Source of the DNA: Ruegeria sp.
GTDB lineage: Bacteria; Pseudomonadota; Alphaproteobacteria; Rhodobacterales; Rhodobacteraceae
Length of the DNA stretch: 64,000 nucleotides
NCBI RefSeq assembly: GCF_028066395.1
Contig: NZ_JALCBM010000003.1
Coordinates: 9,703 to 73,702, forward strand
Direction of reading: 5' to 3'
Program-made: the position numbers and the translations under genes
The notes under the pieces: model-generated
Seen by the model: only the letters and a program-made list of their open reading frames with translations
Database searches by the model: none
Told to the model about the DNA's origin: nothing
Shown: positions 1 through 64,000 of the stretch, piece after piece
Position numbering within the stretch: the first letter of the stretch is position 1
How the letters are laid out: the number at the start of each line of letters is the position of its first letter

Positions 1-843
1 GTTTTCCAGCGGATGTTCCTTGAAAACCAGCCGATGATGGGCTGGCGCCCCGGCCGCAAACCCGGCCACCATCTGTTCGGCAAACGCGGTCATGGTGGCA
101 TATTCGGAATGCGCCTGGACCGAGCTGTCATGCCCCAGCTGCAACAAAACCAGATGATAGGGAAACCCATCCCGGCGCACCCGCCCCGTGGCCCAGCGCC
201 GTTGCAAGCGATGCAATGGCATCCGTGCCAGACGTTTGAAATACAGCTTGAATTCCTGCGAGACAGGTAATTCCCGATGGCGGCGAAAATTGCGATAGCG
301 GGCGTTTCTGAACAGCACAAACCAGTGATAAAACGCGCCATAAAAGATGTGCTGACGCATGTCACCCCAATGAGAGGCAACCGCTGGCGTCGGCGCGTCG
401 GACCGGGCCAGTGCCTGATCCATCTGATCAACGCTCAGCCCCATCAGGCGAGAGTTCCCGTTTGACCCGTTGCGTTCATAAGTGACCCACCAGGGGCGCA
501 GGTATCCTTCCTCGAACACATGGACGGTGACGCCGCGCTGCCGGGCGATTGCCACGGCCTGAGCATGAATGGGCCGGGTGTCGCCATACAGCACGATATC
601 CGTAACGCGCTTTTCATCCATCAGGGCGGTCAGGGTCTCAGGCCAGTCCTCGGGGCGGTCGCGAAACGGGATATAGCTGGCCCGGTCCCGCCAGAAGAAC
701 TGATCGCCCGCGTTGAACCCAACCCGCCAGACCTGCGCGCCCGAGGCCCGCAACATACGCCCCAGAGCGTTGAAAAACGGTCCATGCGGCCCCTGCAGAA
801 ACAGGAACACGCGGTGGTCTGGTTCGGTTGTGGTCGGACGCAT
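1..843 (-). CDS. kpsS: Capsule polysaccharide export/biosynthesis protein (KpsS-like), 3' end outside window
   Basis: Not in the ORF track because no stop lies in the window. Reverse strand from ATG 843 reads MRPTTTEPDHRVFLFLQGPHGPFFNALGRMLRASGAQVWRVGFNAGD, the KpsS-type FLFLQGP..PFF start. Confidence 0.8.
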   Translation of the reverse strand, partial: MRPTTTEPDHRVFLFLQGPHGPFFNALGRMLRASGAQVWRVGFNAGDQFFWRDRASYIPFRDRPEDWPETLTALMDEKRVTDIVLYGDTRPIHAQAVAIARQRGVTVHVFEEGYLRPWWVTYERNGSNGNSRLMGLSVDQMDQALARSDAPTPAVASHWGDMRQHIFYGAFYHWFVLFRNARYRNFRRHRELPVSQEFKLYFKRLARMPLHRLQRRWATGRVRRDGFPYHLVLLQLGHDSSVQAHSEYATMTAFAEQMVAGFAAGAPAHHRLVFKEHPLEN

Positions 844-973
844 GAGGGCTGCTCGGTTCCTTTTTCGTCAAAACTATGCCTGTTTGCCGCATTCCGGGCA
901 AGGCAGGGCTTGCCCGATCCGGCGCTTGGGCTTACCTCGGCTCTGCAAGCCTAGATACAAGAGGGTTAATTCT

Positions 974-1561
974 ATGTTTACTGGGATCGTCACCGATGTC
1001 GGCACCGTGACCGAGCTGGACCAGCAGGGCGACCTGCGCGCGCGGATCGCCACCGGGTATGACACGAACGGCATCGATATCGGCGCATCCATTGCCAGCG
1101 ACGGGGTCTGCCTGACCGTGATCGCGCTGGGCGATGACTGGTATGACGTGCAGATCAGCGCCGAGACGGTCTCGAAAACCAACCTCGATACCTGGGCAGT
1201 GGGCAAACGGGTCAATCTGGAACGCGCGCTCAAGGTCGGGGACGAGCTGGGCGGTCACATCGTCTCGGGCCATGTGGATGGCGTGGCCGAGGTGGTTGCC
1301 ATCAAGGACGAAGGCGACAGCACCCGCGTGACCCTGCGCGCGCCGCAGGATCTGGCGCGGTTCATCGCCCCCAAGGGCTCGGTGGCACTGAACGGCACTT
1401 CGTTGACGGTCAATGATGTCGAGGGGCGCGATTTCGGCATCAATTTCATCCCGCACACCAAAGAGGTCACGACCTGGGGCGATGTCACGGTCGGGGACCG
1501 GGTGAATCTGGAAATCGATACGCTGGCCCGCTACGTGGCGCGCCTGGCCGAGGCGTCCTGA
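974..1561 (+). CDS. ribE: Riboflavin synthase (alpha chain)
   Basis: Canonical MFTGIV N-terminus at ATG 974 after GAGGG; GxCLTV and VNLERAL..GDELGGHIVSGHVDG repeats. The track start at 713 is over-extended. Confidence 0.97.
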   Translation: MFTGIVTDVGTVTELDQQGDLRARIATGYDTNGIDIGASIASDGVCLTVIALGDDWYDVQISAETVSKTNLDTWAVGKRVNLERALKVGDELGGHIVSGHVDGVAEVVAIKDEGDSTRVTLRAPQDLARFIAPKGSVALNGTSLTVNDVEGRDFGINFIPHTKEVTTWGDVTVGDRVNLEIDTLARYVARLAEAS

Positions 1562-1565
1562 ACCC

Positions 1566-2621
1566 TCAGGTGGCCGGGCCAAACCGCGCGGTCAGCTTTT
1601 TGGCCAGCCACCAGAACCCCAAGGACAACCCGACCGAGGCATAGCCATCGACGGCATAATGCCAGGCCAGATGCACCGACCCCAGCATGATCACGGCGGT
1701 AAAGGCGGTCAGCGCCCAACCCAGCCAGCGCGAATAGCTGAACCCATACAGGGTCACCACAACGGTGGAGGCCACATGCATGCTGGGCATGGCCGAGATA
1801 CCCCGGATGGCGCCATTGTTCAGGTAGCCGTCCAACAGCCCCTGCTGCACGTTCAGTGCCCAGACCGGGCTGATCTCGTGCGAGCTGCGCAGCAGTTCCA
1901 TCTGCGGCAGATACGTATCGCCAAGCCCGAAGGGCTCGTAATAAACCGGGCCGACCGAGGCGAAAATCGTTGCCACGATGTTGCCGCCGACAAACCAGCA
2001 CAAAACGAAGGCGACAAGGAAGACCATGTTCCGGCTTGGGTTCCTGCGATCCAGACAGGCGACGCAAACGGCCAGATAGATCAGCGGAAACCAGGCGTGA
2101 TAGGCAAAATTGATTGCTGTCGTCACAAGGGGATGACCCAAGACGGGCCACAGCAGTTGCCAGACGTCATAACCGCCATGAAGCATCCTATCCCACTGTG
2201 CGAACTGGGTATCCCAAAGGGATGGGTTCAGGGAATGGATGACATCTTTCAGGAAGGTGTAGGTGACGATCAGACCGACCATGCTGAGATAGGTCATGAC
2301 CACATCCGGAACCCGAACACCGTCTGTCAGGATCGAACGCAGGTCTGCCAGCATCCAGTGGATCGGTTTTTTGGGTTTGACGACGAAGATCGCATATCCC
2401 AGCCGAAACAGCAGGAAATTCGCGACCATGAAATAGAACAGCTTGAAGGCAACCGCCAAAATGATCGGCGCGGTTGAGCCCCAAAATGACAATTGAAGGT
2501 AAAACCCGACCGCGATTGCGCAGAGAATTTGCAGCCCCACCAGCGCAATCAGCAACCTGTTGCGCCTTAGGGTTCCCAAGGTGTACGAGCCGGAAGCCGG
2601 AACATAAGCAGACTTGAACAC
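1566..2621 (-). CDS. PAP2-superfamily integral membrane phosphotransferase (Aur1/IPC-synthase-like)
   Basis: Multiple TM segments; SVGP, ISAMPSMHVA and HLAWHYAVDG catalytic motifs. The start codon (GTG) is uncertain. Confidence 0.8.
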   Translation of the reverse strand: MFKSAYVPASGSYTLGTLRRNRLLIALVGLQILCAIAVGFYLQLSFWGSTAPIILAVAFKLFYFMVANFLLFRLGYAIFVVKPKKPIHWMLADLRSILTDGVRVPDVVMTYLSMVGLIVTYTFLKDVIHSLNPSLWDTQFAQWDRMLHGGYDVWQLLWPVLGHPLVTTAINFAYHAWFPLIYLAVCVACLDRRNPSRNMVFLVAFVLCWFVGGNIVATIFASVGPVYYEPFGLGDTYLPQMELLRSSHEISPVWALNVQQGLLDGYLNNGAIRGISAMPSMHVASTVVVTLYGFSYSRWLGWALTAFTAVIMLGSVHLAWHYAVDGYASVGLSLGFWWLAKKLTARFGPAT

Positions 2622-2959
2622 TCTTGTTTATCCCTATTGGCTGTTGGAATCCTGCAGAAACAATTGGTTCTGATGTCAGGCGATCCGAGGGCTGGAATGA
2701 GGCAATTTGTGGGCAATGCGGATGAAATGGGGTGAAAGTACATAATCCGTCAACAATATAAGAGGCACAGATCGACCTGTTCGGCGTTGCGGAAGTCACC
2801 TTTGTCATGCCTCTGGCCGGGGACATGAGCAATCGATTCTGAGGGCTCGGGGGACCGTTCTGTTTGGACTGCGATTGCCTTGGCATTGTTTGAACACTGG
2901 TCAATGCGCCCGGACTAAGCTATCCCGCCCGTCAAACATGCCATGCGAAAGGCTGCCCC

Positions 2960-4081
2960 ATGAGCTTTGAAACCCCCGGACCGGTCGAGGCCCAGCTGCG
3001 CGACGCGATCAGCCCGATCGAAGACATCATCGAAGAGGCGCGCAAGGGCCGGATGTATATTCTGGTCGATCACGAGGATCGCGAGAACGAAGGCGATCTG
3101 GTGATCGCCGCCGAATTCGCCGATGCCGATGCGATCAATTTCATGGCCACCCATGGGCGCGGGCTGATCTGCCTGCCGATGACTGCTGAGCGGATTGATA
3201 ATCTGGGTCTGCCTATGATGGCGGTGAACAACTCATCGCGGCATGAGACGGCGTTTACCGTGTCCATCGAGGCGCGTGAGGGCGTATCGACGGGCATTTC
3301 CGCCGCCGACCGCGCGCTGACCGTGGCAACCGCGATCAACGAACAGAACACGATGGCGCAGATCGCCACGCCCGGCCATGTCTTCCCCCTGCGCGCCAAG
3401 CGGGGCGGGGTGCTGGTGCGCGCGGGCCATACTGAGGCGGCTGTGGATATCTCGCGTCTGGCGGGGCTGAACCCCTCGGGCGTGATCTGTGAGATCATGA
3501 AGCCCGACGGCACCATGGCGCGTCTGCCCGATCTGGTGGAGTTCGCCAAAGCCCATGACATGAAGATCGGCACGATCAGCGATCTGATCAGCTACCGGTC
3601 GCGCAACGACAACCTCGTGGTCGAAACCTCGCGCCAGACGGTGACGTCGGAATATGGCGGCGACTGGGAGATGCGGATTTTCACCGATCAGACCCATGGC
3701 ATCGAACATGTGGTCATGATCAAGGGCGACATCACCACGCCCGAGCCGGTCCTGACCCGCACTCACGCCCTGCACGAAGCGCCCGATATTCTGGGCCTCG
3801 GCCCGAAATCCTCGCGCGAATTGCCCCGCGCGATGGAAAAGATCGCCGAGGAAGGGCGCGGCGTGGTCTGCCTGTTCCGCCAGCCGCGTAATTCGCTCTA
3901 TGCGGCGGATGACGAAGGTCCCCGGACGATCAAGCAAACCGGTCTGGGCGCGCAGATCCTGTCCAAGATGGGCGTGCAGGAACTGGTGCTGCTGACCGAT
4001 TCACCGGAAACCGTATATCTGGGGCTCGACGCGTTTGGCCTGTCCATCGTCGGCACCCGCTCGATCCTGAAGGAAGACTGA
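2960..4081 (+). CDS. ribB: 3,4-dihydroxy-2-butanone-4-phosphate synthase with degenerate C-terminal GTP cyclohydrolase II-like domain
   Basis: DHEDRENEGDL, PGHVFPL, RAGHTEAAVD and GVICEI motifs; the C-terminal domain lacks the GCH-II Cys zinc ligands. Confidence 0.95.
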   Translation: MSFETPGPVEAQLRDAISPIEDIIEEARKGRMYILVDHEDRENEGDLVIAAEFADADAINFMATHGRGLICLPMTAERIDNLGLPMMAVNNSSRHETAFTVSIEAREGVSTGISAADRALTVATAINEQNTMAQIATPGHVFPLRAKRGGVLVRAGHTEAAVDISRLAGLNPSGVICEIMKPDGTMARLPDLVEFAKAHDMKIGTISDLISYRSRNDNLVVETSRQTVTSEYGGDWEMRIFTDQTHGIEHVVMIKGDITTPEPVLTRTHALHEAPDILGLGPKSSRELPRAMEKIAEEGRGVVCLFRQPRNSLYAADDEGPRTIKQTGLGAQILSKMGVQELVLLTDSPETVYLGLDAFGLSIVGTRSILKED

Positions 4082-4083
4082 TC

Positions 4084-4635
4084 ATGGCTGCTCAAGACGA
4101 ACATGGCGTTCTGCCGACCCCCAAATTCGACAAGCCGGTCAAGCTGCTGATCGTGGCGGCCCCGTTCTACCGCGCCATTGCCGATAACCTGATCGCCGGT
4201 GCCAAGGCCGAGATCAAGGCCGCTGGCGGCACCTGCGAGGTTGTCGAAGTGCCCGGCGCGCTGGAGATTCCCACCGCCATCGCCATGGCCGACCGTCAGT
4301 GCAATTTCGACGGCTATGTGGCGCTGGGTTGCGTCATTCGCGGCGAGACCACGCATTACGAGACCGTGTGCAACGATTCCAGCCGCGCGATCCAGTTGAT
4401 GGGCCTGCAGGGGCTGTGCATTGGCAATGGCATCCTGACGGTTGAAAACGATGATCAGGCCGAAGTCCGCGCCAATCCTGAAAAGATGAATAAAGGCGGC
4501 GGCGCTGCTGCTGCGGCCTTGCATCTGATCGCGCTCAGCCGTAAGTGGGGCTCTTCGCAGAAGGGCGTTGGTTTCAAGCCGCCGTCCGAGTCCATCCTTG
4601 TGGCGGGCGACAGCAACGGACCCTCGACAGCATGA
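4084..4635 (+). CDS. ribH: 6,7-dimethyl-8-ribityllumazine synthase
   Basis: VPGALEIP and LGCVIRGETTHYETV motifs; lies between ribB and nusB. Confidence 0.97.
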   Translation: MAAQDEHGVLPTPKFDKPVKLLIVAAPFYRAIADNLIAGAKAEIKAAGGTCEVVEVPGALEIPTAIAMADRQCNFDGYVALGCVIRGETTHYETVCNDSSRAIQLMGLQGLCIGNGILTVENDDQAEVRANPEKMNKGGGAAAAALHLIALSRKWGSSQKGVGFKPPSESILVAGDSNGPSTA

Positions 4636-5114
4636 CCAAGACAGACGCGCCGAAACCGGCCAACCAGAAACGCCTGATGAAATCCGCCGCACGCCTCTAT
4701 GCCGTGCAGGCGCTGTTCCAGATGGAGCAGTCGGGCCAGACGACCGAGCAGGTTGTGACCGAGTTTCTGGATCATCGGTTTGGCGCCGTCTATGAGGGCG
4801 AGGAAATGCTGGACGGCGATATCAGCGTCTTCCGCAAGCTGGTCGATAATGCGGTGAACTATCAGGCCCCCATCGACCAGATGACTGATCGGGCGCTGGT
4901 GGCCAAATGGCCCATCGCCCGCATCGACCCGACCCTGCGCGCCGTATTCCGCGCCGCCGGGGCCGAACTGACCCAAAGCGACACGCCGCCCAAGGTCGTC
5001 ATTACCGAATTCGTCGACGTCGCGCGCGCCTTCTTCCCCGAAGGCAAAGAGCCGAAATTCGTCAACGCCGTCCTCGACCACATGGCGCGCGAAGCCCAGC
5101 CCGAGGCATTCTGA
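4632..5114 (+). CDS. nusB: Transcription antitermination factor NusB
   Basis: ATGA overlap with ribH; ARLYAVQALFQ and FVNAVLD motifs. Confidence 0.96.
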   Translation: MTKTDAPKPANQKRLMKSAARLYAVQALFQMEQSGQTTEQVVTEFLDHRFGAVYEGEEMLDGDISVFRKLVDNAVNYQAPIDQMTDRALVAKWPIARIDPTLRAVFRAAGAELTQSDTPPKVVITEFVDVARAFFPEGKEPKFVNAVLDHMAREAQPEAF

Positions 5115-5173
5115 CACCTTTACCCGGACCTGACATGCGCTAGCCTGAATGTCATAGCGCAATGAGGTTCGCC

Positions 5174-5479
5174 ATGCCCAAACTGATCCGCCTTTACATC
5201 ACCCAAGTGGCCATGGGGTTTGTCATCTCGGCCGTGTTCGTTGGGGTGTTGCTGGGGGTGAATGTTGGCAATCTGCGGCACCTGATTCTGGGCTCTGAGA
5301 TTGGCTTGATCGCGCTGTTCATGATCTGGTTCATGAACGGCATCGTCTTTGCCGGTGTCCAGTTCGCCTATAAGATCATGAGCATGGCCGAAAAGCCCGG
5401 CGGCCCGCGCCGTGGCTTGCCCGTGGTGCACAGCTTTGAACCGGCTCTGGTCAAGCAGGACGCCCGCGCCGAACGCTGA
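5174..5479 (+). CDS. Small hypothetical membrane protein (2 TM)
   Basis: MPKLIRLYITQV.. followed by two hydrophobic segments; alternative start at 5162. Confidence 0.75.
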   Translation: MPKLIRLYITQVAMGFVISAVFVGVLLGVNVGNLRHLILGSEIGLIALFMIWFMNGIVFAGVQFAYKIMSMAEKPGGPRRGLPVVHSFEPALVKQDARAER

Positions 5480-5493
5480 TTGTCGTGGAAAAT

Positions 5494-5654
5494 GTGGCGG
5501 GACCACCAGTCAACCGTGCGGTTTGATTCCCGAGGACCTGTATGTACAGGTGGGCGCCAGGTAATCAGGCCAGGACCTGAACAGAGCCAGCCCCCTCGGA
5601 ATTGCTTAAGGCCACCAGAATGCTACCAGTCACAAGAAGGGCAGAACCCGCCAC
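5494..5654 (-). ncRNA. ssrS: 6S RNA (SsrS)
   Basis: About 160-nt rod: terminal stem GTGGCGGG/CCCGCCAC, central bubble, inner stem TTCCGAGG/CCTCGGGAA, and the TGGCGCCCACCT..AGG segment typical of alphaproteobacterial 6S RNA. Ends are approximate. Confidence 0.8.
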
Positions 5655-5704
5655 GGGCCTAAGTAGGGCGTGAAACGGGTTCGTACAAGGGGTTTCGTTA
5701 TGGG

Positions 5705-6130
5705 TCAGGCCTCAACAGTTTCGTGTAAAGCCGCGCGCATCTTGCCGAAATGTTCGTCCCAGCCATTGTCCAGCGCAAGGATCAGGCCAAAGGCGTCGGC
5801 CCCCTGCGGCAGACCTTCGTGCAGCAGGCCAAGGCGGGTGCCACCCGCGACCGGCTCCAGCGTCCATTTGACCACGCTGACGGCTTCTCCCATCGGTTTC
5901 ACGGTGAAGGTGTATTCCAGATATTCCGGCCGCCGCGCCGCGCGCACCTCGCCCCAGATCAGAAGATCACCGCTGGTGGTGCCGAACATCTCCAGCTTTT
6001 GGCCCGCGGCCAAGGGGCGTTCGGGCTTGTGAAACCATTCGCCCAGACGGTCGGGTTCGGTCAGGTAATCCCAGACGGTTTCCGGGTCCGCGCGCAGGAA
6101 GATGGTCTTTTGCAATACGGCGTCAGTCAT
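5705..6130 (-). CDS. SRPBCC/AHSA1-like (START-fold) protein
   Basis: ADPETVWDYLTEPDRLGEWF, GGTRL and GWDEHF motifs; overlaps the upstream ArsR gene. Confidence 0.88.
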   Translation of the reverse strand: MTDAVLQKTIFLRADPETVWDYLTEPDRLGEWFHKPERPLAAGQKLEMFGTTSGDLLIWGEVRAARRPEYLEYTFTVKPMGEAVSVVKWTLEPVAGGTRLGLLHEGLPQGADAFGLILALDNGWDEHFGKMRAALHETVEA

Positions 6131-6446
6131 GTCTTTTCCTTTCAATAGCGTCTTTCAGATGGGCAAGGCGGTCATCCCAGAACCGGTCGAAATAGCTGAG
6201 CCAGTCCAGAACAGGGGTCATCCCCGCAGGTTCCAGTCGGTTGATGCGTTCCCGTCCCCGGGCCTCGACCGAGATCAGCCCGCCATCGGACAGCACCGTC
6301 AGGTGTTTCTTGACCGCAGCGCGGGTCATGTCGAACCGGTCGGTCAGCTGCGCGATGGTCATGTCCTGACCCGCCAGAATGCGAACGATGTCGCGGCGGG
6401 TCGGGTCGGCAAGGGCGCGAAACGCGTTTTGGGTTTGATGGTCCAT
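6123..6446 (-). CDS. ArsR/SmtB-family transcriptional regulator
   Basis: FRALADPTRRDIV, AVKKHLTVL..GL and RGRER motifs; classic ArsR-SRPBCC pair. Confidence 0.92.
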   Translation of the reverse strand: MDHQTQNAFRALADPTRRDIVRILAGQDMTIAQLTDRFDMTRAAVKKHLTVLSDGGLISVEARGRERINRLEPAGMTPVLDWLSYFDRFWDDRLAHLKDAIERKRHD

Positions 6447-6462
6447 GAGTTTTCTCACTTGC

Positions 6463-6504
6463 GATACCTTTCGGTATCATGTTATTAAGATACCATTTGG
6501 TATC
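6463..6504. promoter_or_regulatory. Tandem palindromic operators GATACC-N4-GGTATC (x2), probable ArsR autoregulatory sites
   Basis: GATACC-TTTC-GGTATC at 6463-6478 and GATACC-ATTT-GGTATC at 6489-6504, directly upstream of the ArsR gene. Confidence 0.75.
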
Positions 6505-6525
6505 ATGTCAAGGCGCTTGATTTTT

Positions 6526-6540
6526 GTTCATGAATTGTTC
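6526..6540 (+). promoter_or_regulatory. LexA (SOS) box GTTC-N7-GTTC
   Basis: GTTC-ATGAATT-GTTC matches the alphaproteobacterial consensus exactly and lies 11 nt before mmcB, a known SOS gene. Confidence 0.88.
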
Positions 6541-6551
6541 ACATTTTCCGG

Positions 6552-6983
6552 ATGACATTGGATTTGCAACCCGGACAGAGACTGGCGCGCGGGGTGTCCC
6601 GGCACCTTGCATCCCATGGCTATGTTTCTATTGAAGAATTCGTGCCCGCGCGCGGATTGCGCGTGGATGTGATGGGCCTTGGCCCAAAGGGTGAGATCTG
6701 GGTGATCGAATGCAAATCCAGCCGCGCCGATTATCAGTCGGATGCGAAATGGCAGGGCTATCTGGAATGGTGTGACCGGTTCTTCTGGGCGGTCGATACA
6801 GAGTTTCCCACCGACCTGCTGCCGCCCGAAACCGGGTTGATCATCGCCGACGCTTATGATGCCGAGATTTTGCGGATGGGTCCTGAAACCAAACTGGCCC
6901 CGGCGCGGCGCAAGAAGATGATCCAGAAATTCGCCGTGGATGCCGCCCGCCGGTTGCAGGCGCTGCGGGACCCGAGGGTCTGA
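6552..6983 (+). CDS. mmcB: MmcB-family DNA repair protein (PD-(D/E)XK fold)
   Basis: RVDV..IECKSSRADYQSDAKWQGYLEWCDRFFWAV motif; preceded by an SOS box. Confidence 0.9.
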   Translation: MTLDLQPGQRLARGVSRHLASHGYVSIEEFVPARGLRVDVMGLGPKGEIWVIECKSSRADYQSDAKWQGYLEWCDRFFWAVDTEFPTDLLPPETGLIIADAYDAEILRMGPETKLAPARRKKMIQKFAVDAARRLQALRDPRV

Positions 6984-6985
6984 CC

Positions 6986-7174
6986 TTAGCCTTTGACTGC
7001 TCGTGCGGCTTGGGCGGCGGCGCGAATCTCTTCGGCGATTTCCTCGGCCTCTTCGGGGTCGAAATCCATCGGGATTTCAATGCCGGAGCCTTCGATGAAC
7101 AGGCGCACCATGCCCTGATCGGTAGGGCCGATCTGCAGGTTTGCTTCGATATCGCGTTCGGTGTTGATGCCCAT
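6986..7174 (-). CDS. Small conserved acidic protein (DUF6324-like)
   Basis: MGINTERDIEANLQIGPTDQGMVRLFIE..DFDPEEAEEIAEE, with a GGAGG RBS upstream. The track start at 7402 is over-extended. Confidence 0.8.
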   Translation of the reverse strand: MGINTERDIEANLQIGPTDQGMVRLFIEGSGIEIPMDFDPEEAEEIAEEIRAAAQAARAVKG

Positions 7175-7252
7175 TTGCGCCTCCGGGGACTGAGCGTTTG
7201 TGCTAGCGCGCAGCGGGTTGAGAATCAAGCGGCCTTCGCGCTCAAATAGGGT

Positions 7253-7735
7253 ATGGATGAGATAGTGATCAGACCGTTTCGTGCCGAAGACGCCCCGTGG
7301 CTGGTGGACCAACACGGGATGCTTTACGACCGCGACGAAGGGTTCGACGACAGTTTCGGTCCGTTGGTGGCGCGGATTCTGGATGAGTTTGTCGCGGACC
7401 ACGACCCGACCCGGGAACGGGGCTGGATCGCCGAACGCGCAGGGGCTCGGCTGGGCAGTATCTTTTGCGTCACGCAGGACGACCAGACCGCCAAACTGCG
7501 CCTGTTTCTATTGATGCCCGAGGCGCGCGGGCAGGGGCTGGGCAAACGCCTGCTGACCACCTGCATGGGGTTCGCGCGCGACAGCGGATATCGCGAAATG
7601 GCGCTGTGGACCCATGAAAGCCATACGGCGGCTTGCGCGCTGTATCGGGCGTTTGGCTGGCAGTTGACGGACAGCAAGCCGGTGCATTCTTTCGGCATCG
7701 ATCTGGTCGAACAAAGCTGGAGAATTCAGCTTTAA
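7253..7735 (+). CDS. GNAT-family N-acetyltransferase
   Basis: AKLRLFLL.PEARGQGLGKRLL acetyl-CoA motif and LWTHESH.AA..LY. Confidence 0.9.
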   Translation: MDEIVIRPFRAEDAPWLVDQHGMLYDRDEGFDDSFGPLVARILDEFVADHDPTRERGWIAERAGARLGSIFCVTQDDQTAKLRLFLLMPEARGQGLGKRLLTTCMGFARDSGYREMALWTHESHTAACALYRAFGWQLTDSKPVHSFGIDLVEQSWRIQL

Positions 7736-7782
7736 TCCCCTTGCAATCCCCGCACGCCTTCGCTACATCGCCCCTCACGAGT

Positions 7783-7859
7783 GCCGCCTTAGCTCAGTTG
7801 GTTAGAGCGCTGGATTGTGGATCCAGAGGTCCCCTGTTCAAGCCAGGGAGGCGGTACCA
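7783..7859 (+). tRNA. tRNA-His(GTG)
   Basis: Cloverleaf with acceptor GCCGCCT/AGGCGGT, anticodon arm CTGGA-TTGTGGA-TCCAG, T arm CCCTG-TTCAAGC-CAGGG and encoded CCA; TTGCAA -35-like hexamer at 7741. Confidence 0.97.
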
Positions 7860-7945
7860 TCTTCCCGGTCTGACATCTGATTTTCCAAGGCCCGGAGGGT
7901 GATCCGGTGATGGCAACAAACTGCATCCTGAAGGCGCACTAAGAC

Positions 7946-8965
7946 ATGCCGGAAGATAAATTCACAAGCATCCACAACAGCGCCCGCCTGTCGGTGGCCC
8001 CGATGATGGACTGGACCGATCGGCACTGCCGCTATTTCCATCGGCTGCTCAGCTCTGAGACGTTGCTTTATACCGAAATGGTCACCGCGCCTGCGCTGGT
8101 GCGCGGTGGGGCGCTGCATTTGCTGGATCATGATCCGGCTGAACATCCGGTGGCCTTGCAATTGGGCGGGTCCGACCCGCAGGAACTGGCGCAAGCAGCA
8201 AAGCTGGGCGCGGATGCGGGGTATGATGAGATCAACCTGAATTGCGGTTGCCCCTCGGACCGGGTGCAATCCGGGACATTCGGCGCGGTGCTGATGAAAG
8301 ACCCTGCGCGCGTGGCCAACTGCGTGGCCGCGATGCGCGAGGCGGTGGATGTCGAGGTGACCGTCAAATGCCGCATCGGCGTGGACGCGCAAGAGCCCGA
8401 GGAGGTGTTGCCCGCCTTCCTTGACCATATCCGTGCCGCCGGGTGCCAGCGCGTCACCATCCATGCGCGCAAGGCGTGGTTGCAGGGGCTCAGCCCCAAG
8501 GAAAACCGGGATATTCCGCCGCTGGATTATGATCTGGTGCATCGGATGAAGACGGCGTTTCCCGATCTTCATATCTCGATCAACGGCGGTGTCACCTCGT
8601 TGGATCAGGCCCGCGCGCATCTGGAGGCCGGGCTCGACGGTGTGATGATCGGACGTGCGGCCTATCACCAGCCTGCGGATATTCTGGCCGCCGCCGATCC
8701 GCAGATTTTTGGCACCGGGCAGGCGGTTGATCCCGTGGAAATCGTTCATAAAATGCTGCCCTATATCGAAAATCACCTTGCCGAGGGTGGGCGTTTGCAC
8801 CAGATCACCCGGCATATGCTGGGCCTGTTCGCGGGTCGCCCCGGCGCGCGCGGCTGGCGCAGAACGCTGTCCGAGGGCGCGGTGCGCGATCACGCAGGCC
8901 CCGAGGTGCTGTTGCAGGCGCTGGCCTGTATCGAGCCACTGGCACAGGTGGATCGCGCGGTTTGA
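7946..8965 (+). CDS. dusA: tRNA-dihydrouridine(20/20a) synthase
   Basis: SVAPMMDWTDRHCRYFHR, NLNCGCPSDRVQSG and HARKAWLQGLSPKENR motifs. Confidence 0.96.
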   Translation: MPEDKFTSIHNSARLSVAPMMDWTDRHCRYFHRLLSSETLLYTEMVTAPALVRGGALHLLDHDPAEHPVALQLGGSDPQELAQAAKLGADAGYDEINLNCGCPSDRVQSGTFGAVLMKDPARVANCVAAMREAVDVEVTVKCRIGVDAQEPEEVLPAFLDHIRAAGCQRVTIHARKAWLQGLSPKENRDIPPLDYDLVHRMKTAFPDLHISINGGVTSLDQARAHLEAGLDGVMIGRAAYHQPADILAAADPQIFGTGQAVDPVEIVHKMLPYIENHLAEGGRLHQITRHMLGLFAGRPGARGWRRTLSEGAVRDHAGPEVLLQALACIEPLAQVDRAV

Positions 8966-8990
8966 TACGGCCTTTGGCCAATTTGGGGGA

Positions 8991-9818
8991 ATGATGCCCG
9001 AGACGATGTTGCTGGCCCAGATGCTGGGCCTTTTGCTTGTGATCGGTGCCCTGGCCGGGGTTCTGGCCGGGCTATTGGGTGTCGGAGGGGGGATCGTTCT
9101 GGTGCCCGCCTTCTTTTATGCCTTTCATACGCTGGGATATGGCGGGCCGCAGTTGATGCAGCTGTGCCTTGCGACCTCGCTGGCGACGATCATGGTAACC
9201 TCGACCCGTTCGGTGCTGAGCCATAACAAGAAAGGCGCGGTGGATTGGGCGATCCTGCGGGGTTGGGGGCCGGGCATTGCGGTGGGTGCGCTGATCGGCG
9301 TGCTGGTCGCCTCGGCCTTGCGAACCGAGTTTTTGCAGGCGCTGTTCGGCATTCTGGGCATGGTGATCGGCGCGTATCTGGGTTTTGGCCGGTCCGAATG
9401 GCGGCTGGGAGAGATGATGCCCAAGGGCGTGAAACGCGCGGCAATGTCCCCGTTTGTGGGATTCCTGTCGGTGCTGATGGGGATCGGTGGCGGCAGCTTT
9501 GGTGTGCCGCTGATGAGCCTTTACAACACGCCCATCCACCGGGCCGTGGCGACGGCGGCCGGGTTTGGTGTGATCATCGCCGTGCCCTCGGTTCTGGGTT
9601 TTCTGTTCCTTGATATCGCGCCCGAACATCGCCCGCCGCTGACCATCGGTGCAGTCAATCTGGTGGCTTTTGGCATCGTCATCACGATGACCATGATCAC
9701 CGCGCCCTGGGGGGTGAGGCTGGCCCATGCGATGGACCCGAAACCGCTGCGCCGGGTGTTTGCGCTGTTCCTGACGCTGGTGGCGCTGAATATGCTGCGA
9801 AAGGCTTTGGGATGGTAG
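8991..9818 (+). CDS. TauE/SafE (TSUP) family sulfite exporter-like membrane protein
   Basis: GLLGVGGGIVLVP, ATSLA and GIGGGSFGVP repeats; ATG after GGGGGA. Confidence 0.9.
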   Translation: MMPETMLLAQMLGLLLVIGALAGVLAGLLGVGGGIVLVPAFFYAFHTLGYGGPQLMQLCLATSLATIMVTSTRSVLSHNKKGAVDWAILRGWGPGIAVGALIGVLVASALRTEFLQALFGILGMVIGAYLGFGRSEWRLGEMMPKGVKRAAMSPFVGFLSVLMGIGGGSFGVPLMSLYNTPIHRAVATAAGFGVIIAVPSVLGFLFLDIAPEHRPPLTIGAVNLVAFGIVITMTMITAPWGVRLAHAMDPKPLRRVFALFLTLVALNMLRKALGW

Positions 9819-10597
9819 CGGCGTTCTTCGACAAGGGTTGGGTGCGTTTCCCGCATGATCCTGCGCTGGCCGAATGGGTCGCGCAGGCACTGCCTGCCGC
9901 GCGCGCCTCGGTCACCGATCCGGCCCATGCCCAGTGGCACGATTGCGAAGGCACATGGTTCATCGGCGTCGATGCTTTGGACAATGATGCGCAGGGCAGG
10001 GTGGCCGGTTCGGACCCGCTGCCGGGTGAGGCGATTGGTTTTGCCACCGCGCAATATGGATGGGTCGATTTGCACAAAGGTCAGGTCTCGGTCATCTATC
10101 CCGGTTATCCGCGTCCCCGGCGCGGCGAATCCGAGGCGGCAGAGCGCTATCGACGCAACCGGGACGCGGCCCATGTGGATGGGCTGAGGCCGTCGGGCAC
10201 TGACCGTCGCCGCCATGTGGATGAACCGCACGCCTGGATTCTGGGCATCCCCCTGACCGAGGCCAGCGCCGGTGCTGCCCCCATGGTTCTTTGGGAGGGC
10301 AGCCATAAGATCATGGGCGCGGCCTTCCGCAAAGCGCTGGCAGATGTGCCGCCACAGGATCAGGGGCAAACGGATGTCACCGATATCTATCAGGCCGCCC
10401 GGCGTGAGGTGTTCGACACCTGCCCCCGCATCGAACTGCCCGCCCGCCCGGGCGAGGCTTATCTGCTGCATCGTCATTGCCTGCACGGTGTTGCGCCCTG
10501 GGCTGACGGTGCCTCGGCCGGGCCCGACGGACGGATGATCGCCTATTTCCGGCCCGAGTGTCCGGGCGGTGTAGCCGAATGGATCGAATCCCCGTAA
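9812..10597 (+). CDS. Hypothetical protein, probable Fe(II)/2OG (PhyH-like) dioxygenase fold
   Basis: AAHVDG (HxD), GSH, PGEAYLLH..LHGV and R..AYFR pattern; overlaps the TauE stop. Confidence 0.65.
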   Translation: MVAAFFDKGWVRFPHDPALAEWVAQALPAARASVTDPAHAQWHDCEGTWFIGVDALDNDAQGRVAGSDPLPGEAIGFATAQYGWVDLHKGQVSVIYPGYPRPRRGESEAAERYRRNRDAAHVDGLRPSGTDRRRHVDEPHAWILGIPLTEASAGAAPMVLWEGSHKIMGAAFRKALADVPPQDQGQTDVTDIYQAARREVFDTCPRIELPARPGEAYLLHRHCLHGVAPWADGASAGPDGRMIAYFRPECPGGVAEWIESP

Positions 10598-10633
10598 CCT
10601 CCTGTCATTCTTATGGCTTTGGAGTATTTTACG

Positions 10634-11362
10634 ATGATTACGGTCCACACGAATTCCGACGGTGCGCTGATCGAGGTCGAATTGTCCGGCGAGGTGACCA
10701 GCGCGGATTACGCTGCGACTCTGGTCCCCGCGATTGAGGATGCGCTGAAGGAACATGATGCGGTGCGGCTGCTGGCGATCGTGATGCCGGAATTCAAGGG
10801 CTATGATCTGGGGGCGGCCTGGTCGGATACCAAGCTGGGGCTCAGCCATTGGCGCGGGTTCGACCGGATCGGGGTGGTGGCCGATCAGGGGTGGGTTCAG
10901 ACCAGCATCCGGCTGGCGGCGCCGATTCTGCCCTGTCCGGTGCAGGTCTTCGGGATGAATGATGTGGAAGAGGCCCGGCGTTGGATTCGCGAATCGCTGG
11001 GTGCGATTCACGTGACTGATCTGGGCGGGCCCTGTGTGCAGATCAGCCTGATGGGCAAGCTCGATTCCGAGGAATATGCGCAGGCGCAATCCGATCTTGA
11101 TGCGCTGCTGCGTGAGCGTGACGGGTTTCGTCTGCTAATTGATCTGCGGGAATTCGATGGCTGGCAAGGGCTTACGGCAATGGCCGCGCATTTCCGGCTG
11201 GCGGCGGGCCATATCGGCATGCTGGATCGTGCCGCGATTGTCGGGGACAAGAACTGGCAGAAGATGGCGCAACGCATGGCCAGCCATGTCCTTGGTACAC
11301 GAACGCAGTATTTCCCGGCGGAAGAGTTCGAAAACGCCAAGTCATGGCTTGCGGCGGGCTGA
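10634..11362 (+). CDS. Tandem SpoIIAA-like (STAS/SEC14) domain protein
   Basis: Two similar halves (RLL...F.G...DRIGVVAD..W and RLL...FDGW...DRAAIVGD..W); GGAG before ATG 10634. Confidence 0.82.
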   Translation: MITVHTNSDGALIEVELSGEVTSADYAATLVPAIEDALKEHDAVRLLAIVMPEFKGYDLGAAWSDTKLGLSHWRGFDRIGVVADQGWVQTSIRLAAPILPCPVQVFGMNDVEEARRWIRESLGAIHVTDLGGPCVQISLMGKLDSEEYAQAQSDLDALLRERDGFRLLIDLREFDGWQGLTAMAAHFRLAAGHIGMLDRAAIVGDKNWQKMAQRMASHVLGTRTQYFPAEEFENAKSWLAAG

Positions 11363-11585
11363 CCCCAAGGGAATGTTGTTTTTCAACAGGTTGGGGTAAC
11401 AAATTTCATTCGAAATTTGTTTGGCTCTTGGCCTGAAGGGGCATGTGCGGTTGAGCTGTTGGAAAGTTGACGTGAGGGAATGCATCCTAACAGGGGATTT
11501 CGTCTTGAAGATTTGATCAAAAGACGACAAAAGCGCGGTCGCTCGCTGCATGGAATTTTATGCGTCAGGCGGGCGTTGTGAACGT

Positions 11586-11674
11586 ACCGTGTCGCTGTGG
11601 GTTGCCACTCAACTACCAAGTGTTCCGGATTTCCCCCCCTCAAAACTTCGGAACTGACCCACAGCGACAGCGGT
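11586..11674 (+). ncRNA. Candidate structured small RNA with C-rich apical loop
   Basis: Perfect 13-bp stem 11590-11602/11657-11669, inner stem 11622-11629/11647-11654 and a loop containing C7; G-U pairs favour the + strand. Confidence 0.45.
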
Positions 11675-11696
11675 CTCAAAGATTTTTGGCTGCTGA

Positions 11697-11900
11697 ATGA
11701 ATTATCTCTCTATGTGGAAGCGCGTTTTCCGAAAAAAGACGCTGGTTGTTTCGATACCAGCGGAGCTGAAACCCGTGCGAAAAGGACTGGCGCAACCAAC
11801 CAGCCAGGAAGAGCTTGTTGAGCTGTTTGCGATCGATCTGCGCGCGCATGAGGAATTGCGGGCCGAGACGGCGCGAAAAACGGATGATCCGGTGCGTTGA
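11697..11900 (+). CDS. Hypothetical 67-aa protein
   Basis: Fills an otherwise empty gap and has plausible composition, but has no clear RBS. Confidence 0.4.
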   Translation: MNYLSMWKRVFRKKTLVVSIPAELKPVRKGLAQPTSQEELVELFAIDLRAHEELRAETARKTDDPVR

Positions 11901-11912
11901 TCGAACCGGGGT

Positions 11913-12146
11913 TCAGGACCCGTTCAGGCGTCCTGCGCGACCGCCACGGCGTTTGGCCAGGCGGGGTTTTCGGTCCGGCAGGTCCTGCATGATTTCAGCC
12001 CGTTCCGAGCTGTCCATTTTGGACCAGCGCGCAATCTCGTCAATGGTGCGATAGCAGCCGGTGCAGATCCGTTCGGTCGGGTGAACGACACAGATCTGGA
12101 CGCAAGGGCTTTCGACCTCGTTCCGTTTCCAAACCATATTTGTCAT
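11913..12146 (-). CDS. DUF1289-family small Cys protein
   Basis: ESPCVQICVVHP...CTGCYRTIDEIARW motif. Confidence 0.9.
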   Translation of the reverse strand: MTNMVWKRNEVESPCVQICVVHPTERICTGCYRTIDEIARWSKMDSSERAEIMQDLPDRKPRLAKRRGGRAGRLNGS

Positions 12147-12163
12147 CCGCGTGTTCCGATCCG

Positions 12164-12628
12164 TTACAAAAAGCGCAACCTGTCCAGCGCTCCTTGCAGG
12201 ATATAGCCTGCCGCGACATGATCGATAACCTGTCCGCGACGTTTTCGTGTCGTATCCGCCTCGAGCAGTGCCTTTTCTGCCGCAACGGTGCTGAGCCGTT
12301 CGTCCCAGAACCCGATAGGCAAATCGGTCAAACGCGACAGATTCCGGGCAAAAGCGCGGGTGGATTGGCAGCGCGGGCCTTCGGTTCCGTCCATATTTTT
12401 GGGCAGGCCCAGAAGGATGCCGCCGATCTCACGATCCGTCACAATCTCGATCAGGCGGGCGGAATCGAGGGTGAATTTCTTGCGCCGCACCGTTTCCAGC
12501 GGGCTGGCCACGCCGCGCATCCGATCCGAGACCGCAACGCCGATGGTCTTTTCCCCCAAATCCAGACCCATCAGCGCGGTCATCGGGGGCAGGGCGGTGG
12601 CGAACTCTTCGAATACGTCGTGGATCAT
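12164..12628 (-). CDS. ruvX: Pre-16S rRNA nuclease YqgF / putative Holliday junction resolvase
   Basis: GLDLGEKTIGVAVSD, GLP.NMDG, WDERLST and IDHVAA..ILQ motifs. Confidence 0.95.
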   Translation of the reverse strand: MIHDVFEEFATALPPMTALMGLDLGEKTIGVAVSDRMRGVASPLETVRRKKFTLDSARLIEIVTDREIGGILLGLPKNMDGTEGPRCQSTRAFARNLSRLTDLPIGFWDERLSTVAAEKALLEADTTRKRRGQVIDHVAAGYILQGALDRLRFL

Positions 12629-13845
12629 TGCGCGATACCGGCCTGAAGCGCTGCGGCGTCGATGATTTGCAGGGCGGCGGTATTGTCGGCGAAAACTGTC
12701 ATCGCCTCATCCCGGATGGCAATGGCGCGTTCGGCCTGTCCCAGCACGCCCAGGGCTGCGATCAGGCGGGCCCATTCCTCAGGCGCGCCGCCTTCGGTGG
12801 CCAGACGGTCCGACAGTTGGTCCACCATGCCCTGGATCATCTCCTGCCGTTCCTCGGGCGTGAGGTCGGCGGCGGCCTGCATATCCTCGTCGGACGGGCC
12901 GGGGGCGGTGCTTAGGCTTGGGGCATTGAAGACGCCTGCACGGAAAGCCAGATCGTCGATCTGCCCCCGGATCGCCTGCACCCAGGGCGCCCCGGGCGGG
13001 GAATCGCGCAGGGTGTCCGCCCACATCCGATAGGCCAGATCAGGCCGCCCGATCTGCGCCAGCATCTGACCCCAGTAATACCGCGCCGGACCCAGGCTCG
13101 GGTCCTGTTCCAGCGCCTGCCGCAGCGCCGCCTCGGCCTCGGGTGAGATATAGCCGCCCGCCGCAAGGATCATCATCTCACCCAGATCCGCATAGGCGGC
13201 GGCCGGCGCCGCATCACCGGACAGGTCAATCACGCGCTGCTGCGCCGTGTATCCGGCCTTGAAATTCCCCGCATTGGTTTCGTGCTGCGCCAACAAGCTG
13301 TGCCCCTGCAGATCGTCGGGGCGTTCGGCCACCGTATCGCGCAACTGTGTCAGCAGGGCGGCATAGTTGTCTTCCAGTTCCGGCGTCTGAACCGGGGGGG
13401 CAAGCGCCTCGGCCTCGGCCTGGCTGGGGCGGCTTTCCCGCAGCTCTTCGGCCAGTTCCAGACGTGCCGAGAGCGGCATGTCGGGAAACCCGGCGGCCCC
13501 CATCTGGCGATACATCCACAGCGCCCCACCGATCAGCAGCACGGCCATTCCCAGCAGCGCAATCCCGGTGACCACGCGTGACGGACCAGCGGCTGCAGCC
13601 TCACCACGCATCTGGGCGTCAGCCGCCAGAATACGGCGCGAGATTTCGGTGCGCACCCGTTCCGCATCGCCTTCGCCAATCACCCCGCGCGCCAGATCGC
13701 GATCGACGCTGGCCAGTTGCTCGCGATAGACCTCAAGGTCATAGGCGGCTGCCGGCTGACCGCCTCGACGGCCGCGCAGCATGGAAAATCCCAGAAACCC
13801 TGTGATCAGCAAAGCGATCAGAAAGATGAGAACCGAGAACGTCAT
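12625..13845 (-). CDS. ccmI: c-type cytochrome biogenesis protein CcmI/CycH
   Basis: TM segment, VYREQL..VDRDLARG..EISRRIL, second TM and TPR region; ATG 13845 after GGAGGG. The track start is over-extended. Confidence 0.92.
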   Translation of the reverse strand: MTFSVLIFLIALLITGFLGFSMLRGRRGGQPAAAYDLEVYREQLASVDRDLARGVIGEGDAERVRTEISRRILAADAQMRGEAAAAGPSRVVTGIALLGMAVLLIGGALWMYRQMGAAGFPDMPLSARLELAEELRESRPSQAEAEALAPPVQTPELEDNYAALLTQLRDTVAERPDDLQGHSLLAQHETNAGNFKAGYTAQQRVIDLSGDAAPAAAYADLGEMMILAAGGYISPEAEAALRQALEQDPSLGPARYYWGQMLAQIGRPDLAYRMWADTLRDSPPGAPWVQAIRGQIDDLAFRAGVFNAPSLSTAPGPSDEDMQAAADLTPEERQEMIQGMVDQLSDRLATEGGAPEEWARLIAALGVLGQAERAIAIRDEAMTVFADNTAALQIIDAAALQAGIAQ

Positions 13846-14024
13846 GGTCCCTCCGCAATGGTTGCCTTGACTTAGACCTGTCGGGGCAATGAAAAAAGGG
13901 ACAAATGGCCGCGAGGGGCGCACATGTCGCAATAGCGCATTATTGCGGCGTTGTGTGGCACAGGTAAACTGTCGCCACGCGGCATATCTGCGGCCAATCA
14001 CCCGAAGACCGGACGGATTCGCAC

Positions 14025-15269
14025 ATGAGACATTATTCAGCTTTTGCCGTGGCGCGTGAGGCGCTGCGCTATCACACCGGATGGGAGCGCGCCTGGCGGT
14101 CGCCCGAGCCGAAAAAGCGTTATGACGCGGTGATCGTCGGCGCCGGGGGGCACGGTCTGGCAACGGCTTATTATCTGGGCAAGAATTACGGCATCCAGAA
14201 TGTTGCCGTGATTGAAAAGGGCTGGCTGGGCGGTGGCAATACCGGGCGGAACACGACAATCATCCGGTCGAACTATCTGCAGGACCCGTCCGCCGCGATC
14301 TACGAAAAGGCGCGCAGCCTGTACGAGGATCTGAGTCAGGATCTGAACTACAACATCATGTTCAGCCCGCGCGGCGTGATGATGCTGGCCCAGACCCAAC
14401 ACGAGATTCGCGGCTATCAGCGCACGGCGCATGCGAACGCCTTGCAAGGGGTGAAGACCGAGTGGATCACGCCCGAACGTGTCAAGGAACTGGTGCCGAT
14501 CATCAATCTTGACGGCCCGCGTTATCCGGTTCTGGGCGCGCTGTGGCAGGAACGCGGCGGCACCGCGCGCCACGATGCGGTGGCCTGGGGCTATGCCCGG
14601 GCCTGTTCGGCCATGGGGATGGATATCATCCAGCAATGTGAGGTCACCGGCGTCCGGTCGGAAAATGGCCGGGTTGTGGGGGTCGAAACCTCCAAAGGTG
14701 CCATCGAATGCGACAAGCTGGGTATTGTGGTCGCGGGCCATTCCGGTCAGTTGGCCGAGATGGCGGGCTTCCGTCTGCCGCTTGAGGCGATTGCGCTGCA
14801 GGCGCTGGTCTCCGAGCCGATCAAGCCCTGCATGGACGTGGTGGTGATGGCCAACACCGTGCACGGCTACATGTCGCAATCCGACAAGGGTGAGATGGTG
14901 ATCGGCGGCGGCACCGACGGGTTCAACAACTTCACCCAGCGCGGGTCCTTCCATCATATCGAGGAAACCGTCCGCGCGCTGGTCGAAACCTTCCCGATGA
15001 TTTCGCGCCTGAAAATGCTGCGCCAGTGGGGTGGGATCGTGGACATGACCGGCGACCGGTCTCCGATCCTGTCGAAAACGCCTTTGGGCGGATGCTTCAT
15101 CAACTGCGGCTGGGGCACAGGCGGCTTCAAGGCCATTCCGGGCTCAGGCTGGGGGATGGCGCAACTGATGGCCACGGGCCATTCACCGCTGACCGAGGCG
15201 TTCTCGCTGGACCGTTTCAAAGAGGGCCGCTTCATCGACGAAAGCGTCGCCGCCGGGGTTGCGCACTAA
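14025..15269 (+). CDS. soxB: Sarcosine oxidase subunit beta
   Basis: GAGGHGLATAYYL, GGGNTGRNTTIIRSNY and NCGWGTGGFKA motifs. Confidence 0.96.
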   Translation: MRHYSAFAVAREALRYHTGWERAWRSPEPKKRYDAVIVGAGGHGLATAYYLGKNYGIQNVAVIEKGWLGGGNTGRNTTIIRSNYLQDPSAAIYEKARSLYEDLSQDLNYNIMFSPRGVMMLAQTQHEIRGYQRTAHANALQGVKTEWITPERVKELVPIINLDGPRYPVLGALWQERGGTARHDAVAWGYARACSAMGMDIIQQCEVTGVRSENGRVVGVETSKGAIECDKLGIVVAGHSGQLAEMAGFRLPLEAIALQALVSEPIKPCMDVVVMANTVHGYMSQSDKGEMVIGGGTDGFNNFTQRGSFHHIEETVRALVETFPMISRLKMLRQWGGIVDMTGDRSPILSKTPLGGCFINCGWGTGGFKAIPGSGWGMAQLMATGHSPLTEAFSLDRFKEGRFIDESVAAGVAH

Positions 15270-15271
15270 TG

Positions 15272-15320
15272 GAGATTTTTCGTCGAAAAATCTCAGCCAG
15301 AGTTTTCGTCGAAAACTCTG
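15272..15320. repeat. Two adjacent 23-bp palindromes with TTTTCGTCGAAAA core
   Basis: GAGATTTTTCG-T-CGAAAAATCTC (15272-15294) and CAGAGTTTTCG-T-CGAAAACTCTG (15298-15320). Confidence 0.85.
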
Positions 15321-15384
15321 TGCCCCTGAAGAACCAAATTTCGGCTGACCTCAACCATCAGCCAGCCGCCAAAAGGATGACCTC

Positions 15385-15714
15385 ATGCTGATCCTGAATT
15401 GCCCCTATTGCGGCGTGGACGCCGAAGAAACCGAACTGGCCGCCGGTGGCGAAGCGCATCTGAAACGCTTCGGTCCGGGCTCGTCGGATGACGAATTCCA
15501 CGACTATCTGTTCATGCGCGAAAACCCCAAGGGCGTGCATTTCGAACGCTGGCGCCACGCCAATGGCTGCGGCAAGTGGTTCCACGCCGCGCGCTGCACC
15601 CAGACGCTCGAAGTGTTCGGCACCTATTCGGCCCAGACCACCGAGCCGCCGCAAGAGATCAAGGATGCCATTACCGCCAAGCGCCCGGGATGGGTGTGGA
15701 GAGACTTCTCCTGA
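15385..15714 (+). CDS. soxD: Sarcosine oxidase subunit delta
   Basis: CPYCG..E.E, ENPKG.H.ERW.H..GCGKWF zinc-site motifs. Confidence 0.95.
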   Translation: MLILNCPYCGVDAEETELAAGGEAHLKRFGPGSSDDEFHDYLFMRENPKGVHFERWRHANGCGKWFHAARCTQTLEVFGTYSAQTTEPPQEIKDAITAKRPGWVWRDFS

Positions 15715-15716
15715 TG

Positions 15717-15749
15717 CTTCATCTTTTCAAAAATACTCCCGCCGGAGGC
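15717..15749 (+). repeat. Dispersed intergenic repeat, copy 1 (short)
   Basis: CTTCATCTTTTCAAAAATACTCCCGCCGGAGGC shares the CTTC(A/T)TCT-N3-CA(A/T)AAATA head with the copies at 46429 and 50080. Confidence 0.65.
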
Positions 15750-15781
15750 CCAGACGCCTCCACCCGCGAAAGGTCCGCACC

Positions 15782-18700
15782 ATGAGCACCCGCCTCGCAA
15801 AACAAGGCCGTCTGATCGACCGGTCGAAACAGGTTACCTTTACCTTCAACGGCACCTCGATGCAGGGGTACGAGGGCGACACGCTTGCTTCGGCCCTGCT
15901 GGCCAATGACCAGATGATGATGGGTCGGTCGTTCAAGTATCACCGCCCACGCGGCGTGGTCGCCAGCGGTGCCGAGGAACCGAACGCCCTGGTCGGTCTG
16001 GGGCAGGGCAGCCGGTTCGAGCCGAACCAGCGCGCCACCACGACCGAGTTGTTCAACGGCCTGACCGCAATCTCGCAGAACCACTGGCCGAATCTGGAGT
16101 TCGACATCGGTGCTGTGAACACGGCGCTGGCGCGGTTCCTGCCTGCTGGGTTCTATTACAAGACGTTCATCCATCCGAAACCGTTCTGGAAACACGTCTA
16201 CGAGCCGTTCATCCGTCAGTCCGCCGGTCTGGGCAAAGCCCCGGATAAGGAAACCAAGGATGCCGACACCTATGAACATTTCTACGCGTTCGCCGATGTT
16301 CTGGTGATCGGCGGCGGTGTTGCGGGGCTGCAGGCGGCCAAGGCCGCAGCGGCATCCGGTGCCAAGGTCATGCTGATCGAACAGACCGCCCATTGGGGGG
16401 GACGCGCTCCGGTCGATGGCGGCACCATTAACGATGAGCCTGTGGATAAGTTCGTGGAACAATTGGTTTCTGAACTCGAAACAATGGATAACGTCACCCT
16501 ACGCACCCGTTGCATGGGCGCGGGTGTCTATGACCACGGTTATGTGCTGGGATACGAGCGTCTGACTGACCACAAACCGGGCACTCAAGGCCCACGCCAC
16601 CGCCTGTGGCGCATTCGCGCGAAACAGGTCGTCACCGCCACCGGTGCCATCGAACGTCCGCTGTCCTTCGCGGGCAATGATGTGCCGGGCGTGATGCTGG
16701 CCTCAGCCATGCGCGACTATGTGGTCAACTGGGGCGTGACCCCGGGCCAGCGCGTCATCGTCGCCACCAATAATGACGACGCCTATCGCACCGCGATCAC
16801 CCTGAAACAGGCCGGAGTGGATGTGCTGCGCGTTGTAGACGCACGAGCTGCCGCCGGGCCGCTGGCCGAAGAGGCACGTCAGCTGGGCATCCGCGTCGAT
16901 CCCGGCAAGGCTATTGCCAAGGTCAAGGGCGGCAAGCGCGTCAAGAAGGTTGCGATCTGCAACCAGGACGGCATCGGCGGCGCCCGCGAAGAGGTTGAGG
17001 CCGATGCGGTCGCCATGTCAGGCGGCTGGTCTCCGGTTGTGCATATGTGGTCCCATTGCGGTGGCAAGCTGATCTGGGATGAGGCACAGGCCCATTTTCG
17101 CCCCGACCCGTCGCGCCCGCCTCTGGGGGCCGATGGCGAAGGCTTTGTTCTGGCTGCCGGGTCCTCGAACGGGCCGCTGGCGCTGGGCGAGGTGCTGAGC
17201 GATGCGCATGCCGCAGGCAAGGCCGCAGCCAAGGCTGCCGGGTTCAAGCCGAAGAACATCAAGGCTCCGACAGGCGAGGCCACGACCGAGGCCGCAATGG
17301 AACCTGTCTGGCTGATGCCCGCCAACGCTGATATCCAGCTGCGCATGAAATCCTGGCTGGATTTCCAGAACGACGTCAAAGTATCCGACGTTCAACTGGC
17401 CGCGCGCGAAGGCTATGAAAGCGTTGAACATACCAAGCGCTACACCACGCTGGGTATGGCGACTGATCAGGGTAAACTGAGCAACATCAATGGCTTGGCG
17501 ATCCTTGCTGATGCATTGGACGCTGAAATCCCCAAGGTCGGCACCACCACGTTCCGTCCGCCCTATACCCCCATCTCGATGGGTGCGATTGGCGGCGAAG
17601 CGCGCGGGGATACCTTCCAGCCGATCCGCCAGACACCCATGCACAACTGGCACGACAAGAACGGCGCCGATTGGGAGCCGGTCGGCCACTGGCGTCGGAC
17701 ATACGCCTATGTGCGCCCCGGCGAATCGGTGCATGATGCGGTCAATCGCGAGGTGAAGAACACCCGCGAAAACCTCGGCCTGCTGGATGCCTCGACGCTG
17801 GGCAAGCTGATCGTCAAGGGCCCGGATGCGGGCAAATTCCTCGACATGATGTACACCAACATGATGTCCACGCTGAAGGTTCGCAAATGCCGCTATGGCC
17901 TGATGTGTTCCGAGAATGGCTTCCTGATCGACGACGGTGTTGTTGCGCGGATCGACGAGGACACATGGCTGTGCCACACCACCACCGGCGGGGCCGAGCG
18001 TATCCATGGCCACATGGAAGAGTGGCTGCAAACCGAATGGTGGGACTGGAAAGTCTACGTCGCCAACGTGACCGAGCAATACGCGCAGGTCGCCGTGGTC
18101 GGCCCCAACGCCCGCAAGGTTCTCGAAAAGCTGGGTGGCATGGATGTCAGCCGCGAAGCGCTGCCCTTCATGGAATGGCGCGACGGCAAGATAGGTGACT
18201 TTGACTGCCGCGCCTATCGTATCTCGTTCTCGGGTGAATTGTCCTACGAGATCGCTGTGCCCGCGTCGCAGGGTCAGGCGTTCTGGGATGCCCTGATGGA
18301 GGCAGGCAAAGAGTTCGGCGTGATGCCCTACGGTACCGAATGTCTGCACATCCTGCGGGCCGAGAAGGGCTTTATCATGATTGGGGATGAGACCGACGGT
18401 ACGGTCATTCCGCAGGATCTTGGGTTGCACTGGGCACTGTCCAAGAAGAAAGAGGACTACCTTGGTAAACGCGCGCAGGAACGCAGCCATATGGCCGATC
18501 CTGAACGCTGGAAACTGGTGGGTCTTGAGACTGTGGATGGTTCGGTTCTGCCCGACGGTGCCTATGCGGTGGGCGAGGGGATCAATGCCAACGGTCAGCG
18601 CAACATGATCGGGCGGGTGACCTCGACCTATTACTCGGCCAATCTGGGCAAGGGCATCGCCATGGGGCTGATCAAACATGGCCCCGACCGGATGGGCGAG

Positions 18701-18796
18701 ATTGTCGAATTCCCCGGAACCGATGGCAAATCCTACAAGGCAAAGATCGTGGACCCGATCTTCTTTGATAAAGACGGGGAGAAGCAGAATGTCTGA
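15782..18796 (+). CDS. soxA: Sarcosine oxidase subunit alpha
   Basis: GDTLASALLAN, RSFKYHRPRG, KRYTTLGMATDQGK and a GcvT-like C-terminus; true start MSTRLAKQGR at 15782. Confidence 0.96.
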   Translation: MSTRLAKQGRLIDRSKQVTFTFNGTSMQGYEGDTLASALLANDQMMMGRSFKYHRPRGVVASGAEEPNALVGLGQGSRFEPNQRATTTELFNGLTAISQNHWPNLEFDIGAVNTALARFLPAGFYYKTFIHPKPFWKHVYEPFIRQSAGLGKAPDKETKDADTYEHFYAFADVLVIGGGVAGLQAAKAAAASGAKVMLIEQTAHWGGRAPVDGGTINDEPVDKFVEQLVSELETMDNVTLRTRCMGAGVYDHGYVLGYERLTDHKPGTQGPRHRLWRIRAKQVVTATGAIERPLSFAGNDVPGVMLASAMRDYVVNWGVTPGQRVIVATNNDDAYRTAITLKQAGVDVLRVVDARAAAGPLAEEARQLGIRVDPGKAIAKVKGGKRVKKVAICNQDGIGGAREEVEADAVAMSGGWSPVVHMWSHCGGKLIWDEAQAHFRPDPSRPPLGADGEGFVLAAGSSNGPLALGEVLSDAHAAGKAAAKAAGFKPKNIKAPTGEATTEAAMEPVWLMPANADIQLRMKSWLDFQNDVKVSDVQLAAREGYESVEHTKRYTTLGMATDQGKLSNINGLAILADALDAEIPKVGTTTFRPPYTPISMGAIGGEARGDTFQPIRQTPMHNWHDKNGADWEPVGHWRRTYAYVRPGESVHDAVNREVKNTRENLGLLDASTLGKLIVKGPDAGKFLDMMYTNMMSTLKVRKCRYGLMCSENGFLIDDGVVARIDEDTWLCHTTTGGAERIHGHMEEWLQTEWWDWKVYVANVTEQYAQVAVVGPNARKVLEKLGGMDVSREALPFMEWRDGKIGDFDCRAYRISFSGELSYEIAVPASQGQAFWDALMEAGKEFGVMPYGTECLHILRAEKGFIMIGDETDGTVIPQDLGLHWALSKKKEDYLGKRAQERSHMADPERWKLVGLETVDGSVLPDGAYAVGEGINANGQRNMIGRVTSTYYSANLGKGIAMGLIKHGPDRMGEIVEFPGTDGKSYKAKIVDPIFFDKDGEKQNV

Positions 18797-19355
18797 ACCC
18801 ATCAGCGCACTGAACCACGCCAGCTATGACGGCATCGCCAGGGTCGAGGAATGCGGCCTGCAGGGCATGATCACCCTGCGGGGCGATCTGTCCGACAAGG
18901 TGCTGGCCAAGGCCGTCAAGGACGCAACTGGCCAGAAAATGCCCGCTCAGCGTGAGGCTCTGGTCGATGGCGATACCGGCGTTTGCTGGATGTCCACCGA
19001 CGAATTGCTGGTGCTTGTGCCTTATGCCGAGGTTGAGGCCAAACTGGCGGCGATGGCAAACGCACTCAGCGGCACCCACGCGCTGGCGGTGAACGTCTCG
19101 GACGCCCGCGCGGTGTTCCGTATCTCGGGGGCAACTGCGCGAGAGGTGTTGGGCAAACTGTCCCCGGTCGATCTGTCGGCCGAGGCCTTTCAACCCGGCC
19201 AAATCCGCCGCTCGCGCCTTGCACAGGTGGCGGGCGCGTTCTGGATGGATGACGCGGAAACTTTCCGTGTTGTCTGTTTCCGTTCGGCTGCGGATTATGC
19301 GTTCAACCTGCTCAAGATCGCGGCGCAGCCGGGCAGTGAGGTTGGGGTCTACTGA
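18789..19355 (+). CDS. soxG: Sarcosine oxidase subunit gamma
   Basis: Overlaps the soxA end; WMSTDELL, NVSDAR and CFRS.ADY motifs. Confidence 0.93.
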   Translation: MSEPISALNHASYDGIARVEECGLQGMITLRGDLSDKVLAKAVKDATGQKMPAQREALVDGDTGVCWMSTDELLVLVPYAEVEAKLAAMANALSGTHALAVNVSDARAVFRISGATAREVLGKLSPVDLSAEAFQPGQIRRSRLAQVAGAFWMDDAETFRVVCFRSAADYAFNLLKIAAQPGSEVGVY

Positions 19356-19423
19356 GTTGCCATGATTAACTGAACTTCTCACGCATCACGTGTGGCGCTC
19401 AGCCGCACGAATTTACACGATTT

Positions 19424-19460
19424 AAAAAGCGTTCCATGTTGATCCGTGGAGCGTTTTTTT
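19424..19460 (+). terminator. Terminator-like hairpin after the sox operon
   Basis: AAAAAGCGTTCCATG / CGTGGAGCGTTTTTTT with G-U pairs and a U-tract. Confidence 0.6.
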
Positions 19461-19490
19461 GTTTGTTGATATACAAACAGGAGTTGATTC

Positions 19491-19910
19491 ATGATTAAAA
19501 AGCTTTCCTTCGCAACCGGACTGTTCTTCGCGTTGACCAACACAGCTATGGCTGACCTGACGATCTATGATTGTACGCCATACAACATCGAAAAACAGTA
19601 TGGTTGGATATCCGAACGCATCATCGTAATTGTCGACGAAGAAACAAAGTCCGCCTCTGTGCTGGATGGGTACATCCAATATGTGCACAAAGAACCGATT
19701 GCCGTGTCCTATTCCGAACTCAAAAATGGAAAGTTCCGCGTGCAATGGAGCGTTTCCGGAATCCCGGTGCGGGGGAATGCAAAGGGCAGCGCGTCTTGGA
19801 GCGCTACAGTCAGCCCAAGCAAAGCTGAAATGCAGGTAAGGGCGACAGTTGCCGGTTTTGACAATCGCCCCAGAGGGCATGGTAAATGCGAGGTTAGCCG
19901 AGAGCAGTGA
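19491..19910 (+). CDS. Hypothetical secreted protein (low-GC islet)
   Basis: AGGAG RBS; signal peptide ending AMA; two Cys near the termini of the mature chain. Confidence 0.8.
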   Translation: MIKKLSFATGLFFALTNTAMADLTIYDCTPYNIEKQYGWISERIIVIVDEETKSASVLDGYIQYVHKEPIAVSYSELKNGKFRVQWSVSGIPVRGNAKGSASWSATVSPSKAEMQVRATVAGFDNRPRGHGKCEVSREQ

Positions 19911-19937
19911 GCGCTCTTTCGAAAATCTAAATTCTCT

Positions 19938-19988
19938 CTGAGAAAAGCGCCGAGACCCCAAAAGCGGGATTTCAGCGCTCTTTCTCAG
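19938..19988. terminator. Imperfect inverted repeat between convergent genes
   Basis: CTGAGAAAAGCGC ... GCGCTCTTTCTCAG. Confidence 0.5.
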
Positions 19989-19997
19989 GTGGCTATC

Positions 19998-20396
19998 CTA
20001 GCTTGATTTCAAGACGCAACTTCCAGTCCCGAAGGGTTTGTTCGATGCGCTTGTGTTTGCAAAACTGGCTCGAATTCTGACAGTGTTCTGTTTTGTATCA
20101 AGGTTGGCCTGATACTTCATCCGCAGATTCTGACCGTCGCTCGCACGCAATGTGACATTCCAAAGAATTCGGTATTCGCCGTCATTGCGCAGTTTGTACT
20201 TGGCGTCGGTCCAGTCGTGATAGTTGCTATGAACTTTCGCATCGCGCCCGGCAGTATTTATCTGAAAGCTGTAATCAGGCGGGACCCATCCAAGCCCTGA
20301 CTCTTTGGTGATTTTGCATTCATATGTGGCCGTCGATGCAGCCGCTGCCTGAATGCCAATGATGCCTGCTATCAAAGTTGCAATCGAAATCTTCAT
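19998..20396 (-). CDS. Hypothetical secreted protein, distant paralog of 19491-19910
   Basis: Signal peptide ending AAA; shares Y.C, GW, G.(F/Y)R..W.V and N(R/K)P.G.G.C motifs with its neighbour. Confidence 0.8.
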   Translation of the reverse strand: MKISIATLIAGIIGIQAAAASTATYECKITKESGLGWVPPDYSFQINTAGRDAKVHSNYHDWTDAKYKLRNDGEYRILWNVTLRASDGQNLRMKYQANLDTKQNTVRIRASFANTSASNKPFGTGSCVLKSS

Positions 20397-20501
20397 TTAT
20401 CGCTAACCTTACTCGTTTTCCGTCCCGACAGTTCAACAACTGTGGCGTGAGCCGCGCAAGTCAAAAAACACGTTTTGGTGATCACATTTTTCGGGACCGT
20501 G

Positions 20502-21260
20502 TCAGCTGATCAAAAGGCTTTGGTATTTCAGCAATTCAGGTTTCTGGAGAAGCTTTTGAAGATCTATTGGTTGCCCCGAGGCAGACTTGAAGCTTGTATA
20601 AAAAGACAGGCTTTCAAGTAACTCGCGCGTCTGGTCGAGCCTTTTTTCGTCAGGCAGAAGCGGCGAGTGCAATGACAAATACAGCGCAGGCCGCACTGTT
20701 TCGAGCCATTCCAAAAGCGTCGGCAACACAAAGAATTCCGCCCCCTCGATATCCATCTTGACCAAAGACACCTCTGACAGATCATTCGCCGCCACGAACT
20801 GATCCCAGGCGATGGTCAATGCGTCGCTGCCGTGGTCTCCATCATGCAGAAGCGAGCTTGTGGAATCGCCGCGTTCACCCCGGACCGAGGCCATTCGGGC
20901 GGTGCCGAACCTGTCCGAAAGCGCCACGCCAAAGGCTGACACGTTTTGAATATCGTTCAGATCGAGGTTCCAGGCCAGATGGCGGAACGCGGTTGGGTCG
21001 GGTTCAAAGCACCACACATGGCGTGCCTTGCGGGCACCATAGAGGACGGTGGGCCCGATCCACGCGCCGATATCCAGATAATCGCGTTCCGGCGACAGGT
21101 GCTTGTCCAGAACCGCAAATGTCTCGGGCTCCCACGCGCCGGCGGATGCCTTGCGCCAGAATTTCGAATGGTAGGGGTCCAGGCGGAAAGGTTCTCCGTT
21201 CAGGTTGCCCGCATAGTATCCACGGGCGCGGTAGAACATCTTGCGCGCTTTGGTCAGCAT
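20502..21260 (-). CDS. FkbM-family methyltransferase
   Basis: YLDIGAWIG, FEPDP and LVKMDIEGAE motifs; ATG 21260 after GGAGG. The track ORF extension is the antisense of sodB. Confidence 0.9.
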   Translation of the reverse strand: MLTKARKMFYRARGYYAGNLNGEPFRLDPYHSKFWRKASAGAWEPETFAVLDKHLSPERDYLDIGAWIGPTVLYGARKARHVWCFEPDPTAFRHLAWNLDLNDIQNVSAFGVALSDRFGTARMASVRGERGDSTSSLLHDGDHGSDALTIAWDQFVAANDLSEVSLVKMDIEGAEFFVLPTLLEWLETVRPALYLSLHSPLLPDEKRLDQTRELLESLSFYTSFKSASGQPIDLQKLLQKPELLKYQSLLIS

Positions 21261-21359
21261 CGCCTGCCTCCGGGTTTTCTTGTCTCGGCCCTTGACCTCG
21301 TGGCGATGCCAAAGCATTAAAACTTGGGAACGCAACTTATATTTAAACAGGGGGCCGAG

Positions 21360-21959
21360 ATGGCTTTTGAACTTCCTGATCTTCCTTATGCACATGACGC
21401 GCTGGCAGCCAAGGGCATGTCCGCCGAAACACTGGAATATCACCACGACCTGCACCACAAGGCCTATGTCGACAACGGCAACAAGCTGATTGCGGGCACC
21501 GAATGGGACGGCAAGTCGCTGGAAGAGATCATCGTTGGCACCTACGACGCGAATGCGGTGGCGCAGAACGGTATCTTCAACAACATCAGCCAGCTGTGGA
21601 ACCACAACCAGTTCTGGGAGATGATGGGCCCCGGCGCGGGCGCCATGCCCGGTGAGCTGGAAAAGGCGCTGACCGAAAGCTTTGGTTCGGTTGACGAATT
21701 CAAATCGCAGTTCAGCGCCGCTGGTGCCGGTCAGTTCGGTTCGGGCTGGGCATGGCTGGTCAAGAACGCCGACGGCTCGCTGGCCGTGACCAAGACCGAG
21801 AACGGCGTGAACCCGCTGTGCTTTGGTCAGACCGCGCTGCTGGGGTGCGACGTGTGGGAGCATTCCTACTACATCGACTTCCGCAACAAGCGCCCGGCCT
21901 ATCTGTCGAACTTCCTCGACAATCTGGTGAACTGGGAAAACGTTGCTTCGCGCATGTGA
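21360..21959 (+). CDS. sodB: Fe/Mn superoxide dismutase
   Basis: MAFELPDLPY, HHDLHHKAYV, WNHNQFW, QFGSGWAWL and DVWEHSYY motifs. Confidence 0.96.
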   Translation: MAFELPDLPYAHDALAAKGMSAETLEYHHDLHHKAYVDNGNKLIAGTEWDGKSLEEIIVGTYDANAVAQNGIFNNISQLWNHNQFWEMMGPGAGAMPGELEKALTESFGSVDEFKSQFSAAGAGQFGSGWAWLVKNADGSLAVTKTENGVNPLCFGQTALLGCDVWEHSYYIDFRNKRPAYLSNFLDNLVNWENVASRM

Positions 21960-21982
21960 TCCGACACAGGAATGTATTTCTG

Positions 21983-22017
21983 GGGCCTGTCAGCGTCATG
22001 CTGGCAGGCCCTTTTTT
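21983..22017 (+). terminator. Rho-independent terminator of sodB
   Basis: GGGCCTGTCAGC-GTCAT-GCTGGCAGGCCC followed by T6. Confidence 0.88.
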
Positions 22018-22114
22018 GTCTGCACAGGACGTCCAATGGGCAAACTGCCTGTAACAGCCACCAAGAGGCTGCGTTTAGGAAAATGAGCTTAGAACACCCC
22101 GTCGCGAAGCGAGC

Positions 22115-22762
22115 CTAATCTTGGTCGAGCTGCTTGGATGGTTCAATTCCCAGCACGCCACGCAAATCTTTTCGTGTGCTGTCAACAAAATGAAACGCAC
22201 GCCATCCGCACTCGATTGCAGCGGGGACGTTCTTAGGGCAGTCGTCGATCAGAAGCATCCGTTCCGGTTCAACCCCCAATGTATCTGTGACGTGCCTAAA
22301 GAAGGCCGGGTCCGGTTTGCGTACACCCATGCGACCTGAGGCGAACAGGTGTTCCACCCGGGCCGAATACCCCATCTCATTTTCGATGTAACTCGCGCCG
22401 CGCGCCTCATTATTGGTGACGATGATCTGCCGTATGTTCTGGCCGTGGAGTATATCCATTACCGCTTCGACTTCGGTATCTGGAAGCGCGTCATTCTCAA
22501 ACCAATAGGTGAGCACTGTGTCGGCTCCGCCGGTGTAGCCGACCTGTTGCGCCCAATCTTCGATGCGGTCGCGCAGGTCCACTTTGCCAGTGATCACATC
22601 ATCAAACCCGTTGCGAAAAATTTGGGTTGTGAAGTCATCAAGGGAAAAGCCGATGTCAATTTCAAACCGGTCGGCCCAAACGAAGCGCCCATCCACAATG
22701 TTTCGGTTCAAAACGCCGTCGAAATCCCATGCGACAATTGTTTTTGGGTCAAGTGTTGCCAT
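22115..22762 (-). CDS. HAD-superfamily hydrolase
   Basis: WDFDGVL, VTNN, RKPDPAFF and LIDD motifs. Confidence 0.9.
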   Translation of the reverse strand: MATLDPKTIVAWDFDGVLNRNIVDGRFVWADRFEIDIGFSLDDFTTQIFRNGFDDVITGKVDLRDRIEDWAQQVGYTGGADTVLTYWFENDALPDTEVEAVMDILHGQNIRQIIVTNNEARGASYIENEMGYSARVEHLFASGRMGVRKPDPAFFRHVTDTLGVEPERMLLIDDCPKNVPAAIECGWRAFHFVDSTRKDLRGVLGIEPSKQLDQD

Positions 22763-22810
22763 GCCGTTGAGCCTAGGGGAGCGTCACAGCAAAGGCCATA
22801 GGCGGGTAAT

Positions 22811-22953
22811 TGGATGGGGAGAGAGGGTTGGCGATCAAGCTGTCCCGGTGTTCCGGTGGAAACCTGCCGATACGTCAAGTTTCGATCTGAAACCTCTTGT
22901 GAGCCCCCCGGCAGTACCTAGCTATACTATGCGGAAGGAGAGAGCCGCCAACC
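22811..22953. ncRNA. Structured non-coding element, resembling an orphan IS110-family 5' non-coding end (bridge-RNA-like)
   Basis: Nested stems GGTTGGCG/CGCCAACC, TTCCG/CGGAA, CTGCCG/CGGCAG and GTTTC/GAAAC separated by internal loops. The IS110 resemblance is from memory, not from a search. Confidence 0.5.
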
Positions 22954-23060
22954 AATAAAAGACCTGCCGAACCCGCGTGCGGAAAACTCGTCCGCGCGCA
23001 GCGGTTGGTTTGTGTCTGACACAACGAGGGAAGCCAGTTCAGCCTTTACAGGAGATCACA

Positions 23061-23513
23061 ATGGCAGCACTTGAACAGGGAACATGGGTCATCATCGCGG
23101 ATGGTGAAAAGGCTTTGGTGATGGAGAATGTCACCGACGCGCAGGACCCCAATCTGGTGGTTGTATCGGTCGAAGAACCGGACACCCGTCAGACAAAGCC
23201 CAGCGACCGGGCCGGGCGTCGCTATGATGGCGGGCCAAGGCAGAAATCGGCGGTCGAGGAAGATACATGGAAATCCCATGCCAAGTCGCTGTTCGTGCAG
23301 GACGTGGCCAATCTGTTGAACCGAAAGGGGCTGAAAGGGGCCTATAAGCGGCTGGTTCTGGTCGCCAGCCCGCATGTTTTGGGCCTGCTGCGCCGCCGCC
23401 TGCATACCGAGGTGCTGGCCAAGGTTGTGGCCGAGGTCGACAAGACCCTGACCAATCATCCCCTGCACAAGGTCGAACGGATACTCAGCGCCAAACTGGC
23501 CAGACCTGCCTGA
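23061..23513 (+). CDS. Host-attachment (AtsE / baeRF12-like) protein
   Basis: TWVIIADGEKAL, LVLVASP..LG.LR and EVDKTLTNHP motifs; AGGAG RBS. Confidence 0.88.
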   Translation: MAALEQGTWVIIADGEKALVMENVTDAQDPNLVVVSVEEPDTRQTKPSDRAGRRYDGGPRQKSAVEEDTWKSHAKSLFVQDVANLLNRKGLKGAYKRLVLVASPHVLGLLRRRLHTEVLAKVVAEVDKTLTNHPLHKVERILSAKLARPA

Positions 23514-23544
23514 TCTTCTGAACGAGCGGCGTAGGTCGCCCGTT

Positions 23545-24096
23545 TCACCCCAGCATGTCACGCAGTGTGGACATGGCAGCCTCGGGGCTATCGACCCAGG
23601 TGATGAAACCGGCCAGTGAGTCGTCGGCAAAGCCCTGATCAATCACCTGCTCCAACAATCCGCGCAGCGCGTCCCAGTAACCATCGACATTCATCACCAG
23701 AATGGGTTTGTCATGCAGGCCCAACTGGCGCCAGGTCAGCGCCTCGAACAGCTCGTCCAGTGAACCGGGGCCGCCGGGCAGCACCATCACCGCGTCGGCG
23801 TTCATGATCATGACCTTCTTGCGCTCATGCATGGTTTCCGTGATCACGAAACTGGTCAGGTCGGTCTTGCCGACCTCGCGCTGTAGCAGGTGCACCGGGA
23901 TCACGCCGAATGTGTCGCCACCTGCGGATTGGGCGGCACGCGCGACTTCGCCCATCAGGCCCACATCGCCAGCGCCATAGACCAGCCGCCAGCCCTCTGC
24001 GGCCAGCATCGTGCCGAAGTGCCGGGCCGCCTGCGCATAGGCCGGGTTCGCCCCGTTACGTGACCCGCAATACACACAGACGGATTTCTGGGACAT
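23545..24096 (-). CDS. LOG-family nucleotide phosphoribohydrolase (TIGR00730-type)
   Basis: SVCVYCGS, LVYGAG.VGLMG, MHERK and LPGGPGSLDE motifs. The track start is over-extended. Confidence 0.93.
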   Translation of the reverse strand: MSQKSVCVYCGSRNGANPAYAQAARHFGTMLAAEGWRLVYGAGDVGLMGEVARAAQSAGGDTFGVIPVHLLQREVGKTDLTSFVITETMHERKKVMIMNADAVMVLPGGPGSLDELFEALTWRQLGLHDKPILVMNVDGYWDALRGLLEQVIDQGFADDSLAGFITWVDSPEAAMSTLRDMLG

Positions 24097-24222
24097 GGAA
24101 GGGTGACTCCGGGCTTGTATTACAGGTTTTGACCCCTGATAGCGGGATTGATAGGTTGGCTCAACCGTCACGCAGAATGTGTGGAAGTCAAAGCATTTGC
24201 GCTGCGGAGTGAAAGGGAAAGA

Positions 24223-25545
24223 ATGGACGCGAAGTCTGGAAGCGGAAGCTTCGGCAGATTCATCTGGGGGGTGATTGCCGGTATCGTCGCATTGGTCGCT
24301 GCAGGCGCGCTGTACCTTGGCGGCTTTTTCGAAGCTGAAGAGGTGGCCGAGGCCCCGACCACCGAACTGACCCCGCCCGAAGAGGTGGTGACCGAGACCG
24401 TCGAGGTGGCGGAAGACGCCCCACAGGACACCGAACAGACCGAAGCGGTGGACATCCCTGCGGAGGCCCCGACCGAAGACACGGCTGAGGAGCAGACCGC
24501 CGAGGTCCAACCCGCCCCTGAGGCTCCGGTTCTGGATCAGATCTTTGTCGAGCGCGACGGCAACACCTTGTTGTCCGGCACCGCCCATCCGGGGGCTGAT
24601 ATCGCTGTGTTGCTGGACGGCGTGCCGGTGCATGAGTTCACCGTCGATGATACCGGCGAATTTGCCGTGTTCCTGACGCTGCCTTTTGCGGACGCGGCCC
24701 GGGGGCTGGCGATGGTGATGCAGGGCGATCAGCCGATCCGCTCGGACGACTATCTGATCGCGGCCTTGCCCGCACCTGAACCGGAAGATACTCCGATCGA
24801 GGTGGCGGAAGCCCCCGAAAGCGCGGAGGCCGAACCCGAAGTGCCGGTTTCTGATGTGCCTGCGACTGAGGAGACAGGGCCAACCGAAGATGAGCCCGCC
24901 GAGCCCGAGGTCGCAAGCGTCGCACCCGCAGACGCCACCGAACAGGCCCCAACGGATACCACGCCAACGCCTGCTGAAGACGTCTCGGACGTCGAACCGG
25001 ACCAGCAGGTCGCCATTCTGCGGTCGGGCGAAGATGGTGTTGAGCTGGTTCAACCTCCCGCAGCGCCCTCGACGCCCGAACAGGTGGCGCTGGACACGAT
25101 CGGGTACTCTGCTGAGGGCGAGGTGCAACTGACCGGGCGCGCAGCCGAAGGATCAGCGGTGCGGCTCTATCTTGACAACCAACTGGTCGCGGACCTGCCC
25201 GCCGGGGACGGCACATGGCGGGGTGAGCTGGATGGCATTGACCCGGGCGTCTACACCCTGCGCGTGGATGAGGTCGATACGGACGGGACCGTCGTCAGCC
25301 GCCTTGAGACGCCGTTCAAACGCGAACCGGTCGAGGTTCTGCAAGTGGCAGGGGCGGATGACGAGACCGAAGAAACACCGCCGATCCGGTCGGTCACGGT
25401 GCAGAAGGGCGATACGCTCTGGGCCATTTCGCGGGAACGGTTCGGCGACGGCATTCTGTATGTCAGGCTGTTCGATGCCAACCGGGATGCGATCCGCGAC
25501 CCGGATCTGATCTATCCCGGGCAGATCTTCACGATCCCCGAATAA
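24223..25545 (+). CDS. Membrane-anchored LysM peptidoglycan-binding protein with Ig-like domains and acidic linkers
   Basis: N-terminal TM, E/P/A/T-rich linkers, and C-terminal VQKGDTLWAIS...IRDPDLIYPGQ. Confidence 0.92.
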   Translation: MDAKSGSGSFGRFIWGVIAGIVALVAAGALYLGGFFEAEEVAEAPTTELTPPEEVVTETVEVAEDAPQDTEQTEAVDIPAEAPTEDTAEEQTAEVQPAPEAPVLDQIFVERDGNTLLSGTAHPGADIAVLLDGVPVHEFTVDDTGEFAVFLTLPFADAARGLAMVMQGDQPIRSDDYLIAALPAPEPEDTPIEVAEAPESAEAEPEVPVSDVPATEETGPTEDEPAEPEVASVAPADATEQAPTDTTPTPAEDVSDVEPDQQVAILRSGEDGVELVQPPAAPSTPEQVALDTIGYSAEGEVQLTGRAAEGSAVRLYLDNQLVADLPAGDGTWRGELDGIDPGVYTLRVDEVDTDGTVVSRLETPFKREPVEVLQVAGADDETEETPPIRSVTVQKGDTLWAISRERFGDGILYVRLFDANRDAIRDPDLIYPGQIFTIPE

Positions 25546-25625
25546 ACGCATGCACCCGGTCCCGGTTCGGGGCCGGGGCCAATCTCTGACCGCAGTTCAG
25601 GTACGTGAAGAGGTGACCATCGCCG

Positions 25626-27431
25626 ATGTCTTCTGACGACACATCCCTGCCGGACGAGCGCCGCTCGGGCTGGCGGACGATCCGCAAGGTGGCGCCCTAT
25701 ATGTGGCCCGAGGATCAGCCATGGGTGAAGCGCCGCGTGGTGCTGGCGATGGTGATGCTGGTGCTGGCCAAGCTGATCGCGGTCTATACGCCGATCCTGT
25801 ACAAAGGCGCGGTGGACGCGCTGGCGGGCGAAGGCGTGCCGCCGGTGGCGCTGGGCGCGGTGGGGCTGACGGTGGCCTATGGTGTGGCCCGGATGATGAC
25901 GGTGGGCTTTCAGCAGCTGAGGGATGCGTTCTTTGCGCCGGTGGGCCAACGCGCGCTGCGGGCACTGGCGCTGGAGACGTTTCAGCATATTCACCAGCTT
26001 TCGATGCGCTATCATGTGACCCGCCGCACCGGCGGCCTGTCCCGCATCATCGAGCGCGGGGTGAAAGGCGTCGAATTCCTGCTGCGTTTTCTGCTGTTCT
26101 CCATCGGCCCGCTGATCCTTGAACTGCTGCTGGTGGCGATCATCCTGATGTGGCTGTTCGATGTCTGGTATCTGGTCGTCGTCGCCGTCACCATCGCTCT
26201 GTATATCTGGTTCACCTTTGCGGTGACCGAATGGCGCGTGAAGCTGCGGCGCGAGATGAATGATCAGGATACCGAGGCCAACCAACGCGCCATCGACAGC
26301 CTGCTGAACTTCGAAACCGTCAAGTATTTCAACGCGGAACAGCGCGAAGCTGAGCGCTATGACGTGTCGATGAAGGCCTATGCGGGCGCGGCGTTGAAAA
26401 CTGCCTATTCGCTGGCCTTCCTGAATTTTGGGCAATCCTTCCTGATCACCTGCGGGCTGATCGGCGTCATGGTTCTGGCGGCGCTGGGCGTGCAGAACGG
26501 GTCGCTGACCGTGGGCGATTTCGTCATGGTCAACGCCTATATGATTCAGATCACCGTGCCGCTGAACTTTCTGGGCACGGTCTACCGCGAAATCCGCCAG
26601 TCGCTGGTCGATATGGGGCAGATGTTCGATCTGCTGGAACAACCCGCCGAGGTCTCTGACAAACTCAAAGCACCCGACCTGAACGTGACGGGCGGAGAGG
26701 TCACGCTGGAGGGCGTGCATTTCGGCTATGAGGCGGGTCGCGAAATCCTCAAGGGTGTGTCCCTGACCGTTCCGGCGGGGCAGACCGTGGCCATCGTGGG
26801 GGCCACCGGATCGGGCAAATCCACCATCGGGCGGCTGCTGTTCCGGTTCTATGACGTGACCGGTGGTGCGCTGAAGATCGACGGGCAGGATGTACGCGAC
26901 GTGACCCAGACCAGCCTGCACGCCGCCATCGGCGTGGTGCCGCAGGACACAGTGCTGTTCAACGACACGATCCGTTACAACATCGCCTATGGTCGCGAGG
27001 GTTCGACCCAGACCGATGTGGAAGCCGCCGCAAAGGCTGCGCAGATTCATGACTTCATCGTCTCGCTGCCCGAAGGCTATGACACCAAGGTAGGCGAACG
27101 GGGCCTGAAACTGTCAGGGGGTGAGAAACAGCGGGTCGGCATTGCGCGCACCCTGCTGAAGAACCCGCCGATCCTGTTGCTGGACGAGGCGACCTCGGCC
27201 CTCGATACCGATACCGAACAGGACATCAAGGATGCGCTGGCCCGCGCGGGTGAGGGGCGCACGGTGATCACCATCGCGCATCGCCTCTCTACCATTGCCG
27301 AGGCTGATCAGATCGTGGTGCTGGAAAGCGGCGAGATCATCGAGCAGGGCACCCATGACGATCTACTGCAGCGCGAAGGGCGCTATGCCCAGCTATGGAG
27401 CCGCCAACAGGCAGATACTCAGGCCGCGTGA
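25626..27431 (+). CDS. ATM1-type ABC transporter (fused permease/ATPase)
   Basis: DSLLNFETVKYF, PLNFLG.VYR, Walker A GATGSGKST, LSGGEKQR and LLLDEATSALD motifs. Confidence 0.94.
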   Translation: MSSDDTSLPDERRSGWRTIRKVAPYMWPEDQPWVKRRVVLAMVMLVLAKLIAVYTPILYKGAVDALAGEGVPPVALGAVGLTVAYGVARMMTVGFQQLRDAFFAPVGQRALRALALETFQHIHQLSMRYHVTRRTGGLSRIIERGVKGVEFLLRFLLFSIGPLILELLLVAIILMWLFDVWYLVVVAVTIALYIWFTFAVTEWRVKLRREMNDQDTEANQRAIDSLLNFETVKYFNAEQREAERYDVSMKAYAGAALKTAYSLAFLNFGQSFLITCGLIGVMVLAALGVQNGSLTVGDFVMVNAYMIQITVPLNFLGTVYREIRQSLVDMGQMFDLLEQPAEVSDKLKAPDLNVTGGEVTLEGVHFGYEAGREILKGVSLTVPAGQTVAIVGATGSGKSTIGRLLFRFYDVTGGALKIDGQDVRDVTQTSLHAAIGVVPQDTVLFNDTIRYNIAYGREGSTQTDVEAAAKAAQIHDFIVSLPEGYDTKVGERGLKLSGGEKQRVGIARTLLKNPPILLLDEATSALDTDTEQDIKDALARAGEGRTVITIAHRLSTIAEADQIVVLESGEIIEQGTHDDLLQREGRYAQLWSRQQADTQAA

Positions 27432-27471
27432 TCCGTGCTATGCTGGGGCATTGGTTGTCGGAGGGTTTCTG

Positions 27472-27870
27472 ATGCGTGGATTTCTGCGAATTGCATTTGG
27501 TCTGGCTGTACTGATTGCCCCGGTCGGGGTGGCGGCTGATCCCATCGTCGGCATCTGGAAGACCGAACCCGACCGCAAGAACCTGACCTCTCACATCCAG
27601 ATCACGGCCTGCGGGGACAAGTTCTGCGGGCAGGTGCTTTCCGCCTATGACGCGGCGGGCAAGGAAGTGCAGACGCCCAATATCGGCAAGAAACTGTTCT
27701 GGGATGTCGCCAGCGAGGGTGGGGGTAAATATGGCGGTGGTGAGTTCTGGGTGCCGGTGATTGATGTCGATGTCACGCCGCAGATGAACCTGTCGGGGAA
27801 CACGCTGTCGGTGCGGGGCTGCGAACATGTCGTCTGCGGGCATCAGACATGGACGCGGCTCAAGCCCTGA
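27472..27870 (+). CDS. DUF2147-family periplasmic protein
   Basis: Signal peptide, ADPIVGIWKT, CGDKFCG and L.VRGC...C..QTWTR motifs; GGAGGG RBS. Confidence 0.88.
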   Translation: MRGFLRIAFGLAVLIAPVGVAADPIVGIWKTEPDRKNLTSHIQITACGDKFCGQVLSAYDAAGKEVQTPNIGKKLFWDVASEGGGKYGGGEFWVPVIDVDVTPQMNLSGNTLSVRGCEHVVCGHQTWTRLKP

Positions 27871-28147
27871 TCCGCGCGGGGCCACGCAGCGACATTTCGA
27901 CACTGGTTCCGCGATGTTAACAGGCATTTCAGGCGGGCACGGTGGTGCTGGGCTGCATGAAATCGCCCGCGCCTGTTGGCTATTTGGATTGGGCAGGTTT
28001 TGCCGCGCAGATCGGCCTTCAACCATCTGTGAATTGGCACCCGGTGACGTAACGTAAATTCTAATTGACCGGATGCGCGGATTGCATAACACCAAGTCAC
28101 AGCACGCAACCCGCGTGAGTTGAGCACCACAAAGAGAAAGAAACCTT

Positions 28148-28471
28148 ATGAAGAAGTTTTTTGCGGCACCGATCCTTGGTGCCCTGCTGTGCGCATCCGC
28201 AGCGCAGGCCGATGATCTGACATTTCTGCTGGTCAATGAAAGCACCGCCAACCTGATCGAGTTCAACGTCTCTCCGGCCTCGTCAGCCCGGTGGCAAGGC
28301 AACCTGCTGCGCGGCGGTGTGCTGGCCGCGGGGTATGAGGTCGACGTTCTGGTCGCCGACGGGCTGACCACCTGCATCTACGACATCCGTGGGCAGTTTG
28401 GTGATGGCTCGGTCGCCGAAGATTACAACGTCAATCTTTGTGATTTGGGCGAATACGCCTTTTCGGACTGA
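28148..28471 (+). CDS. Hypothetical secreted protein
   Basis: Signal peptide ending AQA; F.L.N.S, SP....W..NLL, C.YDIR and NLC pattern. Confidence 0.8.
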   Translation: MKKFFAAPILGALLCASAAQADDLTFLLVNESTANLIEFNVSPASSARWQGNLLRGGVLAAGYEVDVLVADGLTTCIYDIRGQFGDGSVAEDYNVNLCDLGEYAFSD

Positions 28472-28488
28472 TCCCCGGACCGGAACTG

Positions 28489-28520
28489 AAAATGGCGAGC
28501 CCTGCGGCTCGCCATTTTTT
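28489..28520. terminator. Bidirectional terminator
   Basis: AAAATGGCGAGCC-CTGC-GGCTCGCCATTTT between convergent genes. Confidence 0.88.
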
Positions 28521-31500
28521 ATTCTGCCGCTTTCAGCGGAGAGGAGGGGGGATCGCCCCGATCCTTTTCCGACCCGCTGGCCTCATCCCCGTCCCAGACA
28601 ATCTCGGTCGTCTGCACGTTGCGAGCGGATTTGCCGATGGCCATGTCTTGCGCGATCTGGCTGGACCGGCCCGCAGTGGCGCGCGCCAGAAGTTTGCCCA
28701 GCCAGATGATATAAGTGGTTACCCAGACGCGCAGCGCCAGCAACGAGGGCGTCACGATCAGGGTCAGCACGGTTGCAATGCCCAGCCCGAACACCACCGC
28801 CGTGGCCAGCTGTTTCCACCACAGCGCGGTCGGGCTGTCGATGGAATAGCCGCCGCCGATGAAATCCAGCGACAGACCGAACATCATCGGGGTCAGGCCC
28901 GCCATCGTGGTCAGCGTGGTCAGCAGAACCGGGCGGATACGGGCCTCGGCGGTGCGGATGATCGCCTCGATCCGGGGCATGTACTGGCTGTATTCCTGAT
29001 AGGTGTCGATGAGAACAATGTTGTTGTTCACCACGATCCCCGCCAGCGCCACGATGCCGGTGCCGGTCATGATGATCGAGAACGGCTGTTGCATCACCAT
29101 CATCCCGATCAGCACGCCCGTGGTGGACAGAACCACCGCCAGCAGCACCAGAACCGAGTTGTAGAACGAGTTGAACTGCGCAAGCAGGATCACGAACATC
29201 AGCCCCAGCGCGCCCATGAAGGCGTTGACAAGGAAGGCACCGGATTCCTCCTGCTCTTCCTGATCACCGGTCCATTCCCAGGCGACCGCGCTGCCAAAGG
29301 GATCGGTGTTCAGCCATTCGGTCAGCACCGCGATCCGTTCGTTCGGATTGATCAGAGCAAACCGCGCGTCACCACCATCGATGACCGTCTGCAGCGCGCC
29401 GGTATTCTCGGCGCCGGTCAGTTGCACCAGCTCATATTCGGTGCCATCGGAGCTGGTGATCACAGTGTTGGTCGGGGTGATCCCGTCGGTCACCGCGCGC
29501 ACGACTGCCAGCCGTTCCTCACCCCCGTCAGGGCCATCGATGACGACCTTGCTCAGCCCTGCTTCGACATCGGCTTTGACGTCATAATAACGCTGCTGGT
29601 TCACGCGGTCGATCTGTGCCAGCTTGGCGACCGGCTGACGGGTGACGAAGTTCGACAGCGGCACCAGCCCGTCCGGGGTTCGGACCTTGAGCGTGTCCAG
29701 CGTGGACAGCACCCGGTCATCCTCGGGCAGGCGGACGCGGATCTCGATTTCTTCATCGTTGTTTTCGGGGCGCATCTCGCCCAGCAGGATGCCACGCGTC
29801 ACCAGTTGCACCATCGCGCCCACGGTGGCCACATCGGCACCAAAGCGGCCCGCCTTTGCAACATCCACGTCGATCTGCCAGTCGATGCCGGGCAAGGGCA
29901 GGGTGTCGTCGATCTTGATCAGGCCGGGGGTGGCATCAAATGCCGCGCGGGCGGCGGCGGTGGATGCGGTCAGTTCCTCCCACCCATCGCCCTTGATGCG
30001 CAGATGCACCGGCTTGGACGAGGCGGGACCCTGTTCCAGCGCCTGCAAATCCACGACAAAGCCGGGCAGGGTGGCCAATTCGGTCGACAGTTCCTCAAGC
30101 ACATAATTGCCGTCATATTCCGGTGCGATCACCTGCCGTTCGAACCGGCCACCCGCGACGGGTTCCGAGACGGTCGGACGGTCTTCCCAAGGGATGATCT
30201 CGAACTGGACGCGACCCACCGTGTCAGCGGGGGCGTCGGCACCGCCATCGTTCTGGTTCAGCCCGCCTTCACCGGCGAAAGAGAAGACGTTGATCACTGC
30301 CGGATGCGCGCCGATGATCTGTTCGGCGGCCAGCACCATTGCATCCTTTTCCGCCAGCGACAGGTTGCCCCGCGCCCGGACATAGGCCGTGGCCTGTTCC
30401 GGTTCGCTTTCGACAAAGAACTCGACCCCGCGCGAGTTTTGCGGGAACAGGATGAAGGCGACCCAGAAGACGGCTGCAAACACAACAGCCAGTGACACAA
30501 CCGGCATTACCGGATTGCCGACCAGGAATTTGACGACATAGCCAAAGAGCGTGTGTTCCTTGGCGGTGTGCACCTGTTCCTCGACCTGACGTTCGATCTT
30601 GGCCGCGCTCAGGGTGACCGATCCGGCGAAGGCACCGAACAGGAACAGCAGCGCACCGGCAATTGATCCGCCGGGCAGCAGGTAGTTCGGGTTCAACATC
30701 TGCATCGCACCGAGGAAGATCATATACAGTGCCGGGGGCACCATGACTGCGCGCGCCCACCACGGTGTACGGGCCCGCAACCAGTCCGAGGTGCGGTCGA
30801 ACACGCGGCTCAGCCGCCCCGAGACACCGCCCATCACCGGCAGGTAGATCAGTGCCACTACCAGCGAGGCCGACAGCACGAAGATCAGTGTGACCGGCAG
30901 CATCCCCATGAACTCACCCGGGACACCGGGCCAGAACAGCATGGGCAGGAAGGCGCAGAGCGTCGTCGCCGTCGAGGAAACGATGGGCCAGAACATGCGC
31001 TGTGCCGCCTCGACATAGGCGTGCATCGGGCCGACGCCCTCTTTGATGCGCTTGTCGGCATATTCCACCACCACGATGGCCCCATCGACTAGCATCCCCA
31101 CGGCCAGAATCAGGCCGAACATCACGATGTTGGAAATGCTGATGCCCATCACGGCGAGGAAGGCGAAACACAGCAGGAACGAGGTCGGGATCGCAAAGCC
31201 CACCAGCAGCGCGGCGCGGGTACCCAGCGAAGCCAGAACCACGATCATCACCAGCGCAATGGCGGTCAGGACCGAACCTTCAAGCTGGCTGACCATCGAA
31301 TCCACGATACGGCTCTGGTCGTTCGAGGTGCCGACATCGATGGCGGTCTGCAATTCGGGCGGCCATTTGGCCTGTTCCGCCGCGATGGTTTCCTTGACCA
31401 GCGCCACGGTGTCGATCAGGTTGAAACCCTTGCGCTTGACCACCTGCAACGCCACGGTGGGCTCGCCATCGAACCGCGCCGTGCCTGCGCGGTCTTCGAA

Positions 31501-32289
31501 CGTGTAGTTGATCTGGGCCAGCTCACCCAGCGTCACAACCCGGTCGCCATTGGTCTTGATCGGCAGGCCGTAAACATCCTGCGCAGTCTTGAACGAGGAC
31601 GGAATCTTGACCGAGAATGTACCCTGGGCCGAGTCGACCTCACCCGCCGCGATCAGCTGGTTGTTGTTCCGAACCACGTTGATCAGTTCATCGGCGGTGA
31701 CGTTATAGGCCTCAAGCCGCAGCGGGTCGATCACGACCTCAAGCATCTCATCTCGGTTGCCCGCGATCCCGGCCTCAAGCACCGCATCCAGCGATTCAAG
31801 CCGTGTCTGAAGGTCCTTGGCGATCCGCGCCATGGTCCGTTCGGGCACCGCACCGGTCAGGTTCACGATGACGATGGGGAATTGGGAAAAGTTGACCTCG
31901 TTCAGGGTATATTGTTCGGCCCCGGCGGGGAAATCGCCTTGGGCGGTGTTCATCGCATCGCGCACATCGGCGGTGATTGCGGTCTTGTCCCAGCCAAAGT
32001 CGAATTCCAGCGCGATCCCGGCATAACCTTCGGCGGCGGTGGCGCTCATCTCTTTCAGGCCATCCAGATCGGCCAGCTCGGTTTCCATCGGTTTGACCAG
32101 CAGGTTTTCCGAATCTTCCGCCGAGATGCCTGGGAAACTGACCGAAACAAAGAGAATGGGGATTTCGATATCCGGCTCACCCTCTTTCGGCAGGTTGACA
32201 TAGGCAAAGCTGCCCACAACCAGCGAGATCGCGATAAAGGCCAGAACCATGCGGGCCCGGTCGGCGGCCCAGCTGACGATACCTGTCAT
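28519..32289 (-). CDS. RND efflux transporter permease (AcrB family)
   Basis: GMLVDGAIVVVE, GIVVNNNIVLID and RIRPVLLTTLTT motifs; 1256 aa. Confidence 0.95.
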   Translation of the reverse strand: MTGIVSWAADRARMVLAFIAISLVVGSFAYVNLPKEGEPDIEIPILFVSVSFPGISAEDSENLLVKPMETELADLDGLKEMSATAAEGYAGIALEFDFGWDKTAITADVRDAMNTAQGDFPAGAEQYTLNEVNFSQFPIVIVNLTGAVPERTMARIAKDLQTRLESLDAVLEAGIAGNRDEMLEVVIDPLRLEAYNVTADELINVVRNNNQLIAAGEVDSAQGTFSVKIPSSFKTAQDVYGLPIKTNGDRVVTLGELAQINYTFEDRAGTARFDGEPTVALQVVKRKGFNLIDTVALVKETIAAEQAKWPPELQTAIDVGTSNDQSRIVDSMVSQLEGSVLTAIALVMIVVLASLGTRAALLVGFAIPTSFLLCFAFLAVMGISISNIVMFGLILAVGMLVDGAIVVVEYADKRIKEGVGPMHAYVEAAQRMFWPIVSSTATTLCAFLPMLFWPGVPGEFMGMLPVTLIFVLSASLVVALIYLPVMGGVSGRLSRVFDRTSDWLRARTPWWARAVMVPPALYMIFLGAMQMLNPNYLLPGGSIAGALLFLFGAFAGSVTLSAAKIERQVEEQVHTAKEHTLFGYVVKFLVGNPVMPVVSLAVVFAAVFWVAFILFPQNSRGVEFFVESEPEQATAYVRARGNLSLAEKDAMVLAAEQIIGAHPAVINVFSFAGEGGLNQNDGGADAPADTVGRVQFEIIPWEDRPTVSEPVAGGRFERQVIAPEYDGNYVLEELSTELATLPGFVVDLQALEQGPASSKPVHLRIKGDGWEELTASTAAARAAFDATPGLIKIDDTLPLPGIDWQIDVDVAKAGRFGADVATVGAMVQLVTRGILLGEMRPENNDEEIEIRVRLPEDDRVLSTLDTLKVRTPDGLVPLSNFVTRQPVAKLAQIDRVNQQRYYDVKADVEAGLSKVVIDGPDGGEERLAVVRAVTDGITPTNTVITSSDGTEYELVQLTGAENTGALQTVIDGGDARFALINPNERIAVLTEWLNTDPFGSAVAWEWTGDQEEQEESGAFLVNAFMGALGLMFVILLAQFNSFYNSVLVLLAVVLSTTGVLIGMMVMQQPFSIIMTGTGIVALAGIVVNNNIVLIDTYQEYSQYMPRIEAIIRTAEARIRPVLLTTLTTMAGLTPMMFGLSLDFIGGGYSIDSPTALWWKQLATAVVFGLGIATVLTLIVTPSLLALRVWVTTYIIWLGKLLARATAGRSSQIAQDMAIGKSARNVQTTEIVWDGDEASGSEKDRGDPPSSPLKAAE

Positions 32290-33524
32290 TGCGACGCTTC
32301 CCGATATGTCGGCGCGACGGTCACGCCTTTGGTGACGAATTCCTGCCCGACCACGATGATGTCAGTGGTTTCCGGCAGACCGCCGACCCAGACGCCCTCG
32401 GCGGTGTCGCGCAGCAGCTGGATCGGTCTGAAATCAACCATGTCCCCGGCACCGACCGTGCGCACGCCCAGACGGCCTTCATTGTTCAAGGTCAGGGCGG
32501 ATTGCGGTAGCAGATGCGCTTTGACGCCTTCAGCGGCGATCTGGATATTGGCGGTCTGGCCGTCGCGGATCAGCAGTTCGGGGTTGGGCACGGTGATCTC
32601 GACCTCGAACGTGCGAGTGGTTTCATCGGCCGAGCGGCTCAGGAAGGTAACACGTCCTTCGACCTGCAGGCCGGTCACCAATTGCGCCGACGCCATCGAG
32701 CCGACGGTGACGCGGTTCACCTCGGTTTCCGGGACAAAGCCCACCAGCTTGATCGGGTCCAGTTGGATTACGGTCGCACACAGCGATCCGGGCTGCATCA
32801 GGCTGCCCAGCTCTGCCGTGTCGCTTTCCAGCAGGCCCCGGAACGGGGCTGTGATGGACAGGCGGTCCATCTCGCGATGGGCGGCGGCGACCTCGGCGCT
32901 GGCGGCTTCGATACCGGCCTGCGTGGCCTCCAACCCGGCTTCGGCGGATTTGATACCCGCCTGCGCGCTGCTCATCGCGGCCTCACGCGAGATGCGGGTG
33001 GTTTCCGAGCCGAACCCGGTTTCCGACAGCTTGCGGGCAGCTTTTAGGTTGATCTCGGCCTCGGCGACCAGAGCGTGGGCCTCTTCCAGACGGGCTTCGG
33101 CCTCGGGGACGCGGCTTTTGGCTTCAAGCTCGGCGGCTGTGGCTTCGGCCAGACTGGCGGGGCGGGTGCCCGGGTCCAACTCGCACAGCAGATCGCCTGC
33201 TTCGACAAAGGTGCCGCGGCGTTTGGGTTCGGAAATCACGGTCGATGTGGTCTCGGCCAGCACCTCAACCTGGCGGTTTGCCTTGGTTTGCCCACGCAGT
33301 TGCACGGCGCTGCCGATCTCGCGCGCGGTCGAGCGCAGGGCGACAACGCCAATCGCATCACCCTGGGCCTGGGCGACATCCTCGGCTCCGGCCTCGGCTT
33401 CAGCGGCGGTTTCGGTCTGGTCCTCGCCCCGACCGGCAAACGCAAATAATGCATCACGTTCGAACACGAGATAATACAATGCGGTTACAACCAAAATGGC
33501 GTTGACGATTGAAATCAAACGCAT
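32286..33524 (-). CDS. RND periplasmic adaptor (membrane fusion protein)
   Basis: N-terminal anchor, lipoyl/alpha-hairpin region, ITAPF.G and TRTFEVE motifs; overlaps the permease start. Confidence 0.94.
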   Translation of the reverse strand: MRLISIVNAILVVTALYYLVFERDALFAFAGRGEDQTETAAEAEAGAEDVAQAQGDAIGVVALRSTAREIGSAVQLRGQTKANRQVEVLAETTSTVISEPKRRGTFVEAGDLLCELDPGTRPASLAEATAAELEAKSRVPEAEARLEEAHALVAEAEINLKAARKLSETGFGSETTRISREAAMSSAQAGIKSAEAGLEATQAGIEAASAEVAAAHREMDRLSITAPFRGLLESDTAELGSLMQPGSLCATVIQLDPIKLVGFVPETEVNRVTVGSMASAQLVTGLQVEGRVTFLSRSADETTRTFEVEITVPNPELLIRDGQTANIQIAAEGVKAHLLPQSALTLNNEGRLGVRTVGAGDMVDFRPIQLLRDTAEGVWVGGLPETTDIIVVGQEFVTKGVTVAPTYREASQ

Positions 33525-33605
33525 GTGGAGCCTTTCCAGATATTACGGCCAGCCTGACAGCAGCATATGCGCTTTGAAATGGGGTCAGGTGCCCGGCTTT
33601 TCCAT

Positions 33606-33625
33606 ACTGAACTGAATAGTTCGGT
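33606..33625. promoter_or_regulatory. Palindromic operator-like site upstream of the RND operon
   Basis: ACTGAACT-GAAT-AGTTCGGT (one mismatch) in the divergent promoter region. Confidence 0.5.
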
Positions 33626-33749
33626 TTGTTTTTTTAAGCAAGCCCTGGGGACCTGCCTTACAAATGTGTAAAATCCGGCCCTTGGCTTGCCCGTGGTGGC
33701 GGGGTATGACATGGCGCTAGAAAGCCAGACAGTCAGCCTGGGGACAGGG

Positions 33750-34421
33750 ATGAGCGATACCGACAGTTTCATTGAAGAAGTCACCGAAGAGGTGCGCCGC
33801 GACCGTATGTATATGCTGTTGCGCCGTTGGGGCTGGGTCGGGGTTGTTGCCGTTGTCGCCATCGTGGGCGGGGCGGCGTTCAACGAATATCGCAAGGCGC
33901 AGGACACCGCGCAGGCCGAGGCGCTGGGGGATGCGATTCTGTCCTCGCTGGCGCAGAACGGCTCGTCCGAGCGTGCCGACAGCCTGCAGACGGTTGCGGC
34001 ACAATCGCCGGGGGGCGAGGCGGTTCTGAACATGTTGCTGTCCGCCGCCCAGACCGAGGCCGGGTCGCAGCAGGATGCGGTTGCCAGCCTGAACGCCATC
34101 GCAACCCAAGGCGATCTGCCCGAGATTTACCGCGCCATCGCCAGTTTCAAGGCGCTGCTGTTGCAGTCCGAGACGATGCCCGCCACGGACCGACGTCAGC
34201 AATTCGAGGCGCTGGCCATCCCCGGCGCGCCCCTGCGGTTGCTGGCCGAGGAACAACTGGCCTTGATCGATGTGGCCGAGGGCGAAACACTGGCTGCGGT
34301 CGAGCGGTTGCAGGCCCTGCGGCAGGATGCCGAGGCCGGGGTTGATCTGCAGCAGCGGGCGGCGCAATTGATCGTTGCGTTGGGCGCCGTGCCCGAACCG
34401 CTGGCCGGGCAGCAAGGCTGA
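33750..34421 (+). CDS. YfgM-like TPR ancillary SecYEG subunit
   Basis: MSDTDSFIEEVTEEVRRDR + TM + helical repeats; yfgM-bamB-der synteny. Confidence 0.85.
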   Translation: MSDTDSFIEEVTEEVRRDRMYMLLRRWGWVGVVAVVAIVGGAAFNEYRKAQDTAQAEALGDAILSSLAQNGSSERADSLQTVAAQSPGGEAVLNMLLSAAQTEAGSQQDAVASLNAIATQGDLPEIYRAIASFKALLLQSETMPATDRRQQFEALAIPGAPLRLLAEEQLALIDVAEGETLAAVERLQALRQDAEAGVDLQQRAAQLIVALGAVPEPLAGQQG

Positions 34422-34480
34422 TCCGGCAGTGGCAATCGGGATGGGGCAACAGGGATAAAGACAGGCGAGTTCGAACAATT

Positions 34481-35803
34481 ATGGTAACACGAATTTTCTC
34501 ACGCTTCGGGATGCCCGCTGCCGCGATGGCCCTGACCGCCTTGGCCGCCTGTCAGGAACCCGAGGTGATCCTGCCCGGCGCCCGCGAGGATATCCGCCCG
34601 GTTCAGGACAATGAAACGGTGGAAACCCGGGGCTCTCAGCCGATCAGCGTGCCGGCGCAAAGCCGCAATGCCAGTTGGCCGCAAAGCCCGGGCACCCCGG
34701 CGCTGCGCACCACAAATGCCGCGCTCAGCGCTGCCCCCAATCGCATCTGGTCCAACTCGATCGGGGCAGGGGACGGGCGCAAGCAACGGATCACCGCCGA
34801 TCCGGTGGTCGCCGGAGGTCTGGTCTATACGCTGGATTCCGGCGCGACGGTCACCGCGACCTCGGCCCAGGGGCAAACAGTATGGAGCACGAACCTGATC
34901 CCCGCATCGGAAAAGGACGATCAGGCCACGGGCGGCGGTCTCGCCTATGACAATGGCGTGCTGTACGTGTCATCGGGCTTTGGCCGCCTGACCGCACTGG
35001 ACGCCAAGACCGGCGCGCAGCGTTGGCAGAAACGGCTGAATGCCACGGGCAGCGGCGCGCCTCTGGTCCGCGACGGGCTGCTTTATCTGGTGGCCGGGGA
35101 TGAAACCGGCTGGACGGTCAACACCAAGGACGGGCGCATCGCCTGGCAGATCGAGGGCACACCCAGTGTCGGCAACGTGCTGGGCGCTCCGGCTCCGGTT
35201 CTGGCCTCGGATCTGGCGGTGTTTGCCTTTGGCTCAGGCGATATCGCCGCAGCCTTCCGCAAGGGCGGCATCCGGCGTTGGAACGCCTCGGTGGCCGGTG
35301 GTCGTCGGGGCCGCGCGGTGGCGCAGATCGTCGACGTGACCGGCGGGCCGATGGTGGTTGGCAACACGATCTATATCGGTAACCACTCGGGCCGGACGGT
35401 CGCTTTTGATGCAGGCTCGGGTGAACGAAACTGGACCGCATCCGAGGGGGCCGTGGATACGGTCTGGGTTGCGGGCAACAGTGTTTTCCTTGTCAGCGAC
35501 CGCAACCAGCTGGTGCGGCTGAATGCAGCCGATGGCTCGGTCATCTGGGCGCAGGACCTGCCGGGCTTTGTCAAGGACAAGCCGGGCCGTCGCGGAGCGG
35601 TCTTTGCCCACTACGGCCCGATTCTGGCGGGTGGGCGCATCGTTGTGGCCTCGAACGATGGCTATCTGCGGTTCTTCAACCCGGTCGATGGCACGCAGAT
35701 CTATCAGGTCGAAGTGCCCGGCGGCGCGACCACCGCCCCCGTTGTGGCGGGGCAAACGCTGTATGTGGTGTCGGCCAAGGGTGATTTGCACGCTTTCCGT
35801 TAA
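34481..35803 (+). CDS. bamB: PQQ-like beta-propeller lipoprotein (BamB-like)
   Basis: Lipobox LAAC; repeated (A)LD..TG...W blades; upstream of der. Confidence 0.85.
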   Translation: MVTRIFSRFGMPAAAMALTALAACQEPEVILPGAREDIRPVQDNETVETRGSQPISVPAQSRNASWPQSPGTPALRTTNAALSAAPNRIWSNSIGAGDGRKQRITADPVVAGGLVYTLDSGATVTATSAQGQTVWSTNLIPASEKDDQATGGGLAYDNGVLYVSSGFGRLTALDAKTGAQRWQKRLNATGSGAPLVRDGLLYLVAGDETGWTVNTKDGRIAWQIEGTPSVGNVLGAPAPVLASDLAVFAFGSGDIAAAFRKGGIRRWNASVAGGRRGRAVAQIVDVTGGPMVVGNTIYIGNHSGRTVAFDAGSGERNWTASEGAVDTVWVAGNSVFLVSDRNQLVRLNAADGSVIWAQDLPGFVKDKPGRRGAVFAHYGPILAGGRIVVASNDGYLRFFNPVDGTQIYQVEVPGGATTAPVVAGQTLYVVSAKGDLHAFR

Positions 35804-35852
35804 CGGCAAGATGCGCTAAAGGGCGCATCTTGAGTCGTGAAAGTTGAGAACC

Positions 35853-37316
35853 ATGTCGCTGACCCTCGCCATCGTGGGGCGCCCGAATGTGGGCAAATCC
35901 ACCCTGTTCAACCGCCTTGTGGGCAAACGTCTGGCTCTGGTCGATGACCAGCCGGGCGTGACGCGCGACCTGCGTGAAGGCGAAGGGCGTCTGGGTGATC
36001 TGCGCTTTACCGTGATCGACACGGCGGGGCTTGAGGACGCGACCGATGACAGCCTGCAAGGCCGTATGCGTCGGCTGACAGAACGCGCGGTGGACATGGC
36101 CGATGTCTGCCTGTTCATGATCGACGCCCGCGTGGGCCTGACTCCCACGGACGAGATGTTCGCGGAAATTCTTCGCAAACGCTCCAAACATGTGATTCTG
36201 GCGGCGAATAAGGCTGAAGGTAACGCCGCCGACGCCGGTGTGCTTGAGGCCTATAATCTGGGCCTCGGCGAGCCTGTCCGCCTGTCCGGCGAACATGGCG
36301 AGGGGATGACCGATCTTTACACCCAGTTGATGCCTCTGGCTGATGCCGCCGAAGAAGCGCGGGTGGATGAGGCCCCCGCAACCGATATCGAACTGGATGA
36401 GGACGACGAGGGCGAGGCGCCCCTGATCACCGATGCCAAGCCGCTGCAGGTGGCCGTGGTCGGGCGTCCGAATGCGGGCAAATCCACCCTGATCAACAAG
36501 ATCATGGGCGAGGACCGCCTGCTGACCGGTCCCGAAGCCGGGATCACCCGCGACGCGATCAGCCTGCGCATCGACTGGGCCGACCCCGATGGCAGCAGCA
36601 CGCCAATGCGCATTTTCGACACGGCCGGGATGCGCAAAAAGGCCAAGGTGCAGGAGAAGCTGGAAAAGCTTTCCGTCTCGGACGGTTTGCGCGCGGTGAA
36701 ATTCGCCGAGGTCGTGGTGGTTTTGCTGGACGCGGCGATTCCCTTCGAACAGCAGGACCTGCGCATCGCCGATCTGGCCGAACGTGAGGGCCGTGCCGTT
36801 GTCGTTGCCGTCAACAAATGGGATGTCGAGGACAACAAGCAGGAAAAGCTGCGCGATCTGAAAGAGTCCTTTGAACGTCTGCTGCCACAACTGCGCGGCG
36901 CACCGCTGATCACCGTATCCGCCAAAACCGGCCGGGGATTGGAGCGTCTGCGCGCCGCGATCCTGCGCGCCCATGATGTCTGGAACCGCCGGGTGCCGAC
37001 GGCGGCGCTGAACCGCTGGCTGACCGCGATGCTGGAACAGCACCCGCCACCAGCGCCACAGGGTCGCCGGATCAAGCTGCGCTATATGACACAGGCCAAG
37101 ACCCGCCCGCCGGGCTTTGTGGTCATGTGCTCGCACCCCGACAAGATGCCCGAAAGCTATTCGCGTTATCTGGTCAATGGCCTGCGTGAGGATTTCGACA
37201 TGCCCGGCACGCCGATCCGTCTGACCCTGCGCGGGCAAGGCGACAAGAATCCGTACAAAGGACGGCGCAAGAAAAACGCCGGCGCATTGGCCAAACATCT
37301 CAAGGGTCGCGCGTAA
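35853..37316 (+). CDS. der: Ribosome biogenesis GTPase Der/EngA
   Basis: Two G domains (GRPNVGKST and [13 protein letters not shown], NKxx) plus a KH-like C-terminus. Confidence 0.98.
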
Positions 37317-37482
37317 CTGCGCCAATTTTCAGCATTTTAATCGCGGGGGCGTGACAGCCCCTTGCCATCACGCTAGCATTCACTGGCGTGCATTTGTTTT
37401 CGCGCGCGCTGCTTGTTTGCGGGATTTCCGCGCTTAATTCTGAAATGACTTTCGTGTCTGTGCGTCGTGGGGAGCGGGCTGG

Positions 37483-38469
37483 ATGGACCTTAGAGAATAT
37501 ACAAGACAATACGCGGTGCAGGACAACAAGCTTGCCGCGCTCAGCTATTTTGGCACATTCGCGGTGTATTTCGCCTCGCTTGCCTTGGCGATTACATATG
37601 TCGATCGCTGGTACGTTATGGTTCCTGCGGGCATTGTGTTCGCCTTTTCCGCCGTGCGGCTTTACGTCTTGCAACATGATTGCGGGCATCATTCCCTGTT
37701 CGAGACGCGGCAACAGAACGAATGGGCCGGGCATGGCCTGTCGCCCTTCACCTTCGCGCCGTTTGAGGTGATGAAGCAGAACCACAACCTGCACCACGCG
37801 GGCATCGGCAATCTGGAACATCGCGAGACCGGGGAAATCCACACGATGACCCTGCGGGAATGGAACGCGGCGGACTGGAAAACCCGTTTGTTCTATCGCC
37901 TTTACCGCAACCCCTTCATCCTGGTGCCGGTGGGGGCGCTGTTTACCTACTTCATCCGCTATCGCTGGCCCAAGAACACCGTTCGGTTCGGGGTGAAGGG
38001 CGTTGTACTGCACAACCTGTCGATCATCGTGTTTCTGGGTCTGCTCTATCTGATCGCCGGGGCCACGGGCATCTTGGTCTGGCTGGTGTTTTCACTGCTG
38101 GGCGGAATGCTGGGCGTGTTCCTCGTCTATCTTCAGCATAATTTCGAGGACACCTATTGGGACCGTCGCCCGGATTTGGACCCGCAACTGGCGGCGTTGC
38201 AGGGCTCATCCGCGCTGGATTTCGGCTGGTGGTTCGATAATGCGGTGGCCTGCATCACGTTGCATGACATCCACCATTTCAACGCGCGCATTCCGTCTTA
38301 CCGGCTGCGGGCCTGCCACTATAACCTGCCGCCCGAATACACCCCGCGCCGGATCAAGTTCCCCGAGGCACTGGCGGCGCTGAACCTCAAACTGTGGGAC
38401 GAGGATGCAAAACGCCTTGTCCCCTTCCCGAAAACCGCACCCGACCGGCAACTGGCCACTCACGGCTAA
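37483..38469 (+). CDS. Membrane fatty acid desaturase
   Basis: Three His boxes HDCGH, HNLHH and HDIHH, plus YLQHNF and RIPSYRL. Confidence 0.92.
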   Translation: MDLREYTRQYAVQDNKLAALSYFGTFAVYFASLALAITYVDRWYVMVPAGIVFAFSAVRLYVLQHDCGHHSLFETRQQNEWAGHGLSPFTFAPFEVMKQNHNLHHAGIGNLEHRETGEIHTMTLREWNAADWKTRLFYRLYRNPFILVPVGALFTYFIRYRWPKNTVRFGVKGVVLHNLSIIVFLGLLYLIAGATGILVWLVFSLLGGMLGVFLVYLQHNFEDTYWDRRPDLDPQLAALQGSSALDFGWWFDNAVACITLHDIHHFNARIPSYRLRACHYNLPPEYTPRRIKFPEALAALNLKLWDEDAKRLVPFPKTAPDRQLATHG

Positions 38470-38533
38470 GGTCCGGGGACCCAAAACGCTGCGCTGAGAT
38501 GCGTCACCGCAGCGAGACAGGAAAGGATTGGAA

Positions 38534-39073
38534 ATGACCGCAACGACTGCCCTGCGTGGCGTAGGTAAGGCGCTGGCCCAGGCTCTTGCCGCGCAAGGTT
38601 ATAAAACGGCTGAGGATGTGGCCCGGGCCAAGCCCGAAGACCTGATCAAGGTGCCGCGCATCGGTTCGGCCCGTGCGCCGGTTCTGATTGCAGCGGCGCA
38701 AGCGGTGCTGAACGGCAAGCCCGCAGCCAAAGCCCCGGCCCGCCGCAAGCCCGCCGCGCGGGTAACTGCCGCGGCCAGGAAGGCCGAAGCCGAACGCAAG
38801 GCGGCCGAGGCGCGCGCGGCAGCGGAAAAAGCCGCCGACGAAGCAAAGGCCAAGAAGAAGGCGAAAGCCAAGGCCAAGGCCGAAAAAGCGGCCAAAAAGA
38901 AGCTGGAGATGGAGGCCGCTTTCAAGAAGGCCAAAGAGAAGGTCAAGGAAAAGTCCAAGAAGGGTAAAAAGGACAAGACCTCTGACAAGGACAAGAAATC
39001 CAAGAAGGACGTCAAGAAGAAGTCTGATAAAAAGAAGGGCAAAAAGAAGGATAAGAAAAAGGCGAAGAAGTAA
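38534..39073 (+). CDS. Helix-hairpin-helix protein with histone H1-like Lys/Ala-rich tail
   Basis: HhH motifs LRGVG and VPRIG followed by a long K/A/E-rich basic tail; AAGGA RBS. Confidence 0.8.
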   Translation: MTATTALRGVGKALAQALAAQGYKTAEDVARAKPEDLIKVPRIGSARAPVLIAAAQAVLNGKPAAKAPARRKPAARVTAAARKAEAERKAAEARAAAEKAADEAKAKKKAKAKAKAEKAAKKKLEMEAAFKKAKEKVKEKSKKGKKDKTSDKDKKSKKDVKKKSDKKKGKKKDKKKAKK

Positions 39074-39096
39074 GCCCTTCTTCGCCTTTCGATGTC

Positions 39097-39123
39097 AAAA
39101 ACCGGCGCCTTGCGCCGGTTTTC
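39097..39123. terminator. Bidirectional terminator
   Basis: AAAAACCGGCGC-CTT-GCGCCGGTTTTT; a second 13-bp hairpin (39058-39089) encloses the upstream stop codon. Confidence 0.88.
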
Positions 39124-39124
39124 T

Positions 39125-40417
39125 TTATGCCAGTGTGCCGTTTGTTTGCAGCGTCAGCTTGCCGCCCAGATAGGGGGCCAGCACCTGCGGCAGGGTCACG
39201 GTGCCATCCGAGTTCTGGCCGTTTTCCAGCACCGCAATCAGGCACCGTCCAACGGCAAGGCCCGAGCCGTTCAGCGTGTGGACATATTCCGGCTTGCCGC
39301 CGCCCTCGGGGCGGAACCGTGCGTTCATGCGGCGGGCCTGAAAAGCACCGGTGGTCGAGACCGAGCTGATCTCGCGGTAAGTGTCCTGCCCGGGCAGCCA
39401 TGCCTCGATATCGAAGGTGCGGCGCGCGCCAAAGCCCATGTCACCGGTACACAGGACGACGGTGCGATAGGGGATGCCCAACTGCTCCAGCAGGTCCTCG
39501 GCGCAGCGCAGCATGCGCTTTTGTTCCTCATCCGAGTTGTCGGGATGGGTGACCGAGACCATCTCGACCTTTTCGAACTGGTGCTGGCGCAGCATTCCGG
39601 CAGTGTCCTTGCCCGCGCTTCCCGCTTCCGACCGAAAACAGACGGTGTGGGCAGTCATGCGGATGGGCAGGGCGGATTCGTCCAGAATGTCGCCCGACAC
39701 CGAATAGGTCAGCGTCACCTCGGAGGTCGGGATCAGCCACCAGCCATTGGTGGTCTGATAGCTCTCCTCACCGAATTTCGGCAGCTTATCCGTGCCATAC
39801 ATCGCCTCATCCCGCACCAGAACGGGGGTCTGGGTTTCGGTCAGCCCGTTCTTGTCGATATGCGTGTCCAGCATGAACTGCGCCAGCGCGCGGTGAATGC
39901 GGGCGACGCCTTTGGACAGGTTCACGAACCGGCTGCCGCTGGTCTTGGCGGCGGTTTCGAAATCCATGGCGGCGGCGACGGCGGGGATATCATAATGCTC
40001 TTTCGGAGCAAAATCGAAATCGCGCGGCGTGCCCCAGCGGTTGACCTCGACATTGTCATCCTCATCCGCGCCCTGCGGCACGTCATCGGCGGGCAGATTG
40101 GCAATGCGGGCCAGTTGATCGGTCAGCAGCGCGTCCAGGTCCTTGGCCTCGGTTTGCATCCGGGCGATCTCGGCCTTTTTCTCGGCCACCAGCGCGCGCA
40201 GGCGTTCGAATTCGGCCTCATCTCCACGGCCTTTGGCAGCGCCAACCTCTTTCGAGGCCTTGTTCTGTTCGGCCTGCGCGGTTTCCGCCGCCAGGATCTT
40301 GGCCCGGCGGCTTTCGTCCAGCCGCAGCAGGTCTGACGACACCGGCGCGTCCCCACGGCGCGCAAGGGCGGCGTCGAAGGCGGCAGGGTTTTCGCGAATG
40401 GCGCGGATGTCGTGCAT
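39125..40417 (-). CDS. serS: Serine--tRNA ligase
   Basis: [35 protein letters not shown] and [12 protein letters not shown] motifs. Confidence 0.98.
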
Positions 40418-40501
40418 GTCTCAGATCCTTATGCGTGAATCACTAGGATCGCTTATGCACCATCTGAAAGGCAGGGTGTAGCACCGCGTGTGAAAATGCG
40501 C

Positions 40502-42163
40502 CTACTTGTCCGCATCCTCGGCCCCTTCATGCGCCAGATGACCATCCCAATCCCCGGCGGGGATTTTCGGTTCGGGCGGGTCGGCGATGTAGGATGGCGT
40601 CATGATCTGCACGTTATTTTCGTTGAACACGGCCACGATATTGCGATGCAGGTCCGAGCGGATTTTGGGGATGATACTGCCCCGCGTGGTGTAGCCGTTG
40701 ATCTGATAGTTAATCGCGTAATCGGCCAGCGCGGTCCACAAAACAAAGGGTTCGGGCTTGGCCTTGATCCCTTTGGTACGGTGGGCAGCCTCGATCAACA
40801 TCGCCTCGACCTTCTCGGGGGGTTCCTCATAACCGATGCCCACGGTGGTGTGCAGCAACAGCCCGCTGCCATCGGTTTTCTTCGAGAAATTCACCACATC
40901 GGAATTCATCAACTGCGCATTGGGGATCGAGATCAACTCGTTCTTGATGGATTTCAGATGCGTTTCCATCAGTTTGATCTGCACCACATCGCCGATATGG
41001 TCGCCGATCTGAATGCGGTCCCCGATCGAGGTCGAGCGGCGGTAGATCACGAACAGCCCCGCCAGCATGTTGCTGACGACCGAATTGGCCCCCAGCGACA
41101 GCATCGCGCCCACCAGAATGGTCAGCCCCTGAAACGCCGCCGAATCCGAGCCCGGAATGTAAGGCACCGCAAAGACCAGCGCGATCAGTATGATGACGAC
41201 GCGGGCGATGTTGAAGGTGGGGTTCACCCAGTGTTTCTCGAAATCACCCAGATCGAACGTGCCCGCCTCGACCGCGTCAAAGAACACACGCATGCCCTTG
41301 ATAATATACAGGGTCACCCATGTGATCAGCGCCAGCATGATCAGGTTGGGCAGATAGCTGATGACGCCCTTGACGATCTGCAGGACCGGCTCGGTCAGAT
41401 AGGTCAGCAGCAGTTGCGCGAAGTATCGCGTCTCGGCAAAGGCCAGCAGGATGAAGGACAGGTAGTAGTAAAAGCCCAGGAAAAAGATCGCCAGGAGGAT
41501 GAAATTCAGCCCGTATCGGATCAGCGCGGCCATCGCCTCGGCCTGCACATGTTCGGCGGTGGCGGTTTCGACATCTTTCAGATAGCGCCGCACAAAACGC
41601 AGCGTGCGCCGCTTGATCCGGCGGTGCAGCCACAGGATCAGCACGATGAACAGGATAAAGCCAAGCGTCCAGCCGCCAGCCTCGATCGCGCCCGAGACGC
41701 GGGCCTGTTCGGTGCGGTTGGCGCGATACGCCTCGATGGATTGCTTGATCGCGTTGCCGTGCAACAGGCTGAGCACATCCAGCCCCATCTGGTCCAACTC
41801 GGCATCCGCTGTCGTCACGATCGAGATTCGCTCGCCATCCGCCAGTATCCAGGTGCCCAACTCGGTTTCCTCAAAGGTGATCTCAACCGTTTGTGCGTCC
41901 GAGCTTTCGGCGACCTCGATGATCTTGGCCTGTATGTTCTCGGCCCGCTCGGGCGCGGGCAGGGCGCTGGAGCCGCGCACCTGAAACAGCGTGTCCCCAT
42001 CGACGATGACCGGGGCGACGAATGCCTCAGAGCCTTGGGTCTCGGCCTCGGGGGCTGCGGGGGGTGTTTCCTGCGCGCTGGACGGGGTCGTCAGCCACAG
42101 GCCCAGCGTCAGGGTTGTCAGAAAATAGCGTAACAAAACGAAGGGCTTGAAAGGCAATGTCAT
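40502..42163 (-). CDS. MscS-family mechanosensitive channel with N-terminal periplasmic domain
   Basis: SNMLAG..IGDRIQIG...GDV, IPN, VGIGY and IMTP motifs; start MTLPFKPF after AAAGGGGG. The 1338-aa track ORF is an artefactual extension. Confidence 0.92.
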   Translation of the reverse strand: MTLPFKPFVLLRYFLTTLTLGLWLTTPSSAQETPPAAPEAETQGSEAFVAPVIVDGDTLFQVRGSSALPAPERAENIQAKIIEVAESSDAQTVEITFEETELGTWILADGERISIVTTADAELDQMGLDVLSLLHGNAIKQSIEAYRANRTEQARVSGAIEAGGWTLGFILFIVLILWLHRRIKRRTLRFVRRYLKDVETATAEHVQAEAMAALIRYGLNFILLAIFFLGFYYYLSFILLAFAETRYFAQLLLTYLTEPVLQIVKGVISYLPNLIMLALITWVTLYIIKGMRVFFDAVEAGTFDLGDFEKHWVNPTFNIARVVIILIALVFAVPYIPGSDSAAFQGLTILVGAMLSLGANSVVSNMLAGLFVIYRRSTSIGDRIQIGDHIGDVVQIKLMETHLKSIKNELISIPNAQLMNSDVVNFSKKTDGSGLLLHTTVGIGYEEPPEKVEAMLIEAAHRTKGIKAKPEPFVLWTALADYAINYQINGYTTRGSIIPKIRSDLHRNIVAVFNENNVQIMTPSYIADPPEPKIPAGDWDGHLAHEGAEDADK

Positions 42164-42364
42164 CGGTCCCCCTTTTACCGAACTATACCGCAGTTGGGTG
42201 ACATGCCTAGGACATATCTGCAACGCTTTGCCTGATCCTGCGGTTCGCCGGGTACGCAATGGCGCTTTGAGGTGCCGCCATTGCTTGCAAAGGGCGGGTT
42301 CAAGGCATAGGTTCCCGGCAAATTTGCGGAACGGTGCCGCAAGATCTGAACAAAGGAATATCCC

Positions 42365-42649
42365 ATGGAAGGCGGCGCAATTGCCCAGTTTCTCCCACTG
42401 ATCCTGATTTTCGGGATCATGTATTTTCTGCTGATCCGTCCGCAGCAGAAAAAGATGAAAGAACACAAGGCGATGGTCGAGGCGCTGCGCCGTGGGGATC
42501 AGGTCGTCACCCAAGGCGGGCTGATCGGCAAGGTGGCCAAGGTCAAGGATGATGGCGAGGTCGAGGTCGAGATCGCCGAAGGCGTCAAGGTGCGTGTGGT
42601 TCAGGCGACCATCGCTCAGGTCCTGAACAAGACCGAACCGGCGAAATAA
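42365..42649 (+). CDS. yajC: Preprotein translocase subunit YajC
   Basis: YFLLIRPQQK..K.H and L.RGDQVVTQGGLIG motifs. Confidence 0.97.
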   Translation: MEGGAIAQFLPLILIFGIMYFLLIRPQQKKMKEHKAMVEALRRGDQVVTQGGLIGKVAKVKDDGEVEVEIAEGVKVRVVQATIAQVLNKTEPAK

Positions 42650-42682
42650 CTTCGCGCCACAATTCCTTGAAAAGGCAGGGTA

Positions 42683-44344
42683 ATGCTGCAAATTGATACC
42701 TGGAAGCGGGTTCTGATCTGGTCGGTCTGCGTGATTGGCCTGTTCCTGGCCCTGCCGAATGCATTTTACACGCGCGTCGAACAATCCAACGACGCCAAGG
42801 CGGCGATTGAGCTTGGCGCGGACACCCCCGAAAATCAGGCTTTGGCGGGGCAATGGCCCAACTGGCTGCCATCTTCGCTGGTCAATCTGGGTCTCGATCT
42901 GCGCGGCGGTGCCCATCTGCTGGCCGAGGTGAAGGTCGAGGATGTCTATGAGGCGCGGATGGAGGCGATGTGGCCCGAAATCCGCGACGCGCTGCGGGAC
43001 GAACGCGCCACGGTAGGAACTGTGCGCAAACAACCCTCGGCCCCCGATGAGATTCGCGTCCGCATCAGCCAGCCCGAGGGCATGTCGCGCGCGTTGGAGG
43101 TTGTCCGTGGTCTGGCCCGCCCGGTGCAGACTCTCTCTGGTGTTGGCGCAACTGATATTGACGTCCGCGCCGAGGGTGACACGATCATCGTACAACTCTC
43201 CGAGGCTGAAAAGCTGGCCTCGGATGACCGCACCGTGCGTCAGGCGCTGGAAATCATCCGCCGCCGGATCGACGAGGTCGGCACACGCGAGCCCACCATT
43301 CAGCGTCAAGGCGCGGATCGCATCCTGATTCAGGTGCCCGGCATCGGCAGCGCCGGAGAGCTTAAAGACATCATTGGCACCACGGCGCAGTTGACCTTCA
43401 ACCCCGTGGTTGGACGCGGCACGGACCCGGACGTCGTGCCGGGTATTGGCGAGAAGGTTGTGCCGTCCATTGATGAAAGCGGCGTCTTCTACATCATCGA
43501 ATCCGCCCCTGTCGTCACTGGCGAAGAACTGGTCGACGCCCAGCCCTCGTTCGATCAGAACGGTCGCCCGGCGGTCAGCTTCCGGTTCAACACATCCGGC
43601 GCACGGAAATTCGGCGACTACACGCTGGAAAACATCGGCGCGCCCTTCGCAATTGTGCTGGATGATGAGGTGATCTCGGCCCCTGTGATCCAAAGCCACA
43701 TCCCGGGCGGGTCCGGCATCATCACCGGCAATTTCACCGTCGAGGAAAGCACCAACCTGGCCGTACTGCTGCGGGCAGGCGCTTTGCCCGCCGGTCTGGA
43801 ATTCCTCGAAGAACGCACCATTGGCCCCGAACTGGGGCAGGACAGCATCGACGCAGGCAAGGTGGCGACCATCGTGGCCTTTGTTGCGGTGCTGACCTTC
43901 ATGGCGCTCAGCTATGGCCTGTTCGGCGTCTTCGCCAACATCGCGCTGATCATCAACGTAGGTCTTCTGTTTGGCCTGTTGTCGCTGATCGGTGCCACGC
44001 TGACCCTGCCGGGTATCGCGGGTATCGTGCTGACGGTCGGCATGGCGGTGGACGCCAACGTGCTGATTTTCGAGCGTATCCGCGAAGAACTGAAATCCGC
44101 CAAAGGCCCGGCCCGCGCCATCGAGTTGGGCTATGAAAAGGCCCTGTCGGCGATTCTGGACGCGAACGTGACCACCTTCATCACCGCCGTGATCCTGTTT
44201 GCCATGGGCAGCGGCCCGGTGCGCGGTTTCGCCATCACGCTGGGTCTTGGTATTCTGACCTCGGTCTTCACCGCGATCTTCGTGACGCGTCTGATGATCG
44301 TCATATGGTTCGAACGCCGCCGTCCGAAAATGATCGAGGTTTGA
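42683..44344 (+). CDS. secD: Protein translocase subunit SecD
   Basis: LGLDLRGG, LRAGALPA, GPELG and GMAVDANVLIFERIREE motifs. Confidence 0.98.
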   Translation: MLQIDTWKRVLIWSVCVIGLFLALPNAFYTRVEQSNDAKAAIELGADTPENQALAGQWPNWLPSSLVNLGLDLRGGAHLLAEVKVEDVYEARMEAMWPEIRDALRDERATVGTVRKQPSAPDEIRVRISQPEGMSRALEVVRGLARPVQTLSGVGATDIDVRAEGDTIIVQLSEAEKLASDDRTVRQALEIIRRRIDEVGTREPTIQRQGADRILIQVPGIGSAGELKDIIGTTAQLTFNPVVGRGTDPDVVPGIGEKVVPSIDESGVFYIIESAPVVTGEELVDAQPSFDQNGRPAVSFRFNTSGARKFGDYTLENIGAPFAIVLDDEVISAPVIQSHIPGGSGIITGNFTVEESTNLAVLLRAGALPAGLEFLEERTIGPELGQDSIDAGKVATIVAFVAVLTFMALSYGLFGVFANIALIINVGLLFGLLSLIGATLTLPGIAGIVLTVGMAVDANVLIFERIREELKSAKGPARAIELGYEKALSAILDANVTTFITAVILFAMGSGPVRGFAITLGLGILTSVFTAIFVTRLMIVIWFERRRPKMIEV

Positions 44345-44345
44345 C

Positions 44346-45314
44346 ATGAGACTGAAACTCGTACCCCAGAACACCTCGTTCGATTTCTTCAGCCGCTGGA
44401 AGGTCTGGCTGGGCCTCTCGGCCCTGATGATGGTGCTGGCCTTCGGGTCGTTCCTGCTGCAGGGGCTGAACTTCGGCATCGACTTCCGCGGCGGCACCAC
44501 GATCCGCACCCAAAGCACGCAAGAGATCGACGTGGGCGCCTATCGCGACGCCATCGCACCACTGGAACTGGGTGATGTCACGATCACCGAGATCTTTGAC
44601 CCCACCTTCGGCCCCGATGAAAACGTCGCCATGATCCGTATTCAGGCGCAGGCCGATTCCGAATCCGTATCAGCCGCGACTGTCACTGCGGTGGAAGAGG
44701 CGTTGAAACTGACCGTCCCCGACATTCAGTTCGTCTCCGTCGAATCCGTCGGGCCCAAGGTCTCGGGCGAGTTGATCCAGACCGCCGTCATCGCCGTGGC
44801 CCTGGCGATCGGGGCGGTGCTTGTCTACATCTGGCTGCGCTTCGAATGGCAATTCGCGCTGGGGGCGGTGGCCGCGCTGGTGCATGACGTGATCCTGACC
44901 ATCGGTATCTTCTCGGAACTGCAAATCCGCTTTGATCTGGCCATCATCGCAGCACTGCTGACCATCGTGGGCTATTCACTGAACGACACCGTGGTCGTCT
45001 TCGACCGGGTGCGTGAGAACCTTAGGAAGTACAAGAAGAAAGACCTCAAGGACGTCCTGAACATCTCGATCAACGAAACCCTCAGCCGGACGGTGATGAC
45101 CTCGGTCACCACGCTGCTGGCGCTGATCTCGCTATACGTGCTGGGCGGGGATGTGATCCGGGGCTTTGTCTTCGCGATGATCTGGGGTGTGATTGTGGGG
45201 ACTTATTCGTCGGTCTTCGTGGCCTCGACCATCCTGCTGTGGCTGGGGGTCAAGCGCGATTGGTCAAAGCCGTCGAACACGGCGGGCAACCAGTTTGCCA
45301 ACATTGACGCCTGA
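44346..45314 (+). CDS. secF: Protein translocase subunit SecF
   Basis: GIDFRGG, VGPKVSGEL, HDV and GYSLNDTVVVFDRVREN motifs. Confidence 0.98.
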   Translation: MRLKLVPQNTSFDFFSRWKVWLGLSALMMVLAFGSFLLQGLNFGIDFRGGTTIRTQSTQEIDVGAYRDAIAPLELGDVTITEIFDPTFGPDENVAMIRIQAQADSESVSAATVTAVEEALKLTVPDIQFVSVESVGPKVSGELIQTAVIAVALAIGAVLVYIWLRFEWQFALGAVAALVHDVILTIGIFSELQIRFDLAIIAALLTIVGYSLNDTVVVFDRVRENLRKYKKKDLKDVLNISINETLSRTVMTSVTTLLALISLYVLGGDVIRGFVFAMIWGVIVGTYSSVFVASTILLWLGVKRDWSKPSNTAGNQFANIDA

Positions 45315-46053
45315 GGTTCTGGGCCAGTCCCCAGCGGGGCTGGCCATCATCGCACTCGCTGCCTTTATGGGCGGGTTGGTGCGCGGGTTTTCGGGCTTCG
45401 GCACCGCGCTGGTCTTCCTGCCGATTGCAGGGCAGTTCCTGACCCCGTTCAATGCCCTGATCGCGCTGACCATCATGGATATCTTCGGCCCGCTGCCCAA
45501 CCTGCGCCGCGCCTGGCATGCGGTTGACCGGTCCGATCTGCTGCGCCTGACCATCGGATGCGCGCTGATCCTGCCCGTTGGCCTGTGGTTGCTGACCCTG
45601 GTCGCCCCCGAGGTATTTCGTTACGCGGTCAGCCTGATCTCACTGTCGATGCTGGTCATCCTGATCCTCGGCCTACGCTATACCGGCGCGGTGTCACGCG
45701 GTATGGTCGCCTTTATCGGCGGCATAGCCGGGTTTCTGGGCGGCGTCGCCGGTTTGCCCGGCCCGGCGGTGATCCTGTTCTACATGACCCGCCCGCTGCC
45801 GGTCGAGGTGATCCGTGCCACGATCCTGCTGTTTCTCTTTGCCTTCGACTTCCTGATCCTCGGCTTTCTGTTCGGCATGGGACACTTCACACTTGCTGGC
45901 ACGGTTCTGGGTCTGTCTCTGGTGCTGCCCAATCTGGCCGGGAACTGGCTGGGCGGCTGGCTGTTCCACCCCGAACGCGAACGGCTCTACCGCGCTGCCG
46001 CCTATCTGGCCATCGCAACTGCCGCCTTGTCGGGCCTGCCGCTTTGGGGCTAG
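45304..46053 (+). CDS. TauE/SafE-family membrane protein
   Basis: GLVRGFSGFG and GG..GLPGP motifs; probable TTG start overlapping the secF end (start uncertain). Confidence 0.85.
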   Translation: MTPEVLGQSPAGLAIIALAAFMGGLVRGFSGFGTALVFLPIAGQFLTPFNALIALTIMDIFGPLPNLRRAWHAVDRSDLLRLTIGCALILPVGLWLLTLVAPEVFRYAVSLISLSMLVILILGLRYTGAVSRGMVAFIGGIAGFLGGVAGLPGPAVILFYMTRPLPVEVIRATILLFLFAFDFLILGFLFGMGHFTLAGTVLGLSLVLPNLAGNWLGGWLFHPERERLYRAAAYLAIATAALSGLPLWG

Positions 46054-46062
46054 AAGACGGCC

Positions 46063-46416
46063 ATGCGTCTGAACGAGATCACCTATACCAACGCCGTCCC
46101 CATCGACGGCTACGGCCCCGGCTTCTTCCGTATCGGAGGTCAGGTCCACGAGGGCCCCGTCCTGACCGGCCCCACAGGCACCAAAAGCTGGGGTGGCTAC
46201 AAGGACCACCCAGCGCTGCTCGCACTCGCCGACCACATCGACGTTCTGTTCATCGGCACCGGCGCGGACCTCTCCCACATCCCCGCTGACCTGCGCAGCA
46301 CGCTGGAAGAGGCCGGACTGGGCGTCGAAATCATGAACTCCCCCGCCGCCTGCCGCACCTATAACGTCCTCCTCTCCGAAGGCCGCCGGGTCGCACTCGC
46401 CCTGATCCCGACCTAA
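46063..46416 (+). CDS. Mth938-like (DUF498) protein
   Basis: [14 protein letters not shown] and [18 protein letters not shown] motifs. Confidence 0.93.
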
Positions 46417-46428
46417 CACGGGTCCGTC

Positions 46429-46482
46429 CTTCATCTGGCCATAAATATCCCGGGGAGCGCGAGGGGCAGCGCCCCTCGCTCC
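46429..46482 (+). repeat. Dispersed intergenic repeat, copy 2
   Basis: CTTCATCTGGCCATAAATATCCCGGGGAGC followed by the hairpin GCGAGGGGC-AGC-GCCCCTCGC. Confidence 0.75.
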
Positions 46483-46553
46483 GACCTCTCCGCAAACACC
46501 CTGCGTCAAATCCCACCTTTTGCCCGCAACACCAATCGGCTAAGCGGGACCTC

Positions 46554-47168
46554 ATGACACTGACCGTAACCGATCTGGCCATCACCCGTGGCGGCATTCC
46601 TGTGCTCGAAGGGTTGAGCTTTACGCTGCCACCCGGCAAGGCCCTGATCCTGCGCGGCCCGAACGGGATCGGCAAGACCACGCTGCTGCGCACATTGGCG
46701 GGACTGCAGCCGCCGCTGACAGGCCGGATCGACGGCGCCGAAGACCAGATTGCCTACGCCTCGCACTCCGACGGGCTGAAACCGACCCTGACCGTGACCG
46801 AGAACCTGAGCTTCTGGGCCGCCGTCTTCGGCACGAAAGACATCCAACCGGCGCTGGACGCGTTTGCCCTGAATGAATTGTCGGACCGGCACGCAGGCAA
46901 TCTGTCCGCAGGGCAGAAACGCCGCCTTGGACTGGCGCGGATGTTGGTCACCGGACGGCCGATCTGGATGCTGGACGAACCCACCGTCTCGCTGGACAAA
47001 AACGCGGTGCAGATGTTCGCCGACGCGGTGCGCGCGCATCTGGGGCAGGGCGGATCGGCCCTGATCGCCACCCATATCGACCTCGGCCTCGACGGAGAGG
47101 TTCTGGATGTCGGCCCCAACAAGGCGAAACCCAAACCCATCGACGATTTCGACGGAGGCTTCCTGTGA
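46554..47168 (+). CDS. ccmA: Heme exporter ATPase CcmA
   Basis: [17 protein letters not shown] and WMLDEP motifs; ccm context. Confidence 0.96.
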
Positions 47169-47821
47169 TCGCCCTGCTGCTGCGCGACCTGAAACTGGCC
47201 TTCCGTGCGGGCGGCGGGTTCGGTCTTGGGCTGGCCTTCTTCCTGATCGTCACGGTGCTGGTGCCCTTCTCGGTCGGCCCGCAATCGTCGCTGCTGTCCA
47301 CCATCGCGCCGGGCGTGCTGTGGCTGGGGGCGCTGCTGGCTTGCCTGCTGTCGCTGGACCGCCTGCTGGCGCTGGATTGGGAGGACGGCTCGCTCGACCT
47401 GCTCGCCACCGCGCCGCTGCCGCTGGAAGCCGTGGTCACGATCAAGGCGCTGGCCCATTGGCTGACCACCGGCCTGCCGCTGGTTCTGGCCGCCCCGTTT
47501 CTGGGCGTGCTGCTGAACCTGCCGGCACCCGGTTTCGCATGGCTGGTGATCTCGCTACTGATCGGCACCCCGGCGATGAGCGTCATCGGAACCTTCGGCG
47601 CGGCCCTCACCGTGGGCCTCAAACGCGGTGGGCTGCTGCTGTCGCTGCTGGTGCTGCCGCTGTATGTCCCAACCCTGATCTTCGGGGCCGAGGTCGCCCG
47701 GCGTGGGGCCACGGGCATGGAAACACAAACCCCACTGCTCATGCTGGCCGGGATCACCGCCGCCACCGTGGCACTTTTGCCCTTTGCCAGCGCCGCCGTT
47801 TTGCGCATCAATCTTCGGTAG
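47165..47821 (+). CDS. ccmB: Heme exporter permease CcmB
   Basis: DWEDGSLD and [13 protein letters not shown] motifs; GTGA overlap with ccmA. Confidence 0.96.
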
Positions 47822-47833
47822 GGTGATCAAACT

Positions 47834-47847
47834 TTGACTGAGGTCAA
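47834..47847 (+). promoter_or_regulatory. FnrL/CRP-FNR-type box upstream of ccmC
   Basis: Perfect palindrome TTGAC-TGAG-GTCAA, matching TTGAY-N4-RTCAA. Confidence 0.72.
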
Positions 47848-47882
47848 TTGAGAACAACCAAGACTCGGACTAGATAGGGCCC

Positions 47883-48656
47883 ATGTCAATCGCAGCCAAA
47901 GCCAACGCCCTCTGGGAATACGCCAACCCCAGAAAATTCCTCGCCACCAGCGAGCGTGTCTTGCCGTTCTTCTGGATCACGTCGGGGGCCTGTCTGGTCG
48001 TCGGTCTGGTCTGGGGCTTTTTCTTCACGCCGGATGATTACAAGCAGGGCTCGACCGTCAAGATCATCTATCTGCATGTGCCCGCGGCCCTGATGGCGAT
48101 CAATTGCTGGCTGATGATGCTGGCCACTTCGCTGGTTTGGCTGGTGCGCCGCCACCATGTCAGCGCGCTGGCAGCCCGCGCCGCAGCCCCCATCGGCATC
48201 GTGATGACCCTGATCGCATTGGCGACCGGAGCGATCTGGGGTCAACCCATGTGGGGCACATGGTGGGCCTGGGACCCGCGCCTGACCTCATTCCTGATCC
48301 TGTTCCTGTTCTACCTTGGCTATGTCGCCCTGTGGGAGGCGATCGAGGACTCGGATACCGCCGCCGATCTGACCTCGGTCCTGTGTCTGGTGGGCTCGGT
48401 CTTTGCCATCCTCAGCCGCTATGCGGTGAATTTCTGGAATCAGGGCCTGCATCAGGGCGCATCGGTCATGCGGGCAGGGGCCATCACCGGCACGGATACC
48501 GAAGAGAAGGTCTCCAACATCTATTTCTATCCGCTGCTGCTGTGCATCGTGGGCTTTGTGCTGCTGTTCATCGCGCTGGTGCTGTATCGCACCGGCACAG
48601 AAATTCGCGCGCGCCGGATCAAGGCGCTGCTGACGCGGGAAAGGGTGAACGGATGA
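47883..48656 (+). CDS. ccmC: Heme exporter/chaperone CcmC
   Basis: IYLHVP, WGQPMWGTWWAWDPRLTS (WWD motif) and LHQ. Confidence 0.97.
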   Translation: MSIAAKANALWEYANPRKFLATSERVLPFFWITSGACLVVGLVWGFFFTPDDYKQGSTVKIIYLHVPAALMAINCWLMMLATSLVWLVRRHHVSALAARAAAPIGIVMTLIALATGAIWGQPMWGTWWAWDPRLTSFLILFLFYLGYVALWEAIEDSDTAADLTSVLCLVGSVFAILSRYAVNFWNQGLHQGASVMRAGAITGTDTEEKVSNIYFYPLLLCIVGFVLLFIALVLYRTGTEIRARRIKALLTRERVNG

Positions 48657-48811
48657 TCCCTGATCTGGGTAAATATGCCGATACGGTGCTGTGGTCCTAT
48701 GTTGTGTCCATTGGTCTGCTGATCGTTCTTGTCGGGTTCAGCGTGATCCGGGGCCGCAAGGTGCGGGCCGAGATGGAAAAGGTCGAACAGAGGATGACGC
48801 GCAATGGCTAA
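48653..48811 (+). CDS. ccmD: Heme exporter protein CcmD
   Basis: MIPDLGKYADTVLWSY + TM + basic tail; ATGA overlap with ccmC. Confidence 0.92.
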   Translation: MIPDLGKYADTVLWSYVVSIGLLIVLVGFSVIRGRKVRAEMEKVEQRMTRNG

Positions 48812-49346
48812 GATCTCGCCCCTGATGATTGCGCCGCCGCTGATATTCGGAGCTTTCGCGGTATTGGCAGGCATCGGCATGTTTCGCGATGATCCCAATG
48901 CGCTGCCTTCTGCGCGCGAGGGGCAATCGGCCCCGCCGGTCGTTCTGACGGATTTCGCAGGCAAACCCGGCTTTGATGACGCGACGCTGCGCGATGGGCA
49001 GGTCAAGCTGGTCAACTACTGGGCCAGCTGGTGCGCGCCCTGCCGTGTTGAACACCCCAATCTGCAGGCGCTGGCGGACGAAGGCATCCCGGTCTATGGC
49101 ATCAATTACAAGGACCAGTTGGACAATGCCCAAGGCTTTCTGACCGAACTGGGCGATCCTTATGCCGGTATCGGCAGGGATGAACAGGGGCGCATGGGGC
49201 TGGACTGGGGCGTCTACGGCGTGCCCGAGACCTATGTGATCGATGGCGACGGTACGATCATTCTGCGCTTTGCCGGGCCGATCACCCAGCGCGTTATCGA
49301 AGGCACCATCCGCCCGGCGCTGGAAAAAGCCGCAGGCGGTTCATAA
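48804..49346 (+). CDS. ccmG: Thiol:disulfide interchange protein CcmG/DsbE
   Basis: NYWASWCAPCRVEHP, GINYKD and GVYGVPETY motifs. Confidence 0.96.
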   Translation: MAKISPLMIAPPLIFGAFAVLAGIGMFRDDPNALPSAREGQSAPPVVLTDFAGKPGFDDATLRDGQVKLVNYWASWCAPCRVEHPNLQALADEGIPVYGINYKDQLDNAQGFLTELGDPYAGIGRDEQGRMGLDWGVYGVPETYVIDGDGTIILRFAGPITQRVIEGTIRPALEKAAGGS

Positions 49347-50033
49347 GCGATAGCCGCCGGTGACACCCAAAACCTCTCCGGTGATGAATCCCGCCGCATC
49401 CGAGGCCAGAAAGCGCACCACTTTGGCGATATCGTCGGGCGCGCCCACCCGGCCCAACGCCGTATCCTTGACGAACAACTCGGTCAGATCATCGGGGCGC
49501 GGGGCCTCGGGGATGTTGATGGCACCCGGGGCCACCGCGTTGACGCGAATGCCTTCGGGACCCAACTCTTTGGCCATGGCACGAGTCCACAGGTTCAGCG
49601 CCGCCTTGCTGGCCCCATAGGTCGCCGCATCACGCGGCGGCAGAACCGCGTTCATGGATGAGATGCTGACAATCGACGTCCCCCGCTTCAGATGCGGCAG
49701 CGCCGCCGCCAGCAGCGCCATCGGAGCCAGCAGGTTGAGGTCCAATACCGCCCGATGCGCCTCGGCCTCGAACCGCTCTTTCGGGGTCGAACGGACCAGT
49801 CCGGCATTGTTCACGATCACATCCAGTCGCCCGAACCGCTCGATCACCTGATCGACCACCGCCCCGGCCTGACCCTCCTGCGTCAGATCAGAGCGTAAGG
49901 CCAAAGCGCCCTGCATGGCTTCGGGTTCCGAAGTCAACCAGGTGAACGCAACCTGATGATCGCGGCACAGGTCTTCGACAATTGCCCGCCCGATTCCGCG
50001 CGCGCCACCTGTTATCAATGCGACTTTGTCCAT
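49341..50033 (-). CDS. Short-chain dehydrogenase/reductase
   Basis: TGGARGIG, NNAG, YGASK and IRVNAVAPG motifs; start MDKVALIT after GGAGGTGAGG. Confidence 0.93.
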   Translation of the reverse strand: MDKVALITGGARGIGRAIVEDLCRDHQVAFTWLTSEPEAMQGALALRSDLTQEGQAGAVVDQVIERFGRLDVIVNNAGLVRSTPKERFEAEAHRAVLDLNLLAPMALLAAALPHLKRGTSIVSISSMNAVLPPRDAATYGASKAALNLWTRAMAKELGPEGIRVNAVAPGAINIPEAPRPDDLTELFVKDTALGRVGAPDDIAKVVRFLASDAAGFITGEVLGVTGGYRL

Positions 50034-50079
50034 CCTCACCTCCACGCACCAACAGATCGGGAAAACCGCGCAATGACAA

Positions 50080-50124
50080 CTTCTTCTGTTCAAAAATACC
50101 TCGGAGCGCGAGGCAGAGCCTCGC
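50080..50124 (+). repeat. Dispersed intergenic repeat, copy 3
   Basis: CTTCTTCTGTTCAAAAATACCTCGGAGC followed by the hairpin GCGAGGC-AGA-GCCTCGC. Confidence 0.75.
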
Positions 50125-50131
50125 ACAAATC

Positions 50132-50156
50132 AAAAGGGCACCCGTGGGTGCCCTTT
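50132..50156 (-). terminator. Terminator downstream of acnA
   Basis: AAAGGGCACCC-GT-GGGTGCCCTTT inverted repeat. Confidence 0.8.
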
Positions 50157-50182
50157 CAAAACGATCAGGGATAAGGGCGACC

Positions 50183-52873
<2,691 letters not shown>

Positions 52874-53101
52874 CTGTGGCCTCCCTCTCAAATGACGTGG
52901 AATATGGGATTCGCTGTGCGCTAGATGCATCACCCGTGGCCATGGTTCAAGGTCCAACCGGCCAGGTGCGGCATTTTTTGTATACCATTGCACACATTTT
53001 TATTGAATGGAACTGAAACTGGTCTCAAGAAACATTGATTGGTGGGTGAAGCGATCTCTGGTTAGGTTGAAGCCATCGCCCAATCAGATCGAGAACCCGC
53101 C

Positions 53102-53800
53102 ATGTTCAAACCCGCCGCCATTGCGCTTGCCACCATGCTTCTTGCCTCAACTGCCCACGCCGATTCTGACCCGGTTGTGGTCGAGTTGTTTACCTCGCAA
53201 GGCTGTTCGTCCTGCCCTCCGGCGGATCGGATCATGCATGAGCTGGCGCAACGTGACGATGTCATCGGTCTGGCGCTGCATGTGGATTACTGGGATTATA
53301 TCGGCTGGAAGGATGAATACGCCAACCCCGATCACACCCTGCGTCAGCGTGCTTATGCGCGGGAAGGCGGGCGGAGCATGATCTATACGCCGCAGATGGT
53401 GATCAATGGGCAGCAGGATGTGGTCGGCGCCAAGGAGCATGATCTTGAGCGGATCATCAACGCCCATCTGACCGCCGCGCCAGAGGCCGAGGTGCGCGCG
53501 GTGCGTGCAGGCGACGAGATCACCGTTGATGTGATGCCGGTGGAACTGCCGGAAGGGCAGAGCTATGACGTGCGCGTCGTGCAGTATTCGCCGATGCGCC
53601 ATGCCTCGATCCGGCGCGGAGAGCTGGCCGGGCACGAGTTGGATTATGCCAATGTCGTGGAGGGCTGGCAGTTGGCCGGACAGTGGGACGGGGTCGCGCC
53701 GCAACAGTTCACCGCCACTTTGTCTGGTGACCTGCCCGCGGTGGTCCTGATCCAGCGGATCGGGCACGGGCCGATTGTGGCGGCAGCGCACGTCAAATAA
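53102..53800 (+). CDS. DUF1223 secreted thioredoxin-like protein
   Basis: Signal peptide; VELFTSQGCSSCPPAD, HVDYWDYIGWKD and YTPQMVING motifs. Confidence 0.93.
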   Translation: MFKPAAIALATMLLASTAHADSDPVVVELFTSQGCSSCPPADRIMHELAQRDDVIGLALHVDYWDYIGWKDEYANPDHTLRQRAYAREGGRSMIYTPQMVINGQQDVVGAKEHDLERIINAHLTAAPEAEVRAVRAGDEITVDVMPVELPEGQSYDVRVVQYSPMRHASIRRGELAGHELDYANVVEGWQLAGQWDGVAPQQFTATLSGDLPAVVLIQRIGHGPIVAAAHVK

Positions 53801-53809
53801 GCGGGAAGA

Positions 53810-54733
53810 TCAGGGCATGTCGCTGGGCTGAACGCCCAGCCCGTTCCAGGATTTCCAGCGGCGGTGAATCCAGAACCACTGTCCCATATGCTGGCGCACC
53901 ATCGCCTCAAGATCGTCATTGGTGAACTGCGTCATGGTTTTGGCGTCGGTATGCGGGACCGGGTCGTGCAGCACGATCTCGAAATCGATCCCGTTGGGCT
54001 GACGCACCGCGTAGCAAGGGATCAGCTCGGCCTTGTATTTGATCGCAAGCTCTGCATTCAGCACCGAGGTCACGGCGGGTTTGTCGAAGAACGTCAGTTC
54101 CTCGCCACCTTGTGCATGCAGATCCGAGACGATGGCGATGATGCCGCCGCTTTTCAGCGCGCGGACCATTTCAACCATGCCACGGCGGCCCTGTTCGAAC
54201 ATCGGTGCGCCGGTTTCGTAGAACGCCTCGACATACATGTCGTTGAAATAGGGGTTGGCCATGCGGCGATAGAGGCAGCCGATGGGGGCACCACTGCGGG
54301 CTTGCAGGGCAACGCGCGCGGCCAGGTAATGGCCGAAATGCGCCGTGATCATCATCACCGGACGTCCCTCGGCCACTGCCTTGTCAAAGGCTTCGATACC
54401 GGGGCCCGAGATTTTGGCATTGCTCTGCCGGTCGATGAACCCCTCAGAGGAGAAATGCTCCATGATCGCGCGGCCCGCATTGTCGGGAACCGCGCGGCAG
54501 ATGCGCTTGATCTCACCTTCGGGCAAATCCGGGCAGGTGAGTTTCAGGTTACGCCTTATGCGGGTGCGAAACCCGACCACGGGGGCCAATGTGCGCATGA
54601 TCGCCCCCATCGCATTGATGCGCCGTTCATAGGGCAACCGTCGCATCAGGCGGATCACGCCGCTTAGAACCAGATTGGCAACGTAGTATTTTCCAAGCTC
54701 AAATCGGCTCAGTTCCGACTTTTCTGCGGGCAT
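53810..54733 (-). CDS. Lipid A biosynthesis late acyltransferase (HtrB/LpxL family)
   Basis: TAHFGHY, YRRMANP, FFDKPA and QWFWIHRRWK motifs. Confidence 0.9.
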   Translation of the reverse strand: MPAEKSELSRFELGKYYVANLVLSGVIRLMRRLPYERRINAMGAIMRTLAPVVGFRTRIRRNLKLTCPDLPEGEIKRICRAVPDNAGRAIMEHFSSEGFIDRQSNAKISGPGIEAFDKAVAEGRPVMMITAHFGHYLAARVALQARSGAPIGCLYRRMANPYFNDMYVEAFYETGAPMFEQGRRGMVEMVRALKSGGIIAIVSDLHAQGGEELTFFDKPAVTSVLNAELAIKYKAELIPCYAVRQPNGIDFEIVLHDPVPHTDAKTMTQFTNDDLEAMVRQHMGQWFWIHRRWKSWNGLGVQPSDMP

Positions 54734-54847
54734 GGGGAGGACTCACCGGGTGTTGTGACACGAACCCAGACATACAGCCCCACTCTCTCGTTCACAAGGG
54801 TGTGCCTGCCGCGTGCGCTCCGGCGTTATTCTACGGGGCTGTCGGGC

Positions 54848-55942
54848 CTATTCCTCGTCCTCCTCTTCTTCGATCTGGATGATGGTGCCTGCATCCAGCA
54901 GGGTCCGAATGGCGGCAACGACCTCGGACATGGCGTTTTCGGCTTCGGATTGTTTGACCTTGCCACGCTCTGTCACTTCTTCGCGCAGGTTGTCGGCCAT
55001 GCGGCCCGAGATGTTGGACAGAAGGAATTCGACCACTACGCGATCCTCGTCCGAGGCGGCCCCGGCCATGGCGGCCACCAGAACGGGTTGGTCCACCTCA
55101 CGCAGGATGGCGGGCACATCGCGGGGCTGAATGCGGGTCGGGATATGGGCGAAGATGAAGATGGATTTGCGCACCGTGTCGGCGAAATCCGCATCCTCTT
55201 CATCCAGCGCGGTCAGCAGCCCGTCGCGTGTATTGGCGGCCGACTGGTTCAGAATCGCGCCCACCCGCGCGCCGGGGCCATCCTTGAAGGCCGGGGTGGG
55301 ACGTTGGTCCAGTTGCGCAGCCAGCGACCAGCCGATCCGCTCCACCGCCTCGGGCGTGACATTGGCGGTTTTCGACACCGCATAGGTGATCCGCCGCGCG
55401 GTGGGGCCGGGGAGTTGCCCCAACAACTGCGCCGCCTTGGCGGTTTCCAGTTTCGAGAGCATGACGGCGGCGACCTCGGTGCTTTCGGCCTGCGCCATTT
55501 CGGCCAGATCCTCAACCGCGATTTCGCGCAGGCGTTGCCAGGGGTCACCGATCTGGCGCACCCCGGCCACCTTGCGCAGCCGCGCCGCCGTGGCGGGAGC
55601 GATCTTGCCGTTCACCGCGTCCAGCGCGCCCGCCAGCCCATGGGGAAAGGCCAGCCCTACACTGTCCAATGCATCGGCAAATTCGCGGGCCACCGCATCC
55701 AGCGTGACCCGATCCACCAGTCCCATACGCCCCAGCTGATGGGTCAGCTGTTCCTGTAGCGGGTCTGGCAGTTCCTCCAGCGGAATATCGGCCCCTTCGT
55801 TCAGCAGCAGCCGCACGATTACGGCGGCTTTCTGCGTTCGGCTGAGCGTGCGGGGGATGACCTGAGGGGCGTCATCAACCTGTTCAATGCCCGAGGCCTG
55901 CGCCCCGGGTATCATCTGTACCAATGCGTTCGTGTCCTGCAT
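54848..55942 (-). CDS. fliG: Flagellar motor switch protein FliG-like
   Basis: QKAAVIV N-terminus, E...AAVMLSKL middle domain, IFIF, and LSNISGRMADNLREE torque-helix region. Confidence 0.82.
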   Translation of the reverse strand: MQDTNALVQMIPGAQASGIEQVDDAPQVIPRTLSRTQKAAVIVRLLLNEGADIPLEELPDPLQEQLTHQLGRMGLVDRVTLDAVAREFADALDSVGLAFPHGLAGALDAVNGKIAPATAARLRKVAGVRQIGDPWQRLREIAVEDLAEMAQAESTEVAAVMLSKLETAKAAQLLGQLPGPTARRITYAVSKTANVTPEAVERIGWSLAAQLDQRPTPAFKDGPGARVGAILNQSAANTRDGLLTALDEEDADFADTVRKSIFIFAHIPTRIQPRDVPAILREVDQPVLVAAMAGAASDEDRVVVEFLLSNISGRMADNLREEVTERGKVKQSEAENAMSEVVAAIRTLLDAGTIIQIEEEEDEE

Positions 55943-56010
55943 CTGCCTGTCATGCCAAGTTTCGCGTCATGGGGCAGAATAGGGACAAGCGGGTAAAGAA
56001 ACCCTGAACC

Positions 56011-56553
56011 TTAGTAGCTGTAAGTCAGCCCGGTCTGGATCGCTTCGCGCAGCGAGGCCTCGGCCCAGGTGCCTTCGCCGCCACGGGCCTTGATCTCGCG
56101 CCACTGTGCGATGGCCAGATCGGTTTTCCCTTCCGTGACAAAGCCTTGCCCCATATAGCTGCGGGCCAGAATATTGTCGGGATTGGCTTCGATGGCGTTT
56201 TCGTAGAAGGCATTCGCCAGTGCCAGCTCACCCATTTTGCGGTAGGTAAAGCCCCAATAGGTCATCACGCGGTCATCGTTTTGATCCATGACGCGCAGGA
56301 TGTCCTGGGCGTGCTCGTATTGCCCGTCATAGGCCAGTTCGCGCACCGCATCATACAGTTGATCTTCGCTGAAATTGGTTTTGTTCGGCTTGACGCATTT
56401 ACCGGCGGCTTCGTCAAAGACGCGGCCAAACAGGCATTTCTTGGTGGTGTTGGTCGGTTTCGGCGGGTTGTTGTCACCGCCGCCTGCTGCATGAACTACA
56501 GGTGCGAAGGCAAAAGCCTGAAGGGCAATTGCAGAAGCGAATACAAGGCGCAT
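56011..56553 (-). CDS. Secreted TPR protein with N-terminal two-Cys motif
   Basis: Signal peptide (VHA), CLFGRVFDEAAGKC, then TPRs (YWGFTYRKMG..AIEANPDNILARSYMGQG); GGAG RBS. Confidence 0.87.
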   Translation of the reverse strand: MRLVFASAIALQAFAFAPVVHAAGGGDNNPPKPTNTTKKCLFGRVFDEAAGKCVKPNKTNFSEDQLYDAVRELAYDGQYEHAQDILRVMDQNDDRVMTYWGFTYRKMGELALANAFYENAIEANPDNILARSYMGQGFVTEGKTDLAIAQWREIKARGGEGTWAEASLREAIQTGLTYSY

Positions 56554-56657
56554 TTTCCTACTCCGTTCTCGGGGCTGCTTTCAAAATCATAAGCGTGATC
56601 TCTGAAAAAGCTAACAGCTGGACCGTCGCTTTTATTCACAAGTAGGAAAGTTTTTCG

Positions 56658-56810
56658 TCAACTGCTGGTAAGTTTCATGCAGCTTTTGGTGTCACTGTCC
56701 CAGAATGTGCCTTCCGCGCAGGATTGGGTCTGTTTGGAATGCCCGCTGCAGGCCAGCCCGACTGAGGCGGTGTAGATCAGGGCCAATGCACAGATTAAAG
56801 TACGGATCAT
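56658..56810 (-). CDS. Small secreted Cys-containing peptide (50 aa, absent from ORF track)
   Basis: Manual translation MIRTLICALALIYTASVGLACSGHSKQTQSCAEGTFWDSDTKSCMKLTSS*; strong AGGAG RBS 7 nt upstream; hydrophobic signal peptide. Confidence 0.85.
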   Translation of the reverse strand: MIRTLICALALIYTASVGLACSGHSKQTQSCAEGTFWDSDTKSCMKLTSS

Positions 56811-56874
56811 GGTGTTTCTCCTGTGCGGAAAATGCAGCCCTAGACTATCCGATTATTGACGATCTGGCAAAAGA

Positions 56875-56906
56875 AAGGCCCGGTCTGCGGGATGCAGCCG
56901 GGCCTT
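56875..56906 (-). terminator. Terminator downstream of purB
   Basis: AAGGCCCGG ... CCGGGCCTT hairpin followed on the minus strand by a T-rich tail. Confidence 0.7.
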
Positions 56907-56930
56907 GCCTTCGGTGATGCTGGGTTTGGC

Positions 56931-58235
56931 TTAGTCGCCAAACACCCGTGCAAAGATCGTGTCGACATGTTTGGTGTGGTAGCCGAGGTCGAATTTCTCT
57001 TCGATTTCCTCAGCGCTCAGCGCGGCGGTGACTTCGGCGTCACCCAGAAGTTCGGTTTTGAAATCCTTGCCTTCTTCCCAGACCTTCATCGCGTTGCGTT
57101 GCACCAGACGATAGGCGTCTTCACGGCTGACACCGGCTTGCGTCAGGGCCAGCAGCACGCGCTGGCTCATCACCAGACCGCGGAATTTGTTCATGTTGGC
57201 CAGCATGTTGTCGGGATAGACGACCAGCTTGTCGATCACGCTGGTCAGGCGCGACAGGGCAAAATCCAGCGTGACGGTAGAGTCGGGGCCGATGTTACGC
57301 TCGACGGACGAGTGCGAGATGTCCCGTTCATGCCAGAGGGCCACGTTCTCCATCGCAGGCACCACAGCCATACGGACCAGACGCGCCAGACCGGTCAGGT
57401 TTTCGGTCAGCACCGGATTGCGCTTGTGCGGCATCGCGGATGAGCCCTTTTGACCTTTCGAGAAGAACTCTTCGGCCTCCAGTACCTCGGTCCGCTGCAT
57501 GTGGCGGATTTCGATGGCGATGTTTTCGATGCTGCTGGCGATGACACCCAGCGTGGCGAAAAACGCGGCGTGGCGGTCGCGGGGGATGACCTGCGTGCTG
57601 ATCGGTTCGGGCACCAGACCCAGTTGATCGCAGACATGTTCCTCGACGCGTGGGTCGATATTTGCGAAGGTACCGACCGCGCCGCTGATCGCACCGGTGG
57701 CAATCTCAGCGCGAGCGTCGCGCATGCGGGACAGGTTGCGGTCCATCTCGGCGTAGAAACGCGCGAAGGTCAGGCCCATGGTGGTCGGCTCCGCGTGGAT
57801 TCCGTGGCTGCGGCCGATGCGGACGGTTTCCTTATGCTCATAGGCGCGGCGTTTCAGGGCGGCCAGCAGACCTTCGAGATCGGCGATCAGGATGTCGGCG
57901 GCGCGGGTCAGTTGCACGTTGAAGCAGGTGTCCAGCACGTCGGAAGAGGTCATGCCCTGATGCACAAAGCGCGCCTCGTCGCTGCCGACATGTTCGGCCA
58001 GATGGGTCAGGAAGGCGATGACATCGTGTTTGGTGACAGCCTCGATCTCATCAATGCGGGCCACGTCGAATTCCACGTCCTTGGCTTTCCACACGGCCTG
58101 TGCGTTCTCGCGCGGGATCACGCCCAGATCGGCCATCGCATCGCAGGCATGGGCTTCGATCTCGTACCAGATGCGGAACTTGGTCTCGGGCGACCAGATG
58201 GCAACCATTTCGGGGCGGGAATAGCGGGGAATCAT
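56931..58235 (-). CDS. purB: Adenylosuccinate lyase
   Basis: MIPRYSR, HDVIAFL, GRSHGIHAEP and GSSAMPHKRNP motifs. Confidence 0.98.
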   Translation of the reverse strand: MIPRYSRPEMVAIWSPETKFRIWYEIEAHACDAMADLGVIPRENAQAVWKAKDVEFDVARIDEIEAVTKHDVIAFLTHLAEHVGSDEARFVHQGMTSSDVLDTCFNVQLTRAADILIADLEGLLAALKRRAYEHKETVRIGRSHGIHAEPTTMGLTFARFYAEMDRNLSRMRDARAEIATGAISGAVGTFANIDPRVEEHVCDQLGLVPEPISTQVIPRDRHAAFFATLGVIASSIENIAIEIRHMQRTEVLEAEEFFSKGQKGSSAMPHKRNPVLTENLTGLARLVRMAVVPAMENVALWHERDISHSSVERNIGPDSTVTLDFALSRLTSVIDKLVVYPDNMLANMNKFRGLVMSQRVLLALTQAGVSREDAYRLVQRNAMKVWEEGKDFKTELLGDAEVTAALSAEEIEEKFDLGYHTKHVDTIFARVFGD

Positions 58236-58324
58236 TGGCGGCAGCACCTTTTTGTGATTTGGCTTGAGGCGTTGGCGCGGGGTTTAAACGCCCCCGCGCA
58301 AGGGAACAAGACGCGAGTGTTGGG

Positions 58325-58657
58325 ATGAGACGGTTTGCCCTGATTTTGATGATCTGGCCGGGTTTTTTGGCGGCAGAGGAGTTTCGCACGCTGAATGGCG
58401 ATGAAATCCTGGCCGCTCTGACGGGTCAGAAACTGGATTATGGCGAGGGCGTCTGGCAGACCTTCGATGATACGATGCTGACGCAGTATTTTTCGGGCCG
58501 TCCCAGCGCGGGCCGCTGGGCGGTGCGCGAGGATCGCTATTGCTCGCTCTGGCCGCCCTCGGATCTGTGGGCTTGCTATGATGTGCAGCAAAGCGGCCAG
58601 ACCATCCGGTTTGTCGATGACGGTGGCGGCACCACCGACGGGGTTTATGCCGAATGA
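58325..58657 (+). CDS. Hypothetical secreted protein
   Basis: Signal-like N-terminus; L.G.EI...L.G and G.W.V..DRYCSLWPP...WACY pattern. Confidence 0.8.
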   Translation: MRRFALILMIWPGFLAAEEFRTLNGDEILAALTGQKLDYGEGVWQTFDDTMLTQYFSGRPSAGRWAVREDRYCSLWPPSDLWACYDVQQSGQTIRFVDDGGGTTDGVYAE

Positions 58658-59076
58658 ACCTGCCGCAGCGCCTGTCTGATTTCGAGGGGTGCTGGCAGTT
58701 GAATCGCACCATCCGCGATGCCCGTGCCGGGCAGGTGGTACAGGCCGAAGGGCAGGCGCATCTGCACCGGGCCGAGGACGGGTTGATCTATGAGGAAGAG
58801 GTCACGCTGCACATCCCCGGCCAGCCCGCGATGAAAGGCACGCGCCGGTATCTGTGGCGCGAGGAGCCAGACGGGATTGCGGTGTATTTCGACGATGGCC
58901 GCTATTTTCACAGGCTGAAACTGGGGCAGGCGCGGGTTTCGGATCACCATGATTGCCCGCCCGACAGCTATGACGCCGCCTATGATTTCAACGGCTGGCC
59001 CCGCTGGAGCGTGCGCTGGACCGTGTCCGGCCCCCGGAAATCCTATGAAATGGACACGGAATACATGCTGCGCTAG
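58654..59076 (+). CDS. DUF6314-like beta-barrel protein
   Basis: G.WQL.R.I.D, Y.EE, F.DGR.FH, H.C.PD.Y and V.GPRK.Y motifs; ATGA overlap. Confidence 0.85.
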   Translation: MNLPQRLSDFEGCWQLNRTIRDARAGQVVQAEGQAHLHRAEDGLIYEEEVTLHIPGQPAMKGTRRYLWREEPDGIAVYFDDGRYFHRLKLGQARVSDHHDCPPDSYDAAYDFNGWPRWSVRWTVSGPRKSYEMDTEYMLR

Positions 59077-59147
59077 CATAATCATATTGCAGTTTGAGCC
59101 TTCTAGGGGCATTGCTGTCGCGGAAATTCTGATCCGAATGGGGAGAT

Positions 59148-59741
59148 ATGAAGATGAGTGCAAATGTTCTGGCCAACGCCATTGGCCCGCGTGAGGGCAC
59201 GGCGCTGCGCGTCAAACAGGCGGTTTTGGTGGTTCTGGGCATCGCCGCCCTGGCCGTGGCCGCCAAGATCAAAGTGCCGATGTGGCCGGTTCCGATCACC
59301 ATGGGCACCTTTGCTGTCCTGACCATCGGCACCGCCTATGGCGCACGTCTGGGTCTGGTGACCATGCTGGGCTATCTGCTGATCGGTGCGCTGGGCTTTG
59401 ACGTATTCGCGGGCTCCTCGGCCGAGAAATACGGGCTGACCTACATGATGGGCGGCACCGGAGGGTATCTGGTCGGCTACCTGCTGGCGACCCTGCTGCT
59501 GGGCGCGCTGGCCGCGCGTGGTTGGGACCGGTCGGTTGGCAAACTGGCGCTGGCGCTGGTGCTGGCAAACGTGCTGATCTACGTGCCGGGCCTGCTGTGG
59601 CTGGGTCAGCTGTTTGGTTGGGACAAACCGATCCTGGAATGGGGCCTGACGCCGTTCCTGCTGGGTGACGCGATCAAACTGGCGCTGGCCGCGCTGCTGA
59701 TCCCGGCGCTGTGGAAGCTGGTGGGCGACGCGCGCGCCTGA
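59148..59741 (+). CDS. bioY: Biotin transporter BioY
   Basis: PVPITM, YLLIGALG..VFA, GGTGGYLVG and PFLLGD.IK motifs. Confidence 0.95.
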   Translation: MKMSANVLANAIGPREGTALRVKQAVLVVLGIAALAVAAKIKVPMWPVPITMGTFAVLTIGTAYGARLGLVTMLGYLLIGALGFDVFAGSSAEKYGLTYMMGGTGGYLVGYLLATLLLGALAARGWDRSVGKLALALVLANVLIYVPGLLWLGQLFGWDKPILEWGLTPFLLGDAIKLALAALLIPALWKLVGDARA

Positions 59742-59761
59742 TCCTGTTTCACCGTTTCTTC

Positions 59762-59797
59762 AAAGCCGCGTCCGATGCTGTTCGGGCGCGGCTTTTT
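59762..59797 (+). terminator. Rho-independent terminator of bioY
   Basis: AAAGCCGCGTCCGA / TCGGGCGCGGCTTTTT. Confidence 0.85.
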
Positions 59798-59879
59798 CGT
59801 GGCCGATCAATGCGACACTGGACAAAACACATTCGCGCAGGTCAATCTGATCCCAATGAAATGATCAGGTTATTGAGAT

Positions 59880-60437
59880 ATGCGTATTTTACTGAACACG
59901 GCGCTGGCCGGTTGCGCTGCTTGTTGGATCGGCATGACTCCGGCAATGGCGGAAACGCCGGTCACTTATACCGATAATGGCCGGGCGCTGTTTTCCTTTG
60001 CCATTCCCGATTTCTGGACCCTGCGCACTGGCGGTCCGCGCGATATCGAGGATACCGAACTGGGTGACCCCCGCGCCGTGGCGCGTGTCATGGGCATCCG
60101 GCCGGTGACGGATGAGACCGCATGGATGGGCTTTGTCTCACCCGCCGGGGTGGGTTCGATCCGGGGCGGGGTGCGGTATTTGCAGGATATCGACAAATTT
60201 CTGGTGAAAGAGCCCACAGTGACCAGCACCAGCGAAACCCGGATCGGAGGGCTGCCCGCCCGGGTCATCCGCGGCACCGGCAGCCGCGATGGGCGCGGGG
60301 TGAATTTCACCGTCGCTGTGGTCGATCTGCCGCGCGACCGCGTGGCCGTGATCGTGGCGGTGCTGCTGAGCGGGGCGAACCCGGATTATGTGGATGACCT
60401 GAATGACGTCTTCGCGTCGTTCCGGTCCGCACGCTGA
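59880..60437 (+). CDS. Hypothetical secreted protein
   Basis: Signal peptide ending AMA; FSFAIPD.W, IGGLPA and terminal ASFR pattern, suggestive of a PsbP/DcrB-like fold. Confidence 0.78.
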   Translation: MRILLNTALAGCAACWIGMTPAMAETPVTYTDNGRALFSFAIPDFWTLRTGGPRDIEDTELGDPRAVARVMGIRPVTDETAWMGFVSPAGVGSIRGGVRYLQDIDKFLVKEPTVTSTSETRIGGLPARVIRGTGSRDGRGVNFTVAVVDLPRDRVAVIVAVLLSGANPDYVDDLNDVFASFRSAR

Positions 60438-60448
60438 GGGAGGTCCGG

Positions 60449-60778
60449 ATGACACGCAAAATCCTGAAACGTTCCGTTCTGGCGCTGGGCCTTGGGGCAT
60501 CGGCCTTTACCCTTTCGGCCTGCGATGGCGTCACTTTGGGCGTGGGGGTCGGGTACGGGTATGACCCGTTCTACGACTCGATGCTGTGGAATGACTATTA
60601 CCACGACGTGGATGTCGATGTGGATGTGAACCGTCCCGATCGCCCGGACCGGCCCAAGCCGAAACCGCCGGTCGCAAAGCCGCCGATTGCTAAACCGCCG
60701 GCGCGTCCGCGTCCTCCGGCGGCGCGTCCGCCTGCGGCGCGACCTCCGATCCACCGCCCGCCACGCCCCCGGCGCTAG
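60449..60778 (+). CDS. Pro/Arg-rich lipoprotein
   Basis: GGAGGT RBS; lipobox LSAC; Tyr/Asp-rich segment followed by KPP/RPP repeats. Confidence 0.8.
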   Translation: MTRKILKRSVLALGLGASAFTLSACDGVTLGVGVGYGYDPFYDSMLWNDYYHDVDVDVDVNRPDRPDRPKPKPPVAKPPIAKPPARPRPPAARPPAARPPIHRPPRPRR

Positions 60779-60784
60779 GGGGGT

Positions 60785-61999
60785 TTAGGGAAGCAGCTCG
60801 GTCGTGATCTGGGCCGAGCCTTCCAGCGTGCGGTGCACCGGGCATTTATCCGCGATCTCCATCAGCTTGGCCTTTTGCGCATCGTCCAAAGGCCCGGACA
60901 GGCGGATTTTGCGGCGGAACAGGTCAACCTTCAGGTCACCCGCCAGCCCGGCATCCTGCGCATGGACCTTGTTGTGGCACACATCCACCGTGATCCCGGT
61001 CAGCGGCCACCGTTTGCGGCGCGCATACATGCGGATCGTCATCGAGGTGCAGGCCCCAAGCCCCGAGGACACGAAGCCATAGGGCGACATGCCCCGATCC
61101 GTACCGCCATAAGAGGCCGGTTCATCCGCAATTGCGTGATGACGCGGGCCGGACTGGATGTCCTGCAGGAAGCCACTGGAATCGACCTCGGTCACCCGCA
61201 CGACCCCTTCGGGCGCGCCGGGTGGCGGGGCGGGCGGGGAGAGTTTGACATAGCGCGTCACCCAGGCGGCGATCACATCTGCGGCGTATTCGGCATCTGC
61301 GGCGCGGGTGATCAGGTGATCGGCATCGTCCAGCGTGACAAAGCTTTTGGGGTGTTTGGCGGCCAGAAAGATGGTGCTGGCATTGTCGATGCTGACGGTC
61401 TCATCCCGGGGGGCGTGCAGGATCAGCAGCGCCGCCTTCAGATCGGCAATGGCCGGGGCCAGCGCGGTTTCCGAGATATCGTCTACAAACGCCTTGCCGA
61501 TGCGGAAGGGGCGACCGCCCAGCGTGACCTCGGCGCTGCCATCCTGCTCGATCTCGGGCAGGGCGTCCTCGAAATGATGCGCCACATGGCCGGGGTCTGC
61601 GGGCGCGCCCAATGTCACCACCGCCTTGACCGATGGGATACCGGCCCGTGCGCGCAGCACCGCAGCACCGCCCAGCGAATGGCCGATCAGCAGGGACGGG
61701 GCCATATCCCGCCCGGCCAGATACATCGCGGCGGCAATCAGGTCTTCGACATTCGAGGTAAAGGTGGTGTTGGCGAACTCACCCCCCGAATGGCCAAGCC
61801 CGGTGAAATCGAACCGCAGCACGGCGATCCCCATCGCCGCCAGCCGGGCCGAGACGCGCCGCGCCGCCGGAATATCCTTGGAGCAGGTGAAACAATGCGC
61901 AAACAGGGCCGTCGCCAGCACCGGCCCGTCCGGCAGGTCAAGCCGCGCGGCCAGTTTGCTGCCGTCATGGCCGGAAAAGAAGATGCGCTCGGTCGGCAT
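60785..61999 (-). CDS. Alpha/beta hydrolase-OsmC fusion protein
   Basis: FAHCFTCSKD, GHSLGG and DHL; C-terminal ADEP..GG, LGACT and IADKCPVH motifs. Confidence 0.94.
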   Translation of the reverse strand: MPTERIFFSGHDGSKLAARLDLPDGPVLATALFAHCFTCSKDIPAARRVSARLAAMGIAVLRFDFTGLGHSGGEFANTTFTSNVEDLIAAAMYLAGRDMAPSLLIGHSLGGAAVLRARAGIPSVKAVVTLGAPADPGHVAHHFEDALPEIEQDGSAEVTLGGRPFRIGKAFVDDISETALAPAIADLKAALLILHAPRDETVSIDNASTIFLAAKHPKSFVTLDDADHLITRAADAEYAADVIAAWVTRYVKLSPPAPPPGAPEGVVRVTEVDSSGFLQDIQSGPRHHAIADEPASYGGTDRGMSPYGFVSSGLGACTSMTIRMYARRKRWPLTGITVDVCHNKVHAQDAGLAGDLKVDLFRRKIRLSGPLDDAQKAKLMEIADKCPVHRTLEGSAQITTELLP

Positions 62000-62103
62000 G
62001 GGAACACTCCTGAATCATCAGGTCCCAGAGTGGTCCCGACCGGGCCGTGCTACAACCCGCCTGACACGCGCCTCACGCGGAGGTGACCTTTTGCGTCAAT
62101 ACG

Positions 62104-63447
62104 TTACGACTGACCCATCAAAGCGGCGTCAAACGGGTATTTGGTCAGGTTCTCGTATCCGTTATCTGTGATCAGCACCTGATCTTCCAGCTTGATCGAG
62201 AAATCGCCGCCCTCAGGCGAAACCAGCGCTTCGACGCACAAAACCATGCCGGGTTCCAGCGGGTAGTCATAGGCGCCTTCGACCGCCTGATCGGGATAGG
62301 ATAGCAGCGGCCATTCATCGCAAAGCCCGACACCATGCATGAAACAGCCGTATTTCTGTTTCTGATATTGGGCATCCAGCGGGTGACAATTGGCGATGAT
62401 CTCGGGGATCATGACGCCGGGTTTCAGCAGTTCCATATTGGCCATGATGTGCTCATGCGCGTGCTGCATGGCATAGACCATATCGGGCCGCGGTTTTTCA
62501 TCGCCAATCCACCAGCTGCGCGAGATGTCGACGCAGATGCCGTAAGAGCCGATCAGATCAGTATCGAACGAGACGATCTCGTTCTGCTGCGTGATCCGGG
62601 GGCCGCATTCCTGAAACCACGGGTTGGTGCGCGGGCCCGAGGCCAGCAGGCGGGTCTCGATCCACTCGCCCCCCCGGCGGATGTTTTCGGCGTGCAGAAC
62701 GGCCCAGATATCATCCTCGGAGGTTTTGCCATTGCCGACATTGGCGCGGGCGAACCGCTCCATCTCGGCCACGGCGGATTCGCAGGCGTGGCTGGCGCAG
62801 CGCATCGCCAGAATCTCGTCCGGGCCCTTGATGGCGCGGGTCTTTTCGGTGACCTCTTCGCCTTCCATGACCTCGAACCCTTGTGCTTCAAGCGCACGCA
62901 AGCCGTGCAGCATGATCTTGTCCACCGCCAGCCGCATATTGCCGCCGCCATGTTCTTCGATCAACACCCGGATTTCGTTCGACAGTGCGTCAGCGGCCAC
63001 ATCCACCTTGTCGCCCCGGTCGAAATAGAACAGGTCCGCGCCCGAGCGTTGTTCGCGCACCAGCGGGTTGAATTCGGACAGGAAGGGCGACTGTTTATAG
63101 TCCCAGATCACCATATACCCGTCGGCGCACAGCAGCAGTGCCCGGAACGGGTTGTGGGTGTTCCACAGCTGCATATTGGTGCTGTCGGTGGCGTAGCGGA
63201 TGTTCAGCGGATCGAACATCAACAACCCGCCATAGCCGCGATCCACGATGGCCTGGGTCAGCCGTTTCCAGCGAAATTCGCGCATCGCTTCAAGATTGGG
63301 CAGCTCCAGCCCGGCGACGGCCCATTCGGAAAAGGCAAGCTGAGTCGGGCCGATCTCGACCCGGTCATTGTCGTTTGGGGTGCCATCACCCAGAACCGCA
63401 CCACGCGTCGGGTCGATCTTTCTGGTGTCCCTGTAATGCCGGTTCAT
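62104..63447 (-). CDS. dddP: DMSP lyase DddP (M24 metallopeptidase fold)
   Basis: RKIDP, NIRYATDSTNMQLW, GGEWIETRLL.SGPRTNPWFQEC, DTD and HGVGLCDEWP motifs; start MNRHY after GGGAGG. Confidence 0.93.
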   Translation of the reverse strand: MNRHYRDTRKIDPTRGAVLGDGTPNDNDRVEIGPTQLAFSEWAVAGLELPNLEAMREFRWKRLTQAIVDRGYGGLLMFDPLNIRYATDSTNMQLWNTHNPFRALLLCADGYMVIWDYKQSPFLSEFNPLVREQRSGADLFYFDRGDKVDVAADALSNEIRVLIEEHGGGNMRLAVDKIMLHGLRALEAQGFEVMEGEEVTEKTRAIKGPDEILAMRCASHACESAVAEMERFARANVGNGKTSEDDIWAVLHAENIRRGGEWIETRLLASGPRTNPWFQECGPRITQQNEIVSFDTDLIGSYGICVDISRSWWIGDEKPRPDMVYAMQHAHEHIMANMELLKPGVMIPEIIANCHPLDAQYQKQKYGCFMHGVGLCDEWPLLSYPDQAVEGAYDYPLEPGMVLCVEALVSPEGGDFSIKLEDQVLITDNGYENLTKYPFDAALMGQS

Positions 63448-63570
63448 CGCTTGCCTCCCTGCTTGCTGTTCGAACGTGGCCAAATCTGCTGCCGCAGTCG
63501 CGGTGGTTTGCGACTGCGCATGGGTCGCTTTTTGACCGACAAAAGCGGGCTTGGGTGCTAGACCGATCCC

Positions 63571-64000
63571 ATGGCGACCATATTGCAGACCCAGATCCCT
63601 TACGACCCGCTTGTTGAACGGAACTTACCGGGTATTCAACCGACTGACATGCAGGACTGGCTGCACCGGGACGATGCCTTTGCCGCCCAGATGCGGCACC
63701 GGGAAACCCTGTTGACCACCCGCCGGGACGAGGTCCTGGCCCTGGACCCGTCAGCAGAACCCGCCGCGCAAGAGCTGCTGGATACGGTGTTGCAGCAACT
63801 TTATCCCGGAGCCGACGCCAGCATCACGCGGCCCGACGGGATGCAGGTTGTCATCGACCGATCCGATCCGCTGGGCACCCTGTGTCTGCTGGCGCAGGAG
63901 GATTTCTGCATTCTGCAAAAACAGGGGGATGAGCATGTCCTGACGGGTGCAATCCTGTGTTTTCCGGCCAGTTGGCGCCTGTCCGAGAAATTCATGCGCC
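63571..64000 (+). CDS. DUF3445 (heme-dependent oxidative N-demethylase alpha-like) protein, runs off window
   Basis: Not in the track. Reads MATILQTQIPYDP..LPGIQP...DWL..D..FAAQM..R ... QEDFCILQK..EHVLTGAILCFPASWRLSEK. Confidence 0.85.
   Translation, partial: MATILQTQIPYDPLVERNLPGIQPTDMQDWLHRDDAFAAQMRHRETLLTTRRDEVLALDPSAEPAAQELLDTVLQQLYPGADASITRPDGMQVVIDRSDPLGTLCLLAQEDFCILQKQGDEHVLTGAILCFPASWRLSEKFMR

What the first reader, a model, noticed from the sequence alone, without database searches (positions are those of the whole stretch)
56011..56810. Hidden 50-aa secreted peptide shares a disulfide micro-motif with the adjacent secreted TPR protein
Seen: an ORF below the track cut-off (56810-56658, AGGAG RBS, signal peptide) contains C-AE-G-TF-W-D-SDTKS-C. 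The next co-oriented gene has C-LF-G-RV-F-D-EAAGK-C ahead of its TPRs. The spacing is identical: C-x2-G-x2-[FW]-D-x5-C. The peptide has one extra Cys at its predicted mature N-terminus (GLA|C), which is not a canonical lipobox. Established: similar spacing occurs in the C-terminal half of chitin-binding type-2/CBM14 modules. Inference: a periplasmic or extracellular two-part module in which the free hairpin mimics, competes with or partners the TPR-tethered copy (glycan binding, redox or signalling). A terminator separates it from purB, and fliG-like follows on the same strand.
Basis: partly seen in the sequence, partly recalled or inferred. Interest (0 to 1): 0.72.

Follow-up and report, generated by a model that had tools for sequence, protein, structure and literature searches.

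The report
Three-cysteine microprotein beside stress-regulated TPR
A real, conserved 50-amino-acid gene, found in over half of the sampled genomes of this marine bacterial family, encodes a predicted exported three-cysteine hairpin peptide that likely budded off the front end of its neighbour, a predicted periplasmic TPR protein likely switched on by an envelope-stress sigma factor; the two probably work separately, and neither is likely to be the chitin binder that databases call it.

Summary
Both ORFs, the RBS, the terminator and the shared C-x2-G-x2-[FW]-D-x5-C motif are there; the motif occurs only 3 times in the genome's six frames. The peptide is under purifying selection (dN/dS 0.12), has its own sigma70-type promoter and three invariant cysteines, and was found in 115 of 201 family genomes. 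It is not hidden: databases name homologues "chitin-binding/CBM14 protein" or, wrongly, "adenylosuccinate lyase". It is only the C-terminal half of CBM14 and lacks the chitin-binding aromatic residue (0 of 150).

The two-part module is only partly supported. 47 of 52 co-occurring pairs are adjacent, but 63 genomes have the peptide without the TPR. Outside the family, the hairpin-TPR sits before an ECF sigma/anti-sigma pair (65 of 80 loci) with no free peptide. The window's TPR has that sigma's promoter motif, kept in 48 of 49 genus members with the anti-sigma and in 3 of 10 without it. The same motif precedes sodC and yceI genes.

Best reading: the TPR is an ECF26-like envelope/oxidative-stress effector, and the peptide is a duplicated, constitutive thiol microprotein. 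Its function is untested.

The parts
56868..56913 (-). Intrinsic-terminator-like hairpin after purB (core stem 56906-56875, then TCTTTT)
   Evidence: -30.8 kcal/mol, z -4.7; not listed by the simple scan
56842..56870 (-). Predicted sigma70-type promoter of the peptide: TTGCCA (56870-56865), 17 nt, TAGTCT (56847-56842)
   Evidence: sequence; TT[GT]-N17-20-SBTAnnnT in 53 of 80 peptide upstream regions vs shuffled mean 2.3, max 8; TTGCC kept across the genus
56818..56822 (-). AGGAG ribosome-binding site of the peptide
   Evidence: conserved in homologues
56658..56810 (-). 50-aa microprotein: predicted signal peptide (aa 1-20), invariant C21, C31, C44; predicted beta-hairpin closed by C31-C44
   Evidence: 3 Cys in 150 of 150; C-x12-C in 149 of 150; AF2 hairpin, mean pLDDT 72.6; dN/dS 0.12
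56679..56720 (-). Hairpin motif in the peptide (C31-C44)
56613..56637 (-). Predicted ECF26-type promoter of the TPR gene, GAATA-N16-TGTT, ending 59 nt before the start codon
   Evidence: 48 of 49 genus genomes with the close anti-sigma, 3 of 10 without, 0 of 2 with a distant one; PWM rank only 56 (full) or 16 (core) of 122,300 sites
56011..56553 (-). 180-aa predicted exported protein: signal peptide, Pro/Thr linker, disulfide hairpin (C40-C53), compact TPR helical domain
   Evidence: both Cys invariant in 47; pLDDT 93.6, pTM 0.86
56395..56436 (-). Hairpin motif in the TPR protein (C40-C53)
   Evidence: (strands E23-25 and E30-32 of the mature model)
56931..58235 (-). purB, upstream synteny anchor (not part of the module)
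54848..55942 (-). fliG, downstream synteny anchor, likely with its own promoter

Best explanation
The small ORF is a conserved gene of this bacterial family whose predicted exported product, a 30-residue disulfide hairpin with one spare cysteine, likely arose by duplication of the front end of the neighbouring TPR gene and likely works on its own as a constitutive periplasmic thiol peptide, while the TPR protein is likely an effector of an ECF26-like envelope/oxidative-stress sigma factor. Shown: both genes are conserved; they occur separately; the peptide has three invariant Cys; a sigma70-type motif precedes the peptide; an ECF-type motif precedes the TPR and tracks the anti-sigma across the genus. 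Inferred: Sec export; a C31-C44 disulfide; C21 left free, because its CBM14 partner Cys lies in the missing N-terminal half (pairing pattern recalled). Inferred: C21, with the His and Met that usually sit in the loop after it, forms a disulfide-linked dimer or binds a soft metal such as Cu(I), buffering periplasmic thiol/metal stress. Inferred: on stress, the anti-sigma releases the sigma (own copy on contig C117), which transcribes the TPR gene, yceI and sodC. Adjacency of the two genes then mostly reflects tandem origin in a stable purB-fliG interval.
For: Gene is real: 115 of 201 family genomes; dN/dS 0.12 over 25 genus CDS; promoter motif 53 of 80. Independence: 63 peptide-only and 16 TPR-only genomes; no free peptide in 80 outside loci. 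Common origin: profile match across signal peptide and hairpin; the TPR is far wider spread (Rhizobium, Pseudomonas, Enterobacterales) than the peptide (no clear hit outside the family among 301 class genomes); extra tandem peptide copies at the locus in L014, L020, L065, L073. ECF link: TPR-sigma-anti-sigma in 65 of 80 loci; motif in 47 of 80 of their upstream regions and in 26 of 30 genus ECF loci; before the TPR in 48 of 49 vs 3 of 10 genus genomes, 2 of those 3 incomplete; TPR in 19 of 28 anti-sigma genomes vs 49 of 173, peptide 17 of 28 vs 98 of 173. Stress theme: motif before sodC in 2 of 2 genomes and before yceI; cytochrome b561 directly upstream of the TPR in 14 of 80 outside loci. 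His in the loop in 116 of 150, Met in 92 of 150, either in 136.
Against: No experiment shows translation, export, oxidation state, dimerisation or metal binding. His and Met are not invariant. Across the family the ECF motif stands before only 2 of 50 TPR genes, and 13 of 15 TPR loci in genomes with an anti-sigma lack it, so ECF control is a genus-level claim. The window's site ranks only 56th by a PWM trained outside the family, and the bare motif occurs 23 times in the genome against about 15 expected. The second yceI has the motif in only 4 of 30 genomes. The sigma was not formally assigned to ECF26. Genomes are related, so the counts are not independent. 47 of 52 pairs stay adjacent and 11 have the reverse order, more than an idle relic needs. 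The direction of duplication is parsimony; the tree's deep branches are weak.
Confidence: 0.5

Rival explanations
1. The first reader's module: free hairpin and TPR-tethered hairpin are partners or competitors. The peptide would displace the tethered hairpin, or exchange a disulfide with it through C21, and so tune what the TPR binds.
For: 47 of 52 co-occurring pairs lie within 2 kb on one strand, 36 with the peptide first and 11 with the TPR first (counted by hand). In the TPR-first clade the peptide starts 21-110 nt after the TPR stop and the TPR has the sigma70-type promoter, so they are probably one operon. Co-occurrence odds ratio 3.6. Own-pair hairpin similarity is slightly above random (p 0.03) and hairpin charges correlate (rho 0.56).
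Against: Each gene occurs without the other. They have different promoter types in this genus. The similarity excess is tiny (4.9 vs 4.7 of 17) and confounded by kinship; the window's pair shares 4 of 17. Stable purB-fliG synteny alone keeps neighbours together.
Confidence: 0.2
2. A minimal bacterial CBM14-type lectin: the peptide (perhaps as a C21-linked dimer) and the TPR hairpin bind chitin or another GlcNAc glycan for surface attachment.
For: Pfam CBM_14 score 22.1 bits, equal to the gathering cut-off; 138 of 150 members match at E<=0.01; the profile aligns all three Cys with CBM14 structures 8IN3 and 7BWE; database names say so.
Against: Only profile positions 20-45 of 53 are covered. No aromatic residue at the CHIT1 Trp465 position in 0 of 150; Pro451 and Leu454 equivalents in 4 and 3 of 150 (residues from PMC5459812). 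The same hairpin is a generic repeat in unrelated proteins. The TPR copy is found in soil and enteric bacteria in stress-sigma operons.
Confidence: 0.12
3. The peptide is a signal or ligand for the periplasmic domain of the ECF anti-sigma, standing in for the TPR hairpin.
For: The hairpin-TPR is encoded in front of sigma and anti-sigma in 65 of 80 outside loci; the own genome has such a pair.
Against: The peptide does not co-occur with the anti-sigma: 17 of 28 vs 98 of 173. Most peptide-bearing genomes gave no anti-sigma hit.
Confidence: 0.08
4. A function-less remnant of a TPR duplication, or a chance ORF.
For: The motif is short and common as a repeat elsewhere; about 70 of 201 genomes have neither gene.
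Against: dN/dS 0.10 in the mature part; 3 Cys in 150 of 150; conserved promoter and RBS; pN<pS in 3047 of 3160 family-wide pairs.
Confidence: 0.02

Closest known systems
CBM14 / peritrophin-A chitin-binding domain (Pfam PF01607; CHIT1 ChBD, 8IN3, 7BWE)
   Same: Three Cys in register with the C-terminal half of the domain, G at C+3, aromatic at C+6, C-x12-C hairpin.
   Different: 30-residue mature peptide with 3 Cys rather than a roughly 50-70 residue module; N-terminal half absent; no aromatic residue at the Trp465 position; bacterial, stand-alone.
ECF26 sigma/anti-sigma systems with a conserved gene at position -1 (S. meliloti RpoE1/E3/E4/E6, Pseudomonas PrtI; 'chitin-binding proteins' at -1 of ECF26s2 in the supplement of PMC7826278)
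   Same: TPR gene in front of an ECF sigma and an anti-sigma with a weak N-terminal zf-HC2 match; promoter GAATA...GTT like the published GGAATAAA/GTT; cytochrome b561 and YceI neighbours as described for this group. The 'chitin-binding' -1 gene may be this hairpin-TPR (my inference; not checked).
   Different: Here the TPR gene has left the sigma operon and sits at purB-fliG, apparently still controlled in trans in this genus only; group assignment not run; no stand-alone hairpin peptide is described for these systems in what I read.
Small peptide-binding TPR domains (CHIP, Hop, SycD/PcrH, YbgF)
   Same: Helical TPR fold (Foldseek best E 3e-3; VIA Z up to 14.8, rmsd 3.3 over 132 residues).
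   Different: Identity 25% or less, no outstanding match; ordered N-terminal disulfide hairpin; below every NCBIfam cut-off.
Database entries 'carbohydrate-binding module family 14 protein', 'chitin-binding domain-containing protein', 'adenylosuccinate lyase' (50-55 aa, Rhodobacteraceae)
   Same: These are members of this peptide family.
   Different: Automatic names only; the lyase name is evidently carried over from the adjacent purB; no study found.

Membership tests
CBM14 (PF01607) | Profile match at the curated cut-off | tested here: met
   22.1 bits vs cut-off 22.1; 138 of 150 members at E<=0.01
CBM14 (PF01607) | Whole domain with the full cysteine set (six-Cys pattern recalled; about 70 residues per PMC6128652) | tested here: not met
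   Profile positions 20-45 of 53 only; exactly 3 Cys in 150 of 150 mature peptides
CBM14 (PF01607) | Chitin-binding aromatic after the hairpin (CHIT1 Trp465) and its Pro451/Leu454 pocket | tested here: not met
   Mapped from Gly453 and the C-x12-C spacing: aromatic 0 of 150, Pro 4 of 150, Leu 3 of 150
CBM14 (PF01607) | CBM14 fold | tested here: inconclusive
   AF2 gives only a two-strand hairpin, pTM 0.34; 32-residue model too small for the fold search
CBM14 (PF01607) | Binds chitin | not testable with these tools
   Needs a binding assay
Bacterial lipoprotein | Lipobox [LVI][ASTVIG][GAS]C before the first Cys | tested here: not met
   1 of 149 homologues; the residue before Cys is often M, E, Q, Y or D
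ECF26-type regulon member (TPR gene) | Family encoded next to an ECF sigma with a +1 anti-sigma | tested here: met
   65 of 80 outside loci; 5 of 9 non-purB family loci plus L077; not at the window's own locus
ECF26-type regulon member (TPR gene) | Promoter motif of the GAATA/GTT type, conserved and tied to the sigma system | tested here: met
   48 of 49 vs 3 of 10 in the genus; but 2 of 50 family-wide
ECF26-type regulon member (TPR gene) | Sigma factor classified as ECF26 by group HMM or tree | not tested
   No ECF group models available; NCBIfam gave no match above a specific cut-off
ECF26-type regulon member (TPR gene) | Sigma-dependent transcription | not testable with these tools
   No RNA run was listed
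TPR repeat protein | Helical TPR fold | tested here: met
   AF2 pLDDT 93.6, six long helices; all top fold hits are TPR domains; Pfam TPR hits below cut-off for this protein, above for relatives
Obligate peptide-TPR pair | Strict co-occurrence | tested here: not met
   63 peptide-only, 16 TPR-only, 52 both of 201; 0 of 80 outside loci with a free peptide

The most novel reading that the evidence does not exclude
A family-wide bacterial 'half-CBM14' microprotein, born from the front end of an ECF-controlled TPR effector, acts as a diffusible thiol switch: its spare cysteine exchanges with, or displaces, the hairpin tethered to the TPR, coupling a constitutive redox/copper sensor to a sigma-induced periplasmic superoxide-defence regulon (TPR, SodC, YceI, cytochrome b561).
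Probability: 0.15. Interest if true: 0.75.

Novelty: new variant of a known kind. Interest (0 to 1): 0.5.

Why it matters
More than half of the sampled genomes of an abundant marine family carry this microprotein, and databases mislabel it as a chitin binder or as adenylosuccinate lyase. That inflates CBM14 counts in roseobacter genomes (one such count is in PMC5259889; whether it is this gene was not checked). The promoter footprint gives a directly testable regulon (TPR, sodC, yceI) for an ECF sigma whose input is unknown. It also suggests that the 'chitin-binding' gene noted beside ECF26s2 sigmas is a hairpin-TPR. The locus is a clean candidate for birth of a small gene from the front end of a larger one.

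Tried and rejected
Complex prediction of TPR with peptide: no answer, score 0.00, no evidence either way. RNA runs: none listed. Fold search of the peptide model: no match at Z>=2; the model is too small to conclude. Fold searches of the TPR: generic TPR hits only. ESM Atlas: the peptide's own clusters (CBM_14 on 16-26% of members, or 'putative adenylosuccinate lyase') and TPR clusters. First ECF motif guess GGAAT..GTC failed (4 of 80); the working motif came from gapped k-mer counting on the outside loci. CtrA and Fnr boxes: not enriched; no CtrA-like match between TPR and fliG in 30 loci. Lipoprotein reading rejected. Missed diverged peptides: 40 fliG-upstream stretches from peptide-negative genomes gave one weak two-Cys candidate (L210). 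Order-wide search around G242 held one genome only. R. pomeroyi proteogenomic tables list neither SPO2306 nor SPO2307; the identity of those tags was not established. SPO2306 appears in an appendix table of PMC3390766, but I could not tie it to a condition. Literature searches found no paper on either gene. Earlier scan findings: nothing relevant. A search for longer, fused forms of the peptide in the 90% collection was not run; long repeat proteins with the hairpin were seen.

Full report
OBSERVATION. The minus strand reads purB, a hairpin terminator, a 50-aa ORF (56810-56658), a 104-nt gap, a 180-aa ORF (56553-56011) and fliG. The terminator folds at -30.8 kcal/mol, z -4.7. Both ORFs begin with a hydrophobic leader (judged by eye) and contain C-x2-G-x2-[FW]-D-x5-C. 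That motif occurs 3 times in 8.66 million six-frame residues of the own genome, twice in these neighbours, so the pairing is not chance.

THE PEPTIDE IS A REAL GENE. A 26-row profile hit 136 of 201 family genomes at E<=0.01. Some hits are TPR N-termini and 39 weaker matches were not listed; from the listed rows I counted 115 genomes with a free peptide. Forty fliG-upstream stretches from negative genomes yielded one weak extra candidate. Among 301 class genomes only the own genome gave a clear hit; two weak hits had no motif, and one family genome in that draw was not hit. In 150 aligned members the mature part has exactly three Cys; the last two are 12 residues apart in 149; Gly at C+3 in 148; His in the first loop in 116 and Met in 92; a lipobox in 1 of 149. 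dN/dS is 0.12 over 25 full-length CDS from 30 genus loci, 0.10 in the mature part. A TT[GT]-N17-20-SBTAnnnT motif lies before 53 of 80 peptides (shuffled mean 2.3) but only 5 of 47 TPR genes; I read it as a housekeeping sigma70 promoter from recalled alphaproteobacterial consensus. In 40 loci picked mostly from genomes without a TPR hit, none had a TPR within 3.5 kb, 35 had purB and 32 had fliG. AlphaFold gives a two-strand hairpin (mean pLDDT 72.6). Homologues are named 'chitin-binding domain', 'CBM14' or 'adenylosuccinate lyase' in databases; the closest named ones are Ruegeria proteins.

IT IS HALF A CBM14. The peptide reaches the Pfam CBM_14 cut-off exactly, over profile positions 20-45 of 53; 138 of 150 members match, and all three Cys align with CBM14 structures. 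Passages of PMC5459812 name Trp465, Pro451 and Leu454 as the high-impact chitin-binding residues of CHIT1. Anchoring on Gly453 and the 12-residue spacing puts Trp465 two residues after the last Cys; 0 of 150 peptides have an aromatic residue there, 4 have the Pro and 3 the Leu. The hairpin is also a generic repeat in large unrelated proteins, and three TPR homologues carry an internal duplication of it. It should not be filed as CBM14. That the first Cys lacks its partner rests on the recalled CBM14 disulfide pattern.

THE TPR PROTEIN. It was found in 68 of 201 family genomes and 61 of 61 genus genomes. The model is confident, with the hairpin ordered (pLDDT 93.6, pTM 0.86); fold hits are generic TPRs. 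Its wider family of small exported TPRs mostly lacks the hairpin. A scan with a hairpin-bearing relative kept the best 80 of 87 loci, from Rhizobium, Pseudomonas, Enterobacterales and others. All 80 have the hairpin; 65 are followed by an ECF sigma and anti-sigma; the 7 loose motif hits in other frames had no leader and were dismissed by eye. Cytochrome b561 lies directly upstream in 14 of 80. The supplement of PMC7826278 (passages only; file cut when stored) lists 'chitin-binding proteins' at position -1 of ECF26s2 and gives GGAATAAA/GTT as the group's promoter. The hairpin-TPRs score weakly on CBM_14, so they may be those proteins; this was not checked.

CO-OCCURRENCE. Of 201 genomes, 52 have both genes, 63 the peptide only, 16 the TPR only and 70 neither. 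By hand, 47 of the 52 pairs lie within 2 kb on one strand, 36 peptide-first and 11 TPR-first. Five of the six sampled TPR-first loci form one well-supported clade (61 rows, TPR part only, L028 left out); there the peptide starts 21-110 nt after the TPR, probably as an operon. The two profiles align over leader and hairpin (probability 97.9). In 33 pairs the own-locus hairpins share 4.9 of 17 positions against 4.7 for random pairs (BLOSUM permutation p 0.03; kinship not corrected); the window's pair shares 4. The anti-sigma was found in 28 of 201 genomes: 19 of 28 have the TPR against 49 of 173, whereas the peptide is indifferent, 17 of 28 against 98 of 173.

AN ECF PROMOTER BETWEEN THE TWO GENES. 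Gapped k-mer counting upstream of the outside TPRs gave GAATA-N16-[TC]GT[TC] in 47 of 80. The window has it at 56637-56613, 59 nt before the TPR start. The own genome has an ECF sigma/anti-sigma pair on contig C117 with the motif before a divergent YceI-like gene; 26 of 30 genus ECF loci have it. Across 61 genus genomes the motif precedes the TPR in 48 of 49 with the close anti-sigma, 3 of 10 without (two of the three are 74% and 82% complete) and 0 of 2 with only a distant one. The conserved blocks flank a variable spacer, and the seven losses carry several different changes, though relatives are not independent. A second, sigma70-like -10 element nearer the start survives those losses. Other motif sites in the own genome precede sodC (kept in the only other genus genome with sodC, 2 of 2) and a second yceI (4 of 30). 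Controls: 1 of 30 before the peptide, 0 of 30 before fliG. Against: family-wide only 2 of 50 TPR genes have the motif; the bare motif occurs 23 times in the genome against about 15 expected; the window's site ranks 56th of 122,300 by the full PWM and 16th by its core, and was not among the top 25.

FLAGELLAR LINK. In the supplement of PMC12363192 (table rows), the P. inhibens hypothetical gene between purB and fliG is expressed (logCPM 4.3) and unchanged in a ctrA mutant (log fold 0.05), while fliG falls by 2.4. Whether that gene is the peptide or the TPR is unresolved. A conserved element lies before fliG in the seven genus loci printed. luxRI cassettes also insert between purB and fliG in some roseobacters (PMC3824088 passage), so the interval accepts unrelated genes.

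MECHANISM. Most likely (0.5): the TPR is a periplasmic effector of an ECF26-like envelope/oxidative-stress system. After it settled at purB-fliG, its front end was duplicated into a stand-alone peptide, which gained a third Cys and a constitutive promoter and was kept more often than the parent. Its spare thiol, usually flanked by His and Met, would dimerise or bind a soft metal. The regulatory part is well supported in this genus; the peptide's chemistry is inference only. Rivals: direct partners (0.2), glycan binder (0.12), anti-sigma ligand (0.08), relic (0.02).

LITERATURE SEEN. Passages: PMC3824088, PMC7693213, PMC4046655, PMC12363192, PMC5459812, PMC6128652, PMC6180224, bioRxiv 2019.12.11.873521, PMC5259889, PMC3390766. 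Supplement rows or passages: PMC12363192, PMC7826278, PMC3305630 (its main text had none of my terms). No whole paper was read. Ten searches found no study of either gene; subscription papers, including the CBM14 evolution papers I recall, are not covered.

VERDICT. A real, mislabelled, family-wide microprotein next to a homologous hairpin-TPR. The partner model is weak; the new and testable result is the sigma-linked promoter and its small stress regulon. New variant of a known kind; interest 0.5.

Noticed in passing
G000:C117 (L127:1459-3395): ECF sigma and anti-sigma pair divergent from a YceI-like exported protein, with the GAATA-N16-TGTT motif in between; close anti-sigma in 49 of 61 genus genomes.
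   Followed up: yes
G000:C51 (L369:262-1020): sodC with signal peptide, 52 nt behind the ECF motif; split in the assembly by a run of N with a duplicated stretch; found in only 2 of 61 genus genomes, both with the motif.
   Followed up: partly
L014, L020, L065, L073: Tandem extra hairpin peptides between purB and the TPR or fliG, some with only two Cys (three copies in L014).
   Followed up: partly
L015, L019, L029 (TPR N-terminus): The hairpin carries an 18-residue internal duplication of the W-D-x4-K unit between the two Cys.
   Followed up: no
L063 (G197:C1): Two near-identical peptide copies 8 kb apart, away from purB-fliG.
   Followed up: no
L070 (G190:C1): A second peptide copy next to a molybdopterin oxidoreductase, a cytochrome c and a resolvase/transposase.
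   Followed up: no
L129-L164 (Rhizobium): The TPR-ECF operon is divergent from a type III polyketide synthase and an isoprenylcysteine-methyltransferase-like gene.
   Followed up: no
L097, L103, L109, L112, L116: Hairpin-less relatives of the TPR, with a C-terminal C-x3-C, often lie beside adenylate/guanylate cyclases or 2Fe-2S-cyclase fusions.
   Followed up: no
window 55942-56010: Conserved non-coding element (TTTCTTTACCC...TAxTCTGCC) before fliG in the seven genus loci printed; fliG is CtrA-dependent in P. inhibens, but my CtrA pattern did not match.
   Followed up: partly
G552:C15:341334-350987: Four identical-scoring anti-sigma copies at 2,978-nt spacing: tandem amplification or assembly artefact.
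   Followed up: no
P0016, P0019, P0020, P0061, P0074: Large proteins of unknown origin with many tandem C-x2-G-x2-W-D-x5-C repeats.
   Followed up: no
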